DNA from: a virus
Virus record (IMG/VR): IMGVR_UViG_3300029787_000024
Coordinates: 3,809 to 67,808 of that record
Length of the DNA: 64,000 nt
Reading direction: 5' to 3' (one strand)
Part shown: positions 1 to 64,000 of the stretch, piece after piece
Layout: every line of letters begins with the position of its first letter
How positions within the stretch are numbered: position 1 is the first letter of the stretch
Position numbers and translations under genes: made by a program
Notes under the pieces: model-generated
Seen by the model: only the letters and a program-made list of their open reading frames with translations
What the model was told of the DNA's origin: nothing
Database searches by the model: none

Positions 1-461
1 ATATGTTGGTAGTCTTTTATATTAAGCCTTACCTCATCAATCATTCCACTTGTTCTTTCAAAGAATAAAGACAATATACTTGTAGAATAAGAACATGAAC
101 CTACAAATTTATTTATAGGATAAGAATAAACACGTTGAATATCGGAATTATAATCTCTTTCCACAAAAACATCATATTGCTCTGCCTTAAAATCATCAAT
201 AACCGCATCAGTTATGGTGGTAGCAAGTGTAACCCTACTAGCTCCAGTTGATGCATTTATTGTTCCAATATCTGTTTTTACTTTATCGCTATTGTAATAT
301 TTTACCTTGTCCCCAAGTTTAAGTTTTTTTGTAGACCAATCTATATATTTAGGGTCATTAGTTTCCCAATAACTATTTACAAAATTTCCACCAGAATTAG
401 TTACAGTAGCTTTTCCTAATTTAATTATATCTGGATTATATGAGAATATTATATGATACAT
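1..461 (-). CDS. Truncated ORF (runs off window), member of the ~100-aa paralogous domain family
   Basis: ATG at 461 overlaps the stop of 461..763 (TAATG); open to base 1; MYHIIFSY...VYSYPINKFVGSCSYSTSILSLFFERTSGMIDEVRLNI resembles neighbours. Confidence 0.75.
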   Translation of the reverse strand, partial: MYHIIFSYNPDIIKLGKATVTNSGGNFVNSYWETNDPKYIDWSTKKLKLGDKVKYYNSDKVKTDIGTINASTGASRVTLATTITDAVIDDFKAEQYDVFVERDYNSDIQRVYSYPINKFVGSCSYSTSILSLFFERTSGMIDEVRLNIKDYQH

Positions 462-763
462 TATTTTGTAACTATTTTAACAAATGTTCCTACAGCAGTT
501 ACATCTTCAATGTCATATATTGAATCTGTATCAGAAAAAACTATCACAGATTCAGAAGAAGAATTAAATATTTCTCCTATAGACTTAATAGCTCTTTCAC
601 CTGTATTAGCATTAACAGTTAATGGTATTTTATAAGAAAGTGGAGCTTTTTCAAAATATAAGTCTAATACAGTAGAAGATGAGTACTTTCCTCCCATAAA
701 GTGTCTAACGGGTAATAATAAGTAATCCGTTTCACTATTTACAAACAAAACATATCTTTCCAT
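461..763 (-). CDS. Hypothetical protein, paralogous ~100-aa domain family (probably virion-associated)
   Basis: ORF track; LLPVRHFMGG..SSTVLDLYFE shared with 1261..2025. Confidence 0.8.
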   Translation of the reverse strand: MERYVLFVNSETDYLLLPVRHFMGGKYSSSTVLDLYFEKAPLSYKIPLTVNANTGERAIKSIGEIFNSSSESVIVFSDTDSIYDIEDVTAVGTFVKIVTK

Positions 764-767
764 TTTA

Positions 768-775
768 CAAATATA
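768..775 (-). promoter_or_regulatory. Bacteroidota -7 promoter element TATATTTG
   Basis: Exact TAnnTTTG, 4 nt before ATG at 763. Confidence 0.65.
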
Positions 776-777
776 CT

Positions 778-845
778 AAAAAAAATAGGAGGCCATGTAG
801 ACCTCCCAACCATGAAAACTGAATTAGAAAAGAACTATAAAGATA
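778..845 (-). ncRNA. Candidate small RNA: TATCTTTA element, pyrimidine-rich body, GGAGG/CCTCC hairpin and U-tract
   Basis: Intergenic promoter-like element at 838-845 and intrinsic terminator at about 778-806. Confidence 0.4.
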
Positions 846-857
846 CGAATAATATTT

Positions 858-1211
858 TTAACGTTTTCCGCCAAAATATTTTTTAGCATGTCCTTCTCTA
901 ACTAATATATCATTTACGCTTATTTCTTGGTCTTTCTCTACATACATCTCTCCTAATATCCTTCCATACTTACCCTTACCATGTGATTTCATAATAATAT
1001 TATCACTAGCAAGTATTTCCTTTAATCTTTCTTTTGCAGCTAGACCTTTCTTTTTTTCTTCTAAATCTCTAGTTCTAGACTCAGGCGCATTAATACCATA
1101 CATTCTTACACGTCTTTTAATGTGTGTATTAAAACCTAAATCTATCATTACATCTACCGTATCGCCATCCACGACACGCTTGACCTCGACATCATAATTG
1201 TACTTTTCCAT
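858..1211 (-). CDS. Thermonuclease (SNase-like)
   Basis: VVDGDTV, RVRMYGINAPE, GKYGRILG, VNDILVREGHA motifs. Confidence 0.92.
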   Translation of the reverse strand: MEKYNYDVEVKRVVDGDTVDVMIDLGFNTHIKRRVRMYGINAPESRTRDLEEKKKGLAAKERLKEILASDNIIMKSHGKGKYGRILGEMYVEKDQEISVNDILVREGHAKKYFGGKR

Positions 1212-1260
1212 AACCTATTATATTAAACGCGAAGCGTTTCAAAATTTTTTATACCACCCT

Positions 1261-2025
1261 TTAAGTAAATACAGACACTATTGTTACATACCCCCCATCA
1301 ATTTCATCACTTGAACCATCTGAAGTCACTCTTATTATTAAATAATTTGTGTCATCGGCAGTTACTTCAGTGGCTAAGGTACATAGACTATCTATTGAAG
1401 TGGCTCCAGTTCCAACATCTACTATTACTTTATGTGTTATATCTCCTTTATATACATAAAAGTTCTGACCTGTGTCGCTACCATAAACCCTAACCTGTGT
1501 AGCTTTAAATCCAAGAGGTATCGCCACTGTAGCAAACATATCGTTAGAGCCATCGCTATGTAAAAATAATAAACTACTACCAATACTAGAGTCATCCATC
1601 ATTATAGGGCTACCATTATCTGCGGCTACAAAATCTTTTGGTAATATTTTTATTCTACTTCTATGACCATGCCAACCCATGTCATGCAGATTACCGCCAA
1701 CAAATGTCCACGCAACATCTGATATATGTGTAGAAGGAAAGCTGTCAGTCTCTTTATCAAACTCTATATATATCTTTTCTCCAGTTGAGAATTCCTTTAC
1801 TATATCTTGTAAAGTTTCTTTGTGCTTATTTGCAGTTATTGTAAGGGAAACCATAAATTGGTCCATACCTTGAGTTTCCGCGTCTTCAAGTATAGGTTCA
1901 AAATAAAGTTCTAACACAGTATCTGAAGAAGCATGACCACCACTAAAAGTCTTTATAGGTATAACTATATACCCTTCTGAGGTGCTATTTGTACTACTTC
2001 CATTTAATATTATAAACTTTTGCAT
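1261..2025 (-). CDS. Paralogous-family N-domain fused to a beta-rich fibre-like C-domain
   Basis: N-terminal ~110 aa align by eye with 461..763 and 2025..2375; C-terminal half is beta-rich. Confidence 0.7.
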   Translation of the reverse strand: MQKFIILNGSSTNSTSEGYIVIPIKTFSGGHASSDTVLELYFEPILEDAETQGMDQFMVSLTITANKHKETLQDIVKEFSTGEKIYIEFDKETDSFPSTHISDVAWTFVGGNLHDMGWHGHRSRIKILPKDFVAADNGSPIMMDDSSIGSSLLFLHSDGSNDMFATVAIPLGFKATQVRVYGSDTGQNFYVYKGDITHKVIVDVGTGATSIDSLCTLATEVTADDTNYLIIRVTSDGSSDEIDGGYVTIVSVFT

Positions 2026-2375
2026 TATAAGTTCTCTGTATTTACTGTTATAGCCAAAACACTAGTTACTCCACTTATAAACTCATTAGTTACTTGGTCA
2101 GCTATTGTTATAAAAATATCATTTCCTGTAGAAAATTCTTCTAAAACATTTTTAATAGTTGCAAGCTCTCCACTACATGTAACCCAAACATGGTCCCTGT
2201 CTCCACCTGCCCTTATTACCATTTCATGTATTGTTTTAAAATAAAAAACTATATTTCCATTATTTATGGTAGTAACGCCTCTAAAAGAGCTTAAAGGAAA
2301 CATAACAGAAGAAGTCCTATCATCATCGTCAGCCACGTCAGTGACATATCTAAAGTAAACATACTTTTCATTCAT
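2025..2375 (-). CDS. Hypothetical protein, paralogous ~100-aa domain family
   Basis: KYVYFR..SVMFPLSSF..EEFSTG..ITIAD. Confidence 0.8.
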   Translation of the reverse strand: MNEKYVYFRYVTDVADDDDRTSSVMFPLSSFRGVTTINNGNIVFYFKTIHEMVIRAGGDRDHVWVTCSGELATIKNVLEEFSTGNDIFITIADQVTNEFISGVTSVLAITVNTENL

Positions 2376-2379
2376 TATA

Positions 2380-2387
2380 CAAAACTA
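2380..2387 (-). promoter_or_regulatory. Bacteroidota -7 promoter element TAGTTTTG
   Basis: Exact TAnnTTTG, 4 nt before ATG at 2375. Confidence 0.65.
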
Positions 2388-2545
2388 CAAAAATTTTTTT
2401 TATTTTTTTTATACACATGGAAATGGGAAGGTCTATACTACCATAGCCCCCTCGGGCTCGGGATTTCGAACCCTCCCCCTCAAAGTCTAGAGGAAACTGT
2501 ACTACACAGAAAAAGCATCCTTATTATTAGCATAAGTAATTATTA

Positions 2546-2561
2546 TGCTGTTCCACAGTGT
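2546..2561 (+). promoter_or_regulatory. Early repeated motif copy 1 (TGCTGTTCCACAGTGT), candidate virion-RNAP promoter
   Basis: One of 5 strong intergenic same-orientation copies. Confidence 0.6.
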
Positions 2562-2574
2562 AGAAGGTGTTCGT

Positions 2575-2727
2575 TACACTCACTATTGTTCAATACAACT
2601 GTTCACTATCATCTGCTTACTTGTGTGTATGAATGGATGAGTGAACCACATTATCCTGCTATAATTACTATGAGTATGATATGATGTGTTTGATAGTTCA
2701 CTTAGTTGTATATTGTTTAGGTGATTT
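2575..2727 (+). ncRNA. Candidate multi-stem ncRNA downstream of first early motif
   Basis: No ORF; stems CAATACAACT/AGTTGTATATTG and GTTCAC-TA-TCATCTG/TGGATGA-GTGAAC. Confidence 0.4.
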
Positions 2728-2762
2728 GCATAGTTAGTATGTACTATCTGTCCCACACCCTC

Positions 2763-2793
2763 CCAAGTTACGAAAAAAAAATGACATTGTCAA
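2763..2793 (-). promoter_or_regulatory. Leftward host-type promoter TTGACA-17 nt-TAACTTGG
   Basis: TTGACA at 2793-2788 and TAACTTGG at 2770-2763. Confidence 0.5.
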
Positions 2794-2857
2794 GTGCATA
2801 TTGCTAACTATTTGGATGAGTATACTATTTGAGTGTTCTGTTCAAGTTGTGTTATTA

Positions 2858-2873
2858 TGCTGTTCTACAATGT
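2858..2873 (+). promoter_or_regulatory. Early repeated motif copy 2 (TGCTGTTCTACAATGT)
   Basis: 35 nt upstream of ATG 2909. Confidence 0.65.
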
Positions 2874-2908
2874 TTAATAAATGTTTAACCAATTAAAATT
2901 ATAATGCT

Positions 2909-3250
2909 ATGAATAACTTATATAACTATTACTGTGAATTTGAAGAAACATATGGCACAGGTTCTAATACAGCACGCAAGGTTGTAGAATACTTATCTAA
3001 CAATAGATACTTGCTACACAAATTGTTTGAAGCAACGCGTGACTTACCTTTCCATAACTATGAAGACTATCGTAAGTTTATTATATCTACATATAATCAC
3101 GATATGTATTCTCTAGTATCTGATGAGTTGCAAACTAACAAAGAACCACGTCAATGTATTGATTGTGGAGAAACTTACGAGAGTGAGCACATATGTCTCT
3201 ACGATGAAGAGCCTAACTACGAAGATTGGTGGGGAATACCTGCAGTGTAA
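2909..3250 (+). CDS. Early hypothetical protein with C-terminal CxxC...HxC Zn-ribbon-like motif
   Basis: CIDCGETYESEHIC; A/T-rich leader. Confidence 0.75.
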   Translation: MNNLYNYYCEFEETYGTGSNTARKVVEYLSNNRYLLHKLFEATRDLPFHNYEDYRKFIISTYNHDMYSLVSDELQTNKEPRQCIDCGETYESEHICLYDEEPNYEDWWGIPAV

Positions 3251-3257
3251 ACTGTTT

Positions 3258-3273
3258 TGCTGTTCCCCAATGT
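3258..3273 (+). promoter_or_regulatory. Early repeated motif copy 3 (TGCTGTTCCCCAATGT)
   Basis: Upstream of ATG 3306. Confidence 0.65.
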
Positions 3274-3305
3274 TTATAATTTGTTTAATCTAAATCTTAT
3301 TTAAA

Positions 3306-3455
3306 ATGGAAAAATTCGCTAATAAATTTCTTGATATACTAGCTAATAAAAAGGCAGAAACATTTATCATAGGCTTTCTTGGTCTTGGTATGTTATATGT
3401 TGTAGTAATGACTGTACTTCTTGCGTACACTCTAATTACTAATGGTACAGTATAA
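3306..3455 (+). CDS. Small membrane protein (49 aa, not in ORF track)
   Basis: MEKFANKFLDILANKKAETFIIGFLGLGMLYVVVMTVLLAYTLITNGTV. Confidence 0.7.
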   Translation: MEKFANKFLDILANKKAETFIIGFLGLGMLYVVVMTVLLAYTLITNGTV

Positions 3456-3517
3456 AGGATTGGTCAGTAGCCTAAATAACAACTGAAGACACCGAGATGT
3501 GGATAAACTATAATATA

Positions 3518-3578
3518 AATGAGAGTTAAGTTGGATAGAATCAGACAGCATCTTTAGATATTCAACTAATCTCTCATT
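3518..3578 (+). other. Long imperfect intergenic hairpin
   Basis: AATGAGAG-TTAAGTTGGATA pairs with TATTCAACTAA-TCTCTCATT. Confidence 0.6.
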
Positions 3579-3636
3579 ATAATCTAAGGTTAAGTCCTCT
3601 CACCTTAAGTAGAGGATATCACTATCATTAATCGCT

Positions 3637-3726
3637 ATGGATAAATCATTATACACAGAGTATGAGATACAACAAATACGCGAGTATGGTTATGTCAAAT
3701 ATCCTGTTAAAAAGAAAAAGAAATGA
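3637..3726 (+). CDS. Tiny hypothetical protein (29 aa)
   Basis: MDKSLYTEYEIQQIREYGYVKYPVKKKKK; stop overlaps next ATG (ATGA). Confidence 0.55.
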   Translation: MDKSLYTEYEIQQIREYGYVKYPVKKKKK

Positions 3727-3839
3727 AAAAACTATTATTATTAATGCTATGCATACTATTCTTATCCTCTTGTGCTTCATCTAAAATGAACGCTTGTTGG
3801 GGTAGCAATGGTAAGGCTAAAAATGGACTGTACAAGTAA
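3723..3839 (+). CDS. Small lipoprotein (38 aa)
   Basis: MKKLLLLMLCILFLSS-C signal peptide II / lipobox. Confidence 0.75.
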   Translation: MKKLLLLMLCILFLSSCASSKMNACWGSNGKAKNGLYK

Positions 3840-3844
3840 TGTTG

Positions 3845-3860
3845 TGCTGTTCTTCAATGT
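3845..3860 (+). promoter_or_regulatory. Early repeated motif copy 4 (TGCTGTTCTTCAATGT)
   Basis: Upstream of ATG 3914. Confidence 0.65.
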
Positions 3861-3913
3861 AGGTTATGTTGCTCGCCTTTAAGAGTAACGCAATTATTAA
3901 ATTATTTTAAGCT

Positions 3914-4513
3914 ATGAATTATGATAAAATTTTTAGTGGCGTTACAACAGTAATGCAAAAGAAAGACACAAACGAGGGAGTTGTGTCGGGGACTCTAACG
4001 AGTTTAAAACCAGATTTTCCTTACTTTATGTACAATGGAACAGACGCTGATGGTATCTTAAAAACAGATAAACCAGCCAAACCATTTAATATGGCAAATA
4101 TTGTACTTAAGAAAAATGTTAAAGTAAATGGTACTTATACTACCAGATACTATAAAGCATTTGCTATTAATATTCTAAATGATGTACAAAGTGAATCTAA
4201 AATAACTACATACAATACTATGATATTTAGAGGTACTACAATAGAAGAGATAGCAAAGGAAATGAAAAGTGGTGACTTAACTAAGTCTAAAGCGTTTGTA
4301 TCTATAATGATTGAAAACAATATAGATGTAACAAATGACTTTGTAGGTCAGCTTGAAAAGGGTGTAACATTTGCACAAAGATATGTAAGAAACAGTAGTG
4401 ACTTATCATTTGTTAGTGCAAAGTACTATACAGAACGTCTTAACAGACAAAATAGTACAGTTGTGTCTGAGCCTGTAACAGCAGAATTAGCTGAAGCAGA
4501 CTTACCACTATAA
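3914..4513 (+). CDS. Early hypothetical protein with acidic tail (possibly ssDNA-binding)
   Basis: Own motif and terminator; ends ELAEADLPL. Confidence 0.8.
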   Translation: MNYDKIFSGVTTVMQKKDTNEGVVSGTLTSLKPDFPYFMYNGTDADGILKTDKPAKPFNMANIVLKKNVKVNGTYTTRYYKAFAINILNDVQSESKITTYNTMIFRGTTIEEIAKEMKSGDLTKSKAFVSIMIENNIDVTNDFVGQLEKGVTFAQRYVRNSSDLSFVSAKYYTERLNRQNSTVVSEPVTAELAEADLPL

Positions 4514-4517
4514 TTAT

Positions 4518-4548
4518 TAGGGAGGGTGTAACAACTCTCCCTATTTTT
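4518..4548 (+). terminator. Intrinsic terminator
   Basis: TAGGGAGGGT/ACTCTCCCTA hairpin plus T-run. Confidence 0.8.
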
Positions 4549-4761
4549 TAAATATTATGTTCGCTACGCTCACTATTTTTTTAACCTCTGTTCGCCACAG
4601 AGGAGGCTATACGTGTCCTGCGGACATATTTTTTATAACACAAAGACTATGCACAAGACTGGTTCACTATCATAGGCACGGTAGTTTACATCAATCCTGT
4701 AATGTTTTGTTTTGCTTTTCTTTGTTGTTGTTTTTTGTTTAACTATTTAAATTATTACGCT

Positions 4762-4872
4762 ATGATTACAGATATTAATACAGAGGATAATGTTATCCTT
4801 GGCTTCTATTGTTCAGATGACAGTATTAGTGAAGATATATTTGATACATTTGTGTCAAGTTATATATCATAA
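4762..4872 (+). CDS. Tiny acidic protein (36 aa)
   Basis: MITDINTEDNVILGFYCSDDSISEDIFDTFVSSYIS; typical leader and GCTATG start. Confidence 0.55.
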   Translation: MITDINTEDNVILGFYCSDDSISEDIFDTFVSSYIS

Positions 4873-4877
4873 GATAT

Positions 4878-5022
4878 AGTAAGACGGATTAAAACCATGG
4901 AATGAAACCCAAGGTCTGCCAAGTGGGTCAAACCACGCAATAGAGTATACAAAAGGTGTAGTTTACCTCTCAAATTGGTTCTATTGTCCCGTTAAAAAAC
5001 TCGGCCATGGAGCCGTCTTACT
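4878..5022 (+). ncRNA. Candidate ~145-nt structured ncRNA
   Basis: Nested stems AGTAAGACGG/CCGTCTTACT, CCATGG/CCATGG, CAATAGAG/TTCTATTG, AGGT/ACCT. Confidence 0.55.
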
Positions 5023-5030
5023 TTTATATA

Positions 5031-5120
5031 AATAAGGATATTAGGTTACAGATTAACAATTTTTTTTGGTTATTGCACGTTATTTTTCATAATATGTTAT
5101 TCTGTAACCAATACCTTATT
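5031..5120 (+). ncRNA. Long hairpin with U-rich loop containing an anti-ATG sequence
   Basis: Arms 5031-5058 and 5095-5120; loop contains TTATTTTTCATAAT. Confidence 0.5.
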
Positions 5121-5129
5121 ACAATATTC

Positions 5130-5217
5130 AGGGGAGCGCTCGGCGTAAGTAGCGGTTATTCACTCAGTCGTACGTGTAAGCTGCAGCTAAGCACGTGTGA
5201 GCTCCCCTATTTTTTTT
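5130..5217 (+). ncRNA. GC-rich multi-stem element ending in a U-tract
   Basis: AGGGGAGC/GCTCCCCT outer stem; inner ACGTG/CACGT and TTCAC/GTGAG. Confidence 0.5.
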
Positions 5218-5236
5218 AACCTTTAAAATTTATGCT

Positions 5237-5452
5237 ATGGAAATATATGGAATTAAAATGAAAACATATTTATTTAACAATATTACAGATGAAACAATAA
5301 CTAAAGAATGTGTTATAGATAATACAATGTATCAAACATTAGAAGACGCTGTAATTCAATTAGAATTAATATACAATTCACCAGAATTTGATGATGAATC
5401 AGATGAGGTAGAGTATTATATAGAATCATATACATTAGAAATAAACGATTAA
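5237..5452 (+). CDS. Small acidic early protein
   Basis: ORF track; TTAACCTTTAAAATT leader. Confidence 0.7.
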   Translation: MEIYGIKMKTYLFNNITDETITKECVIDNTMYQTLEDAVIQLELIYNSPEFDDESDEVEYYIESYTLEIND

Positions 5453-5470
5453 CCTTTAAAATATATAATT

Positions 5471-5599
5471 ATGCTTGAAAAAAATAATGATTATGAAGAT
5501 AATCCTGAATATGATAAAATAAATAAAGCTATTCAAGAAGAATTAGAACAAGAAATGATTATGCATACTAAAGATATGTTAAAAGAAATGAAAAGTTAA
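5471..5599 (+). CDS. Small acidic protein (42 aa)
   Basis: MLEKNNDYEDNPEYDKINKAIQEELEQEMIMHTKDMLKEMKS; same leader type. Confidence 0.6.
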   Translation: MLEKNNDYEDNPEYDKINKAIQEELEQEMIMHTKDMLKEMKS

Positions 5600-5690
5600 G
5601 TTTTTCATAGCGAGCCACAGGTAAGTGTGGGACTACACGGTCAAATTTTAAACAAAATCAATGAAAGAGTGCTTACCCACTCTTTTTTTT
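5600..5690 (+). ncRNA. Candidate kissing-loop RNA / terminator
   Basis: CCACA-GGTAAG-TGTGG and AAAGAGTG-CTTACC-CACTCTTT have exactly complementary loops. Confidence 0.55.
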
Positions 5691-5717
5691 ATTAACTATC
5701 ACTAAAAATTTACAACC

Positions 5718-5789
5718 ATGGACGATATTACAGACAATATATTTATAGCAATCATTATACTATTCCTTGCTTATATGTTTATAGGATAA
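5718..5789 (+). CDS. Tiny single-TM peptide (23 aa)
   Basis: MDDITDNIFIAIIILFLAYMFIG. Confidence 0.5.
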   Translation: MDDITDNIFIAIIILFLAYMFIG

Positions 5790-5794
5790 TGTTT

Positions 5795-5810
5795 TGCTGT
5801 TCTACAAAGT
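5795..5810 (+). promoter_or_regulatory. Early repeated motif copy 5 (TGCTGTTCTACAAAGT)
   Basis: Upstream of ATG 5838. Confidence 0.65.
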
Positions 5811-5837
5811 TATGTTTAACCTTATAAAATTAAAATT

Positions 5838-6317
5838 ATGTCAAAAGAAAATTTAAGACACGCTACTATATTAGAAGCTCTACATGAGTATAAAAAAACT
5901 ATAGATAGCGGTGCGATGTACAACGAAAAAGATGTACAAGAAACTATATATCAAATAGAGGATTTAGTTAGTAACAAGGCTATTATTCGTAGTAAAAACC
6001 AAAGACCTGAAACTATTACAGGTAACATCATATTAGAGTGTTATGATGTGTATAAAATGTTTAAATATATTATAAAAGATAGTCCCAATAAAGTAAGAAC
6101 ATCTTTATTAGATTCTAAATCAAATATACCTGTTAACGCTAATGTGTCATTACGTTATAATGAAAGTTGGGACGAACCTAGAAGGCTTGAAGAAGTTATT
6201 CTTACATTAATAGACACATTAAATTTTACTATGGGTCATATACCTGATACGTATCTTAAAGCAATAAAGAAAAATATTAATGGAGAAATTAAAAGAAGAA
6301 AAGAATGCGAAGAATAG
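5838..6317 (+). CDS. Hypothetical protein
   Basis: ORF track, good leader. Confidence 0.8.
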   Translation: MSKENLRHATILEALHEYKKTIDSGAMYNEKDVQETIYQIEDLVSNKAIIRSKNQRPETITGNIILECYDVYKMFKYIIKDSPNKVRTSLLDSKSNIPVNANVSLRYNESWDEPRRLEEVILTLIDTLNFTMGHIPDTYLKAIKKNINGEIKRRKECEE

Positions 6318-6493
6318 ATGATGAGTCAGTAAATGGTGTTCCCTATGAGGCTATAGAGGATTACCGAGAAATACAAGAGCCTTATTGGACTTGTGTTAGT
6401 GCGTTTGATGTGGAGTATTCACTATCATGCGACCAATCAATAGAAAATAACAAATTATTAACTAAAAAATTATATAAATTATGTGTGGATTAG
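6305..6493 (+). CDS. Hypothetical protein (uncertain)
   Basis: Fills the gap; the 3' part looks like the leader of the next gene. Confidence 0.4.
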   Translation: MRRIDDESVNGVPYEAIEDYREIQEPYWTCVSAFDVEYSLSCDQSIENNKLLTKKLYKLCVD

Positions 6494-7407
6494 TAGGATT
6501 CAGTGGTAAAGCTAATACAAGTGTGTTTAAGGCTTTACATTTATTAGCAGATAACGACAGTAGGGGAGGTCACTCTACTGGATTATTTGTAAATGGTAAG
6601 ATTTATAAGACTGTTGAAGAGTCTATGAATATATTACCAATGCTTAAAACAAGTAAAACAGGTAGTGTTCTTATAGGACATACAAGGTATGCAACTCATG
6701 GTGAACACACCGTTGAGAACGCTCACCCTTATCAATATGGTAATATAGTAGGCGCTCATAACGGAGTTCTATCAAATTACGAAGAGGTGGGTAAAAAGTT
6801 TAATATCAAGAAAACTACTGTTGACTCTCAAATGATATTTAAATTATTGTCACAAGAAAAGAATGATAAGCATTTAGGCTTATTTAGTGGAGCAAAGAAT
6901 GTCTTGTTCACAAAGGGTGATAACAAATTATATATATATCGTAAAGACAATCCTTTATATTATCTTGAAACAGAAGAAGGTATGTATGTAAGTTCTTTAG
7001 AAGAAGGACTTGAAAAGATTAAGAAAAAGAAAGATAAAGTTAAGGAAGTGCCTGAAAATCAGTTATTTACAATAGAAAATGGTAAGCTTATAAGTAAACA
7101 AAAGATTAAGCATAAGCCTATAGCCGCTAAGGTTTCTGTAAATACAGATTGGAGAAGTTATGGCTCACGTAATTATTATAGTAATCATTATGGTGGTCAT
7201 CTTGCAAGAGACTTTAATAACGACCATTTCAATAATGATGATGAACTAAATGACGACGATTTAGAAAAAGAACATTTTGATGAGGTTAATAACCACGCAA
7301 ACTTTGTTCACGATTTATATTGTACTGATAGATTTAATGAGGAAGAGTCTTCAAAGTTAATGGAATTGTATAACTATTTAAACACTATGGCTTATGAGTA
7401 CTACTAA
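6481..7407 (+). CDS. Class II (Ntn) glutamine amidotransferase domain protein
   Basis: N-terminal MCG, RG..STG, GHTRYAT, NAHP, AHNG, VDS motifs. Confidence 0.92.
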   Translation: MCGLVGFSGKANTSVFKALHLLADNDSRGGHSTGLFVNGKIYKTVEESMNILPMLKTSKTGSVLIGHTRYATHGEHTVENAHPYQYGNIVGAHNGVLSNYEEVGKKFNIKKTTVDSQMIFKLLSQEKNDKHLGLFSGAKNVLFTKGDNKLYIYRKDNPLYYLETEEGMYVSSLEEGLEKIKKKKDKVKEVPENQLFTIENGKLISKQKIKHKPIAAKVSVNTDWRSYGSRNYYSNHYGGHLARDFNNDHFNNDDELNDDDLEKEHFDEVNNHANFVHDLYCTDRFNEEESSKLMELYNYLNTMAYEYY

Positions 7408-8749
7408 AGAGGAATTATTAGAATGTGTGTGTGGAGATTGGCACCCAATAGATGAGTGTTATGAATTATATGGAGGGGGCTATGTCCACGAAGATGACAA
7501 AGATGATTATGTTCAGCTTTCAAGTGATTGCGACAGTTTATACTGTCATCAAGATGAAGTTATTATGTGTGAATGTAATGGGGAATGGTATCCTGAAGAA
7601 TGTTTTTCTGATTACGAAGTTGAATATGACAACTATGATGAGTTATACAGATTCACAGATAATATGACGTGGGGTTACTATAACAGAAATCATGAAGGTT
7701 GGTTTAACAGTGAATGTGATTATGTGCTTTCAGAGAATAATGACGTTTATTTTATGGATAGCTCCGTTGCAGAACGTTGTGGTTATATATATTCAGAAAA
7801 CAGGGAAGATTGGATACACGAAGATGATTGGGATGAGGATGAGGATGGAGATAACGGTGAAGAGTGGGATAATACATATGAATTATTAGATAAAAGATTT
7901 GATAAAACATTTGGCATGAAATATACATTTGGGGTTGAAATAGAAACTTCTGATGGATATATGGATTATCAAGAAAATTTAAATCTTAAAGCTGTCTTTG
8001 ACGGTAGTATTAATGGTAAAGAATATGTAACTGGTTGTATGTCAGGTAATTCTGGTGTTAATATGCTAGATAAGATATGTAATTTATTATCACATCACGA
8101 ATGTTATGTAGACTCTACTTGTGGCGTTCATGTTCATATAGGTGGTGCTAACTTCAATAGAAGATTTAGTATACTATCTATTATGCTTGGAAATATGCTT
8201 CAAGATGAGATATTCTCTATGTTACCAAAGTCAAGAGGTAAGAGTAGTTATTGTGTAGTAATACCTGATAAGTTCTATAAATTAAGAACTGTTAATAAAA
8301 GGCTTTATCCAAGAACACATAGCAGAATGCTTAAGCTTCTTGCTGAGTATTTATATTCTGACAGTGCTGAATTTGGTAGAGCTAATAATAAGAAAGGGCG
8401 TCATCCATATGGAAGATACTGTAGCTCAAGGTATAAGTGGTTAAACTTAAACAACTGTAGTTACGATAAGTCTGGGCCTGATACTATTGAGTTCAGATGT
8501 CACAGTGGCTCAAGAGACTTTAAGAAAATTTATAATTGGTTATTAATCTGTATGTGCTTTGTAAGGTATGTAGAGAATAATTCAAGACAGATTATAGATA
8601 AATATAAAACGTGGAAATCTGACCCAGGATGTTTAATGTCAGATAGGGTTACTCTACGTGATATAGTCTCAGAAGGTCTTGGTAAGGACGCTATGCCTTT
8701 ATTAGAATATATAGATAAGAGAAAGGATAAGTTCCTTAAGCAGGATTAA
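7394..8749 (+). CDS. Putative amidoligase (COOH-NH2 ligase, Amidoligase_2-like) with acidic Cys-rich N-terminus
   Basis: FGVEIE, DGSI, CGVHVHI, RY..LN, TIEFR motifs. Confidence 0.88.
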   Translation: MSTTKEELLECVCGDWHPIDECYELYGGGYVHEDDKDDYVQLSSDCDSLYCHQDEVIMCECNGEWYPEECFSDYEVEYDNYDELYRFTDNMTWGYYNRNHEGWFNSECDYVLSENNDVYFMDSSVAERCGYIYSENREDWIHEDDWDEDEDGDNGEEWDNTYELLDKRFDKTFGMKYTFGVEIETSDGYMDYQENLNLKAVFDGSINGKEYVTGCMSGNSGVNMLDKICNLLSHHECYVDSTCGVHVHIGGANFNRRFSILSIMLGNMLQDEIFSMLPKSRGKSSYCVVIPDKFYKLRTVNKRLYPRTHSRMLKLLAEYLYSDSAEFGRANNKKGRHPYGRYCSSRYKWLNLNNCSYDKSGPDTIEFRCHSGSRDFKKIYNWLLICMCFVRYVENNSRQIIDKYKTWKSDPGCLMSDRVTLRDIVSEGLGKDAMPLLEYIDKRKDKFLKQD

Positions 8750-8764
8750 TCGCTGCTCAATTAG

Positions 8765-8838
8765 AAAGGTGTGTGTATAAGTTAAATGTCCAGTTAACTT
8801 AGTTACTTTAAATGTGTTCGGTAAACACACACCTTTTT
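8765..8838 (+). terminator. Large terminator-like structure at end of early block
   Basis: AAAGGTGTGTGT/ACACACACCTTT with inner TAAGTTAA/TTAACTTA hairpin; T-run. Confidence 0.65.
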
Positions 8839-8918
8839 AGTTTTATGCTGTTGTTCACTATCATTATGTTAACAACTTTATTTTATTATTAACAATTATT
8901 TATTTAAATTTACAAACC

Positions 8919-9155
8919 ATGAAAAAACTTATTATAATATGTATGCTATCAGTAGGCATTTGTTTACTAATAGTATTATCAAAACTAAGCCATAAAGCTA
9001 GTCAAGTAGAAATTTTACAAGAACAGATTAATAGTCAAGAATTATATATAAAAGATATATATATAAATACTAATTATAGTCATGTTAATTCTTTATACTT
9101 AGAAATTATGGACTTAGGTGCTCAATTAGATTCAATGAAATTAAAATATGATTAA
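8919..9155 (+). CDS. Hypothetical protein with N-terminal TM/signal segment
   Basis: MKKLIIICMLSVGICLLIVL. Confidence 0.7.
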   Translation: MKKLIIICMLSVGICLLIVLSKLSHKASQVEILQEQINSQELYIKDIYINTNYSHVNSLYLEIMDLGAQLDSMKLKYD

Positions 9156-9157
9156 TT

Positions 9158-9463
9158 ATGGAAAAGTTATTTGATTATTTTTGGAAAAAATACCCTAAGA
9201 AGGTGGGTAAAAAACAATGCAAAGAATATTGGAAAAAACTAAAACCTTCTCCTGAATTATATACTACTATAATGATTGCTTTAGATAAGCAAAAGAAATA
9301 TAAGGATATATGTAATACAAATAATGTTTTTTGTCCTGAATTTCCTCACCCTATTAGATGGCTTAAGCACGAAAGATGGGAAGATGAAGTTCCAAATATA
9401 AAAGAAACATTAAACAATTCAATATATGTTAAACCTAAATACAAAAATTACGATGAAAGATAA
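9158..9463 (+). CDS. Replication initiator C-terminal-like domain protein
   Basis: FDYFWKKYPKKVGK...PHPIRWLKHERWEDE motif typical of phage replisome organisers; precedes DnaB. Confidence 0.75.
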   Translation: MEKLFDYFWKKYPKKVGKKQCKEYWKKLKPSPELYTTIMIALDKQKKYKDICNTNNVFCPEFPHPIRWLKHERWEDEVPNIKETLNNSIYVKPKYKNYDER

Positions 9464-9641
9464 ATTAGATAAGGCAATAATAGCAAATTGCATAGAAACT
9501 TTTAATGCTATAGAATATTTTGAAAGTTTTAGAATGGAAGAATTAAAACAAGATGACCAATTCTATATAAAACATATGATTAAGTATATAAAATATTTAG
9601 AATTTCAAATACAAATTAAAAATAAAGTTTTAGATGCATGA
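9453..9641 (+). CDS. Hypothetical protein
   Basis: Likely start MKDKLD at 9453. Confidence 0.6.
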   Translation: MKDKLDKAIIANCIETFNAIEYFESFRMEELKQDDQFYIKHMIKYIKYLEFQIQIKNKVLDA

Positions 9642-10939
9642 ATTCAGATAGATTAGAATTAGAAAGGATATTGCTTGGTAAGTTAATCAACAATCCACAA
9701 AATTATTATGACAATCATTCTCTTTTAAATCACTCATTATTTGAGAACCCTGACCACATAAAGTTATTTAAGTTGTTAGAAAAACAATACCAAGATACTG
9801 GTAAAATAGATTTAACAGAATTTTATATGTCATTTGCAGATAAGTCATCAGCCATACAAGTTGCACAAAAGTGTACAGAGATGGCTTATGATGGGTCTAG
9901 TTGTCAGTCTATCATATTGATACTCAATCAGATAAGTAGAAAGAAAGAGCTTAAAATGTTATGCTTAAAAACTATAGATAAAATAGATAATGATGAAGAC
10001 TTATTTGATACAGTAGATTATGTAGAAAAAAGTGTTCAAAAAATAGGTAACGTAGATAATGATGAGTTATGTTCTATTGGAGAGCAAATGCCTGGAATGT
10101 TAAAGGGTTTAGAAAATAATATGAAATCAGATGGTATGACAGGTATACCTAGTGGCTTTCCGTCTATAGATAAGTTTACAAGTGGATGGCAAAAACAAGA
10201 CTTAGTTATTATAGGTGGCGCTTCATCTATGGGTAAGACTAGCTTTGCTTTAAACGTGGCAATGAATGCTTCTAATATGGGTCATTCAGTTGTTATATTC
10301 TCTTATGAGATGAGTGTTAATCAAATGCTTATGCGTATGATTAGTGGTGACACTAATATAAATAATAAACATTTACTTAGAGGTACTATATATGAAGAGG
10401 AGTTAACTAAGATACATAATAGTGTAGCTGATTTTGAAAGGCTTAGTATGTATATAGATGAGTGTAGAAATACATCACTTAAATATCTTCTTAATAGAAT
10501 AAGGCAATACGTTATAGCTAAAAAAGTAGAAATGGTTGTAGTAGATTATCTTCAGTTAATATCTTATAGTGTTCGTGGTAGAACAAGAGAGCAAGAAGTT
10601 TCTCAAGTTGCTAGAGCATTAAAGAACATAGCTAAAGAATTAGATATAACTGTAGTAGCCTTATCTCAACTATCAAGAAGTGTTAGTAAGAGAGAGACTG
10701 GTAGACCAAATCTTTCAGACCTAAGAGAATCAGGTGAAATAGAACAAGCAGCAGATGTTGTAGCGTTTGTTTATAGACCTGAGTATTATGGACTAAAGAC
10801 TGATGACGATGGAAATAGTGTAGAGGGTATGGCAGAAATTATATTTGCTAAGGGTAGAAATATAGGTATAGGTAGTAAGTATTTAAAGTTTATAGATTAT
10901 CTAACAAAGTTTGAAGAGATATCAACATTCAACACTTAA
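9638..10939 (+). CDS. dnaB: Replicative DNA helicase DnaB
   Basis: Walker A GASSMGKT, VVDYLQL, LSQLSR, DLRESGEIEQAADVV. Confidence 0.96.
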   Translation: MNSDRLELERILLGKLINNPQNYYDNHSLLNHSLFENPDHIKLFKLLEKQYQDTGKIDLTEFYMSFADKSSAIQVAQKCTEMAYDGSSCQSIILILNQISRKKELKMLCLKTIDKIDNDEDLFDTVDYVEKSVQKIGNVDNDELCSIGEQMPGMLKGLENNMKSDGMTGIPSGFPSIDKFTSGWQKQDLVIIGGASSMGKTSFALNVAMNASNMGHSVVIFSYEMSVNQMLMRMISGDTNINNKHLLRGTIYEEELTKIHNSVADFERLSMYIDECRNTSLKYLLNRIRQYVIAKKVEMVVVDYLQLISYSVRGRTREQEVSQVARALKNIAKELDITVVALSQLSRSVSKRETGRPNLSDLRESGEIEQAADVVAFVYRPEYYGLKTDDDGNSVEGMAEIIFAKGRNIGIGSKYLKFIDYLTKFEEISTFNT

Positions 10940-10971
10940 TAAGTTATAAATTATTTTGCTTTTCTTTTTTG

Positions 10972-10998
10972 TATATTTGTGTTTATTTAGTAGATTTG
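10972..10998 (+). promoter_or_regulatory. Tandem Bacteroidota -7 elements TATATTTG and TAGATTTG
   Basis: Two TAnnTTTG matches upstream of ATG 11006. Confidence 0.6.
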
Positions 10999-11005
10999 CA
11001 TAAGT

Positions 11006-11230
11006 ATGATTAGATTTGATGACACAGCAAAGAAGGTTTCTAAAAAGTTGAAAATTAATAAAGAGACTATAAAGAAAGTTCTCAACAAAACTTTTGAAGA
11101 AATAGAAAAAAACCTTGAAGATAATAAAAACTTTATGTTCAAGGGGTATGCTAAGATTGTTAAATCTAATCAAAAAAAGAAACCGATAACTAAAACCGAA
11201 TTGTTTAATTTAAAAACGAAAGACAAATGA
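11006..11230 (+). CDS. HU/IHF-like DNA-binding protein
   Basis: Helix-helix-beta pattern KKVLNKTFEEIEKNLED.KNFMFKGY; basic. Confidence 0.7.
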   Translation: MIRFDDTAKKVSKKLKINKETIKKVLNKTFEEIEKNLEDNKNFMFKGYAKIVKSNQKKKPITKTELFNLKTKDK

Positions 11231-11862
11231 AACCGAATATTATAATCGTAGGGCCATCAGGCTCAGGTAAGTCAAGTTCTATGAGGAACTTAGACCCAAA
11301 AAGAACTGCTGTTTTAAATACAGAAAGAAAGCAGTTACCATTCAAAAATGCAAATGAGTTTATGAATGTTCCAATTAAATCTGTATCAGAGTTTCACTCA
11401 GCTTTAGACAAGGCTATGTCAAGTGACAAGATAGATACAATAGTTGTAGAATCATTTACATCTCTTATAGAAATTATATTTAGAGAGGCCGATGTAAGAT
11501 ACAAAGGCTTTGATGTATGGAGTTACTATAACAAAGAGATAGATAAGATTCTAGACAAGTCTAAAAACTCTGACAAGTATGTTGTATTTACTGCTATTGA
11601 TGGCGTGTATGATGGCGACAATGGTGTTGAAGAACGTTATGTTGCAGTAGATGGTAACAGATGGAAGAAAAGAGTTGAGAAAGAATTTGTATTAGCTTTA
11701 TTCACAGATGTTAGAGCAACTGATGATGGAGTTACTTACAGGTTTAGAACAAACACTACAGGTAGAGATTCCGCAAAGAGTCCTATGGATATGTTTGAAA
11801 GTTTACATATTGATAATTGTATTAAATCAATTATTGATAAATGTGAAGAATATTATAAATAA
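11227..11862 (+). CDS. AAA_24 / Sak4-like ATPase (ssDNA annealing)
   Basis: GPSGSGKSSSMRNL, NTERKQLPF, SAKSPMDMF. Confidence 0.85.
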   Translation: MKPNIIIVGPSGSGKSSSMRNLDPKRTAVLNTERKQLPFKNANEFMNVPIKSVSEFHSALDKAMSSDKIDTIVVESFTSLIEIIFREADVRYKGFDVWSYYNKEIDKILDKSKNSDKYVVFTAIDGVYDGDNGVEERYVAVDGNRWKKRVEKEFVLALFTDVRATDDGVTYRFRTNTTGRDSAKSPMDMFESLHIDNCIKSIIDKCEEYYK

Positions 11863-11884
11863 GTTTAATTAAAATCGAATAAAA

Positions 11885-12433
11885 ATGTTTCCTAAATTGA
11901 ATGAAACCAAATTAAAGACTCCTGAAGTTAAGTCAGATTACTTAGGTGCAGGAGCGCACACAGTAGAAATTAGAAAATTTAAAACAAGTAATGAAGTACC
12001 AGGTTATCAAGGCACACCATATACAGAATTTATAGTGGGTAATGATAAAGGTATAGCATTCTTAAAGTTCACAGGTGTAGACAACTACACTAGTGAGGCT
12101 GCCGCTAGAGTAAGAACAGAGATATTTAAATCTTTCCTTACAGCAGCAGGATGTTCTAACTTCACCGACCCACACATGGCGTGTAACTCTATTATAGATA
12201 AAAAGGTTGAGGTGTGTTTAGCAAAAAGGGAGTATTGGACTACAGACAAAGACACCAATAAGCCAGAAATTAAATCAAGAGTAGAATACAAATTTGCCAA
12301 TCCTTATGGTAGAAAGATAACTTTTAAAGACAGTTATAATAAACAAATGTCAGCTGAAGAAAGAGCTAGATATGATAATGCTGTAAGTCTTTCAAATGTA
12401 GGGGGCAGTGATAATGTAGAAGTACCATTTTAA
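11885..12433 (+). CDS. Probable ssDNA-binding protein (DUF669-like)
   Basis: Follows Sak4-like gene; acidic tail ending EVPF. Confidence 0.6.
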   Translation: MFPKLNETKLKTPEVKSDYLGAGAHTVEIRKFKTSNEVPGYQGTPYTEFIVGNDKGIAFLKFTGVDNYTSEAAARVRTEIFKSFLTAAGCSNFTDPHMACNSIIDKKVEVCLAKREYWTTDKDTNKPEIKSRVEYKFANPYGRKITFKDSYNKQMSAEERARYDNAVSLSNVGGSDNVEVPF

Positions 12434-12443
12434 AAATTAAAAT

Positions 12444-12614
12444 ATGAAATTAGTAAATTATTTTACAGCAAATGCAAGACAATTAGATAAGTTTAAACTA
12501 GAGTTTAGATTACTAGGTTTTACGTTTATAGAATTAAAGTTTGATATATCAAATAGATGTTTCAAATTTGTTCTACTTAATGTAGGAATAGCAACTAAAA
12601 ATTGTGCTTGTTAA
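12444..12614 (+). CDS. Small hypothetical protein (56 aa, not in ORF track)
   Basis: MKLVNYFTANARQLDKF...KNCAC fills the gap exactly. Confidence 0.6.
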   Translation: MKLVNYFTANARQLDKFKLEFRLLGFTFIELKFDISNRCFKFVLLNVGIATKNCAC

Positions 12615-13019
12615 ATGGGTAGTAAACACTTAGCATATATAAAGAATGGCAAAGTGACCTATCAAAACAAAGATAAGTTTGATGACCACATGCTTAATTA
12701 TGAGGGCAAGACTGTAGTTATTACAGTGGGGGAGCAAAAGAAGAGACGTAGTCTCAATCTTAACTCATATTATTGGGCAGTGGTTGTCAAGCTTTTATCT
12801 GAAGAAACAGGTTATGATAAAGACGAAATGCACGAAGTGTTAAAGTCTATGTTTCTTAGAACAAGGTATCAAATAAAAGGAGTGTGGGTAGACAGCACTA
12901 AGTCAACAACTAAATTATCTCATAAAGAAATGAGTGAGTTTATAGAGGAGACTAAACGATTTGCTTCTACAACATTGGGAGTATATATACCAGACCCAAA
13001 CGAAGTTGAGTATGAATAG
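12615..13019 (+). CDS. NinB/YbcN-like recombination protein
   Basis: KRRSLNLNSYYW, HEVLK, STTKLS..EMSEFIE, IPDP. Confidence 0.8.
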   Translation: MGSKHLAYIKNGKVTYQNKDKFDDHMLNYEGKTVVITVGEQKKRRSLNLNSYYWAVVVKLLSEETGYDKDEMHEVLKSMFLRTRYQIKGVWVDSTKSTTKLSHKEMSEFIEETKRFASTTLGVYIPDPNEVEYE

Positions 13020-13404
13020 TTTTTTTATATTAGGTAACGTTCCTTCAAGTAAGAATGGAAAAAGGTGGACAGGTAAATACCTTATCCATAGTAAGACTAC
13101 TATGAGGTATATAAAAGAAACCAAAGAAGATTACTTAAGGTTAAGAAAAGAATTCACAACTGAATTAAAAAAGTATGAGCCTCCCTATATAATATCATTT
13201 AAATTTATAAGAAACAGTAAGAGAAAGTTTGATTATGTCAATCCTTTACAAACAGTACAAGACCTTATGGTTAAGTATCATTGGATAGAAGATGACAATG
13301 CAACATTCTTACTACCTGTATTTGAACCGTATGAATATAATAAAGTTAAACCAGGTGTATTAATCACCATAAAATCGAATAACAATGACAAAGAGAAGAA
13401 GTAA
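13012..13404 (+). CDS. RusA-like Holliday junction resolvase
   Basis: GNVPSSKN, FDYVN, QDLM...WIEDDN; likely start at 13012. Confidence 0.7.
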   Translation: MNSFFILGNVPSSKNGKRWTGKYLIHSKTTMRYIKETKEDYLRLRKEFTTELKKYEPPYIISFKFIRNSKRKFDYVNPLQTVQDLMVKYHWIEDDNATFLLPVFEPYEYNKVKPGVLITIKSNNNDKEKK

Positions 13405-13609
13405 TACTCATTATACTAGACTATTAGATTACCTAAAAGAATTTGGTAATGTAACAAGCTTAACTGCAATAAGAGATTTAGGTAACACTAGATTGTCAGC
13501 AACCATATATCAATTAAGAAAAGATGGGCACAATATAATTAGTGAAGACTTAACAGTAAGAAATAGATGGGGTAACAACACTACCGTATCACTATACAAA
13601 TTAATATGA
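13385..13609 (+). CDS. Winged helix-turn-helix protein
   Basis: LLDYL..GNVTSL.A....G..RLSATIYQLRK.G.NI. Confidence 0.85.
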   Translation: MTKRRSNTHYTRLLDYLKEFGNVTSLTAIRDLGNTRLSATIYQLRKDGHNIISEDLTVRNRWGNNTTVSLYKLI

Positions 13610-14400
13610 GACCAAAAATAGAAAGAATTAAAGACAACGAAGTTACAGACAATACTTATTATGAAGACTGTATGTATATGTCTAACTCTATGCTTAAAAC
13701 ATTTATAGAGAAATGTCCTAAGTATTACGTACATAGATTAGAGAACCCCATTAGGCCAACAGCGGCAATGAAATTTGGAACAGCTTTCCATATGCTTATG
13801 TTAGAGGGTGTAAAAAAGTTTAAAGAAAATTATATTGAAGAGCCTGATGTAGACAAGAGAACAACTCTTGGTAAGTCTACATTAATAAAATTTAATGAAA
13901 GGTTAGGAGACAAGCAAACTGTATCAAGAAAGGACAATAATAAACTATTGTCTATGTATCAACAGTTGCAAGAAAGCAAACACTATTCTCTTATAGATGA
14001 TTGCAATGAGATAGAGCAAATATATCTATGGAAAAACAAAGATGTTGACATGTTATGTAAAGGAAAGCTTGATGCCGTTAACACTAAGGATAAGTACATT
14101 GTAGATTTAAAGACTACAAGAAATGCTTCTCCTGAAAACTTTACAGAATTAATTATGAATGCGAAGTATCATATGCAGGCGGCGTATTATCTTGATGCAT
14201 TGGGGTATGACGACTATTATATAGTTGCCATTGAGAAAGACACACCGCACTGTATATGTACTTACAAGTTGAGTAAGAAAACAATAGAGAAGGGAAGAGA
14301 GCTTTACATGGGAGGATTAACATACTATAAAAGTATACTAGCTTCACCAACGGAGGTGGAGATGTTAGACTATAATGGTGGTAACATATATACTTTATAG
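13606..14400 (+). CDS. RecE/exonuclease VIII-like PD-(D/E)XK nuclease
   Basis: SNSMLK, FGTAFH, KGKLD, IVDLKTT, YHMQAAYY. Confidence 0.9.
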   Translation: MRPKIERIKDNEVTDNTYYEDCMYMSNSMLKTFIEKCPKYYVHRLENPIRPTAAMKFGTAFHMLMLEGVKKFKENYIEEPDVDKRTTLGKSTLIKFNERLGDKQTVSRKDNNKLLSMYQQLQESKHYSLIDDCNEIEQIYLWKNKDVDMLCKGKLDAVNTKDKYIVDLKTTRNASPENFTELIMNAKYHMQAAYYLDALGYDDYYIVAIEKDTPHCICTYKLSKKTIEKGRELYMGGLTYYKSILASPTEVEMLDYNGGNIYTL

Positions 14401-14424
14401 TAATATAAACCAAAATAAATTATT

Positions 14425-14640
14425 ATGATAGAAATTAGTCCAAAAAGACTTTCAGAGGCATTAGCCCTAAATGAAACTAAGGAAATATATGGCGAAGAAG
14501 CTATGTATAAAAACAACTATGAGGAATTTAGAGGCCTAGTAATGCACGATGTAGTGAAAGAAACTTATAACAAAATATACAATAAATACTTACAAGTTAT
14601 ATTGTCAATTGTACAGGAAAAAGAGCAATGGCAGAGTTAG
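14425..14640 (+). CDS. Hypothetical protein
   Basis: ORF track. Confidence 0.65.
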   Translation: MIEISPKRLSEALALNETKEIYGEEAMYKNNYEEFRGLVMHDVVKETYNKIYNKYLQVILSIVQEKEQWQS

Positions 14641-14981
14641 TATTTGTATATGGAACATTAAGAAGAGGTCACGGTAATCACGTTCTCCTAAAGGATTCAA
14701 AATTCATTGACGCTGGATTAACAAAAGATAAGTATGCTATGTATCATACAGGTATACCTTTTGTCAACGAAGATGAAGAGGTGTCTAATATATTTGGTGA
14801 AGTATATCAAGTATCTAAGCACGTATTAAATACGCTAGATTTATTAGAGGGTCACCCCTCTTGGTATAACCGAAAAAAAATAACTGTGTGTGGTAGTAAA
14901 AAAAAGTACCACGCATGGTTATATTTTAACGACGATAAATCAGGTGTACTTATTGAGTCAGGAGACTACGAAAATAAATGA
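14628..14981 (+). CDS. Gamma-glutamylcyclotransferase (AIG2-like)
   Basis: VFVYGTLRRG, GEVY, LDLLEGHP.WY.R. Confidence 0.92.
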   Translation: MAELVFVYGTLRRGHGNHVLLKDSKFIDAGLTKDKYAMYHTGIPFVNEDEEVSNIFGEVYQVSKHVLNTLDLLEGHPSWYNRKKITVCGSKKKYHAWLYFNDDKSGVLIESGDYENK

Positions 14982-15226
14982 AGAAACACACCAAAATATA
15001 TTTAAAATATTTTGACTATGTGCTTGACGATATCATACCATGCACGGTATGTAACAGACAGGCTGTTGACATTCATCACATTGAAAGACGTGGGATTGGG
15101 GGTTCAAAGAATAAGGATTATATAGAAAACCTTGCGGCTCTATGCAGGAGTTGTCATGATAAAGCAGAAACAAATAAAGAGTTTAACCAAATGGTAAAAG
15201 AACGCCATTTAAAATTATTAAAATGA
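14978..15226 (+). CDS. Small HNH endonuclease
   Basis: CTVC..DIHHI...NLAALCRSCH. Confidence 0.9.
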   Translation: MKKHTKIYLKYFDYVLDDIIPCTVCNRQAVDIHHIERRGIGGSKNKDYIENLAALCRSCHDKAETNKEFNQMVKERHLKLLK

Positions 15227-15690
15227 AATTAAAGAAAGAGCAAATGACGGGCAATGAATCAATAGATAGCCTAATAATACTAGCTTGTAACTTAGCTAGA
15301 ATACACCCAGATGATTTACTTAGTTCATCTAGAGTGTCAAGAGTATTTGATGCAAGATGTTGTGTAGGTAAAATACTAAGAGAGTGTTATGATTTAACAC
15401 AAGTGGAGGCTGGAGAAATATTAAAGAGAGACCATGCAACTATTCATTTCTATGAAAAAGAACACGACAATAAAGTTAAGTATAGATATTACTCTACTAT
15501 ATACAATGAGCTTAAGATGTTTGCAAGGAACGAAGGTTATGAGGTAAATGCCACTAAGGTTCAAAACAATGCTAATATAGAAAACCTCAAGATAGAAATA
15601 GCTACACTAAAAGCTAGAAACAGAGAATTAAAAGAGGATTTAAAGAAGGTAGACTCAATTAAGAAAAGTTTATTATCTTTGTCTGTATAA
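15223..15690 (+). CDS. DnaA domain IV-like HTH protein with C-terminal coiled coil
   Basis: LLSSSR...AR...GEILKRDHATI (cf. RDHST). Confidence 0.85.
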   Translation: MKLKKEQMTGNESIDSLIILACNLARIHPDDLLSSSRVSRVFDARCCVGKILRECYDLTQVEAGEILKRDHATIHFYEKEHDNKVKYRYYSTIYNELKMFARNEGYEVNATKVQNNANIENLKIEIATLKARNRELKEDLKKVDSIKKSLLSLSV

Positions 15691-15692
15691 AG

Positions 15693-15760
15693 AGAAAAAG
15701 GAATGCGTAGGTTTCGGATTGATTTCCGTTTAAAACATAATACCGAAGTTCCTTTTTTCT
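15693..15760. terminator. Hairpin between convergent blocks (bidirectional terminator or small RNA)
   Basis: AAAAAGGAA/TTCCTTTTT and TTCGG/CCGAA stems. Confidence 0.6.
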
Positions 15761-17045
15761 ATTCTATAGGGACGTTATAATAAAACTCAGCCTGTAATCC
15801 ATTGTTCTTACTCCATACAAACCCATGAGCCCTTTTAATGTTACCTACATATCCTTTATCATCATGCCACTGGTCAGTTGCACACATACTTCCTAAATGC
15901 CTTACGGTAATTCCACTATACTCTTTAGTAGCACCAATCTTATTATGATGTACTCCATGTAAATGTCCCCTATGTAATTCACAATAATCTACATCACTCC
16001 ACATTTCTTTAAACCTTTGAGGTAGTACTTGAACTGCTTTCTCAGCTTTCATCTTATGACCGTGGTCAAATGCAATTAAGTTTTTACCGTATTTAAAACC
16101 TTTCATTAACGGTCTAGTGTTATCCACCAGAACATTATCATTCTGCTCGTAGAACAACTCTAATGCGTCTCCTAGGTACATTATACATTCCTCATCATGA
16201 TTACCAGGCATTACCACAACGTGTACAGGGCATATAGAAGACAATTCATCTATAACCATAATCATTAACTTACGAGCCCTCTTATACATTTCTATATGAT
16301 GGTCACTATTATACTGAGGAGTTCCTTTAGTCGTTCTTGGAACAGGTTTATCTCCATCAGTATTAAGTAAATCATTACCTACCACAAATAATATCTTATC
16401 AATAGTAAATGATGATGCTCTCATCAACATATGTTCAATAGCTTTCATTAATCTTTCCTCAGCAATATCCATACTATATTCATCACCTATAATACCTATC
16501 TTACCTAGATGTAAATCATATGCTCCAATCTCTAGCAGATGCTCGGTAGTATCTTGTCCATTTATAATCTTATTGTGTTTTGGAGTTCTCTTTGTAAGTT
16601 GACTTAAATCTTCCATTAATGAACGTCTAGTTAATTCTAGATTCTTAAATGGATTTACTTTTTTTAATTTTGCTTTACAACGATACATCGTAATAGTGAC
16701 AGGCTTACGTTCATTATCAAAACCTGTTTGCTCATAAGTTCCTATATCATACCAATCTACCTCCCATTCACTATCATCTACACTAAATGCTTCTAATAAA
16801 TCATCTAGTGACTTTACTCTAGTTGTATCTTCTGCTATTATAAATCTACCTTCTGGACCCTCTTCCATGCTCATACGCTCCTTTTTTTTAGTCCTAGCAT
16901 TAGTATGTGAACCACGTATAGTTCTAGCAAGACTTCTTACTTGTTCATAATTAGTGCCAAACATTGCGGCAGTATTAGCATAGTCTCCATTTTGTTTATC
17001 AGGATTCTCTAGTAAATACTTTTTAACTTCTTCTGATTTCTTCAT
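15759..17045 (-). CDS. Calcineurin-like metallophosphoesterase
   Basis: DLHLG, GNDLLNTD, GNHD, HGH, GHLH. Confidence 0.9.
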   Translation of the reverse strand: MKKSEEVKKYLLENPDKQNGDYANTAAMFGTNYEQVRSLARTIRGSHTNARTKKKERMSMEEGPEGRFIIAEDTTRVKSLDDLLEAFSVDDSEWEVDWYDIGTYEQTGFDNERKPVTITMYRCKAKLKKVNPFKNLELTRRSLMEDLSQLTKRTPKHNKIINGQDTTEHLLEIGAYDLHLGKIGIIGDEYSMDIAEERLMKAIEHMLMRASSFTIDKILFVVGNDLLNTDGDKPVPRTTKGTPQYNSDHHIEMYKRARKLMIMVIDELSSICPVHVVVMPGNHDEECIMYLGDALELFYEQNDNVLVDNTRPLMKGFKYGKNLIAFDHGHKMKAEKAVQVLPQRFKEMWSDVDYCELHRGHLHGVHHNKIGATKEYSGITVRHLGSMCATDQWHDDKGYVGNIKRAHGFVWSKNNGLQAEFYYNVPIE

Positions 17046-17460
17046 AATCTGGGATTGTTGTTTCTAAATCACAAAATAACATTATACTTCTTTTGTTTAT
17101 ACCCATCTCATCTACTAAATTATTTATATTAAATCCAGTCTTTAAGTCTTCATAAAAGAAAGATACATCACATATATACATATCTGGGTTTCTAAGAATA
17201 AAGTATTTTATATAAGCCTCCATAGAATCTACTTGCTTATAAGTTCTGTTATCTAAGTTATTTTGTTTTAATGGTTTTATATAGGCAAGCTTTATAATAT
17301 CTTCGTCTTTTTTTTCTGAGGGATTGTCTACGATAGATAAGGAGCCATCTGTATTGATTAAGTCCCACTTGCCTGGTAGATTTCTTAGTTTTGGGTCTAA
17401 ATCTGACTTATTTTCTGTAACAAATACAGCAGTTATAATTAAAAATTTTTTCGGTTTCAT
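17023..17460 (-). CDS. Hypothetical protein
   Basis: ORF track. Confidence 0.7.
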   Translation of the reverse strand: MKPKKFLIITAVFVTENKSDLDPKLRNLPGKWDLINTDGSLSIVDNPSEKKDEDIIKLAYIKPLKQNNLDNRTYKQVDSMEAYIKYFILRNPDMYICDVSFFYEDLKTGFNINNLVDEMGINKRSIMLFCDLETTIPDYEEIRRS

Positions 17461-17542
17461 AATAAAACATTGCCAATATCCTAAAATTTTTTTAAAAAAA
17501 GGTATTATAATATGGGTTTTATTAACAATATAGTGTTAATTA

Positions 17543-17821
17543 CTACTTTTTACCCCTATTTCTAGCCCTATTTCTTTTCTGAGCTTCTAATATAAGGCTA
17601 CCACCACGTGTATGAGACATATCTTTCTTGTCCCCTTTTTTACTTGTTTTACTCTTTTTATTGGCTTTATTTAATGATGCACGGTATTTTTTTCTTTCAG
17701 TTGAACTATGATATTTTTTATCATAAGCTTTCTTTTTGTCCCTAGATTTTTTATTCTTTGCATAAAACTTTGCTGTTCTAGATTTACCTGCACCTTTACC
17801 TGCTAATGAATTTCTTGCCAT
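17543..17821 (-). CDS. Small highly basic protein
   Basis: K/R-rich; D.SH...NRARN degenerate HNH-like tail. Confidence 0.75.
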   Translation of the reverse strand: MARNSLAGKGAGKSRTAKFYAKNKKSRDKKKAYDKKYHSSTERKKYRASLNKANKKSKTSKKGDKKDMSHTRGGSLILEAQKRNRARNRGKK

Positions 17822-17824
17822 GTT

Positions 17825-17947
17825 TTATTTTTTTTTACCCATTTTTTTCATAGACTTAATGTGCCTATCAAGAATTTTTGCTTGTGATAAATGCATTTTA
17901 GATGCTTTTTTTAATTCTTTTACTACTTTTTTTAATTTATTATCCAT
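17825..17947 (-). CDS. Small basic protein (40 aa, not in ORF track)
   Basis: MDNKLKKVVKELKNASKMHLSQAKILDRHIKSMKKMGKKK fills the gap. Confidence 0.65.
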   Translation of the reverse strand: MDNKLKKVVKELKKASKMHLSQAKILDRHIKSMKKMGKKK

Positions 17948-17949
17948 AA

Positions 17950-18105
17950 CTAATCTTTTTGATATTCTAATAAACAACAGATTTTACCTCCATGTTTCAT
18001 TTTTCTTTTTTTAACAGGAACACATTTATCTTTACCCTTTTTAGTTCCCGCATAACGATAACCTTTCCAACATGCTTTTCCATCTATACCTTTTTTCTTT
18101 GCCAT
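17950..18105 (-). CDS. Small basic protein with CWKGY...KC motif
   Basis: Likely start MAKKK at 18105. Confidence 0.7.
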   Translation of the reverse strand: MAKKKGIDGKACWKGYRYAGTKKGKDKCVPVKKRKMKHGGKICCLLEYQKD

Positions 18106-18107
18106 AA

Positions 18108-18410
18108 TTAATCGTGTTGTGTAGGTACAACGCAACCACTAGCGCAGTTCCATTTTCTAAGTGATTTATTTATTCTTGAATTAGGGTCTCTACGTTTTTT
18201 AGAACCTGTTAATTTTTTCTTCATTCCTTTCATCCTAGAACAAAATGATTTTTTTCTAGATTTTCTTTTTCCTTTAGGACTCTTTTCAGTTACGGGTGCA
18301 GCAAGTTTACTACCAGGATTAGCTTTTTTATAAGAAGCTCTTCCTTTAGCATTAAGACCACCAGATTTGTTTTTTCCAGCTTTACGTTGCCATGCAGGTG
18401 ACTTAGCCAT
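18108..18410 (-). CDS. Small basic phage protein
   Basis: AWQRK.GKN..GGLN.KGRAS, SFCSRM, LRKWNC motifs seen in many phages. Confidence 0.8.
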   Translation of the reverse strand: MAKSPAWQRKAGKNKSGGLNAKGRASYKKANPGSKLAAPVTEKSPKGKRKSRKKSFCSRMKGMKKKLTGSKKRRDPNSRINKSLRKWNCASGCVVPTQHD

Positions 18411-18412
18411 AA

Positions 18413-18799
18413 CTATTTATTTTTACCACTTTTTAACTTTTCGATGGACCTTCCTCCGAAGTAGCTCCCCACGATTGTTATCAAAACTAATTGTAACAAA
18501 TCTGTCCATTTTTCTTCAACAACAAAATCTATTGTACCAGCGTCAATAAAGATTAATAACATTGTACATACTAATACAAATATAAGAGTCATAGGCCTTA
18601 CATTCTTACTTAACCAGCTATCTGATTTCATGTCTGCCTTCCATCTATCCGTAACATTCTTTTGCAAATCATTTTCAGAATCAAGAATCATTTTCTTCAT
18701 CTCGTTCTTCAATTGCATCTTTTCCTCCTTAGTTGTTACTACATTGTCTATGATACTCCCAGCATCACCAACAAGTTTATTTAAAATTCCTTTTATCAT
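18413..18799 (-). CDS. Holin (3TM, GTA-holin-like)
   Basis: RW.ADM.SDSWLSKNVRP, TM segments, YFGGRSIEK; next to endolysin. Confidence 0.85.
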   Translation of the reverse strand: MIKGILNKLVGDAGSIIDNVVTTKEEKMQLKNEMKKMILDSENDLQKNVTDRWKADMKSDSWLSKNVRPMTLIFVLVCTMLLIFIDAGTIDFVVEEKWTDLLQLVLITIVGSYFGGRSIEKLKSGKNK

Positions 18800-19266
18800 A
18801 ATCCTTTAAAATTGGTTTTTACTTCTCTATACTTTGTTTTGTTATTAGCATCCTTATAAGCCTCTAATACTTGCTTTCTGTTTTTCTTTTTGTTATAAGA
18901 TATATGAATCCAAGAATAATCAAATTCATTAATCATTTGGTCAAAGTCTAACTCCATTTCTAATATAGTATCAAAAATAACTTTATTATCCATTTCATTA
19001 TCTCTAACGAACTGTATGTCCGCCGCCATTCCCTTTGAATGCTGTGAGCGAGAACTTCCTCCAATAGCACGGTTTAAAGCTGGGCTTCTGTACCCTGAGG
19101 TTACTCTTATAGGCCCTATCTTATCTCTAATAGGCTGTATAACATTGTTTATAAGAAAAGATAAATTAGCTAAATGAACCTCTGTGGGCTTATTACTTAT
19201 ACCTTTTCTAGCCGCAGTTGTGCTATTAACAAATTCTCTTAACATAAAATTTCTGCTCAACCTCAT
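18796..19266 (-). CDS. Endolysin, peptidase M15A
   Basis: SGYRS..LN.AIGG...SQH..G.AAD, WIHISY. Confidence 0.92.
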   Translation of the reverse strand: MRLSRNFMLREFVNSTTAARKGISNKPTEVHLANLSFLINNVIQPIRDKIGPIRVTSGYRSPALNRAIGGSSRSQHSKGMAADIQFVRDNEMDNKVIFDTILEMELDFDQMINEFDYSWIHISYNKKKNRKQVLEAYKDANNKTKYREVKTNFKGL

Positions 19267-19502
19267 ACTTGAATAAATTTAGTGTTTAACTTAATAGTAA
19301 TCTCTGCTCCATTTGAGGTAGATATAGTTTTTTTGTTATTTAATATAGTTGGCTTATTAGTATCTACAGTTATGCGAGGTTTATTGTTTTTTATTTCTAA
19401 ATATGCAGGGGTATTAATAGTTACATTAGTCTTAGTAGGGTGTAAGTTTATAGTAACCTCACCAATATTCGCATTTAATATATTAACTTCTTCATTATAC
19501 AT
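19263..19502 (-). CDS. Hypothetical beta-rich protein
   Basis: Likely start MYNEEV at 19502. Confidence 0.55.
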   Translation of the reverse strand: MYNEEVNILNANIGEVTINLHPTKTNVTINTPAYLEIKNNKPRITVDTNKPTILNNKKTISTSNGAEITIKLNTKFIQV

Positions 19503-19926
19503 CTTGGTTAGCGTATGTGTTAACATCTTTAACAATAAAATCTCCATACAACCACACAGTTTGTTTATTATAAAAATCTGTTGTAGATACATGATATTTG
19601 TATGTTCCCGCTGGAGGAGAAAATTCTTGCATGTTATTAGTAAATTCTATAGTTAACTTGCCATCTTCTACTTCTACCGTAATCGTTTGATTTAAGGGAA
19701 ATGCCGCTACCTGCCCTTCAAATAATACATTAAGAGGAGAGGCGCCTTCAGAATCAAAAAACTTAAAAACACTAGTATCTAATTCAGTAGAATCGTTAGG
19801 GTTACTAGTAAAATCATAATTAGTTCCATCATTATTTTTAATGTTAACTACAAGTTTAAAATGACTACCTCTAATGTGTTTAATCTTAAGCTTTTGTGCT
19901 GGATGTGTAACTACTGTATTTGCCAT
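19495..19926 (-). CDS. Ig-like/BppU-N-like structural protein
   Basis: IRGS.F, YDFT, AGTYKY, WLYG.F.V pattern. Confidence 0.6.
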   Translation of the reverse strand: MANTVVTHPAQKLKIKHIRGSHFKLVVNIKNNDGTNYDFTSNPNDSTELDTSVFKFFDSEGASPLNVLFEGQVAAFPLNQTITVEVEDGKLTIEFTNNMQEFSPPAGTYKYHVSTTDFYNKQTVWLYGDFIVKDVNTYANQDV

Positions 19927-20327
19927 TATTGAAATTTATTTAACGTCAATGTATCCACTGAATTCTGTACTGTTTTTTTACTAGCATCTAATTGGAACAT
20001 TACGTTTGGCTTGAACCTTTCCTTTTCCTCACCATTATCAAAGATGATAACAGTCGGAATGGCAGAGACATCATAAGCCATTTGAATGTCCATATAAGTA
20101 GCAATATCAACTCTATATACCACACAATCCTTTAATTTTATAAGTTCTTTAAATTCATTGTGAGCATTCCATCCTGCCCAAAATTCTACTACTACTATGT
20201 CTTTAGCTATTTTTTTATCAAAATCATTAGAGTTAATAAAGTCTTGCCCAAAAGAAGTTCCACAAATAAACATAAGCATCATCACTAAGATGTATAAATA
20301 TGATGTTATGTCTATTCTGCGAATCAT
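19926..20327 (-). CDS. Exported thioredoxin-fold protein lacking CxxC
   Basis: Signal peptide; VVVEFWAGWNAHN, VSAIPTVIIFDNGEE. Confidence 0.8.
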   Translation of the reverse strand: MIRRIDITSYLYILVMMLMFICGTSFGQDFINSNDFDKKIAKDIVVVEFWAGWNAHNEFKELIKLKDCVVYRVDIATYMDIQMAYDVSAIPTVIIFDNGEEKERFKPNVMFQLDASKKTVQNSVDTLTLNKFQ

Positions 20328-20668
20328 TTTTTAATCTCTTTTATATCTTCCTTAAGTTCATCTAACTCTTTTATTATATTGTCAATTTTCTGTCTAGCCA
20401 TCTCATCCTTCATATTGAACTCCATTCTTGTAGGGGGCCATGTCTGTGAAGCAGCAGGGTCTCCCATATCTATTGTATAAGTACCTGTTCCTGGTTTAGG
20501 TTTTTCTAAAGCATCCTCAACCTTATCTTCTAGTTCAACAAACTTAGAGTTTATACTACCCATTAAACCAAAATAAGCAGATACAACAGTAGCTATACCA
20601 ACGGCAATACCAATAAGTGTTTTAACACTAACCTGAAACTTGCTTTCTTCTGATAGTTCTTTAGCCAT
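20324..20668 (-). CDS. Single-TM protein with coiled coil
   Basis: LIGIAVGIATVVSAYFGL. Confidence 0.75.
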   Translation of the reverse strand: MAKELSEESKFQVSVKTLIGIAVGIATVVSAYFGLMGSINSKFVELEDKVEDALEKPKPGTGTYTIDMGDPAASQTWPPTRMEFNMKDEMARQKIDNIIKELDELKEDIKEIKK

Positions 20669-20931
20669 TAGTCGTGTTGTATTATGCCTCCTTTTTTAAA
20701 CCTATTTACTACACCACCCTTTTTTGCAGACATTTGGCTCAAAGCAAAATCTACCACTTTTTTATCCTTATCCGTATAAATCTCTTTTCCTTTAGGCCCT
20801 TTAACTTTAGTTTTCTTTTTACCTACAGTAAACTCTGTTCCTGGACCGTATTCAGAATGATTCATAACATGAAAATCTTTACCAAATAAGTTTTTTACAA
20901 ACTTTTTTATTTTTTTCTTTCCGTTACCCAT
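20668..20931 (-). CDS. Small basic protein with KKGG repeats
   Basis: AKKGG, FKKGGIIQHD. Confidence 0.7.
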   Translation of the reverse strand: MGNGKKKIKKFVKNLFGKDFHVMNHSEYGPGTEFTVGKKKTKVKGPKGKEIYTDKDKKVVDFALSQMSAKKGGVVNRFKKGGIIQHD

Positions 20932-21167
20932 TATTTTTTACATTCTTTACATTTGTTATTTCCAGCAAACTTTTCTACACCACTAATTCCAAAGCATCCT
21001 AAAACAACCCATACAAATGAGTCATAAACAAATTCGTTAATTACTAAATCTGAACCAGCAGCGCCAGTTACTAAATCAATTATCATTACAATAACCATAA
21101 TTAAAAAAGCTATAAAACCTACTACAGCTTTCTCATTCCAATCATTACTATCTTTAAAAATATTCAT
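20931..21167 (-). CDS. Two-TM membrane protein (holin-like)
   Basis: Two hydrophobic segments; FGISGVEKF. Confidence 0.7.
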   Translation of the reverse strand: MNIFKDSNDWNEKAVVGFIAFLIMVIVMIIDLVTGAAGSDLVINEFVYDSFVWVVLGCFGISGVEKFAGNNKCKECKK

Positions 21168-21168
21168 A

Positions 21169-21906
21169 TTAATCTAATTTATATTTAACTTTACCATTTT
21201 GTATATATATCCCATCAGGCTGTCTTATAGCTTGGCCTAATAGATTATACATTGTATCGTCTAATTTTGATTTATTTAACAACTCAGGTATATTAGATGT
21301 ACAAGGAAGTCCTGTGTCGCAATCTAAATACTCTGTGTTAATTATTTCTACATACTCTATTATAGTATCTGTAGTAAAAAATTCTATATATTCTGTTTCT
21401 ATTTGTACTATTGTATCAAACACAAATACATCTACATATTCTATTACATCTATATACATTGTATCTAACGCCCCTTCCATCCATAACGTGTCTGTAACAA
21501 ATATCTCTTCAAATATAGTTTCATACTCAATTTCTACTATAGTGTCAAAAACTATTTGGGTTATATACTCTGTATTATATATAGTATCTGTTTGGAAAAT
21601 AGTCTCATATATATAAATAGGAACATCTACATAAACTGTATCGCATTCTTCAGCTGGCGGAGCGCATTCCTCAAGCGTTGTAGGTACCGCGTCTTGCTCA
21701 TCTGAAGCATCCACACAATCTTCCCACCCATCATTAAGGTAGTAAAGCCCATTAAAACCATTAGGAACGCAACCATTAGGACTATACTGAGTCCAATTAG
21801 CAGTATCATCTCCACAATAAAATCCACCTTGCTCCACACAGTCTTCGCAGTTCGTTTGACTAAATCCATAACCAAATACAAATAATAATATTAATAACTT
21901 CTTCAT
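21169..21906 (-). CDS. Secreted protein: signal peptide, LDLa-like module, DT-repeat stalk, T9SS-type C-terminal tail
   Basis: FYC..CVP..DGWEDCVDASDE; DT[IV]Y repeats; YNLLGQ...GIYIQNGK. Confidence 0.75.
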   Translation of the reverse strand: MKKLLILLFVFGYGFSQTNCEDCVEQGGFYCGDDTANWTQYSPNGCVPNGFNGLYYLNDGWEDCVDASDEQDAVPTTLEECAPPAEECDTVYVDVPIYIYETIFQTDTIYNTEYITQIVFDTIVEIEYETIFEEIFVTDTLWMEGALDTMYIDVIEYVDVFVFDTIVQIETEYIEFFTTDTIIEYVEIINTEYLDCDTGLPCTSNIPELLNKSKLDDTMYNLLGQAIRQPDGIYIQNGKVKYKLD

Positions 21907-21907
21907 A

Positions 21908-22999
21908 TTACAAAAATAAGTAATTTATTCCAATCTTAAATTCGTAAACAGGTCGCATCCAGAATCTTTGATGAGTTCCTTCAATAAAAAACCCTAGATT
22001 CTTAGAAAACTTAACACCGAATACTAATCCCATGTCCCACTCTATAATGGCTGGTATGCTCTCCTGAGCCCAATCTTCGTCATTATAGTCAAAGCTATAA
22101 TCATCTAGACCAAAATGGTAAGGGAGAACATTCATCCAGCCGTGTAACCACCAATTAGAAGACCATTTGTAATAAGCTGCTCCAACAACAACAGACAGTT
22201 CCTTTTGTAAACCAAGTTTACGTAGTTCACTATCATTAAAATTATCTATAGCATTACCAAAATAGTGCTTCATAAATTCTCCCGTAGTATGAGCAACCTG
22301 TATAGAGTCTCCACTAGATATGTCAAACCAATCATAGTTTACATATCCTGCCTGACTCCATTGTTCACTTACATACCCAAAGTCCTCTGCAATCTCAGAG
22401 AACGGTGTTACAGCTGGGTCCCAAAAATCATATATTGGAAGAAATCCGTATGTAGGGTGCATTCTAAAAGCAGCACCCATTGAGAAATCAAAGTTTCCCA
22501 AGCTTTTTCTCCATCTTATATCAGATAAAACGTACTTTAAATCAAATTTTTGATTATCTACAAATTGCGCCTTAATAAGGTACGAATCACCCAAATAACG
22601 TAAGAAGTAATCCTGATTTATAAACTCATTCCCCCTATCTCGTACTAAAGATAGGTTAGCAAGGTATTCAAAGCCCTTAGCGTTACCTATAGGAGCTTTA
22701 TTTGATATTTGTGACTCAGAACCATCATAAAATGATTTAACCTTGTGTTCGTAATCAAAACGAGCCACCTTACGCAATCCTATAGTATAATTATAATCAA
22801 AAGGATTAACCTGTGTTATATCTATTAACTCTTTATCTTCTATCTTAAACATTCCATCTTCTAATGTAGAAGAGCCTGTAGAGCTTGATACATAAAACGT
22901 AGAATATTTAAAAAAGTTCTTAATCTCTTGAGAACAACATTTTTTTGGAGTAGCACAAGATATTAATAGAACTACTATTAGTATTAGTATCTTTCTCAT
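21908..22999 (-). CDS. Putative outer-membrane beta-barrel protein
   Basis: Signal peptide; amphipathic aromatic strands; C-terminal FKIGINYLFL. Confidence 0.7.
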   Translation of the reverse strand: MRKILILIVVLLISCATPKKCCSQEIKNFFKYSTFYVSSSTGSSTLEDGMFKIEDKELIDITQVNPFDYNYTIGLRKVARFDYEHKVKSFYDGSESQISNKAPIGNAKGFEYLANLSLVRDRGNEFINQDYFLRYLGDSYLIKAQFVDNQKFDLKYVLSDIRWRKSLGNFDFSMGAAFRMHPTYGFLPIYDFWDPAVTPFSEIAEDFGYVSEQWSQAGYVNYDWFDISSGDSIQVAHTTGEFMKHYFGNAIDNFNDSELRKLGLQKELSVVVGAAYYKWSSNWWLHGWMNVLPYHFGLDDYSFDYNDEDWAQESIPAIIEWDMGLVFGVKFSKNLGFFIEGTHQRFWMRPVYEFKIGINYLFL

Positions 23000-23643
23000 T
23001 ATTGCATGTCTTTTAAACCTCTATAAGGAACTCCCTTTAAGTGACATATAGCAACATCAGCACTACTTATAGTAGCATGCTTCCATCTTCCCTCTATAGT
23101 TATACCAGCTTCTATATCTCCCGCTATAGCCGTTCCAGCACTTCCGTCTGTAGCTCCATAATAAGAGACCTCATATCCATCATCAAAAGATGTTGCGCCA
23201 TCAGCTTGTATTGTTCTTGGAAATCTATTTTCCGCAGGAATTAAATCAGTTAAAGTACCTGCTTTTATTATTTGTATAGCAGCTATTTCAAATTTAGGTA
23301 AGTCTTTAATTATATGAGAGTTATCTGCTCCAGATATTTTAGCTCCTTTAGTTAATGTTATTGTAGCATCTAAATCACTACCAGCAGAAGTACCACTATT
23401 TACAGAAACGCTACTAACAGTTCCTATATGCTTTATTCTACCACTTCCTGTCGCCTCACATCCATAAACCTCATCTCCAGCTACAAAATCAGCTGTTCCT
23501 CCATCGTAAGTTAATGTCGTGCTTCCTGCAGTATAAGCTCCATCAGCTAATCCTATTTTACCCGTTAAATCTAGTGAGCTAGTTGCTGATGCGGCATATA
23601 GATGAACTTGACCATCATATAAACTTGTTTTATTACTTGGCAT
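22999..23643 (-). CDS. Virion fibre/spike-like protein, paralog of 23659..24252
   Basis: NKTSLYDG, PKFEI, IEGRWK, AICHL; G/A/T/S-rich. Confidence 0.7.
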   Translation of the reverse strand: MPSNKTSLYDGQVHLYAASATSSLDLTGKIGLADGAYTAGSTTLTYDGGTADFVAGDEVYGCEATGSGRIKHIGTVSSVSVNSGTSAGSDLDATITLTKGAKISGADNSHIIKDLPKFEIAAIQIIKAGTLTDLIPAENRFPRTIQADGATSFDDGYEVSYYGATDGSAGTAIAGDIEAGITIEGRWKHATISSADVAICHLKGVPYRGLKDMQ

Positions 23644-23658
23644 AATTTTATTTTTTTA

Positions 23659-24252
23659 TTACATTATTGTTGGGGTTGCTCTTAAATAACAAATAGCAGA
23701 CTCTGTGGTCCCAACACCAGTACAGTCTATCATAACATATTTCCACCTACCCTCTATTGAGGTACCTATTAACTGAGCTCCGTCATACATTAATGTTCCA
23801 TTTTCAGCAACAGTTCCATAATCACTTACTGTATTTTGAGCCCATGTGCCCAAATCTGGCAAATCTTGACCCACAAACCTTCTATCTGAAGGTGTTAACT
23901 TTAATAAATATGTTTCATTACCTATGAAATCAATTTTAACTATTTCAAACTTAGGATAAATATGAACATAATCATCTTGAACTAAATGAATTTTTGTTCC
24001 TTGATGAAAGCTAACATTTGACGCACTCACAGACTCAACTGTGCCTATTAATTCATTAGTCAAGCTTTTCATTAACTTGTCTCCAGGTGATATTAAAGTA
24101 TCAACAGCACCATTCAATCTCACAGTCTTTGTGCCAGCACCAGCGCTTACTACAGCCGCCTTTCTATTTATCCAGCCAGACAAATCTAAATGGTCTATAG
24201 TATTGTTTATAAAAACAGAGCCATCATAAATAGACGTTTTATTGGTAGCCAT
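23659..24252 (-). CDS. Virion fibre/spike-like protein, paralog of 22999..23643
   Basis: NKTSIYDG, PKFEI, IEGRWK, AICYL. Confidence 0.7.
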   Translation of the reverse strand: MATNKTSIYDGSVFINNTIDHLDLSGWINRKAAVVSAGAGTKTVRLNGAVDTLISPGDKLMKSLTNELIGTVESVSASNVSFHQGTKIHLVQDDYVHIYPKFEIVKIDFIGNETYLLKLTPSDRRFVGQDLPDLGTWAQNTVSDYGTVAENGTLMYDGAQLIGTSIEGRWKYVMIDCTGVGTTESAICYLRATPTIM

Positions 24253-24262
24253 ATTTTAATTT

Positions 24263-24463
24263 TTATCCTCTAGACAAAGACTTAGCACCTTTAGTTCTAA
24301 CGCTTCTTGCAGGTTTTCCTGTTTTTCTACCTTTTTCAGTTTCAGCGTATTTTTTCTTTGACATAGAGCCGATACTTTTAGTTCTAGATTTAGCTCGCCC
24401 TTTAGCGGCACCACCTTTACTTGGTTTTGATGTACGTTTAATTTGGTCTAATAAACTTCCCAT
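24263..24463 (-). CDS. Small basic protein
   Basis: K/R/S-rich; SKGG. Confidence 0.65.
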   Translation of the reverse strand: MGSLLDQIKRTSKPSKGGAAKGRAKSRTKSIGSMSKKKYAETEKGRKTGKPARSVRTKGAKSLSRG

Positions 24464-24482
24464 TATATTATATTTTTAATTA

Positions 24483-24908
24483 TTAATATGTTGTGTCCTC
24501 ATATATATGTAAGAACTCAATTTCTTGTGTTGCTCCTGCAGAAGCGCAAGTTATATTCACATCACTATTTCCATCATAAGGAAGCAATACAGCTGACCCT
24601 GGAGGAACATTTCCAATGCTTGTTGATGCATATAAAACTATACACTCTTCTCCTGCTGTTGTAGATAAATTTTTAATATATATAAATCCATTTTTATCAG
24701 CAGTAACATTATCAGCCTCAATGATTTTTGTTGCCCCAGTTTGTCCTGGTGAAAACCTTTGAACACCAGATGAAACATCTAGTCCATCTGCTTTAGAGCC
24801 TCTTTTATATAAAGTTGAATTACAAGTTACATTTATAGCAGCGCTAGACAAGTCAGAACTTGTTATAGTTATTGTAGCTTTTGTTGTTGGTGTTGATTTA
24901 AATGCCAT
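24483..24908 (-). CDS. Structural beta-protein, paralog of 24927..25412
   Basis: STPTTKATITIT, GFIYIKN. Confidence 0.7.
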   Translation of the reverse strand: MAFKSTPTTKATITITSSDLSSAAINVTCNSTLYKRGSKADGLDVSSGVQRFSPGQTGATKIIEADNVTADKNGFIYIKNLSTTAGEECIVLYASTSIGNVPPGSAVLLPYDGNSDVNITCASAGATQEIEFLHIYEDTTY

Positions 24909-24926
24909 TTTATTTTTTTTTAATTA

Positions 24927-25412
24927 TTATAATTCTTGTCCTGGTATATATGCTGCATCAGCACCTTCATATATTATCATATACTCTAATGGCCAAGTAT
25001 CGTCATCTGAATGAACGGTTATATCAGCCCCATCATGAAGTGTTACGGGCATAAATATAAAATCACCTTCATATAATTCACATAACAACGCCCCACTTAC
25101 ATTAGTTTCGTAAACAGAAAATTTTCTAGTTCCTTTAGTTGTTGTATTAGGGTTTTTAATATAAAGATATCCTCTACCTCTAGTTGTAGCACCACTTGCT
25201 GCAGAATAAGATGAAGTATCAAATACTAAAATACCAGCATTACTATTATCTGTACCATTAGCTCTTTTTAAACCAGTAGTTCTTGTACATCCTAATCTAT
25301 GCGCCACATCATGCATGTCCATAGAAGTAGTTATAGATGCGTCAGAAGACGACATCCCTGTTGTAGTTAAAGTCAAAGTAGCTTTAGCAGTAGGTGTTGT
25401 TGAATATGCCAT
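24927..25412 (-). CDS. Structural beta-protein, paralog of 24483..24908
   Basis: TTPTAKATLTLT, GYLYIKN. Confidence 0.7.
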   Translation of the reverse strand: MAYSTTPTAKATLTLTTTGMSSSDASITTSMDMHDVAHRLGCTRTTGLKRANGTDNSNAGILVFDTSSYSAASGATTRGRGYLYIKNPNTTTKGTRKFSVYETNVSGALLCELYEGDFIFMPVTLHDGADITVHSDDDTWPLEYMIIYEGADAAYIPGQEL

Positions 25413-25435
25413 TATAAATCGGTTTTATTATTATA

Positions 25436-25443
25436 CAAATATA
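25436..25443 (-). promoter_or_regulatory. Bacteroidota -7 element TATATTTG
   Basis: Intergenic, upstream of ATG 25412. Confidence 0.6.
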
Positions 25444-25471
25444 CTAAATTTTATTATATCAATTTTTGCCA

Positions 25472-28400
25472 CTACCTCTCAAATGATTTCCTAATTGGTT
25501 TAGGGAATAATTTAGGCAAAGTACCCATAGCCTTACTAGTTCCTTTCTTAAAATATTTAGTGTCTCTTTGGTATTCTGAGCCAGATATTATATATTTTAA
25601 TCCATTAAGAACATTAAGACCTGTATCTAAAGCAGGAACACTCATTAAGTATTGCCATTTATCTATGTTCATCATTAAATTCATATCCCAGAATAAATCT
25701 TTTAACTCTCCAATAGTTCCACTTTCATCATCATCATCACTAAATCCGCCTATCATTGATATCAATCCTAAAACAAATATCATACCATAAGTTCCTCTAG
25801 CCGCTTTTGCTATAGCTTCTTGTCTATGCTTAGGAAGGTCTTTAAACTTACCTTTCCATTTTCTTACATCAAAATCTTTATCTCTAACAATATCTCTAAC
25901 AAAAGAAATGGTAGCTCTAGTAGAACCCACATGCCCTCTATTAAATCTATCTATTTTTTCTCCTCCCCATCTGTCCCATATAAATGTAGGTAACCATCTT
26001 TTAAATTGAAGAAGGGTATTAACAAAACTATAAGTTTGTATTAACCTTTGGTCTAAAGCAGTATAACCTCTACCTTGTACAGCATATACATCTGATTTAT
26101 ATCTATCAGCATTTTTAGTTAATTGTTCATATACAGCAGAATCTATTACCTCTACCTCTCCATTCTTATTAATAGTAAATGAATTCCATTCTTCTTGAGT
26201 TAACTGACCAACAAAACCAACTCTTTGTATCCATTTCTCAGACACAGACATTGGTGCAAACATAATTTTACCAAACCCACCATCAAACAAACCTTCTGAT
26301 AATTGTTCTGTGGCATCTGTAATAATTCCAAACTCTATAGCTATAGCTGTAGCTTTTTTTCTAGACTCATTACTATAAATACCATTTTGACCAATTCCCC
26401 AGAATCTAGACTCACCTCTTCCCCACTCTTTAATACCACCTCTTCTAAATGTATTGTATTTACCTATAGCTATATTACCAACAGCAGCGGTAATATTAAA
26501 ACCTAAACCAACAAACATAGTCCATTTCTGTAAGTTATCAGCTATCTTATCAGCCCATATTCTTTTTCCATCTTTAGTAAAAATAGATTTTCTTGCAGTT
26601 TTTTGAAGAACATACCTATCTCTTAATAAATCTTTTATCCATCTTTGCGCAAAAGGGTTTCCTCTAAAAGAAGTATAAGATATAGCGCCATCAATTAAAG
26701 GAAGTTTTTCCATCATACCTCTAAAGCTAAATCCAGATTGCGTGTTTAACCCATGCGCCCACATAGTTTTATTAACATATTTTGTTAAGTTATTATGTAT
26801 ATCAGATGAAGCCGAAAACTCTGCAGACGAAGAACGTGATGCTAAATTTCTATCAAAACTATGAGCATCACTTACATTAACAATATCTTCTATTAATATA
26901 ATTGGGTTTCCTAAGGCATCTTTACCCCCCTTAACATATCTATTAGCTTGATTAAAAAGAGCTTTAAGTTGTCTTTTAGACTTCATATCTTTTACGCCTT
27001 TTCCTTTATCCATTTGTTGTAATTTATAGTACTCAACAAATTGACCCAAAGGAGCAGTCACTGTAACACCATCCATTTCTCCTACAACAGCAATATCTCT
27101 AAGCTTAGAATCATAGTTATGGCCTATAAAAGCGGCTGTCATATTTCTATTAATCATCATTTCAAATTTACCCGCAGCCATATTAGGTATATACCTTGAG
27201 CCTCTACCATCCTCTAATAAAGGCCTTCCATTTGGCCCTGTTTTTTGAGAAAGATGATTTTCAAACATTCCAGTTGTCTCAACATACATTCTTAAATAAT
27301 TTATTTCAGCTTCTGTAAGGTTAGCATTTTTTACTTTAGCATCACTAATTGTTCCATCAGTATTCATAAAATTCTTAAACCTCAACACTCTTTCATATTT
27401 ACCAGTTTGCGAATTAACAACTTCATGGTCTTCTACTAAATTCTTAAAAAGAAATTTATTATATAAAAATCTACCATAAGGAACATATGTATGTATGGCT
27501 TTATGCACAAACCAAGGAACAAACTTAAACCAATTTAATCTACTCTTAAGAAGCTTATTATAAGCCTTGTCCATTTTCCTTCTTATTCTCCTATTTTCTT
27601 TATAATAATGCATCTCTGACTTATTCAGCTCATTAAGTATAAAAGAAATCTCCCCTCTTTCAGAAGAAGATATATTAGAATCTAACCACATTTGCGCCCA
27701 GCTTATATCTTTAGTTCCAAGAGGATGGCCTTTCTCTAACTTTTCTTGCATGTCCACTAAAGCATCTACTTGTTGTTGAGAAAATCCTTGGTCCTTTACA
27801 GCTTTAATAACATCTTTTATATTAGATAAGTGCATCTTAGCACCTAAAGCTCTATTCATCTTTTCTCTTATGTTAGCCGCAGCAATAGGGTCTAAGTTGT
27901 TTATTTCATTTTTTAATATAGATAACATATCATCTATACCAATTTCCGTGTCTTCAATAACACTAATACCATTTTCATCTCTAGAAAAATAAGTCTGTTC
28001 TAACTTAGCTACCTTATGTATATCCTCCTGATATCTTTGATATTGTTCTTCTACTTTTTTATAAGCTTTTGGGTTTTGTTTTTTTAATGCATCTAAGTCT
28101 ACATGAGTTCCATATGAATTTACATATTCTTGGAAATCCCTATTAGTATTATTTCTTTGGTGAAAGATTTCATCATTTGTTAAATACTTTTCTTCATTAA
28201 CAAACATACCATCTGTATCTTTCATTTCCTTTCCATCTATAGTAGCTAATGTTTTATGAGTAACGTTTCTTTTTCTTTGAGGGAATACCTCATCAGTAGT
28301 TATATTAGACTCCTTAGACTCTATATTCATATCTCTTTCTACAACATCTATTCTAGAAGGCATTCTTTTGTCTCTAGTAAACGAAGATGCTATAGGTGTT

Positions 28401-31400
28401 AAAGTAACTTTACCCTCTGTAGAGATATTAGCCTTATATAAAAGAGTTACGTTTTGTTTTTGAGAAGACTTTTTAATTTTAGACTTAGCGTCAACAGAAT
28501 AAATTTCATTATTTATAAATAAATTTCCTCCTTCTAAATTATAATTATCATTTCTTACAATATTATTTCCCTCTACACTATAAGAAGCGTCTATAAAAAC
28601 TTTCTTATTTATATTTTTATTATTAACAAGAATGTGGTCAGCTACTTTATCTGCAAATTCAGCAGTAATTTTACCTTTACGAGACTCTTGCCCTTTTGAT
28701 TTGATAAGCTGACTCTTTGTTACGTTACTAACTTTAGCAGCAGAACCTCCTAAATAAGGAAGTAAAGCTGTAGGCCCAGTATGCTGATTAGATATAAGGT
28801 CATAAGCAAGTAAAAAATCTTTTACTCTTGCGGGTAATTTTTCAAATGCTTTTCTAGCAGACTCTGGATTACTAACCCCTCTATCGTTAATCTTAATAGT
28901 TGTATTGTTTTTTAAGTCCCCTGCAATTATACCTTGAGCAAACACTCCATCTGCCGTCATAGATACCTTTGTTGTGTTTCCAGTGCTTTCTAAATACCTA
29001 CCCCTTCCAATATTTTCTGTTATCTCTAATTGCTCTATAGTGCAATAATTATTTATAAAAGAATATACCCCATTCATATCGCCTTTAGATAACATATCAA
29101 TATGATTAAGACCAAGGTTTAAAATTCTTTCAAAACTTGTATTAGGATTATTTAATTCCTCTAACACCCTTTCATTTTTAGAATAATAATCCCCAAATAC
29201 ATTAGTTAAACTAAAATTATATATACCGCTTTGAGCTAATCTAATAGAACGAACAGTATTTTCCATTCCAATTATATCTTTAGAGTTTAGATTTCTAAAA
29301 TCAGAAGCATTAACAGCTAATACTCTTCTCATTACAGAACGCCAATCACCAGCATAAGCTGGGTCTGAGTTTATTGTCTCTGCTTGTTTTAATAAGATGT
29401 TAAAATTCTTTTGTAATATAGGATGCTTAAGGTTTATGGATTCAGATATAGTTTTCATGTCTCCATTTTTTAACGCTAACAATAAACCATCTACCTGACT
29501 TTGTGTTAAAGTTTTACTAAATAATCTATGAGAAGACATTACATTATCTCTATGAATGTGAGAAAGTTGAATTACTTTTCTAATTAAATCTGCAACACCT
29601 AAACCAGTTTCAGGAAGCGAGCTATCTAAATTAGCTAAAGCCCCAAGAGTATTTGTATTATCTCTTAATGAAGAATTATTTAATTTAACAATCAACTGAA
29701 GCATTCCAATTTTTGAAGACTCATTATTTAAGTTATTTAAATCTATACTTCTATCAGGTATTTGCCAAAAAGGAATATCTGTTATTTCATTAAGAAGGCT
29801 TTGCACAATATCAAACGTGGATGACTCAGGAGAATTTTGGTATTGCTCAACAAAATCTTTTGCTATATCAGAGTTCATAAGAACGGCTACATTATCAAAA
29901 GACATTCCTCTAGCAAGAAGTTGAGACCACATATTAAAGGTTTGGGTATTCATATTTAACTCACTTGCATTACCTTTATTAGCGTCGTCTAAAAAGATGT
30001 TTAACATATAAGCTAAATTAAATCCTCTACCCTTATTACCTAAATAGTTATTATCTAATTTATTATTTTTTAACCCAGCGTTTTTAATGTCACCCCTAAA
30101 CATAGCTTTTCCTGTTACACTTAATTCATATGAACTAAGAACCTTGTATAACGTATTAAATAGGGCAGCCCTACCTATATTTTTTTGACCCTCTCTATTT
30201 GAACGAAACTTTTTATTATCATTAATAATACTTAAATCATTTATGTCTGACTCAGTATATTTAATTTTTTTAGACTCTATCTTATTTTTAGCTTTTTTAA
30301 CTACCGCATCAAAGCCTATAGACTTTATCATAAACTCATGATACTTTTCACTTAACATAAGATTAGTGGTTGCATCAAAAGCTTTATTATATTTATTTTG
30401 AGAATCAGTTAATTTTTGTTTAATAGTTTTGTCACCTTTTTTAGATATTTCTTGATGCTTAGATATCACATGTAAAGCGTCTCCATCTAAATCAGAACCA
30501 ATTAAATCAGAAATTTCAGAAGGAATCATAACCATACTTCCAGAACCTTTTATAATTTGAGTGACCTCACCAACTACAGCGTCCCCTAGCTTAGAGGCAG
30601 GGACTCTTTGTAATATAACCTTCTCACCTATTTTAAGACCCATTCCTTCATGAACTGCTACTTGAGCAGCTTTATAATTCTTACCATCTTTTTTATATCC
30701 CCTTAAGCCTAACTTATCATTAGTAGATATATTATCAAGGCTAACTTTAGTACCTACACCAAAATCAGTAGATTGATAAGTTACGCCCCCTTTACCTCTC
30801 ATTCTTAAAGCTTTCTTTTTTAAGATAGAATTAGCGAGTCTTCTTCTTAAATCAACGGAGCCATTATCAAAACTACCTGTAGCTAATAAATCTATAGCAG
30901 CTTGAGAAAACACATTAGTATCTGCACTCTTTGCTAGCTTCTCAGAAACTTTCTTTATTTTATCTGCTGTTACCTCTCCAGATATAAAGTTTTCTGCTAA
31001 TATACTTTCTACTTGAGACTTAAAAGCGTCAACCCAAAGTTGTTGTACATTGTTAGAATTTTTTATGTCAGCAGGTATAGAGTTTAAATGAAACAATATT
31101 TGCTTAGCAATAGTTGATGATGAGGATTTTTTATCTAACTCTGTTTGTATACCAAAGAAAGAACCATCTAATCCATATATATCATTATCTTTCCACATAC
31201 CATTTTGATGGTCATTTAACAAAACACTTCCATCTTCATTAGTCTTATTAAGTCTAGATAAATCATTTACATTTAAAAGATTGTTTTTTATACCTGGACT
31301 TTGATTTTTTATAGAAGAACTAAACATTACTACAGGCATAACATTATTAGGAGTTGCTCTATCTCTAATATCTAAAGAGTCTCTAACGCTTTTAAAATTA

Positions 31401-34400
31401 GGGTTCTTTAATATAAAATTATCTGTAAGAACAAAGACATTAGTTTTTCCATAGAAAGGAAATCTTTCACCAGCTTTATTTGAAAATGTTTTATTGTCTA
31501 AATTTTGTCCATTATAAACAAACTTGTAATGGTCTCCTACTTTTCTTAATCCTCCATATTTATTTTTAACCATCTTTCTTGCCATAGACTCTGTAATAAA
31601 AGAACAAGCATCTGTTTTATTAACACCATCTACTTTAACATCTTTTAACATTATAGGTTCTATTCTTGAATTAGAATCCCACTGAACGTGCATAGCTACA
31701 GAACCAGCGCTTCTTTTAATATAATCATTAGGGCCTTTAAAATGTTTAGCTGGTCCAATTAAGAGGTCTTTGGCATGATATTTGTTTATAGCATAGTTTA
31801 AAACTATTTGTCCTAAAAATCTATTATAAGCAGTTTTATCGCCTTTCATTTTCTTTTGAATAGACTTACTTATTAATTCTTTAGGCTGAGACCTAATAAA
31901 CTTATCAAGACTTTGTATTTCTTTTTTAAGTTTGTTTCCTTGTTTATCATACAAATCAAAAACAGGAATATCTCCTTCCAAAAACTTATCTCCTTTTTTA
32001 TGAATCTCTTCAGCCTTAGCCCAAGCTTCTGAAGGGCTTAATAAATCTGCATTATTAATTCTTAAATGAAGACTTTTATCTGAGAATATAGAAATGTTCT
32101 GACTATACGTAGAGCTTTTACCAGAGATGGCCTCTGCTAATAAAGACACATCCATCATTGTTCTTTGATTAGAAGTTTCGCTTCCAGAATTATAAGCTGA
32201 ATTATTAACAAGACCTCCTATCATTTGCACCACCTCTACTCTTTCTCCATTTTTAATTTTTTGAAACAATGCGTTATCACCAAACACCCCTTCTAGCTCA
32301 ATCATTTCAGCTGGAGTTAAGTTATCAAGCTTGTTCATTAATATATCTATCTGATGTTTTTTAGATATAAGATTAGTCTTTTCTCCATTAGGCATGGTTA
32401 CTTGCGTTAAAAACTCTCCCTTAGCAATTCTTTCTGCTAAAGCGATAGATAGTTTTTTTATAATACCAAACTCTCTAATTTGATGAGATATTCTAGGAGT
32501 AGGCTTTCCTTGCTTTAAATACATAGGGTTAAACTCTATATTATTAGAATTAACATTAAGATTTATTCTAGGTCTAGTATCTTTAATTCCTTTATAAGTA
32601 CTATTATCAACAGAGTATTCAACTAACTCTTTTAGATTATTCATTTCATCTGTACTAAAGTTTTCTTGTACATCTCTTGTTTTAGACCACTTTTGAAATG
32701 AATTTAATATAGCTTTCTTACCAATACTTTCTGGGTTTTTTCCATTAAAAATAAATATACCCGTGTCTCTAATTAATTGATGAGTAGCGCTATTCTTATC
32801 TTTCTCCATGATAACATTACCTTTATCATCTTTCATCTCCTTACCGTTCTTATCTAGCTTAGGAATATCTTGTGGTATAAAACTATCAATTAACTCTCCC
32901 TTTTCTAGCTCTTGAGGACTAATAGAATCTTTATAATTAGCAGGAACTATATTATGATATAAGAATTCAGCAACAGCTCTTCTTTTTTCTATTAAAGATA
33001 AGTTATCATTATTTACTATTTTATATAAACCACCTACATTAGATAAGAATCTAAGTTTAGAAATTTCTTTTGCATCAAAAGACTTGTCTTGATTAACTCT
33101 GGTTGGTGAAGATATTGTCATATCATTCTTCATTCTAAGACGAATGTTTTTTTCCATACCTACTTGCTTACCACTTCTATGAGGACTTATCATAGGCTTA
33201 CCATCTCTATAATCTAACTTATAAAAATCTATATTTTTAAAAGCATTTAATTCGTGATACATGTCATTAATAACATTATCCATTAAATCAATTGATGAAC
33301 CTTTATACTTACTGGCTATATATGACTCAGCTAAATAATTAGCAAACCTTGCTAGCATAGCATTTTCAGTTGGTTGAAGATTGTTTTCTTTAAGGTTAAT
33401 TAAAGATTGCTCTACTTTAAGTTTAAATTCTTCAAGGGTAGCACTTTCCCAAGCAGCATTATAAAGTATTCTTCTTACTGCATTTCTTCCTAATTTTTTA
33501 TCCCTATCTTCTTTACCTTTTTTAGAATGAAGCGTCCCAAGATTTTCCATGCTAGTATATTCATTTATAGCAGCAGATAAAGTCTCGCCCTCTCCACTTC
33601 TTTTATCTTCCATATAAGCATCCATAGTTCCAACCTCCAATTCTTCTTCAAGTAAGTTTTGACCATCTTCTGAAAACACATCTGTACTCACAAGTGATTG
33701 AGATAGTAAAGCCTCATTTAATATACGATTCCAATTCTCTTCTATATAATCAATTGCTAACTGTTCTCTTTCGTTTTCAAAGTAAGAAATTAATGAGTTA
33801 TTTAAAATTTCTTTATTTTCTATTATAAAAGCTTTTAACTTCTTTTTTCCAGCAGGAGTGATTTGACCATTTTCATAATAAGGATACTCCATCATTTCTT
33901 CTGTAAATACCTCGTCTTTTAAAAGGTTAATTTCATCATCAATTCTTCTGTTTACTTTTTCCTTTATTAAAGGAGACCTATCTCTTTGTTGAAAACTCTC
34001 AGAACTTCTTTTATTTACTCTAACTTTTCTTAGTGTATAATAATGCCCTTCTTTATTTTTATAATCTTTAACAACAGCTTCTAATGCTTTATCAAATTGT
34101 TGGGCAAGATTTTCGTTTCCTGTTTTTTCTAAAATTTCTTTAGCCTCTTTTCTTGTAAACATGTTTTTTATAAAGTCCCAAAATCTTCTTATAATATTTT
34201 TAGCCTCATTTCTTGTCTCTTGATTTTTAGAAATCTTTTTATCTAAAGCTTTTTCATCTAATTTTTTACCTAAAAGGTCAGCAAGAGTTTCTTCTAACAC
34301 ATATCTTTGTTGACTTGGAGGTAATTCTTTATAACCTTTAAGAGCCCTTTTAGAAGCATCAATGTATTGACTAATAGTTTTGTTTGTATTTTGAGGTCTT

Positions 34401-37400
34401 TTTTTCCACTCAGACCAAGTAACAATAGAATTTTGTGTTTTTAATAATTGAGCAAAAGTAAATACCTCTCCTTTTTTATTTTTAAATAAAATCATATCAG
34501 GATAAGCCTCTCTTGTATTTTCATACGCAGGATTAACAAACTTTCCATTTTTATCTTTTTGTACAATAAAATTTCTAAGAGCTTTTACAACAGGTGAGTT
34601 CCAAAATTCTCCTAAATATATGTGAGAGCCTTCGTGAAATATAGTTTCTTGATTAGCACTACCCACATCTATAAACATACTTAAACCATGAGTAAGCCCT
34701 AATGTTCTAAGACCTTCTTCACTCATCATTAACTTATCTATAAATGTTATATTAACACCCTTCTTTATCATTTTATCTCTCCAAGCTTTTTCAAAAGCAA
34801 TATGTCTTTTAGTATAATAAGGAGAAGTAGCAGATTGTTTGTTTACTTTTTTTCTTTGTAGTAAATCTTTTAGGCTAGTTTTTTTATCTTTAAATTGAGC
34901 TTCAGTTGTTGTTAACTGGCTTCTTTCTAGTTTTAATCTATTTAAGGTATTTATTTCTGATTTAAATAAAGCGCCTTGTTCTTTACTCTTTTTTTCTATT
35001 GCCGCAATTCTCTCATCTATTTCTTTAATTCTATTTTTCTTTTGTTCAGCAACTTTTTCAAAAACAGTCTTTTCTTTTTCTATTGTTTCTTTCTCTATGT
35101 TTCTTTTATTTGTTGAAGAATCAACTGACTTCTCTGCATGATTCATACTAACATCATTTTGTAGAGCAGCCTTTTGTTTAGAAAGCTTTAGAATTTTATC
35201 TTTAATCTTTTGTTTTTTACCCTCATTCTTTTCTTTATTTAATTGAATGGCTAAATTATCTATTTCTTTTTGTACATTATCAGCTTGTTGCTTACCAGAA
35301 GTTGGTAGTTGCGCTGTCTTGCCTTTAGCTATATTTTCTGCACCTTTTTTAGTAGATATATTAGAAACTTCAATAGTTCCATCTGGAGACACTATATTAT
35401 ATTTTCCACTTTTATTTTTTACAACTCTATACTTATAATGATTCTTAGGTCGAGTTTTGTTTTTAATTATATTATTAACCTCCCTCGCAGAAAGTTTTTT
35501 CATTTGAGAACTAGTATACCCAAGCTTCTTTAATTGACTTGCCTTCTTGCCTCTTATTTTCTTTTTTTGAGATTCTTTTTGTTTTATATTAATAGGAGTA
35601 CTATCTTCTTTCTTTTTTATAACATCATCTCTTTTTTTCTTATTCTTATTTTTAATTTCTTTTAGTTGATTTTCATGAAACTTTTTAGAGTCTGAATATA
35701 ATTGAGGAATTATTTTTTCATAATTTGTTATAGTTTCTTGAAAAGACTTTTCTTGCATAGAAAATTCTTTATTTATAAAATCTATTTGTTGCTTTCTAAG
35801 CTTAGGGTCTTTTATAGTTTCTTTAACTTTATCTATTTGAGCTTGTTTGTTTGCAACAGTTTCATTTAACATTCTTTGAGTTGCGTCTTTATAATAAGCA
35901 ACTTCTGCTAATTGTTTTCTAGCCTGAGGTGTTAATTGTTTAAGAGACTCATTGTCAAACTTAGAAAACGTTTCGTTCATTTCAGTTAAAGTCTCTTTAT
36001 ACTGTTGACCTTGCTCCTTAGTAATTTGACCTTGCTTAACCATTATATCTATTCTACCACCTTCTCCTATAGCAGTCTCAACTTCTCTTTCAGCAACCAC
36101 ACCAAGCAAAAAGTTTTCTTTAGCAATCTCATTTTGAATTATTTTCTTTTGCTCTGGAGTCCAATCTTTTCCAATAATACCTTTTTCTTTTGCTATTGCT
36201 GCTTCTTTAGCAAAAAGTAAATTATAATTATTGCCATCCGTCATTCCAGAGGCATTAATTTTTTCATCTAAAATAGAACTTCTTAATGCCATAGCATTAA
36301 TTGTGTCTTTAAATGCACCACCTACAGTACCTGCAATACCTGGACCTAATGCCATAGCTGAAGATATAAGCCTAGTTTCTGCCGCTTCTGGGCTATTAAA
36401 GTAATCCCAAAACCCACCTTGTTGTTTAAATATTTGCAATGATTGACCAAAATTTCCTCCTGAAAAATCAACTATATTACCATCTTTATCTTTACCTTCA
36501 AACTTTGTACCAAGGGCGTTATGAGCATTTTTTGAAACAGACCAATCTTGATAAGTTTCTTGAACTTGCTCCAGATAAGCATCTGTTACTGTTATACCAC
36601 TACTTATAGTAAAATTAGTAACTGCTGGAAGAAAACTTCCCGCAGAATTAACTTTTAATTTTGCACCAACACCTCCAACAAACTTAGACATAACCATCCA
36701 TTTCATAGCATCTACATACATATATTCCATGTTATTAGCCATAGTATATAATGAAGCACTTGCTGCTTGAGCAGTTGTTCCCCCTGCATCTAAAACTTTT
36801 CTATTAGCTTCACCAGCAAGCATTACACCTTCTAGTAAATTAATACCAACAGCGGCTCCACCAACAGCAGCAACGTCTTTTGCGGCCCAATAAGCTTGAG
36901 GCATCTTTCCAATACCCTTATGTCCAAAAAATTTAAACGCAGGATTAAGAACGTTCTTAGAAAGATTAGTGGTCATGTTTATAGGGGTAAGCATATTTTT
37001 CGCTCCCCAGCTAGTACTAGCAACTCTTGTTCTAGCAAGGTTACTTATTTTTGTACCTGCAAAATAAAAACCAATTAAATTAGGAATCATTTTTCCAAAT
37101 TTAGTATACCAAAATTGAGGCTTAAGCATTTGATTATAGTTCAACGTAAAGTTACCCTTTTCGTCATAAAAAAAGTTTTTTTCCAATTCATCATCTAAAT
37201 CAATCATATCATCCCATGTTCCATACCAATCTCCAGCTTCATTCAATACATCAGTAATTGGGTCTAATACACTAATACCAAGAACAGCTTCAGTTAAAAC
37301 ATCTATACCAATAGGTCCGCTTGCAGACCTTCTATTTATATCTTCTCTTTTTTGTTCACCCCATTCTGAGCCCATAAAAGCCTCCCCACCATAAGACATA

Positions 37401-37927
37401 ACATGCGCACTAAGTCTACCAGCTTCATGTATAAGAGTGTTTCCTAAATCTAATACATCGCCTATAGTATTTAAGAATAAATCCATACCACCAGCAGTAA
37501 CACTTCTAATAAGTTGACCACCAACAGTATAATAATTTTTTTCAAAATTAGAAGAAAAAGCAGCGTTCCAAACATGGTCTCCAGCCTGTTCAGGAAGACC
37601 CATTTTTTCAGCAACACTTATTTGTTCTTCTCGATATTTAGCTCCAGTTTCAAAAGGTGTGTATCTCCAATCTTTTTCTATACCTTCTGCAAGCTGTCTA
37701 TTTATAGCTTCTCTACCTTCACCAAAAACACTTTGATTAACAAAGCCATATTTGCCGTCTTGAGATTGAGCGTCTTGAGATGTGTATTCTTTTGGTATAT
37801 TAGAGATGTTAACAGGTACTTCTTTTTCAGGTTTTGATATTCCCCTGTCATATAAATTAGCGCCTTGTCTTGGTGTATCTATACCAGTACGCCTTGATTC
37901 GTCAAATATTCTTCTTGTTGTAGACAT
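25472..37927 (-). CDS. Giant virion-packaged RNA polymerase (crAss-type), with HExxH zincin-like segment
   Basis: 4151 aa; QRVP and GSDLDGDA (30479-30493) two-barrel RNAP motifs; FHEGSH; position after tail/cargo genes. Confidence 0.88.
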   Translation of the reverse strand: MSTTRRIFDESRRTGIDTPRQGANLYDRGISKPEKEVPVNISNIPKEYTSQDAQSQDGKYGFVNQSVFGEGREAINRQLAEGIEKDWRYTPFETGAKYREEQISVAEKMGLPEQAGDHVWNAAFSSNFEKNYYTVGGQLIRSVTAGGMDLFLNTIGDVLDLGNTLIHEAGRLSAHVMSYGGEAFMGSEWGEQKREDINRRSASGPIGIDVLTEAVLGISVLDPITDVLNEAGDWYGTWDDMIDLDDELEKNFFYDEKGNFTLNYNQMLKPQFWYTKFGKMIPNLIGFYFAGTKISNLARTRVASTSWGAKNMLTPINMTTNLSKNVLNPAFKFFGHKGIGKMPQAYWAAKDVAAVGGAAVGINLLEGVMLAGEANRKVLDAGGTTAQAASASLYTMANNMEYMYVDAMKWMVMSKFVGGVGAKLKVNSAGSFLPAVTNFTISSGITVTDAYLEQVQETYQDWSVSKNAHNALGTKFEGKDKDGNIVDFSGGNFGQSLQIFKQQGGFWDYFNSPEAAETRLISSAMALGPGIAGTVGGAFKDTINAMALRSSILDEKINASGMTDGNNYNLLFAKEAAIAKEKGIIGKDWTPEQKKIIQNEIAKENFLLGVVAEREVETAIGEGGRIDIMVKQGQITKEQGQQYKETLTEMNETFSKFDNESLKQLTPQARKQLAEVAYYKDATQRMLNETVANKQAQIDKVKETIKDPKLRKQQIDFINKEFSMQEKSFQETITNYEKIIPQLYSDSKKFHENQLKEIKNKNKKKRDDVIKKKEDSTPINIKQKESQKKKIRGKKASQLKKLGYTSSQMKKLSAREVNNIIKNKTRPKNHYKYRVVKNKSGKYNIVSPDGTIEVSNISTKKGAENIAKGKTAQLPTSGKQQADNVQKEIDNLAIQLNKEKNEGKKQKIKDKILKLSKQKAALQNDVSMNHAEKSVDSSTNKRNIEKETIEKEKTVFEKVAEQKKNRIKEIDERIAAIEKKSKEQGALFKSEINTLNRLKLERSQLTTTEAQFKDKKTSLKDLLQRKKVNKQSATSPYYTKRHIAFEKAWRDKMIKKGVNITFIDKLMMSEEGLRTLGLTHGLSMFIDVGSANQETIFHEGSHIYLGEFWNSPVVKALRNFIVQKDKNGKFVNPAYENTREAYPDMILFKNKKGEVFTFAQLLKTQNSIVTWSEWKKRPQNTNKTISQYIDASKRALKGYKELPPSQQRYVLEETLADLLGKKLDEKALDKKISKNQETRNEAKNIIRRFWDFIKNMFTRKEAKEILEKTGNENLAQQFDKALEAVVKDYKNKEGHYYTLRKVRVNKRSSESFQQRDRSPLIKEKVNRRIDDEINLLKDEVFTEEMMEYPYYENGQITPAGKKKLKAFIIENKEILNNSLISYFENEREQLAIDYIEENWNRILNEALLSQSLVSTDVFSEDGQNLLEEELEVGTMDAYMEDKRSGEGETLSAAINEYTSMENLGTLHSKKGKEDRDKKLGRNAVRRILYNAAWESATLEEFKLKVEQSLINLKENNLQPTENAMLARFANYLAESYIASKYKGSSIDLMDNVINDMYHELNAFKNIDFYKLDYRDGKPMISPHRSGKQVGMEKNIRLRMKNDMTISSPTRVNQDKSFDAKEISKLRFLSNVGGLYKIVNNDNLSLIEKRRAVAEFLYHNIVPANYKDSISPQELEKGELIDSFIPQDIPKLDKNGKEMKDDKGNVIMEKDKNSATHQLIRDTGIFIFNGKNPESIGKKAILNSFQKWSKTRDVQENFSTDEMNNLKELVEYSVDNSTYKGIKDTRPRINLNVNSNNIEFNPMYLKQGKPTPRISHQIREFGIIKKLSIALAERIAKGEFLTQVTMPNGEKTNLISKKHQIDILMNKLDNLTPAEMIELEGVFGDNALFQKIKNGERVEVVQMIGGLVNNSAYNSGSETSNQRTMMDVSLLAEAISGKSSTYSQNISIFSDKSLHLRINNADLLSPSEAWAKAEEIHKKGDKFLEGDIPVFDLYDKQGNKLKKEIQSLDKFIRSQPKELISKSIQKKMKGDKTAYNRFLGQIVLNYAINKYHAKDLLIGPAKHFKGPNDYIKRSAGSVAMHVQWDSNSRIEPIMLKDVKVDGVNKTDACSFITESMARKMVKNKYGGLRKVGDHYKFVYNGQNLDNKTFSNKAGERFPFYGKTNVFVLTDNFILKNPNFKSVRDSLDIRDRATPNNVMPVVMFSSSIKNQSPGIKNNLLNVNDLSRLNKTNEDGSVLLNDHQNGMWKDNDIYGLDGSFFGIQTELDKKSSSSTIAKQILFHLNSIPADIKNSNNVQQLWVDAFKSQVESILAENFISGEVTADKIKKVSEKLAKSADTNVFSQAAIDLLATGSFDNGSVDLRRRLANSILKKKALRMRGKGGVTYQSTDFGVGTKVSLDNISTNDKLGLRGYKKDGKNYKAAQVAVHEGMGLKIGEKVILQRVPASKLGDAVVGEVTQIIKGSGSMVMIPSEISDLIGSDLDGDALHVISKHQEISKKGDKTIKQKLTDSQNKYNKAFDATTNLMLSEKYHEFMIKSIGFDAVVKKAKNKIESKKIKYTESDINDLSIINDNKKFRSNREGQKNIGRAALFNTLYKVLSSYELSVTGKAMFRGDIKNAGLKNNKLDNNYLGNKGRGFNLAYMLNIFLDDANKGNASELNMNTQTFNMWSQLLARGMSFDNVAVLMNSDIAKDFVEQYQNSPESSTFDIVQSLLNEITDIPFWQIPDRSIDLNNLNNESSKIGMLQLIVKLNNSSLRDNTNTLGALANLDSSLPETGLGVADLIRKVIQLSHIHRDNVMSSHRLFSKTLTQSQVDGLLLALKNGDMKTISESINLKHPILQKNFNILLKQAETINSDPAYAGDWRSVMRRVLAVNASDFRNLNSKDIIGMENTVRSIRLAQSGIYNFSLTNVFGDYYSKNERVLEELNNPNTSFERILNLGLNHIDMLSKGDMNGVYSFINNYCTIEQLEITENIGRGRYLESTGNTTKVSMTADGVFAQGIIAGDLKNNTTIKINDRGVSNPESARKAFEKLPARVKDFLLAYDLISNQHTGPTALLPYLGGSAAKVSNVTKSQLIKSKGQESRKGKITAEFADKVADHILVNNKNINKKVFIDASYSVEGNNIVRNDNYNLEGGNLFINNEIYSVDAKSKIKKSSQKQNVTLLYKANISTEGKVTLTPIASSFTRDKRMPSRIDVVERDMNIESKESNITTDEVFPQRKRNVTHKTLATIDGKEMKDTDGMFVNEEKYLTNDEIFHQRNNTNRDFQEYVNSYGTHVDLDALKKQNPKAYKKVEEQYQRYQEDIHKVAKLEQTYFSRDENGISVIEDTEIGIDDMLSILKNEINNLDPIAAANIREKMNRALGAKMHLSNIKDVIKAVKDQGFSQQQVDALVDMQEKLEKGHPLGTKDISWAQMWLDSNISSSERGEISFILNELNKSEMHYYKENRRIRRKMDKAYNKLLKSRLNWFKFVPWFVHKAIHTYVPYGRFLYNKFLFKNLVEDHEVVNSQTGKYERVLRFKNFMNTDGTISDAKVKNANLTEAEINYLRMYVETTGMFENHLSQKTGPNGRPLLEDGRGSRYIPNMAAGKFEMMINRNMTAAFIGHNYDSKLRDIAVVGEMDGVTVTAPLGQFVEYYKLQQMDKGKGVKDMKSKRQLKALFNQANRYVKGGKDALGNPIILIEDIVNVSDAHSFDRNLASRSSSAEFSASSDIHNNLTKYVNKTMWAHGLNTQSGFSFRGMMEKLPLIDGAISYTSFRGNPFAQRWIKDLLRDRYVLQKTARKSIFTKDGKRIWADKIADNLQKWTMFVGLGFNITAAVGNIAIGKYNTFRRGGIKEWGRGESRFWGIGQNGIYSNESRKKATAIAIEFGIITDATEQLSEGLFDGGFGKIMFAPMSVSEKWIQRVGFVGQLTQEEWNSFTINKNGEVEVIDSAVYEQLTKNADRYKSDVYAVQGRGYTALDQRLIQTYSFVNTLLQFKRWLPTFIWDRWGGEKIDRFNRGHVGSTRATISFVRDIVRDKDFDVRKWKGKFKDLPKHRQEAIAKAARGTYGMIFVLGLISMIGGFSDDDDESGTIGELKDLFWDMNLMMNIDKWQYLMSVPALDTGLNVLNGLKYIISGSEYQRDTKYFKKGTSKAMGTLPKLFPKPIRKSFER

Positions 37928-37930
37928 ATA

Positions 37931-39808
37931 TTAATTTCCCTGTTTTTGCATAGAATTATGATAATAAGAATGGCCACTCATAAATATATTTGCACGCTCT
38001 CTTATGTCAAAAATTTCATCATCAGTGAGTCCCATTGAATCTCGCAATATAGCAAAATATCCTGAATAGTCTTTTTTATCTAGTTTATTAATTAGCTCAT
38101 CATATTGTTTATCAGAGGCAATTTGATTTAATCTAACCCTTGGGTCTGTATCCATAACATCAGAAAATACTGTTGCCATTATCATAGAGCGCGCAGTACT
38201 ATCTGTTTTATCTGAAAAGTTTTTCTTAGTAAGTAATTTATCAACATCACCATAAAGACCACCAACTGCATTATTAACATTTTCAGCTGTATATTGAAAT
38301 GGCCTTCCTTCTTCCCATTGATAGTTTATAGATTGAGCCTCTCCTCTAGAAGTTCTTCTTGGAACAAATGCAGAGTCTCCTATCCTTTTATCTATTTTAT
38401 GTGCAAGCTGGTCATTGTCAAGGTGTAATTCAACATATCTAAAATCATCATCCCCTGTAAGATATATATCTGCATCTGGGTCTTTTAATACCATAGCCAT
38501 AATAGGTATTTTTTGTTTACCCGCGTAGTTAGTGCTTTCTATATCCTTTCTAGAAATAAGCTTATACTTAGGTCTACCATGCTCGTCTTTAGACCCAGTG
38601 TCAACTTTAAACATTAATTGAGTTCCTTCATATCTCCAATCATCGTCACTAAATGGGTCATTACCCTCATGTTCGCCACCTGCTAATCTCTTTCCATCTT
38701 CATTATAAACAGTAACTTCTCTACTATTTTGCATTATCTCTACCTCATCAAAATCTAATATCTCATTCCAATCAGAACCTTTATCTCCAAATACAGCAAA
38801 AGCAATATCATTCCAATGGTCAGTCATTATATCATTACCATATATTTTTTTGTCATTAAGACCTTTTCTATTATCAGTATTAGCCTTTAAGCCAAATCCT
38901 GTTTCAAGGTCTACCATAGCTTGTTCATTACCTTCTAATACCCAAAATCCTACTCCCTCTTCAAGATGAAGTCCCTCCTGTAAAGTAAGAGCGCCATAAC
39001 CAGATGTATTACTAAATATAGTTTGCAGTTGATTACTGTAACTTTTTCTATTAGCTTTTACCTTAGCCTCATTAAGAGCTCTATCCCATTCATAATGTTC
39101 TTTTGTGCCCATTTGACCAGAAACATAATATAATAATTCATCAGCATATTCACTTTTGTCTTTCTCAAGGTCTGTCATACCCATGTCTGTCATATAGTTT
39201 GCAAGGTATGCATCATAATTTTTAGCCAAGTAAGCTTCCTCGATACTTGAAGCTGCTTCAATTTCTTCATTGCTTGGAGCAGGAGTATCTAAATAAGAAC
39301 CAGCAAACACAAAAGCACCCATTTCTCCTTCCATATATTTTTGAAAATTAATCCTATCTCTATCAGATACTAGATGAGGATTTTCTTGCACATCTTTTAA
39401 ATACTTAGCAACCTCTCCTTGATTAGCTTGTATAACCTGAGCCATGTCGCTATTTAAAACAGAGTCTCTGTATTCAGCAATAGATTGCGCTCCACCAGCT
39501 TTCATAAACTTATTAAAATCTCCTCCATAAAAATTAAGTTGATTCTTTACTTTATTTTCTGCATCTAAAACAATATTCTGCATATCTATCTTATGCTTAG
39601 GTATAGCATTTTGTACTAGAAATTGAGCTTGACTATCTATTGCTGCCATAGTAGCTTCTGCAGTAGCTTGATTCTGTTGCTCTAATAATTGATTTTTCAT
39701 TTGAAGCTCAAAAGTTTTTTGTTGAGTTTCAATTGCGTGCCTAGCTCTATCTCTACCCTGTTGAGCATTAGACGACCAGCTGTTTATAATATTTAAATAT
39801 TGTGACAT
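37931..39808 (-). CDS. Virion cargo/ejection protein
   Basis: Between large cargo gene and vRNAP; Q/A-rich N-terminus. Confidence 0.65.
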   Translation of the reverse strand: MSQYLNIINSWSSNAQQGRDRARHAIETQQKTFELQMKNQLLEQQNQATAEATMAAIDSQAQFLVQNAIPKHKIDMQNIVLDAENKVKNQLNFYGGDFNKFMKAGGAQSIAEYRDSVLNSDMAQVIQANQGEVAKYLKDVQENPHLVSDRDRINFQKYMEGEMGAFVFAGSYLDTPAPSNEEIEAASSIEEAYLAKNYDAYLANYMTDMGMTDLEKDKSEYADELLYYVSGQMGTKEHYEWDRALNEAKVKANRKSYSNQLQTIFSNTSGYGALTLQEGLHLEEGVGFWVLEGNEQAMVDLETGFGLKANTDNRKGLNDKKIYGNDIMTDHWNDIAFAVFGDKGSDWNEILDFDEVEIMQNSREVTVYNEDGKRLAGGEHEGNDPFSDDDWRYEGTQLMFKVDTGSKDEHGRPKYKLISRKDIESTNYAGKQKIPIMAMVLKDPDADIYLTGDDDFRYVELHLDNDQLAHKIDKRIGDSAFVPRRTSRGEAQSINYQWEEGRPFQYTAENVNNAVGGLYGDVDKLLTKKNFSDKTDSTARSMIMATVFSDVMDTDPRVRLNQIASDKQYDELINKLDKKDYSGYFAILRDSMGLTDDEIFDIRERANIFMSGHSYYHNSMQKQGN

Positions 39809-39820
39809 AATTATTGTTTT

Positions 39821-42800
39821 TTAACCTCCTGTTTGTGTGTTATCATCTTCCGTTCCCGTGCCTGTATTAACAGCATCTAAATCTGCTTGTACCTTTTGTT
39901 TATATAATAAATTTACTTGCTCTTCAATCATAGGTCCCATCTCTTTCATTGTTTCTGCATATGATAAATCATTAATAATATTACCTATTAAAGAAGAACC
40001 TATACCTCCAAATACATCAGACTGCCTTTTAAGTTCTGCGTATTTCATTTTATTTTCTACAGCCGCAGTTTCTTTTAAGAAAGTTTCAGCTTGAGCCATA
40101 ACCTTTCCATAGCTATCCATATTCTTTTTTCTTTGTTCAGCGTCTACAGCAGATAGCTTTAATAAACCTTTAACTTTATTAGCATTTAACACACCTGCAT
40201 TAGCTAAGAATGTGGCTCTACTACCACCTGAAGCTCTCATTGCATTTGTAATACCAGCATTATAAGCTTCTCCAAGGTCTTTTCTTGCAGCATATTTAGT
40301 CTTAGGGTCCATTCCAGATTGAGCAAGTTCTTTAGACATTCTTTGAAAAGCTTTAAAGTCTGGAGATAACTCAGGCATGTCTTCTACAGGAATATCTTTC
40401 ATCGCTTTATGCATAGCCAAAATACCTGTACCAGCTTGTAAAAGAGTTGTTGCTGTTTTACCATGCTTGTCCCAAAAGTTTCCAATTTTATTTACAGCAT
40501 TTTGCCATGGATTCCAATCACCAACAAGCTCTTGCATATTTAAAGTAGGGTCATTAAGAGCATCTTTTTGTGTTTGATTATATTTATCATAATCTTCTTT
40601 AGTCATTGGAATAGCGCTATATATAGAATCTAAACCTCTTGAGCCACTTTCACGTTGTGGGGTATAATATAAATCTTCTGAACTTTGAGTGTATCCTTCA
40701 GAGTCAAGTGGCATTCTCCAGTTTCCATCATCATCTTGATAAGAACCTTCAGGAAGCCATACAGAGTTACTTCCATCTATAGGAGAAAGAGATTCACTTA
40801 CAGTTGTATTTAAAGCTAAGTCACTTTGAACCATGCCTTGACTTTCAAAATATTCTATTTGTGAGGCTGAATAACTAACTGAAAAATTTCTTAAATTTCT
40901 ATCTGCACTATTATTTGGAGTAAAAGGTATGTTTTCTCCATAGTTTCCTTCATCATCTTTTACTCTATAATAAGGATTACCAGCATCATCAACTTGAATT
41001 CCATATCTTTCACCAATTGTTGAGTCAACATTGTCATCTTCATCGCTTTTTCCTTCAGAATGATACAAAACAAATCTATCAAGTTTATCATCTTTTTCAG
41101 TACCAACTTGAACTCTTAAGTCTTTATTTTCATCTACATAAGTGCCAGGAGGTAAAAAGCCATCACCATACTGCACCCATCCAGCATTTTGCATAGACTT
41201 GTTAGTATGTTGCCAAGTGTGAGCATAGGTTCCGTCATCTAATTTTGTGCTTCTATATACATATCCTTCAGAATCATAATAATTATTATCATCTATAAAC
41301 TCACCCTTCTCTCCAGCATTAGGGTCCCAATAACCTTTTGTTGTTCCTGGTTGGAAAAAGCGACCATGCTCTGAAGCCCATACATATCCAGAGTCTTTTA
41401 ATTGACCAGCAAAAGCTAATACCTTAGCATCATTTCCTTGTCCTAAACCTGGTAATCCAGGAAAGTCTTGTGCGTTATATTTTCCATCATCAACAAATGT
41501 ATATGAACCCGACAATTCATTTTCAAGAACATCCAGAGGAATACCGTCAGGATAAGCTTTATTATAATCTATTAACGTTTGCTCATCTATATTTGAACCA
41601 GTTATAGGTATAGATACATTAAAATTAATATTATGAGCATTATCAATAGCAACATTTTCTCCTGTGCTTTTTTGAATTTCAAACATCTTATCTTCTGTTC
41701 CTCTATCTTCAATAATATCTAAGCCGCTTGCATCCGTGCTAGCATTAACGTCTATATAAAATCTTCCGTCTTCACCTCTAAATGCATTGGGGGGATACCA
41801 AGACTTGTCTCTATTGTTCCATTGCCACCCTGTTTTTTTATAGGTTTCGCTATCCCTCATGTTCTTTGGAAGATGAATGGTAGTTATTTCATTATACCTT
41901 TCATCTAATGTAATTTGAAGGCCATCTGAAGTAAACCATTCTTTTCCCTTTTTATAAGAACCTGGAGAATAGAAATGGTCTGTACTAGGGTCATAAGGCA
42001 TTCCTAACTTCTTAGCTGTTCTTTTTCCCCTATTAGTAGGTCTCCAATAACCAGATACTTTATCAGAAGGAAAACTTCCAACATCATCAGACATTTTATA
42101 TTCAATTCCATTACTGTCTAACTTTATTAATCTCCCTAAATTGTCTCTATGAACACCACTTTCAGTAAACATAAACTGTGTTTTCACATCCCAATATCCA
42201 CCATTTTCTATAGTAGCTATACTCCCCATATATAACAGAGGGTCATCTTCAAGGTTCATTCCTGGAAAATCATCATGAGTATATCTTTTATTAGAAGTAG
42301 TAAAGCTACCATTATTTTGCCAATAATAAGCATATCCATTTGCATTAACCCAAGCCCCATGTTTATCTATATAAGAATTAGGAGGATATATCATTAAACC
42401 CGTACGTCCATCTGGGGTACTTCTTTCTCCATATGTAGTATCAACAACATATCCCGATTCTTTTAATTCAATTAATGTTTCAAAGTTATTTATCATTCCA
42501 CTTGGAACAAGGTCACTTCCAAAAGCCCTTTTGCCTCTATTAGGGTCTCCAGATTGAGTGACTATTAAGTCATCCATTCCTACTGGAACAATAATGTTTA
42601 CATCTTCTGGGCTTGTGTATAAAGAATTAAATTGTTCAGGAGTATATGCTAAACCTGTGTCAGGGTCATGAGGAATCCCTCTAAAATATTTAGATTTAAA
42701 TTTATAAGAAAACTCATAATCTTCATATGGAATTTTATTATAATCTTGATAACTTGTAAATTGGTCCTCTTCCCAATCAGCTTGGCTAGAAGAATCTTTA

Positions 42801-45463
42801 GCTACGTTAAATAACGTGCTTATCTTATCATAATCAGCTCCATCAAAATATAGGTCGATATAATCATTTAAATTTTCATTGTTAAAAGATTCTATATCTA
42901 AAGGAATATCTCCACCTGCGTGATTTTTTAATTCGTCAATATTATTAAACGCAACAATATTATCTAGGTTTGATTCAATATAAAAAGATAAATTTTCGGA
43001 AAAATAAGCATTCTCAACGTTTTGGTGAGCAGCATCATTTGCTGATAATATGCCGAAATCTTCTGCAGGTATAAAAAACACAGTATCATTACTCCAACCT
43101 GTTTGTTTGTTAAGCACCGCCCTATTTTCACTATTATAAGACAAATCTTTTAGCTTAAAGTATTTACCAGAAGGCCCACTATATTTTTCTGCTTCTGGAA
43201 ACTGTATTGGCCTATCATATAAAGTAGGCTCAACGCTTTTAAGAACATCTTTTACTTCATCTTTAGAATATATATTTCTATACAATTCCATATTTCCTGA
43301 AATAAATTCTACAAATGTTCTATGATTAGGTTCTGATAGCCAACTTTTTATAGAATTTACAGCATCTTTATTTCTGCCTTCAAATATTTTTTTAAAAAAC
43401 TGTCCTATATTTTTTTCAAAAGACTCTCCATATTTTGAAAACTTATCTTTAAAAGTTTCTATATTTTTAAATAAAGAACCTTCCATTGACCAACTTTCTT
43501 GTGAAGAGCCTTCTTGTGATAATTCGCCAGTGAAATTATAATCAACTTCTTCAATAGGGTCGGTCATAAACTCTTCATATTCTCGTCTTTCCCCTATAAC
43601 ATCTGTACCCCCTTGCTTAACATACTCCCAATAAGTTTCACGCTTATTAAACTCATCCATCATGATTTTATTAGCCTCTGTAGGATAAGGGTCATTTATA
43701 TCTGGAACACCGTCTCCATCAAAGTCTAATTCATTTGTTCCCCATTTTGATTGTTCTTTTATTATTTCTTGAGACTGCCTAAGCTTATTATCTAATTCTT
43801 GTATTTTTTGCTTTATTATAGGTATATCATTTGGGCCTGCATTATCCAATTCTTTTAATAACTCTTCATACTGTTTATTATAACTTTCTTCACCTAATAG
43901 CTCTACTTCTTCACCCATGTGGCCAATAACTATCCTACCATCTTCAGTTTCATAACCAAGTCCTGCATCATCAACCTTAATACCTTCACTACTTTCTTTT
44001 TGTATCTTTTCTCTTAAATTAAGTATTTCTTCTTTTAAACCTGGAATATCATTTGGATTAGCGCTATCTAATTTTTCTAATAACTCTTGATATTTAGCTT
44101 GATAATCAGTAGTGTCTTCTTCTTCTTCCATTATACCATCATCATCCGCTAATGGGTCTGATGGCAAAATTAAACCATCTCTAAACTCTTGCTCTGTTAT
44201 TTCCCCTTTATTAAATTTATCCATTAGAATTTTATTATTCTCTGTAGGATATATATCATCAACATCAGGCACACCATCTCCGTCCCAATCTAATTCACGT
44301 TTTCCTTCTGTTTCCCATTTTTCTTTTGCACTTTCAATTTTTTCATTTCTTTTGGTTATTGCATCTATTATTCTATTAACCTCATCATCACTGCCAGGCT
44401 CTATATTTTCAATTTCTTCAATTATCTCATTAAGTTCATCGTCATAATTAGGCTTTCCTTCAATTTTTTTAGTTGGGATAACTAATTCATCACCTGTATA
44501 TATTTTATCTTTGTCTTTAATATTAGGATTAAGCTCCATTAATTCCTCAACAGTTGTGTCAAATTTTTCAGCTAATTGACTTAAAGTATCGTCTTTTTGT
44601 ATTGTATAATTCTCTTTAGTAATCTCTTCCTTATTATCACTTTCTTTCACAATAGGAGGCTCATTGTCTGTACCAGACTCATTATTATCAGGCGTAACTA
44701 TTGGGTCAGTTATTTCATTATCTACTCTTGGTGTAGGAATTTGTTTATCTGGGTTCTTTTGATATTCATTATATTCTTTAATATATTCCTCTGAACTACT
44801 AGGAAAAATTAAACCTTCTTTTGATTTATCGTTTTTACCAATGTCATATAAATGCTCAACTCTACCTTTTGCTTTTTTTATTGCATTTTGCTCTACAATT
44901 TTTTTTTGTCCTACTATTTGATTTTGTAGTTCTTTAATAGAATTTTTTTCATATTTATTTGTATTTTTTGCTACAATAGCCTCCTGTTTTTCTATTTTCT
45001 TTTTTAAATCCTCAGTGGGGTTTTCCTCGTAAGCTTTTCGTAATTCTTTTAACGCCTTAGCTTCTTGCATATCGCTTAATACATCAGCCCCTTCAATTGT
45101 TGGTCTTTCAAAATTATGTTGAAAAGAATGAGCAGCATCTTCAACAGAGTTATATTCTCTTTCTAAATACTGTTTCATTCTTGAGTCTTTATTATCTTCT
45201 GCAAAAATAAAATCAACTTGCCCTTTCCAATCAGTCTCCCAATCTTCACCAACATACTCTATCATGTTTTCTCTTCTGTCTCCAGCAATATTATACTGAA
45301 ACAAACCATAAGAGTTACCACTATCTCCAACTGCATTTATTACAAAATTAGATTCACCAGCTATATTAGAAAGTATACCCATAGCCTTATTATGAGATAA
45401 ACCATGTTTCTCAACTAAATAATTATAAACCTCTTGAGAACTTACTCTATTTTCTTTTGCCAT
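39821..45463 (-). CDS. Large cargo/ejection protein with tail-lysozyme domain, LysM and DxDGDG repeats
   Basis: GILSNIAGES..GDSG.SYGLFQ; YTIQKDDTLSQLA LysM; DWDGDGVPD and DFDGDGVPD. Confidence 0.8.
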   Translation of the reverse strand: MAKENRVSSQEVYNYLVEKHGLSHNKAMGILSNIAGESNFVINAVGDSGNSYGLFQYNIAGDRRENMIEYVGEDWETDWKGQVDFIFAEDNKDSRMKQYLEREYNSVEDAAHSFQHNFERPTIEGADVLSDMQEAKALKELRKAYEENPTEDLKKKIEKQEAIVAKNTNKYEKNSIKELQNQIVGQKKIVEQNAIKKAKGRVEHLYDIGKNDKSKEGLIFPSSSEEYIKEYNEYQKNPDKQIPTPRVDNEITDPIVTPDNNESGTDNEPPIVKESDNKEEITKENYTIQKDDTLSQLAEKFDTTVEELMELNPNIKDKDKIYTGDELVIPTKKIEGKPNYDDELNEIIEEIENIEPGSDDEVNRIIDAITKRNEKIESAKEKWETEGKRELDWDGDGVPDVDDIYPTENNKILMDKFNKGEITEQEFRDGLILPSDPLADDDGIMEEEEDTTDYQAKYQELLEKLDSANPNDIPGLKEEILNLREKIQKESSEGIKVDDAGLGYETEDGRIVIGHMGEEVELLGEESYNKQYEELLKELDNAGPNDIPIIKQKIQELDNKLRQSQEIIKEQSKWGTNELDFDGDGVPDINDPYPTEANKIMMDEFNKRETYWEYVKQGGTDVIGERREYEEFMTDPIEEVDYNFTGELSQEGSSQESWSMEGSLFKNIETFKDKFSKYGESFEKNIGQFFKKIFEGRNKDAVNSIKSWLSEPNHRTFVEFISGNMELYRNIYSKDEVKDVLKSVEPTLYDRPIQFPEAEKYSGPSGKYFKLKDLSYNSENRAVLNKQTGWSNDTVFFIPAEDFGILSANDAAHQNVENAYFSENLSFYIESNLDNIVAFNNIDELKNHAGGDIPLDIESFNNENLNDYIDLYFDGADYDKISTLFNVAKDSSSQADWEEDQFTSYQDYNKIPYEDYEFSYKFKSKYFRGIPHDPDTGLAYTPEQFNSLYTSPEDVNIIVPVGMDDLIVTQSGDPNRGKRAFGSDLVPSGMINNFETLIELKESGYVVDTTYGERSTPDGRTGLMIYPPNSYIDKHGAWVNANGYAYYWQNNGSFTTSNKRYTHDDFPGMNLEDDPLLYMGSIATIENGGYWDVKTQFMFTESGVHRDNLGRLIKLDSNGIEYKMSDDVGSFPSDKVSGYWRPTNRGKRTAKKLGMPYDPSTDHFYSPGSYKKGKEWFTSDGLQITLDERYNEITTIHLPKNMRDSETYKKTGWQWNNRDKSWYPPNAFRGEDGRFYIDVNASTDASGLDIIEDRGTEDKMFEIQKSTGENVAIDNAHNINFNVSIPITGSNIDEQTLIDYNKAYPDGIPLDVLENELSGSYTFVDDGKYNAQDFPGLPGLGQGNDAKVLAFAGQLKDSGYVWASEHGRFFQPGTTKGYWDPNAGEKGEFIDDNNYYDSEGYVYRSTKLDDGTYAHTWQHTNKSMQNAGWVQYGDGFLPPGTYVDENKDLRVQVGTEKDDKLDRFVLYHSEGKSDEDDNVDSTIGERYGIQVDDAGNPYYRVKDDEGNYGENIPFTPNNSADRNLRNFSVSYSASQIEYFESQGMVQSDLALNTTVSESLSPIDGSNSVWLPEGSYQDDDGNWRMPLDSEGYTQSSEDLYYTPQRESGSRGLDSIYSAIPMTKEDYDKYNQTQKDALNDPTLNMQELVGDWNPWQNAVNKIGNFWDKHGKTATTLLQAGTGILAMHKAMKDIPVEDMPELSPDFKAFQRMSKELAQSGMDPKTKYAARKDLGEAYNAGITNAMRASGGSRATFLANAGVLNANKVKGLLKLSAVDAEQRKKNMDSYGKVMAQAETFLKETAAVENKMKYAELKRQSDVFGGIGSSLIGNIINDLSYAETMKEMGPMIEEQVNLLYKQKVQADLDAVNTGTGTEDDNTQTGG

Positions 45464-45475
45464 TAAATCTATTTT

Positions 45476-46804
45476 TTATTTATAACCACCTGGCCACTTA
45501 TCCATAGCGTTAGAAATAAATTTTCCTAACTCCATAAAGTTACCTGAATCTTTTAATTTTTCTATATTTTTTGAATCTTTTGTAGAAAATATCATTTCAT
45601 CTCCTTCAAACTCAACCATATTACCACTTTTTGTAAAACCAGGAATGCCACCTTTTTCATGTGATGGACCAAAAGCCCTTCCTCCTTTATCAAGTTTATG
45701 AGTATACTTTAAATGCTCTGGCCTTTTTTGTACACCACCTTTATCAAAACTAGTTTTTAAAAATTGTTTATAATCATCTGATAAATATTTACTAGAAACT
45801 CTAGCCCCTTTATCTGCAACTATACCAGAATGGCCAAGTGGAGAATATGGAGTATTTACATCTTGATTTACTATACCAGAATGACCAAATGGAGTAAAGC
45901 CCCATTTTTCTTCAGACCTTAATCTAGACAATTCATCTGCAGATGCAATGTCTTCAGTTCTTGTATTAAGTCTTTGTTGTTCTTTTAAATATAAGTCTGC
46001 TAAACTTTCGTTTACAGCCAACTTTCTAGATACTTTTCTTTTCATTAAATCAGCAGCAAGCATTGTCGGGGCTTTTATTGCCTCTAACCAACCCATAGGG
46101 TCTAATCCAGTTGCAGCAGTACCAATACCTTTTACAAATTGTAAGGCTCTACCTGCAACTTCTCCAGCACCAACAGTAGTATCATCATTATCTGATAACC
46201 ATTCTTCAGGTTTAATTGCAGATGCTAAAGCAGAAGTTCCTAATTTTTGTACATCAGTAAGTTTAGATACAGCTTCTTGACCTGGTTGTAAAAGTTGGTT
46301 TAATTTACTTTGACCTTTAAAAAGATTTTTAATACCAAATAATCCAGGGTTTTCTGCAGGAATATTTGTAAGCTCTTCTTTTACAAACTTTGGCGTCATG
46401 TCTATTGGATTAGTTGGTGTAAGTTCAGTTAAACCTTTTCGCTCTATTGGGGTTATCTGCGCAAAACGCTCTTTAGGTCTGCCAAAGGGTAAGTCAAGGT
46501 GGGTTCTTGATTGATTTATTATGCCAGAATGACCAGGTGGAGAATAAATAGTTTTACCGCTTCCTTGTAACATAGACATTAAAGTTTCTTCTTGGCCAGG
46601 ATATGCTTTTTTAAATATATCAAAGTCTCTAATAAAATCAGGGTTTTTCATAAAATCTGTACCCCCATATGCACTCATCATTCCTTGTGCTGATTCGTCT
46701 ATTTTTGAGGTCATACCTAAAGTTCTATCACCATAAGTACCTCCAGCAACATTTTCTAATTCTAAAAGTTGTTTAAGTTTTTCTTCATTTATATTTAAAG
46801 CCAT
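45476..46804 (-). CDS. Virion cargo protein
   Basis: GPSHEKGGI...EFEGDE motif, DKGG repeats, Gly/Ala hydrophobic stretch. Confidence 0.65.
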   Translation of the reverse strand: MALNINEEKLKQLLELENVAGGTYGDRTLGMTSKIDESAQGMMSAYGGTDFMKNPDFIRDFDIFKKAYPGQEETLMSMLQGSGKTIYSPPGHSGIINQSRTHLDLPFGRPKERFAQITPIERKGLTELTPTNPIDMTPKFVKEELTNIPAENPGLFGIKNLFKGQSKLNQLLQPGQEAVSKLTDVQKLGTSALASAIKPEEWLSDNDDTTVGAGEVAGRALQFVKGIGTAATGLDPMGWLEAIKAPTMLAADLMKRKVSRKLAVNESLADLYLKEQQRLNTRTEDIASADELSRLRSEEKWGFTPFGHSGIVNQDVNTPYSPLGHSGIVADKGARVSSKYLSDDYKQFLKTSFDKGGVQKRPEHLKYTHKLDKGGRAFGPSHEKGGIPGFTKSGNMVEFEGDEMIFSTKDSKNIEKLKDSGNFMELGKFISNAMDKWPGGYK

Positions 46805-46815
46805 ATTATTAAATT

Positions 46816-49800
46816 TTAAAGTCTTGAGTATCTATAAAAAGGAACAACAGAGAATATATTAAATTTTTCACTTTTAATACTTCCATATTCCAAATCTTCA
46901 TTCTCATTAATTATACCATTTTCTTTCCATCCTAAAACCATTTTAACTTTAGCATGAGTCCCCCTAACTGTATTTTCTAAATTATTTTCATTTTCTGACG
47001 TTCCTAATCTTCTCATTGGAGTATAATGCACAGCATCTTTAACTGTGTACCAAGTCTTTCTATTACTAGGTTGTAGATTATCTTGAGGAGAATATATATC
47101 TGCTCCTCTATCAAGTTCTACAATATCTCTTCTATTTCCAGCACCTTTGAATACAAATTTACGAAAATAATTATATCTACTTCCTTCATCTGTATCAGAG
47201 CTCATCATTATCTGAATTTTGTCAAATAATTTACTTTGAAAAGGTTCATCATTAAAAACCACTTCAAATTCAAAAGGCTCTTTATATGATTGAAATGGGA
47301 TAGGTTCATTATCGTCTGTTGGATAATAATACCCTTGTTCACCAACATTATCAAGCACTGTATCATAATCCCAAATATAATAATCTATTCCTCCAAAATT
47401 TAAATATCTATGAATACCTATTTCTTCAAAGTAGTCAAAATTATCATAATTGTTTTGATAACCATTTGATAAATATATAGAAGATAATGGATTTATATCT
47501 GAATCATAAGTACAATACAATCTTCCTTTAAATTTAAAATAATCAGCAGCCCTTTTAGATGAAAAAGATGTAAATGCTCCAAGTAATTCATTATATATAA
47601 TTGTTTTAGGAGCGTCACCTTCTGCTTTTAATGTTAACAAAACTTCGCTATATTCAGGGTCATGTCCAATAGATATACCACCAAGACCATCGCCTAAAGT
47701 ATTATATAGTTCATTAAATTGCTGATTATAATTTTCAGAAGCAGGCACATCATATACTCTATTAGTTAAAGGAGAATCATTAATAACTTTATTTTTATAT
47801 GTATCAAAATATGATTGCATTCCAGAAGCGTCTCCTAAAGAGTCTACACTAAAACCACCTTTTTTAGGTCTAAGTCCTAAAGATAAAAACTTACAATTAG
47901 AATCATCATAAAAATATACAGAAGAATCTGTTTCTGCTCTACCATGAAAATGTTGACTTCCATATTGTTGGCTAATATAATCATATCTTTCTAAAGCGGC
48001 ACCACTTCCTGTTGCAGCTTGTATATCTTGACCTTCTTCGGTTTTTATTAAAACTCTTGGATTAACACTTAACTTACAAACACCAGAATCTTGTAACGCA
48101 AATAAACTATCTTTTAATAAAAACATTTGTGTTATAGGTCCTTTTACATAATCTAAATCTTTAAATTGATTAATAGGAAAAACAGAATATGAATCAGAGT
48201 ATTCTCCTGTAAATTTTTGCTCTGACCAAGCAACAGTAGATGGCCATTGAAAAACTTCTCTAAAATCAGTAGGTCTAGTCATAAAAGATAATATACTTTG
48301 ACCACTATGGTAAACCTCATTATATCTATAATCATCTTCTTGAGCTCTTGGTATTTTAGCCCCAGTGCTTCCAAAAAACATTCCGTGCCTTAAATCTAAA
48401 TTAACATCTGATTCTATAGGAACCTGATAGCCTATACAAACAGCTCTATCGCTATTTCCTTGTTTAAATGTTTTTCTGTGGTCAAAAAGTCCAATAAAAG
48501 TATCTCCACCAAAAACCTTATTTCCACTATTCCCTATATCAAGCTGAGACTCTCCAAATACTTGATTTTGAAAATCACCAACTGGTGTAAAATGACCTGT
48601 AGACTGAAAAATATTTCTAGAAAAAGCTCCTGGACTATACCCACCATACATAGTGTTTAAACTTTTTACTCTAGTTATTTGAGCAACAGTTACTTCTGGA
48701 CTATAAGTAGACCTTCCCCCATTTCCTGCTATAGCTTCAGTTGCAGCTCCTATTCCTTTATGTACAGTTTCTGGATAATTATAACCCCAAATTTGCTGTC
48801 TAGTTAGAGGTAATTGAGATGCATCACCAAGCGCTATTGCTATTGTTTTTGCATTATCGTTATATACCGACCTAGACAAATAACCATTTGTGCTTTGCCC
48901 TTGAACACCATCTAAAGCTAAAGCAAAAACACTAAACGATTCAAACATTGTTAAATCTTGAAAAACATTTCCATTTATATAATTTTTTGAAGCACCCGTT
49001 AAATCAGAGAATATTTCTTCACCTGGCCCAACCACTTTAGCATATTTAATTGTTGCTTCAGGAAAATAATTTTCAATATTTCCTCCTAGAACATTTTCAT
49101 TAATGTCACTAGCTACTCCAGTTGGCGAACTATCTAAATCACCACTTTGTAATTCTGCAAACGGAAGGCCTTGAGCACGTTTAGAGCCTTCAGGTAAAAA
49201 ATAAGGAGACGCATTAGACCAATCATCTTCATTATTAAAAGTTACATTTATTAAGGGGTTTCCTTGTGGAGCGTCAAATGTTGACTTTCCTAAAGAGTAT
49301 TGAGGGTAACAAGAAATTCTTTTTGAATAATATTTAGTATAGAACCCAGCCTTAACCGTATCATTACTTAAGGCATTAGAATAAGGACCGTCATATTCAT
49401 TACCTAAAACATCTTCGTAATAATGACCATATAATTCTTGATAATTATCAGAGCCACCTTGATTTGAAAATTGATATTGCCAGGCACCAGCTTCGTATGT
49501 TTCACCAAACATATTAACAGACCCACCTGATAATAAGTCTTCTTTTATACATGCGGCAAATTGATATAAAGAACCTGCAGTACCAAAATTACCTGTAACA
49601 GTTGATTCATTAAATTCTTGAAAAACATTACCTAATCCTCCTGCACTTTCACCATGATAATATTGGTCAGACAATTCCATGTTCCAATAAATATTAGGGT
49701 TTTCAGCCCCATACTGTGAATTATTATATAGTTGTGAAACATTTTGTTTATAACAATAGGCAGACTCTACAAGTCTTAATCTATCTGAAGGAGAACTTAG

Positions 49801-52800
49801 ATATAAAAAATCTTCATTTAAAATAACATCAGGAGAATCTAAATAAAATATATTAGAAGAGCTTTCTCTAAAGCCATAATATTTTGATTTTTCCCAATCA
49901 GACTCTTCTTCATCACTAACAAAACCACCAGCACCAGCCGCAAAAGCATTATATTTTGTTTGAAGAATAGGGGTAAATAAAGGAAATGATGGATTAACAA
50001 ATCTATCTTTTCTATCTACAATCTCTGATTCTACATCACCCTCAGTATCATTAGCAATATATTCAGCCCTTCCTATTATACCAGAAGTAATAATAGTTTT
50101 ATTATCTTCTGTCCTTGGGACCCTAACTATAGAATAGCCTCCTACTTTTTTTGCAGTATCAGAAGATATTTTTACTTCAAAATAAGGGTATAAAGCACAA
50201 GCTGTTGTATCAGTAACTGAGCCTCCTACAGGAGTATTAACATATTGTTGAGACACAACTCTTTTAAATCCGTGGTCTACTCGAGTTCTAGATGTTTGAT
50301 AATAATATGGATATTTTTGATATGCCCCAGTTATACTACCTGAATCATCATATTTAGCGGCTATATATTCTGTACTATGTTCTGGCATTCTTATATCGCC
50401 TATTCTTTTTACAAATAAAGGTGAACCTTTTTTATCGTAAAATAATAATCCAAATCTATAAATTTCACCTCTTCTATATCCTACATAATTAGAATTATAA
50501 ACTGGGTTTGAATAATTTTTATAAAAATTGCCATAATCCTGTACATTATCAAAAGGAGGTTCACAACTTATGCCATCTAAATTTCGTATTAATTGCGATT
50601 GACTATCTATAGTTGGCATGTTTTCATCGTCCAAAATTTTAAAAGTAACTCTAACTCCTTCTTCTTCTCCCGTTTGAGGATTAACTTCATCAAAATATTT
50701 ACTTTGAGCGCCAAAAATACCTCTTGCGGAATTATTAGGAGTAGATTCATTTTCAGCATACAAAGCACAAAACCAGTAAGCTGAAGCGTCATCACCTGGA
50801 GTACCAGGACCTTTTATATATTTATAATGTGAGTATGGATTATAATCTGTTACATATGTACGGCTTTGACCCTGATATTCAGTTGGTGTCATAACAGAGT
50901 TTGTTCCATAATCTATACCAGCTCTAGAATACATTAAGTCATGATATAAATTTGGATTTCCATCCTCGTAACTGTGTGGCTCGTTTTTATAATTATAAGA
51001 AGCCACTGTAAAATCAGTATTAATTTTTATAGCTTCATTATTTAAGTTACCACAAAATAATCTATTATCTTTTGTTTCTAAAGCCTTACAAGTATCCCAA
51101 TTAATTTGATTAACATTAAAATCTACTATACTTATTTCTTCTAAAGTACTTTCTGTTCCTGTATGAATAAAGTCTATTGTATTTTGTCCATCAATAACTT
51201 CTGGTATTACATATTCATTAAAAACTATTGGAGAGCCAGCTGGTGTATCTGCGTCCATATATGGAACAGCAATCATTTGTATTTTGCTAAATCTAGTATC
51301 AAGATTTGAAACAATACCTTTTATAGATTTACCAGTATTATTTCCAGGCTCATTTCCCTGAGTGTAAGCAGATGGCTCTGAAGAGCCTGTTGCTGGAACA
51401 CTCGCTGGGTTTGATAGGGGGGATATTTGAGAAACCCTACCATCTACAGTTTTATATCTGTAACAATAAGAAAAAGATATAGAATCTAAAGAACCGCCAT
51501 CTTTAAATCCAGTAACTTTTGGAACATTAAATATAGCTGGGCTAAATAAATTAAAATATTCTGGAACATTTACCCAAGGATAATATACCTCAGGCTCTAA
51601 TCCAACATTCATACTTCTTAAAGGAAATTCTGTATCAGTAAAATATATTCTTCTTGTAATTTCATTTTCTTCAGAACCTACAACTTTTAATTTCTTTTTA
51701 GGTGAAAATCCTAAATTACCAGCAAAGTAAACTGTATAACTAGAAGCTCCAACTACATCTTGACCTATTATATTTAAAACGGGGTCTGGAACAATTGCAT
51801 CTGAACCAGAAAGTTGTCCATCAGCTTGTTGATATACTTTTAAAACTAAATCTGGAGTTCCAGTAAGAATTGATAAAGCTGGCCAATGTGCTAATAAAAT
51901 TAAATAATCAGAAAATCCATATGTTCCTAAAATTTGAAGCCCCCAATTTTCAGGAGTTAAACCTGATTCTAAAATATTTTCATAATTATTTAGTAAAGAA
52001 TCTTGAATAAAAAAATTTAATTCTTGAAAATTAACAACAGATGGAGAGATATTTATTACACTTCCACCAAAAGTGTCTGAATTATTAGATAAATAATTAG
52101 AAACATTTGCCGTTATAATATTTATAATATTACTATATGCCCCACCTAAAGCAACTTCTTCAGATATTCCAAATCCTGCTAAAAAATCTACTACAATATC
52201 TGTCACCCATTGATTTACATCTCCATATTGAACGCTACCGTTACCAGTTATATTAACATTAAAGCTTGTTACATAATCATCTGGATTAGCATTATTAACA
52301 AATGACCAAGTTACTTCATCTGTATCTGTTCCAAATACATAGTCGTCTAAATTAGATTGATGATAAATAAATGCTGTTATAGGAATAGAGTCATTTGAGT
52401 TAATAGCATTTGCAACAATAAGGTCTACATCAGGAAAAGTATTTATATAGTCACCACTAAGCATAGAGTCAGTTAATGATGTTTCTATTGTATATTCATT
52501 TCCATTATTAGTTATTATAGTAATATTTGCCTGTAAAAAATATCCTTGTAGATTATTCTCTCCATCACCAAAAGAAATAGATTCAGCAGGGATTGTTTGA
52601 CCATTAAGAATACCTGGATAAGGGTCATCTGGCCCAAATGTATATCCACTTACTCCCCATGAACCTTGATTAGATAAAGCGGGCACATCAACTTGAAAAG
52701 ACATTTCACTTTGAAAGTCTATAGCCTTTCTATCACTGGGATAAGGCTGTATACTTACATTGTCTCCATCAAAACTAGTTAACCTTGCATTTTTAGCATA

Positions 52801-52887
52801 TCTATATGTTTGCTTTGGCTGAAGAGATTCTTCTGCATCAGCATTCATTCCTTTTACAAAACTATTTGGTTTTCCTGGTTTCGCCAT
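46816..52887 (-). CDS. Tail stabilisation / muzzle protein
   Basis: NSFVKGMNAD start, KDNRLFCGN, YRRGEIYRFG, YNELLGAFTSF; crAss gene order. Confidence 0.8.
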   Translation of the reverse strand: MAKPGKPNSFVKGMNADAEESLQPKQTYRYAKNARLTSFDGDNVSIQPYPSDRKAIDFQSEMSFQVDVPALSNQGSWGVSGYTFGPDDPYPGILNGQTIPAESISFGDGENNLQGYFLQANITIITNNGNEYTIETSLTDSMLSGDYINTFPDVDLIVANAINSNDSIPITAFIYHQSNLDDYVFGTDTDEVTWSFVNNANPDDYVTSFNVNITGNGSVQYGDVNQWVTDIVVDFLAGFGISEEVALGGAYSNIINIITANVSNYLSNNSDTFGGSVINISPSVVNFQELNFFIQDSLLNNYENILESGLTPENWGLQILGTYGFSDYLILLAHWPALSILTGTPDLVLKVYQQADGQLSGSDAIVPDPVLNIIGQDVVGASSYTVYFAGNLGFSPKKKLKVVGSEENEITRRIYFTDTEFPLRSMNVGLEPEVYYPWVNVPEYFNLFSPAIFNVPKVTGFKDGGSLDSISFSYCYRYKTVDGRVSQISPLSNPASVPATGSSEPSAYTQGNEPGNNTGKSIKGIVSNLDTRFSKIQMIAVPYMDADTPAGSPIVFNEYVIPEVIDGQNTIDFIHTGTESTLEEISIVDFNVNQINWDTCKALETKDNRLFCGNLNNEAIKINTDFTVASYNYKNEPHSYEDGNPNLYHDLMYSRAGIDYGTNSVMTPTEYQGQSRTYVTDYNPYSHYKYIKGPGTPGDDASAYWFCALYAENESTPNNSARGIFGAQSKYFDEVNPQTGEEEGVRVTFKILDDENMPTIDSQSQLIRNLDGISCEPPFDNVQDYGNFYKNYSNPVYNSNYVGYRRGEIYRFGLLFYDKKGSPLFVKRIGDIRMPEHSTEYIAAKYDDSGSITGAYQKYPYYYQTSRTRVDHGFKRVVSQQYVNTPVGGSVTDTTACALYPYFEVKISSDTAKKVGGYSIVRVPRTEDNKTIITSGIIGRAEYIANDTEGDVESEIVDRKDRFVNPSFPLFTPILQTKYNAFAAGAGGFVSDEEESDWEKSKYYGFRESSSNIFYLDSPDVILNEDFLYLSSPSDRLRLVESAYCYKQNVSQLYNNSQYGAENPNIYWNMELSDQYYHGESAGGLGNVFQEFNESTVTGNFGTAGSLYQFAACIKEDLLSGGSVNMFGETYEAGAWQYQFSNQGGSDNYQELYGHYYEDVLGNEYDGPYSNALSNDTVKAGFYTKYYSKRISCYPQYSLGKSTFDAPQGNPLINVTFNNEDDWSNASPYFLPEGSKRAQGLPFAELQSGDLDSSPTGVASDINENVLGGNIENYFPEATIKYAKVVGPGEEIFSDLTGASKNYINGNVFQDLTMFESFSVFALALDGVQGQSTNGYLSRSVYNDNAKTIAIALGDASQLPLTRQQIWGYNYPETVHKGIGAATEAIAGNGGRSTYSPEVTVAQITRVKSLNTMYGGYSPGAFSRNIFQSTGHFTPVGDFQNQVFGESQLDIGNSGNKVFGGDTFIGLFDHRKTFKQGNSDRAVCIGYQVPIESDVNLDLRHGMFFGSTGAKIPRAQEDDYRYNEVYHSGQSILSFMTRPTDFREVFQWPSTVAWSEQKFTGEYSDSYSVFPINQFKDLDYVKGPITQMFLLKDSLFALQDSGVCKLSVNPRVLIKTEEGQDIQAATGSGAALERYDYISQQYGSQHFHGRAETDSSVYFYDDSNCKFLSLGLRPKKGGFSVDSLGDASGMQSYFDTYKNKVINDSPLTNRVYDVPASENYNQQFNELYNTLGDGLGGISIGHDPEYSEVLLTLKAEGDAPKTIIYNELLGAFTSFSSKRAADYFKFKGRLYCTYDSDINPLSSIYLSNGYQNNYDNFDYFEEIGIHRYLNFGGIDYYIWDYDTVLDNVGEQGYYYPTDDNEPIPFQSYKEPFEFEVVFNDEPFQSKLFDKIQIMMSSDTDEGSRYNYFRKFVFKGAGNRRDIVELDRGADIYSPQDNLQPSNRKTWYTVKDAVHYTPMRRLGTSENENNLENTVRGTHAKVKMVLGWKENGIINENEDLEYGSIKSEKFNIFSVVPFYRYSRL

Positions 52888-53546
52888 TATACATTAAGTA
52901 ATCCGTTAGAACTTTTAATTGGCACAAGAGTATTCCATATTTGAGCCGCTTTTTTCATTTCTATTGGCGTAGGCATATTATCATTACCTCTCGCTTGAGC
53001 GCATAACCTAGACCAATTTTGATATAAATCCATATAAATATGTCTTTGAAGTTTTCCGTTCCAATAATCTCTAGATTTATATTTATACATTAAATAAGCT
53101 GATACAGCGTCTTCATGGTTATCTGCTATAGTAGGATATCCCTCATCATCTGTATCTACTGCATAATAAGAAATATCAATAGAACTTATATCGCTAGTAG
53201 ATAAATTAATAGTGTTTTCTGTAAAATAAAATGTATGTGTTTTATCTATATCTCCAGGAAAACTTGCAGAACTTTGTTCTAGGTAATTAGCGGAAGTGCC
53301 ATCTCCTGCTTTCTTCATATCTATTAAACTTAAAAAATCATCAGGTAATGCAGCCTGTTTATTAGCAACAGTTAATGTTTCTGTTTTTTTCACAAATGTT
53401 TTATAGCTACCTATTTTTCTTTCTGCTTCAAAAGCCCATTCTATAAAACTATTAAAGTTTCTAGATGCATCAGAAATATCCATATTTCTAATAACATTTG
53501 CTACAACTCGTTTAACGCTAACACGTCTTCCAGCTTGTCCATTCAT
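52887..53546 (-). CDS. Tail tubular / ring protein
   Basis: IEWAFEA, LPDDF, TDDEGYP; precedes muzzle gene. Confidence 0.75.
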   Translation of the reverse strand: MNGQAGRRVSVKRVVANVIRNMDISDASRNFNSFIEWAFEAERKIGSYKTFVKKTETLTVANKQAALPDDFLSLIDMKKAGDGTSANYLEQSSASFPGDIDKTHTFYFTENTINLSTSDISSIDISYYAVDTDDEGYPTIADNHEDAVSAYLMYKYKSRDYWNGKLQRHIYMDLYQNWSRLCAQARGNDNMPTPIEMKKAAQIWNTLVPIKSSNGLLNV

Positions 53547-53547
53547 A

Positions 53548-53973
53548 TTAATATTCTCTTATTTCTTTAATAACATTTTTAAATCTAGACAAAGGAAGTA
53601 TTTTACACTTTTTAAATTTACCTGGTCTTAACCAAACTAATTTATTATAATAGTCATTAAGAATCGGAACTTTATATTTTACTATCTCTCCTCTTTTTTC
53701 GCTTTCTGCAATATCAAGTCTAATATGAAATGCTCTTTTATTTTTGCACTTCTTAACATATACAGTTCCAAACCTATTAGGTAGTCTAGCCTTATTTCTA
53801 CTTCTAGCTACCTCGTCTATTAATGTGTCAAAAAACTCACTTACAATTCCCCTATACTCAGTATAAGAAAGTTGTCTATCTTTTTTTACACCCTTTACTT
53901 TTATGCTTTTTCTTATGCTCTTAAATACATCTTTTAAAAGAACGTATTTATCTTTGTATTTTCTTAGCTCCAT
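53548..53973 (-). CDS. crAss-type IHF-like protein of the structural module
   Basis: Basic; RLPNRFGTVYVKK; likely start MELRK at 53973. Confidence 0.65.
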   Translation of the reverse strand: MELRKYKDKYVLLKDVFKSIRKSIKVKGVKKDRQLSYTEYRGIVSEFFDTLIDEVARSRNKARLPNRFGTVYVKKCKNKRAFHIRLDIAESEKRGEIVKYKVPILNDYYNKLVWLRPGKFKKCKILPLSRFKNVIKEIREY

Positions 53974-53974
53974 A

Positions 53975-54712
53975 TTATCTTGCCCTAGACCTTCTTGACC
54001 TAGCTTTAGCCGAAGGTTGAGTAACAGGTCTTTGTCTTTGTTTAGTAGATACAGCAGGCCCTTGCATGTTGTCATCTACACTATTATTAAAATAATCTTT
54101 TCCTATAGCCAACATCATATTAAACTCTTTAGATAAAACAGTTTCTATTAAAGGAGCTACTAATTCATCTGGAATAGGATAAGGATTTGTTTCATTTGGC
54201 TGTGAGGCTATATACTCTAAAGCAAAATTATTCCAACTACTATCTAAAGGAATTCCATCACCTTCCCAAAAACATAATCTATTTGCTTGTTGAAATCTTT
54301 CAATAGTAGCAAAAGGACTATTTTCATTATAAGTAAATCTAGATGCACTCATAAATGATTTGTCTTGTTTCATGTGAATAGGCAATAACTTTGTCTCATT
54401 ATCCGACATTACAGATAAAGAAACTAAAGCTCTATTGTTTGGAAAGCCAAGATAATCAGGAAGAAATCCATATGTAACAACACCTGTTTCTGATATTAAA
54501 CCACTAGCTGTAGTGCTAGTAATATTCATTTTAACAAGACTAAGTATTTGTCTTGAAATATATCTACCGCTATCTGTATATTTAAATAATAGTTGAGCTC
54601 TATGATAATGCACCATAGATTCTATTTGTCTTGTAGATATATTAGAATCCTCTGTAGTAACACCACCCTCTAATATGTTTTTAATATTATATACTATTTC
54701 GTTTAATGTCAT
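53975..54712 (-). CDS. Ring/neck protein
   Basis: MTLNEIVYNI...YHRAQL; YPIP; gene order. Confidence 0.7.
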   Translation of the reverse strand: MTLNEIVYNIKNILEGGVTTEDSNISTRQIESMVHYHRAQLLFKYTDSGRYISRQILSLVKMNITSTTASGLISETGVVTYGFLPDYLGFPNNRALVSLSVMSDNETKLLPIHMKQDKSFMSASRFTYNENSPFATIERFQQANRLCFWEGDGIPLDSSWNNFALEYIASQPNETNPYPIPDELVAPLIETVLSKEFNMMLAIGKDYFNNSVDDNMQGPAVSTKQRQRPVTQPSAKARSRRSRAR

Positions 54713-54728
54713 ATTTTTTATTTTTTCT

Positions 54729-54788
54729 TGCTTTAGATAAGGAGCAGGGCGAACACTAACTCCTTATCACAAAGCAGGGAGCAAAAAA
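54729..54788 (-). other. Intergenic hairpin without a U-tract in the late operon
   Basis: TGCTTTAGATAAGGAG / CTCCTTATCACAAAGCA. Confidence 0.6.
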
Positions 54789-55649
54789 TTATTTATTATC
54801 CAACTGCTTTATCTCATTATCCCCCATCATATATCTTTCATCAGCAGTTGTTCCAAGTATTTTTCTAGCAGCAATTTGACAAACTTCTTCTATACTATGT
54901 TTTGGTAAAAAATCAACAACCTTATTTACATCATAATCATCTAAAACATATTCAAACACAATAAGCTTTATAGAACCATCACTATGAAATGGATATATAT
55001 CATAATGAGGCGTTATATAATAAGCGTTACCAACTTTAACAGCCCTAACGTTATCTTCATCAGGTGAGTTAAAAGGGTCGCTTGCAGCAACTTGTAAATC
55101 ATCTAAACTTATAATTTTACAATCTTGATAATCAACTCTATTAATAACTTCATCAGTGGTGTCATAATCCACAGTAACTAAATTAACTCTTATAATATAA
55201 GAAGAGTTTATTTCTCCCCCATAATTATATTCCTGATTATTGTTATTATATATAAAATCTGGCTGCTTTACAACGCAAGCAATAGGGCTAATAGGCCCTA
55301 TATTTTCGCTAATATTATAAACGTTAGTACCACTATCTGTTTCAGCATTTTGATTTATCCACAATAAAGGTGAGCCATTATAGTTATATTCAGATATACC
55401 AATTGTACCACTAACAGGTTGTATAGAAGGGTTTACTTTAGTAAAACACATAGTTTGAACAAAGTCTCCCAAATCGTCTCTTATCTTTTGTGTTGCACCA
55501 AATTTATCTACTCTTTCCTGAATAAACTCATTAGCAGCCATTGATATAAAGTCATTTATTTCAGCATCGGACATCCAAGGTGAATTTCCTCTATCTAAAA
55601 TAGTTCTAACTCTATTTATAGCATCTGCAACATTTAAGATATTAGCCAT
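54789..55649 (-). CDS. Ring/neck protein
   Basis: EINDFISMA, DPFNSP, LP.H..EEVCQIA; gene order. Confidence 0.7.
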   Translation of the reverse strand: MANILNVADAINRVRTILDRGNSPWMSDAEINDFISMAANEFIQERVDKFGATQKIRDDLGDFVQTMCFTKVNPSIQPVSGTIGISEYNYNGSPLLWINQNAETDSGTNVYNISENIGPISPIACVVKQPDFIYNNNNQEYNYGGEINSSYIIRVNLVTVDYDTTDEVINRVDYQDCKIISLDDLQVAASDPFNSPDEDNVRAVKVGNAYYITPHYDIYPFHSDGSIKLIVFEYVLDDYDVNKVVDFLPKHSIEEVCQIAARKILGTTADERYMMGDNEIKQLDNK

Positions 55650-55652
55650 TTA

Positions 55653-56366
55653 CTACTTTTTTTTACTTGTTTTTTTTGTTGTAGCTTCCTCCTTTTGCTC
55701 AACTAAATCCATTTCTACTTTACCTCCACCATTCATTTGTGATTTTAATAAAGCATAAATATCCTTGTTGTCTTTTAACCATTTAATTACTTGGTCTTCA
55801 GAAACACCTACAACTTGTGTGCCATACTTGAACACATCTTTTTCCCATTTAATAACACCACCTTCTTGTGCTTCCATAACAAACAATCTATAATGTCTGT
55901 CATCATCAAACCATAATGCCATAAAGTTTTCTGGTTGTTCAGCAGCTATCTTTAAAACATGTGCTTTTAAGATATCATCTCTAGAATCTAAGTTTAAACC
56001 TAATAATCTAGATAAATCTCTTACTTCTTTCATGTTTAATTTAGCAGCTTCCATTACAGCATTAGCAGAAGTCATAATTGCATTAGCTTCTTGCTCTTGT
56101 CTAACAATAGCATCATCTCTTAACCAAGAACCATTTTTAACTAAAGGATGAGTAATTAAAAAATCATCAACTAATTTATGGTGTTCTAAATTAATATTTA
56201 ACCTTATTACAGGTTGAGTATTTGGAAAACCTCTGTGGGCAACACCATTTACATCTGTATATGTATGTTGTTTACCAGTTTGGTCTTTATAGTTTCCAAA
56301 GAAAACATAACTCATTTTTGTAGGGCTTTTACTTCTGTAAAAAACCAAATGTTCATTTTTGCTCAT
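55653..56366 (-). CDS. Conserved-position protein downstream of MCP
   Basis: ORF track; crAss-like synteny. Confidence 0.7.
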   Translation of the reverse strand: MSKNEHLVFYRSKSPTKMSYVFFGNYKDQTGKQHTYTDVNGVAHRGFPNTQPVIRLNINLEHHKLVDDFLITHPLVKNGSWLRDDAIVRQEQEANAIMTSANAVMEAAKLNMKEVRDLSRLLGLNLDSRDDILKAHVLKIAAEQPENFMALWFDDDRHYRLFVMEAQEGGVIKWEKDVFKYGTQVVGVSEDQVIKWLKDNKDIYALLKSQMNGGGKVEMDLVEQKEEATTKKTSKKK

Positions 56367-56369
56367 AAT

Positions 56370-56522
56370 TTATTTTTTTAATTTTTGTCCATGTTTACTA
56401 GTCCATTTTAAACCTGGCCCGCTTTTTTTTATTAATATATTACTCCCACCTTTTGGTGTAGACTCAGAGTATTCTTCTACTTTCCCAGTAGACGGGTTAT
56501 ATTTTAATATTAGTTTAGCCAT
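56370..56522 (-). CDS. Small basic protein (50 aa, not in ORF track)
   Basis: MAKLILKYNPSTGKVEEY...; TAATG coupling to upstream gene. Confidence 0.65.
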   Translation of the reverse strand: MAKLILKYNPSTGKVEEYSESTPKGGSNILIKKSGPGLKWTSKHGQKLKK

Positions 56523-57382
56523 TATCCGTCATATGCAGAATTTGCAAATCCATATAATTCTATTAAAAATACACCTGCACTATATGTTCCAGCTCCACTT
56601 CCATCAGCACTACCTGCTGACATATATATAAAATTATTATTACTACCTACTGCTATTACCTTAACATCTCCAACAGCCCAACTACCGCCCCTTTCTAAAA
56701 TTAAAGTATTTGAACCTATATGAGTTTCTCCAGCAATACTATTAAGGGTTGCCTCATATAAATCAATATCAGCATCACCACCCGCAGGAGTTTCTAAACA
56801 AGTTACTGTTCCAGAGCCACCATAATACGAACCTCCTGTATTTACACTTCCATTTCCCCTATGATATAACCAACAGTTAGCATCAGTATCATTACCTATA
56901 GTATCTCCATTATCAGAAGTAGATTTTAAATCTGTTATATCTACTAAAATTGTTGTTTTAACTATATTACCAATACGAGATATTGATGAGTTAAATCTAA
57001 AGCCTGAAGCCGCTCGTAATCCAGAGCCAGGATATTCATTAGGACCTACATTCGCTTGATTTAACTCAGATAAAGCAGGTAAAGAGCTTGATATTGAATA
57101 ATCTGAAGCAACATTAGTTATTCTTTTATCTACATCTGCTATGTTTATAAATAAACTTTTAGAATTTGTAAAAGCTTTTAATATATTTAACATTACGCTA
57201 TAACTTTCAGTGACAGTTAATGCTAAGGTATGTACAGCGTCTCCAGAATATTGATGATAAGTAGATTTAAATCCTATAAGAATAAGAGTATCCGTTTGAG
57301 AGTTAGTCATAAATACCATATCAGAAACCTTGTAAGCATACTCAAATCCAGTAGCATTAAAAATTACCATTTTATTTTTCAT
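56522..57382 (-). CDS. Paralogous-family N-domain plus head-fibre-like C-domain
   Basis: N-terminus like 57395..57721; Gly/Ser/Asp beta-rich C-terminus. Confidence 0.7.
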   Translation of the reverse strand: MKNKMVIFNATGFEYAYKVSDMVFMTNSQTDTLILIGFKSTYHQYSGDAVHTLALTVTESYSVMLNILKAFTNSKSLFINIADVDKRITNVASDYSISSSLPALSELNQANVGPNEYPGSGLRAASGFRFNSSISRIGNIVKTTILVDITDLKSTSDNGDTIGNDTDANCWLYHRGNGSVNTGGSYYGGSGTVTCLETPAGGDADIDLYEATLNSIAGETHIGSNTLILERGGSWAVGDVKVIAVGSNNNFIYMSAGSADGSGAGTYSAGVFLIELYGFANSAYDG

Positions 57383-57394
57383 ATCATTTTTATT

Positions 57395-57721
57395 TTAACT
57401 TGTTTCAATTGCTATTGATTGTATATCGTTAGTAACATATTCATTTGATTTATCATCAGCAACAATTATAATATCAGAATTAGATTTTGAAAAAGCCGTC
57501 ATTAAGTTTTGCATAACCGTTTTTCTTTTTCCGCTTTTAACGCTAATTTCAATTTTTACCTTTTCATTTGTGTACTCAAAATACATATCAACTTGGTCTG
57601 AAACTACTTGACCTATACCTGTAGCCCCTTGTGTGTCTATCCCATGTCTAATATGTTTTAAAGAGCTATATGGAAACATAAAAGAATAATCATTACTAGT
57701 TCTAAATACTAAATATTTCAT
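57395..57721 (-). CDS. Paralogous ~100-aa domain family protein
   Basis: Likely start MKYLVFR at 57721; SFMFPYSS, MYFE, IIIVADD..NEYV. Confidence 0.75.
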   Translation of the reverse strand: MKYLVFRTSNDYSFMFPYSSLKHIRHGIDTQGATGIGQVVSDQVDMYFEYTNEKVKIEISVKSGKRKTVMQNLMTAFSKSNSDIIIVADDKSNEYVTNDIQSIAIETS

Positions 57722-57734
57722 ATTATTTTTTTTA

Positions 57735-57771
57735 TTAATACCCACCCCCTCCGAAGAGGGGATAAGTATAT
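57735..57771 (-). terminator. Intrinsic-terminator-like hairpin
   Basis: CCCCT/AGGGG stem. Confidence 0.5.
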
Positions 57772-57780
57772 AGTTTAATA

Positions 57781-58269
57781 TTAAGCAAACGGACTTACTA
57801 AAGTACCGTCTCCAAATACATAGCCATCTACATGCCATCTATTTAAAGCTGTACAAGTAAGTTTAATAATACCGCCTACAAATCGCCCATTGTCATCTCC
57901 GTCCATAACAATTTTATCATCATCTGAACCATCAGGATGAAATTGTTTTAAACTAACAGTACCTGGAGCGTCTTTATCAGACATTATTAGTGTACCAATA
58001 TATAAATCTGATGTTTGTGCAGCATCTAAACTAAAAGTTCCAGTAAACGTAGTACCTATAGAAAAGGTATAAGTTAACCCTGGCTCTGCAACTGGCAATG
58101 TTACAACAATACCATCGGCTTTATTTAGAGTAAAATGCGTTCCTGATTGAATATCTTCTACCGTATAAGTAGCAGCAGTTATATCAACAACACCTATATA
58201 TTGACCATTTACTTTTTTTAAAACGTCATCGCTATCTGCTGAACGTTTTACGTCAAATACATCTTTCAT
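57781..58269 (-). CDS. Head decoration/fibre-like protein
   Basis: SGTHFTL..VTLP...GLTYTF; near MCP. Confidence 0.65.
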   Translation of the reverse strand: MKDVFDVKRSADSDDVLKKVNGQYIGVVDITAATYTVEDIQSGTHFTLNKADGIVVTLPVAEPGLTYTFSIGTTFTGTFSLDAAQTSDLYIGTLIMSDKDAPGTVSLKQFHPDGSDDDKIVMDGDDNGRFVGGIIKLTCTALNRWHVDGYVFGDGTLVSPFA

Positions 58270-58314
58270 TTTTTATTTATTTTAAAAGTTAAACACTTAA
58301 TTATTTTTTAAATA

Positions 58315-58346
58315 AAAGGAGAGCTAAGTGTTACACTCTCCCTTTA
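58315..58346. terminator. Hairpin
   Basis: AAAGGAGAG / CTCTCCCTTT. Confidence 0.55.
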
Positions 58347-58357
58347 TTAATCATTTA

Positions 58358-58663
58358 TTATGCTGCAGTATATGTAATATCTGTACATCCTTGTGAGTAA
58401 TCAAGGTCAATAGTTACAATAGCATCTCTATGATTTACAATAGATTTAGCTAAATCATCAGCATATGTAAGTTCCTTACCAGCAGTAATTCCTTCTATAT
58501 AAATATAATCATCTTCATTAACATCAGCACCTCTACCAAGTAAATATACTTTTATTTTAGTTGCCTCTGTTTCAATAAATTTAATTTCATCAGAAGGTAA
58601 GTAATATGCCTCATCAGCGTCAACTACGCTTGAAGCAGCTTTACGAAATTTTAATAGTTTCAT
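58358..58663 (-). CDS. Probable auxiliary capsid protein, paralogous-family member
   Basis: Directly after MCP; KLLKFRK..YYLP..IVTID. Confidence 0.65.
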   Translation of the reverse strand: MKLLKFRKAASSVVDADEAYYLPSDEIKFIETEATKIKVYLLGRGADVNEDDYIYIEGITAGKELTYADDLAKSIVNHRDAIVTIDLDYSQGCTDITYTAA

Positions 58664-58686
58664 TTTTTTAAATTTTTAAAAGTTAA

Positions 58687-58722
58687 GATGGAGAGAGGGG
58701 GTTAATTCCCCCTGTCGCCATC
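58687..58722 (-). terminator. Terminator after MCP
   Basis: AGGGGG/CCCCCT hairpin extended by GATGG/CCATC. Confidence 0.65.
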
Positions 58723-58733
58723 AATTAAGTTTA

Positions 58734-60164
58734 TTAAGAATTCGAAAGAATACCACAAGATAATGGATTTCTTAAGATAATACCAGATTCAGAAAGAATT
58801 TGACATTCAAAGAAATCATCACCATTTGCAGCCATCATCGAATTGTAGTCATAAGGGTTAACCATACCAGGTACATATTTTTTAACAAAACTTCTGTTAA
58901 AACCTTCAGCACCTTTAGCAATTAACTCTACATTAGAAACACCATTTTGCATTCCCATGTCTACAAATACCATTTTTCCTGATTCATTTGACGAATCAAA
59001 TGTAGAAGAAATAGAATTATGCATGTTAGGGTCATCAAATACTGGACAGTAAGATAATATCATCTTGTTACCAAGAATGTTATACTCACTAAAGTTAGCA
59101 CCTAATGCAACAGGAGCTCCTCCTTTAGAAGCAAATAAACCTGCTCCTCCAGCGCCACCAGAGACTAATAAGTCTTTCATAGCTCTGTGGAAGTCAATTC
59201 TTCCTTGAGTTCCTGTAAACACAGTCCATACATTACCTTCAGCAGATAAAGCATTTTTAGAAAGTGTTCCAATAAAGTTAACGATATCTTCTTCTGTTAA
59301 TGCACCAGCAGTATAAGTAGCTTGGTTAGAACCATCAATTTGTGCTAATAGACCATCACCCATAACTGGAAGACCAGCTGTAACATCATTATCTATACCA
59401 GTATCACCAGGATATCCAGCAGGACTTCCTACAGTTTTCTTTCCATACCATCTTTGAGCTTCAAGCTCATACATGAATTGGTCAGTCATTTGCTGTTCCT
59501 TAGTAAAGTACCATAATCTGTGACCATTAGATTCAATCCAAGTAACATCAGTTAAATCAGAACCCATAATTTTTGTTTTCTTACGAGATAGAGTTAACCA
59601 GTTCTTGTATGTATCTGGGTAAGCATAGTTTTGCCCAACCTCAGAAGCTAATGAACCTTGATTAAAAGCATTACCAATACAACCAATTACATCACCAGCC
59701 GCTAATACGTCAGTTACAGAATCAATAGCTCTAAGTGTAATAGTGTTAGAAACATCGCCTGTACCAGCTCCTGGAGTTCCAGCATCTGTTACCATTGCAG
59801 TAGCTCCCGAAGGAAATCTAACAATATCATTTACATTTAATTGATTACCATAAATTCCAGCAGCAGTACTATGGTCTAAAATACAAGTGAAAGAATCACC
59901 AGCATTTGTTCCAGCCATTGTTTGAGTTCCATTAGATAAAGATGGTTTTCTATATCTTCCCATCATTTTCCATTCAAACGCGTAATCGCCAATAATTTTT
60001 TCTGCAGCATTTCTGCCTGCAGCTTCTAACAAATATGTTAGAGAGAAACGTGGATATTGTGAAATAAGCTTCTTGCCTATTTCTGGGTATTTTAGTAGGT
60101 TGGTCACTAACGCCGTTTCATCAGTAGTATCCTTTCCATACGTACCCGTATATATTTTTGCCAT
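58734..60164 (-). CDS. Major capsid protein
   Basis: 476 aa; follows portal and scaffold; FEWKMMG, GDGLLAQI, PVFDD motifs typical of crAss MCPs. Confidence 0.88.
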   Translation of the reverse strand: MAKIYTGTYGKDTTDETALVTNLLKYPEIGKKLISQYPRFSLTYLLEAAGRNAAEKIIGDYAFEWKMMGRYRKPSLSNGTQTMAGTNAGDSFTCILDHSTAAGIYGNQLNVNDIVRFPSGATAMVTDAGTPGAGTGDVSNTITLRAIDSVTDVLAAGDVIGCIGNAFNQGSLASEVGQNYAYPDTYKNWLTLSRKKTKIMGSDLTDVTWIESNGHRLWYFTKEQQMTDQFMYELEAQRWYGKKTVGSPAGYPGDTGIDNDVTAGLPVMGDGLLAQIDGSNQATYTAGALTEEDIVNFIGTLSKNALSAEGNVWTVFTGTQGRIDFHRAMKDLLVSGGAGGAGLFASKGGAPVALGANFSEYNILGNKMILSYCPVFDDPNMHNSISSTFDSSNESGKMVFVDMGMQNGVSNVELIAKGAEGFNRSFVKKYVPGMVNPYDYNSMMAANGDDFFECQILSESGIILRNPLSCGILSNS

Positions 60165-60241
60165 TTTTTAAATGTTTTAATTTGTTATACAATAATTTAA
60201 TTTATTGCAACAAATAAAAGTAGCATCGCATTTTTTATTCA

Positions 60242-61252
60242 TTACTTCATGAACTCAACAGGGTCAAAACCAGATTTTGGTTTAAAACTAGCCTGTCGAC
60301 TTCGTCTGCCAAGGTTTGTATTAGTAATCTTATTGATTACAGAGGCTTTGCCCTTTTCCATTCCTTGACCACGTAACATCTTAAAGATTTTGTCCTTGTA
60401 TTTCCACAAGAAAGCAGCGTCTGCAACATTGGCAATATCGCTATAAACTTCTTCGGCAAAACCTCCTGAAGTCACGTAGTTATATAATTCTTTTCTTTCT
60501 TTATTTCCAATTTTTCCTCCAAAAAAGTCTTCTTTACTTTTAATGTATTTCTGTAAAGACTTTCTTGAACTTAAGTTTTGTTCTTCCCTTTGCTTAACTT
60601 CTTGAGCTTTTTGGTTTTTAACCTTTGTTCTCTCACTAGCTATATAATTCTGAAGATTCTTTCTTATCATTATAGCTTCTCTTTTTAATAAGCCCGAATC
60701 TTGTAATCTTTCTACAGTATCAGTAACCTCTTCCTTTGTTAAGCCAGAAGCTTTTAAATCAGAAGCAACTAAATTAGCATCACTTTGCTTTAAAAAGCTT
60801 TGAAGAGTGTCTATAGTATCATTAACTGGAGCGGGTTTAGATAACGCGCTTCTAACTGCATTTTTAAAACTTTCTTCATCTTTAGCATTTAAATCTAATT
60901 CGTTTGCTAAAGTACTCCAATCAAAAGGAGCATCTTCAGAACTAGTTTCTGTAGCGCTCTCAGGAACTGAATCCCAATCATCTTCTTCTTCTTGTTGAGG
61001 CTCTTCTTCTTTTTCATAATCAACCTCTACGCTTCCCCAATCAAAGTCATCACTAACTTGCTCTTCAACTTTACTTTCTGCTTCATTTATTAAATCATCA
61101 CCTTCAGTCTCTTCGTTTTCCGAAAAGGCTTTAGGGTCAAAAGAGGGAATCTCTTCTTCAGGAGAAGCCTCTTCTTTAGTTTCTACTTCTTGAGCAACAG
61201 TTTCTTCTGCTTGCTCTATTAGGCCTTCGCCTGATTTTTCTTGTTCACTCAT
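60242..61252 (-). CDS. Probable scaffolding protein
   Basis: Very acidic N-terminus and coiled coil, between portal and MCP. Confidence 0.7.
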   Translation of the reverse strand: MSEQEKSGEGLIEQAEETVAQEVETKEEASPEEEIPSFDPKAFSENEETEGDDLINEAESKVEEQVSDDFDWGSVEVDYEKEEEPQQEEEDDWDSVPESATETSSEDAPFDWSTLANELDLNAKDEESFKNAVRSALSKPAPVNDTIDTLQSFLKQSDANLVASDLKASGLTKEEVTDTVERLQDSGLLKREAIMIRKNLQNYIASERTKVKNQKAQEVKQREEQNLSSRKSLQKYIKSKEDFFGGKIGNKERKELYNYVTSGGFAEEVYSDIANVADAAFLWKYKDKIFKMLRGQGMEKGKASVINKITNTNLGRRSRQASFKPKSGFDPVEFMK

Positions 61253-61280
61253 AATTTTAATTTTTGCTCTTTGCTTTGTA

Positions 61281-61288
61281 CAAAGATA
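61281..61288 (-). promoter_or_regulatory. Bacteroidota -7 element TATCTTTG for scaffold/MCP
   Basis: Intergenic exact TAnnTTTG. Confidence 0.65.
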
Positions 61289-61294
61289 GTTAAT

Positions 61295-63637
61295 TTATTT
61301 TTTTGCTTTATTCCTAACAGATTCTCTGCTTTTTCTTTCATTTTCTTTATTTTTATTAGCAATCTCTTTTGCTTTCTCTTCTCTATCTTTATCAGACTTT
61401 TCCTTATCATGTTCTAATTTCATTTTCTCTAAATTTTCTTTAGATTCAGATTGAATAGCCTCTTTATGTAATACAGATTTCATTTTATCACTAATTACAT
61501 CAGCATCTAAGTCTGCTTGAATTTGAGCGACCTGAATTTTACCTTTTGTATTTTCTTTAGCAACTTCTAATCTAGATTCTGCATCCACTTGTTTCATATT
61601 AACTTCATGCTGTCTAGCAACCTCAGCTTGTTGTGCTTGCATTTTCATAGCTTCTTGTTGAGCTTGTTGAGCCTGTTGAGCTTGTTCTTGCATTTCTTTA
61701 ATACCATTTTCAAGAATACTTTCTGCTTCTGAAAGGCTATCAGATTTAAGTATTTTTATAACATCTAATAATCCTATATTTCCACCTTGTAATGCAGCTT
61801 GAGACATTTGAGTGATTGCTTGTTTAACAGCATCGTCTTTAGCTCCTTCATTAACAAATATTCCATAATCATTTAATGATATATCAGGAGTTATACTAAG
61901 TAATTGGTATCCACCATCTCCTAATACATATCCAGCTTTTTTACCTCCTGCCCAAGCTAACTTCATTAAATTACAAACCTTTTCCATAACTCTTTTCTTC
62001 ACCTCGCTATGTTGAAAAAACCAACTTTCTGTAACTAAATTAGATTGCATTACAGTTCTCTGTACATTACCAACAGCTTCATATTGAGATACAGCACCTT
62101 CTCTTTGCGGTGTAATACCACATACTTGTCCAGCTGTTTGCTCTAACATTAATTTAAGATTAATAAGTTGTTGTACAGAACTAGATAAAGTAAAATCAAC
62201 TTGACCAAATTGATTAAATCTTGCAGTATCCGTTCCTTCATCTCTAGAGTTTATAGGAATAATACCATCATTTTTAATATGATATAAAACAGTCTGCATG
62301 TCCATTCCTATATTAGAAGGCATTTGAGATACGTCATAAACAACTGCTTTACCACCAGCTCTAGATAATGTAAGTTCTATATGGTACATAACTACATTAT
62401 AAAGAGTTTGTATGTGCTTAAGAACATCAACTAAACTATTAACTCTACCAGTTGACATATTATGAACACAGCCCACATAAGACAAAGTAGCTGGACCTAT
62501 ATCATCTACTGACCTTACTTGATTAGGTCTTCGTCTGCATCTAGTAACTATTCTTCCACCTATTTTAGTGCCCTCCCATATATCATCTATATATTTTGTT
62601 ATAATCTCTTCATCTTTTCTAGGCTTATATTTATCTCCAACCATTTTTCTAAATGGAGCTTCTGGATTAAATTTATTAGGAGACACTTTGTATTTTACGG
62701 CTCTTATAGCTTTCCACTCTCCATGAATAAGTCTAATTCTAACTCCTGTAGAGGTATCATACTGAACCCATTCTATATTTGTATTATAACTCCCTAGCTC
62801 ACTTCCTGAAGCAATGTGTCTCATGTTTTCTAATTCAAAAACCTCTTCTTTTGTTAACTCTTCTCCATACTCATCAAGTATTTCATTAACACTTAACCAT
62901 CTTTGTTCTACCACCCATTGAGATTCATCTAAATAATCAGAGTCTATAGCAGTATCAAAAGCAATATTTCTTGGGTCTACACGTCTTACATAAGGGTCTC
63001 CGTTTAATATTTCAGTTTTATAAAATACTTTTCCTGTAACAAGTAAATCTCTAAATCCACTTTTAAATAAATCTTTCCATCTATGTTTTTGCATTAAATA
63101 AGAAAGACCATCTTCAACAGATTCCTCTACAGCCTCTTTATAAGTATATCTCATAAATACCTCTATGTCATCAGGTATTTCCATTCCTTCTTGAGAATTA
63201 TCCATAGCAACGTCCATTCCCATAGTATCATTAATCTCTTTTCTTATATCTCCCAACATTTTATCCATAACTAAAGAAACCTTTTCATCTTGTTTTCTAT
63301 TTACAGCATCTCTATTTATAGAGCTAACTTTAGTTTCTAAAGGTCTTCTTAATTCTTCACTTGTAAGTAAATCAATTTTTGGAGCAATAATATTAAAATT
63401 GGTCATTCTAGCAGGAAATGGAGTTCCATACTGGTCGGTAATATATTCGTAATCTTTGGGGTCAAAGTGGCCATGATATGCTTGATAGTTTCTTATATCT
63501 TTATATCTATCATTAATATATAAGCTATTGTGATGTTGAGCGATATAAGGAGCCATGGCGTCCAAGTTTTGTTCACACCATTCCTTATTTTTCTCTTTAT
63601 CACTAAGCAGTTGCCTAGGAAAATTTACATGTGGCAT
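61295..63637 (-). CDS. Portal protein
   Basis: 780 aa after TerL; NIIAPKIDLL, WEGTKIG, GITPQREG; Q-rich C-terminal barrel. Confidence 0.9.
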   Translation of the reverse strand: MPHVNFPRQLLSDKEKNKEWCEQNLDAMAPYIAQHHNSLYINDRYKDIRNYQAYHGHFDPKDYEYITDQYGTPFPARMTNFNIIAPKIDLLTSEELRRPLETKVSSINRDAVNRKQDEKVSLVMDKMLGDIRKEINDTMGMDVAMDNSQEGMEIPDDIEVFMRYTYKEAVEESVEDGLSYLMQKHRWKDLFKSGFRDLLVTGKVFYKTEILNGDPYVRRVDPRNIAFDTAIDSDYLDESQWVVEQRWLSVNEILDEYGEELTKEEVFELENMRHIASGSELGSYNTNIEWVQYDTSTGVRIRLIHGEWKAIRAVKYKVSPNKFNPEAPFRKMVGDKYKPRKDEEIITKYIDDIWEGTKIGGRIVTRCRRRPNQVRSVDDIGPATLSYVGCVHNMSTGRVNSLVDVLKHIQTLYNVVMYHIELTLSRAGGKAVVYDVSQMPSNIGMDMQTVLYHIKNDGIIPINSRDEGTDTARFNQFGQVDFTLSSSVQQLINLKLMLEQTAGQVCGITPQREGAVSQYEAVGNVQRTVMQSNLVTESWFFQHSEVKKRVMEKVCNLMKLAWAGGKKAGYVLGDGGYQLLSITPDISLNDYGIFVNEGAKDDAVKQAITQMSQAALQGGNIGLLDVIKILKSDSLSEAESILENGIKEMQEQAQQAQQAQQEAMKMQAQQAEVARQHEVNMKQVDAESRLEVAKENTKGKIQVAQIQADLDADVISDKMKSVLHKEAIQSESKENLEKMKLEHDKEKSDKDREEKAKEIANKNKENERKSRESVRNKAKK

Positions 63638-63640
63638 ATC

Positions 63641-64000
63641 TTAATTTTTAAATGGAATTATTCTACCACCTTCTTTTTTGTAGTAGACAAACCCCAAAGT
63701 TTTATCTTTCTCATCTTTTTCTCTTGCCTGAATTTGAAATATATCAATATTATGAATTAAACACAAACCAAAAGCAATTGCTCTATCCGTATTTCTTGTT
63801 CCATAATCAGCCAATTCATTTAACAAATCAATGAACCATATATCATCAACGTTAGTCTTAATATAATCATCCATGTACTGCTCCATAACGGCCTTTGTTT
63901 GTTTATTCATTTGTAAACCAAATCTATTTCTAGTTAAGGTTCCAGGCGCGTGTGCAGTTTTGGGTTTTTCTTTCATATATTTAAGAGCTTTCTTTCTCTT
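63641..64000 (-). CDS. terL: Terminase large subunit, C-terminal end (extends beyond window)
   Basis: Frame open to 64000; LLNELADY..NTDRAIAF nuclease-domain motif; directly upstream of portal. Confidence 0.85.
   Translation of the reverse strand, partial: KRKKALKYMKEKPKTAHAPGTLTRNRFGLQMNKQTKAVMEQYMDDYIKTNVDDIWFIDLLNELADYGTRNTDRAIAFGLCLIHNIDIFQIQAREKDEKDKTLGFVYYKKEGGRIIPFKN

Follow-up and report, generated by a model that had tools for sequence, protein, structure and literature searches.

Phages keep their host takeover and counter-defence functions in their early regions, the contents of which are nearly always described as a series of small proteins. The DNA analysed here (the window, 64,000 nucleotides, bases 3809–67808 of a 67.8-kb virus record) contains a mostly non-coding stretch, 4515–5235, in what is presumed to be such a region. 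A sequence-only reading had taken this stretch for an array of phage non-coding RNAs, with at least five closed structures back to back and one convincing ORF of 36 amino acids, and for a candidate host-takeover or anti-defence system. Comparison with related loci leads to another description. The best explanation is that the stretch is the mosaic non-coding part of a presumed early block, combining transcript punctuation with at least three folded modules (A, B and C) and followed downstream by a further one (D), an explanation that we would expect to prove right about half the time.

For the capsid protein of the phage, the match is to the Crassvirus major capsid family; the portal resembles P22-like portals in the same searches, and an ORF of 2023 residues matches the muzzle protein of crAss001. 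By capsid, the nearest named relatives are found among crAss-like and Flavobacterium phages, with less than 30% identity, and the 24 listed sequencing runs that carry the stretch are all DNA and all marine. By its capsid, portal and muzzle matches, together with the marine source of these runs, the phage is a marine crAss-like phage.

The stretch lies within a plus-strand block of small ORFs that runs rightward from a 500-nt divergent gap (2376–2908) and leads into genes for a glutamine amidotransferase, an amidoligase and a DnaB-type helicase. By analogy with the marine phage phi14:2, this block is presumed to be early and to be read by the virion RNA polymerase (vRNAP). The polymerase was sought among three giant ORFs, none of which matches a solved crAss vRNAP or a PHROG RNA polymerase family. 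The ORF of 1880 residues contains the word DFDGD but matches LysM/tape-measure families, and the ORF of 4151 residues gave no match in searches that included the solved crAss vRNAP and the PHROG families.

Relatives were collected through the amidoligase gene (7394–8749), which gave 11 + 19 loci from IMG/VR and ocean metagenome contigs. Modules were delimited by blastn and nhmmer comparisons of the island at 4515–5235 with these 30 related loci, and covariance models of A, C and D (R1, R2 and R3, respectively) were run on 35 sources; many of the loci are short contigs falling short of this region, and the module counts given below are not genome frequencies. Single-sequence folds of the plus strand were compared with those of 200 shuffles and expressed as z-scores. 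The features that emerged are listed in Table 1.

Table 1. Features of the island and of the module downstream of it, in window coordinates.
Feature	Position	Strand	Description
T1	4518–4549	+	10-bp hairpin 4518–4543 followed by T6, z −4.39; intrinsic-terminator-like
hpX	4585–4603	+	Small conserved hairpin, CCUCUGU/ACAGAGG
T2	4613–4634	+	6-bp hairpin 4613–4627 followed by AT6; terminator-like
Linear motif	4663–4683	+	TTCACTATCAT-N2-GCACGGTA; sequence conserved, without a fold
36-aa gene	4762–4872	+	35-aa homologues with the same C-terminus in L088 and L089
Module A cassette	4874–5031	+	Folded RNA 4878–5022, five helices
A, helix P1	4878–4887/5013–5022		
A, helix P2	4895–4900/5005–5010		
A, helix P3	4923–4926/4933–4936		
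A, helix P4	4937–4945/4979–4987		
A, helix P5	4954–4958/4964–4968		
Module B	5031–5120	+	Long hairpin; 20-bp basal stem 5031–5052 with 5101–5120, two one-base bulges
Module C	5130–5217	+	79-nt RNA; P1 5130–5137/5201–5208, then A+U8; interior nearly invariant
Module D	5605–5692	+	Invariant 5′ stretch, hairpin 1, variable hairpin, terminator hairpin and U8
D, hairpin 1	5615–5630	+	Loop GGUAAG
D, terminator hairpin	5665–5684	+	Loop CUUACC, then U8; listed as 5663–5686+T8 by the terminator scan

The 5′ part of the island includes two terminator-like hairpins. T1 stands directly 3′ of the stop codon of a 199-aa gene (3914–4513), and at its position a hairpin and T-run of other sequence can be recognised by eye in four relatives (L008, L012, L088 and L089). 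This recurrence with a different sequence is how terminators behave. T2 is specific to the window, being absent at the corresponding place in L088 and L089. Both T1 and T2, like the last hairpin of module D, combine a G+C-rich hairpin with a U-run and were listed by a terminator scan of 2000–9000, which returned 7 sites compared to 1.8 ± 1.1 in shuffles. Two hairpins make up the fold of the segment 4578–4636 (z −2.63, equalled by 4 of 200 shuffles). Of these, hpX is unchanged in L088, and by eye reads CCCCUGU/ACAGGGG in L089, altered on both sides. Four of the five structures proposed from the sequence are borne out by their fold z-scores. The fifth, at 4644–4687, is instead a conserved linear motif, as 4640–4692 is unstructured (z +0.03; 98 of 200 shuffles fold as well).

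This motif recurs as TTCACTATCAT, 0–3 nucleotides and GCRCGGTA upstream of a homologous leader in L008, L012, L088 and L089, and L093 is cut inside it. The leader that follows is pyrimidine-rich and belongs to the small gene. The motif may be the promoter of the unit that carries the 36-aa gene, or the region where this unit starts. That gene shares 82.5% nucleotide identity with its counterpart in L089 and, judged by its 35-aa homologues, is a real gene, as the sequence-only reading had held. Together with the probable promoter and leader motif it splits the island, which is thus not one continuous array; nor are its parts equivalent, since they comprise two plain terminator-like hairpins, hpX, the motif, the gene and three modules. 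Longer ORFs of the window that overlap the folds (4557–4742 and 5007–5219) have no counterpart in L008. The island had also been described as richer in GC than its surroundings. This is mildly so with respect to the immediate flanks (0.34–0.385 vs 0.21–0.30), but coding stretches such as 6501–6800 reach 0.34–0.36 as well.

Module B folds better than shuffles (5028–5124, plus strand; z −5.65, matched by 0 of 200). Across six sequences, from the window and from L008, L087, L088, L089 and L093, 118 of 120 cells of the basal stem are paired and three pairs change on both sides. The two one-base bulges recur in every one of the six, 14 of the 20 pairs in the arms are invariant, and the apical 35–60 nt are swapped outright in three (L087, L088 and L089). 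B has the shape of an RNase III site, which spans about two duplex turns and tolerates small bulges. The early region of T7 carries RNase III processing hairpins, and B resembles them as a bulged duplex of about 20 bp between early units with a variable apex; it differs from them in that the sequence of its basal stem is conserved well beyond what shape alone would need.

The arms of B also invite an explanation at the level of DNA, in which the island, close to the divergent control region of the early block, would supply hairpin promoters of the N4 vRNAP type, an origin or operator palindromes. The well-conserved arms (14 of 20 pairs) are compatible with this, as is a −35/−10-like TTGGTT-16-CATAAT seen by eye in the B apex of the window, L008 and L093. 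Variable positions, in contrast, give wobbles: nine cells of the B stem are G-U on the plus strand and A-C mismatches on the opposite strand. Moreover, the conserved bulges are one-sided and unsuited to a symmetric operator, and promoter-like matches are not enriched (45 vs 40.5 expected). A promoter in the apical loop cannot be general to B, because the apex is replaced in three of the six sequences. A signal acting as DNA is therefore very improbable, and the phi14:2 preprint likewise reports no common motif upstream of the early transcripts of that phage (bioRxiv 10.1101/2020.03.07.982082).

Module D, just downstream of the island, corresponds to an element that the sequence-only reading had placed at 5600, and it is conserved, with covariation. 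Pairing is complete (108 of 108 cells), double changes affect six pairs, and its score was attained by 0 of 500 shuffles. The loops of its first and last hairpins are complementary to each other, and one pair of this loop–loop helix is itself among those changed on both sides, going from G-C (four times) through G-U (once) to A-U (once). R3 finds D in 7 of the 35 sources with E ≤ 4.5e-14, the next best match having E 0.13; these are the window, L007, L008, L087, L088, L089 and L093. In all seven sequences the predicted arrangement is that of a trans-acting base-pairing sRNA, with an invariant 5′ stretch, two hairpins, and a terminator with U8. The cis-acting antitermination sites nut of lambda (boxA/boxB) and put of HK022 are short conserved stem-loops with conserved loops that follow a conserved linear stretch in early transcripts and lie upstream of terminators. 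The 5′ half of D is similar to them in look, without likeness in sequence.

The 5′ end of D offers a further, weak lead. Its 8-nt words at 5601 and 5604 are antisense to at least two early start regions. In 2400–6000 just 8 of 3592 positions have this property, these two included, and the suggestion would be of an RNA directed against start codons. Five early ORFs start with GCTATG, the context to which the 5′ end of D is antisense, but of the relatives that carry D, L008 has one such start and L093 none. The suggestion stays weak because relatives that keep D lack most of these starts.

Module C folds less distinctly as a single sequence (5126–5222, plus strand; z −2.36, equalled by 5 of 200 shuffles), and its z-scores across sequences are modest as well, from −1.45 to −3.09. 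R2 recovers it in 6 of the 35 sources, the window and the same five loci that carry B, with E ≤ 7.7e-27 compared to 0.019 for the next best match. A four-helix model pairs 108 of 108 cells in the six sequences, and five pairs change on both sides, four in P1 and one within; the four double changes in P1 are common to L008 and L093. The interior fold is ambiguous, as RNAalifold favours a rod and single-sequence folds disagree with one another. C is about 95% identical to its five relatives, compared to about 78–84% for the flanking genes, values from local alignments that somewhat inflate those of the coding sequences. The apical loop has taken insertions of 18–41 nt at one site in L088, L087 and L093, in the manner of the peripheral stems of functional RNAs. 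In addition, three positions (columns 22, 48 and 121 of the alignment) vary jointly but not in step with the variants of the closing stem, which points to repeated events or recombination.

The main rival to the reading as autonomous RNA modules holds that all the folds are cis-acting punctuation, that is, terminators or attenuators, sites of the RNase III type, stabilising hairpins and perhaps antitermination elements of the nut/put type, which only set the levels of neighbouring genes. In form, the hairpins of T1 and T2 and the final one of D are textbook terminators, the scan excess points the same way, and B is a 20-bp bulged duplex with the shape of the T7 early sites. In all six sequences, as seen by eye, P1 of C is followed by a U-run. 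In most genomes, C and D border on the leader of the ORF that follows, and the loop–loop pairing of D includes the loop of its terminator, which would suit control of termination. The hairpins T1 and T2, and the one that ends D, fit intrinsic terminators fully, but the stem of C closes a large conserved interior; C is missing from the scan list because this interior measures 60–100 nt, rather than the 3–8 nt of a terminator loop. The conserved leader of the ORF downstream begins with the very U-run that follows C, so the roles of terminator and leader are indistinguishable there. Against punctuation alone, a terminator or stabiliser needs no unpaired conserved core, yet in C and A the interiors are the best conserved parts. 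The sequence-only reading had itself named terminators and RNase III sites as a possible account of all its structures. That account suffices for T1 and T2, possibly for B, and for the terminator halves of C and D; it fails for A and C, which escape it because their unpaired cores are conserved. Punctuation as the whole explanation is therefore less probable than the modular reading, and it is the main alternative.

The arrangement of the modules among the relatives bears on the same issue. Wherever they are present, their order is constant (A-B-C-...-D), and the content between them varies. An ORF lies between B and C in L088 and L089, a different ORF lies 3′ of C in L093, and in L008 D follows C directly with no ORF between. 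C thus has either B or an ORF upstream, and downstream one of two unrelated ORFs or D. Elements that serve to punctuate their neighbours would not be expected to keep their own sequence while those neighbours are swapped, nor to stand side by side, C then D, with no ORF to serve. The covariance models detected no additional copies or paralogues of A, C or D in the 35 sources.

Across the modules, the variable wobbles are all G-U on the plus strand, and U-runs follow the stems on the plus strand only. Folds are kept in relatives through compensatory changes; the alignments of B, C and D contain six to seven related sequences, and several compensatory pairs may reflect one or two events. There are good indications, from these small and related samples, that the folds of A–D are selected at the level of RNA and on the plus strand.

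Module A shows independent gain and loss. Its fold is better than that of shuffles (4876–5024, plus strand; z −3.88, matched by 0 of 200; −3.4 to −3.9 over the folds made), and R1 finds it in 3 of the 35 sources with E ≤ 3.7e-10: in the window, in L012, and in L087, where the contig begins inside A and cuts its 5′ part. A marginal extra match is L084 (E 0.94). Between the window and L012 the sequences of the central helix and the loops are invariant, and those of P1 and P2 are wholly different yet paired. The P4/P5 core is kept in L012 even though the amidoligase there is merely 48% identical. In an alignment fitted to the model, 83 of 84 cells are paired, with double changes at 11 pairs, figures that lean towards the model and include the marginal L084 row, on a dataset of three sequences of which one is cut. 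The closing stem is followed by a U-rich run, more weakly than that of C.

Contigs from four marine runs were compared with the window. One contig, from run X8, is nearly identical to the window (3 differences in 474 nt) and joins 4873 to 5032, so that A is missing exactly, over 158 nt. The junction of this natural A-less strain is the same as that of the A-less relative L008. Its joint shares three nucleotides (ATA), which can be a target-site duplication or equally a deletion microhomology. Where A is present, its position differs: it lies 3′ of the 36-aa gene in the window and 5′ of the motif and leader in L012. That A comes and goes between near-identical strains with unaltered flanks, and has another context in L012, is again not what punctuation would predict.

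The slot occupied by A is also used by other sequences. In L088 and L089 it holds unrelated inserts of 366 nt and 316 nt, respectively, which have no convincing ORFs, and it is empty in L008 and L093. Both inserts are closed by long-range stems, their folds are not clearly beyond those of shuffles (z −2.02 and +0.17), and they are singletons, without relatives among the related loci compared.

Such a slot could be populated by mobile DNA. A and the other inserts would then be elements of the MITE type, and the closing stem of A would represent their terminal inverted repeats. The exact presence or absence of A with a 3-nt ATA repeat at the joint, its inverted ends of 9–10 nt, its different location in L012, and the inverted ends of the other two inserts are all in keeping with this. 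The distribution is not, since the 3 sources (of 35) that have A carry a single copy each, and none was found in IMG/VR beyond the lineage. Furthermore, A combines a conserved core with ends that differ completely between the window and L012, the opposite of an element bound by a transposase, and no transposase gene was seen adjoining A. P2 of L012 uses U-G pairs, workable only in plus-strand RNA. Taken together, these features make a mobile DNA element improbable.

By the gain, loss and re-positioning described above, the modules behave like accessory genes, with modules and small ORFs exchanged independently among the relatives. The best reading of the locus, to which we give even chances, is one of autonomous accessory modules of RNA that early transcripts carry.

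We infer the transcription, processing and stability of the modules, and any target, along the following lines. The block would be transcribed rightward, with T1 and T2 ending the upstream unit. A new unit would begin near the TTCACTATCAT motif and contain the 36-aa gene, then A, B and C. A and C would fold compactly with their 5′ and 3′ ends paired, and B, between them, would serve as a double-strand-specific processing site or a stabilising site. The stem and U-run of C and of D would end or attenuate transcription and yield a protected 3′ end. Whether released or embedded, the modules would work by means of the unpaired cores that they conserve, with protein binding as the most probable mode. 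Their roles would be accessory and specific to host or strain, making them RNA counterparts of the small accessory ORFs around them.

A more ambitious version of this reading is that the lineage exchanges autonomous structured-RNA cassettes (A, either of two unrelated inserts of 300–350 nt, or nothing) at a hot spot, the slot from the 36-aa gene to B, and that A, C and D are the first members of new effector classes made of phage RNA, such as protein decoys, or molecules that inhibit host defence or takeover targets. Phage early regions swap genes for small anti-defence proteins, and a slot that swaps cassettes would be a parallel. If so, the loop–loop pair of D could give a compact or multimerising fold. 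We regard this version as unlikely.

The modules match no known RNA family in the searches made. Rfam 15 at the gathering score gave no match in the whole window, nor in L008, L012, L087, L088, L089 or L093. Permissive Rfam searches returned overall E-values of 0.66–4.5 to unrelated snoRNA and sRNA models; in window positions 2300–6000 there were three chance-level matches (E 1.3–4.5), all outside the island. ARAGORN found no tRNA or tmRNA in the window or in the 30 related loci. No regularly spaced direct repeats of 25–50 nt, as in a CRISPR array, were found, and the sole multi-copy family in 2300–6000 is a 24-nt motif ahead of ORFs with irregular spacing (312–1082 nt). The sequence-only reading, which recognised no tRNA, CRISPR or ribozyme consensus, is upheld in this respect.

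The modules are also confined to a narrow lineage, as judged from words in IMG/VR, from species genomes and from the models on 35 sources. With 3900–5900 as the query, blastn found nothing among 50,697 phage records, searches of IMG/VR with neighbouring proteins gave 0 and 3 distant loci, and an alignment search with the 199-aa protein gave just two contigs that were already known. A 16-nt word from the core of A matched 65 stretches in IMG/VR, of which one contig is related, and in 185,579 species genomes it had three chance matches without further likeness. An exact word from C matched two IMG/VR stretches, one of them by chance in a coding region, and C had no match in the same species genomes. 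The exact word from D matched two IMG/VR stretches, both already known. As a whole, the set of new RNA folds is real and conserved, and it is mosaic in the manner of genes.

Literature searches on non-coding or structured RNAs of crAss-like phages gave nothing on these elements, and the closest report found is a preprint on phi14:2, a marine crAss-like phage of Cellulophaga. According to this preprint, long intergenic regions in the early block of phi14:2 are transcribed rightward, above the level of most genes, and persist (Drobysheva et al., bioRxiv 10.1101/2020.03.07.982082). It describes these early non-coding RNAs as present from the earliest time point and their function as not known (bioRxiv 10.1101/2020.03.07.982082). 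As far as that description goes, the two phages are alike, both being marine crAss-like phages with non-coding stretches among the first rightward genes. The early non-coding region of phi14:2 shows no similarity to A, B/C or D by nhmmer, blastn or models R1–R3. Moreover, part of the phi14:2 gap (4031–4500) is a tmRNA gene by ARAGORN and in Rfam reaches 46 bits, where the cut-off is 47 bits. This detection serves as a control of sorts for ARAGORN and marks a difference from the window and its 30 related loci, which have no tmRNA or tRNA.

In this early region the best conserved parts are RNA folds and not ORFs, and their genetics are those of accessory genes. If the modules are expressed as discrete RNAs, crAss-like phages, which are abundant and whose early biology is barely known, would gain a set of RNA effectors, and the modules would be concrete candidates for the unexplained abundant early RNAs of phi14:2. 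If they are punctuation only, they provide a clean comparative map of how an early transcript is divided into units.

Linear motifs recur beyond the island. An 11-mer of the TTCACTATCAT motif has six exact copies in the window, all on the plus strand. A second motif, TTGCTGTTCNNCAANGT, stands ahead of four further early ORFs and occurs once more at 2545, giving five matches compared to 0.48 expected.

The small-ORF block on the + strand shares a short motif, TTGCTGTTCNNCAANGT, for which five matches are observed where 0.48 would be expected. These copies lie 50-75 nt 5′ of early ORF starts and are followed by a common leader, GTTTAACC...AAAATTAT...ATG, and the motif is likely an early-gene promoter or leader signal.

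Feature coordinates in the window, except for the inserts, which are in the coordinates of their own loci
Feature	Position	Strand	Remarks
TTGCTGTTCNNCAANGT motif	2545, 2857, 3257, 3844, 5794		weaker copy at 4705
TTCACTATCAT copies	2602, 4663, 6418, 8854, 16767, 22226	+	exact matches
Long hairpin	about 3518-3577		within 3453-3640; TATAAT words on its flanks
Second hairpin			within 3453-3640
ATCACTATCAT motif	9 nt upstream of ATG at 3637		within 3453-3640
Class-II glutamine amidotransferase and amidoligase	6481-8749		adjoining, overlapping
Non-coding insert, 366 nt	L088 4830-5195		in the slot corresponding to module A
Non-coding insert, 316 nt	L089 1810-2125		in the slot corresponding to module A

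The 500-nt divergent gap at which this block starts contains a segment, 2712-2856, that is conserved as far as the distant lineage (about 48% amino acid identity). A 49-nt part of it (2749-2797) is 92% identical to three of the distant loci (L009, L091, L092), and the match to five others (L010-L013 and L090) is 77-81% across about 125-150 nt. No significant fold was found on either strand of the segment (z +0.32 and +0.62), which is possibly a common control region. Elsewhere in the gap, 2419-2510 is a G+C-rich patch whose - strand includes GGGTTCGAAATCCC, which resembles a T-arm. No tRNA is called in this patch by ARAGORN; the patch could derive from a tRNA, for example as what is left of an attachment site.

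A further non-coding stretch, 3453-3640, is conserved well above the level of the adjoining sequence, with identities of 98.5% across 66 nt to the related locus L008, 93% across 132 nt to L088, and 95% across 64 nt to L089. The fold z-scores within it are just -1.64 and -0.85.

The 11-mer TTCACTATCAT, for which chance predicts far fewer than one occurrence, is present in six exact copies, all on the + strand. Two of the six lie in genes of the - strand, and the bias to one strand holds across gene orientations.

In the slot of module A, the folded RNA at 4878-5022, L088 and L089 carry unrelated inserts that are closed by long-range stems. Neither insert has an Rfam match or a convincing ORF, and no relatives of either were found among the related loci collected. 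The strain of sequencing run X8 that is nearly identical to the window but lacks module A has 532 additional nucleotides at window position 5475, and at the equivalent place the related locus L093 has an additional ORF (MPNWCF...; 553-1075). The small ORFs of the block are as mosaic in content as its RNAs. The amidotransferase-amidoligase pair is kept throughout the lineage, at identities down to 36%, and would be a putative early-expressed pair that modifies a peptide or metabolite.

In Cellulophaga phage phi14:2 (NC_021806), transcripts of the g004-g006 gap are described, in the preprint on this phage, as abundant early non-coding RNA (Drobysheva et al., bioRxiv 10.1101/2020.03.07.982082). 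Within this 1.7-kb unannotated gap, ARAGORN identifies a tmRNA gene at 4031-4500 with the tag GSSVQKLAMVA*, which the Rfam tmRNA model scores at 46 bits, below its cut-off of 47, with an E-value of 2.6e-16.
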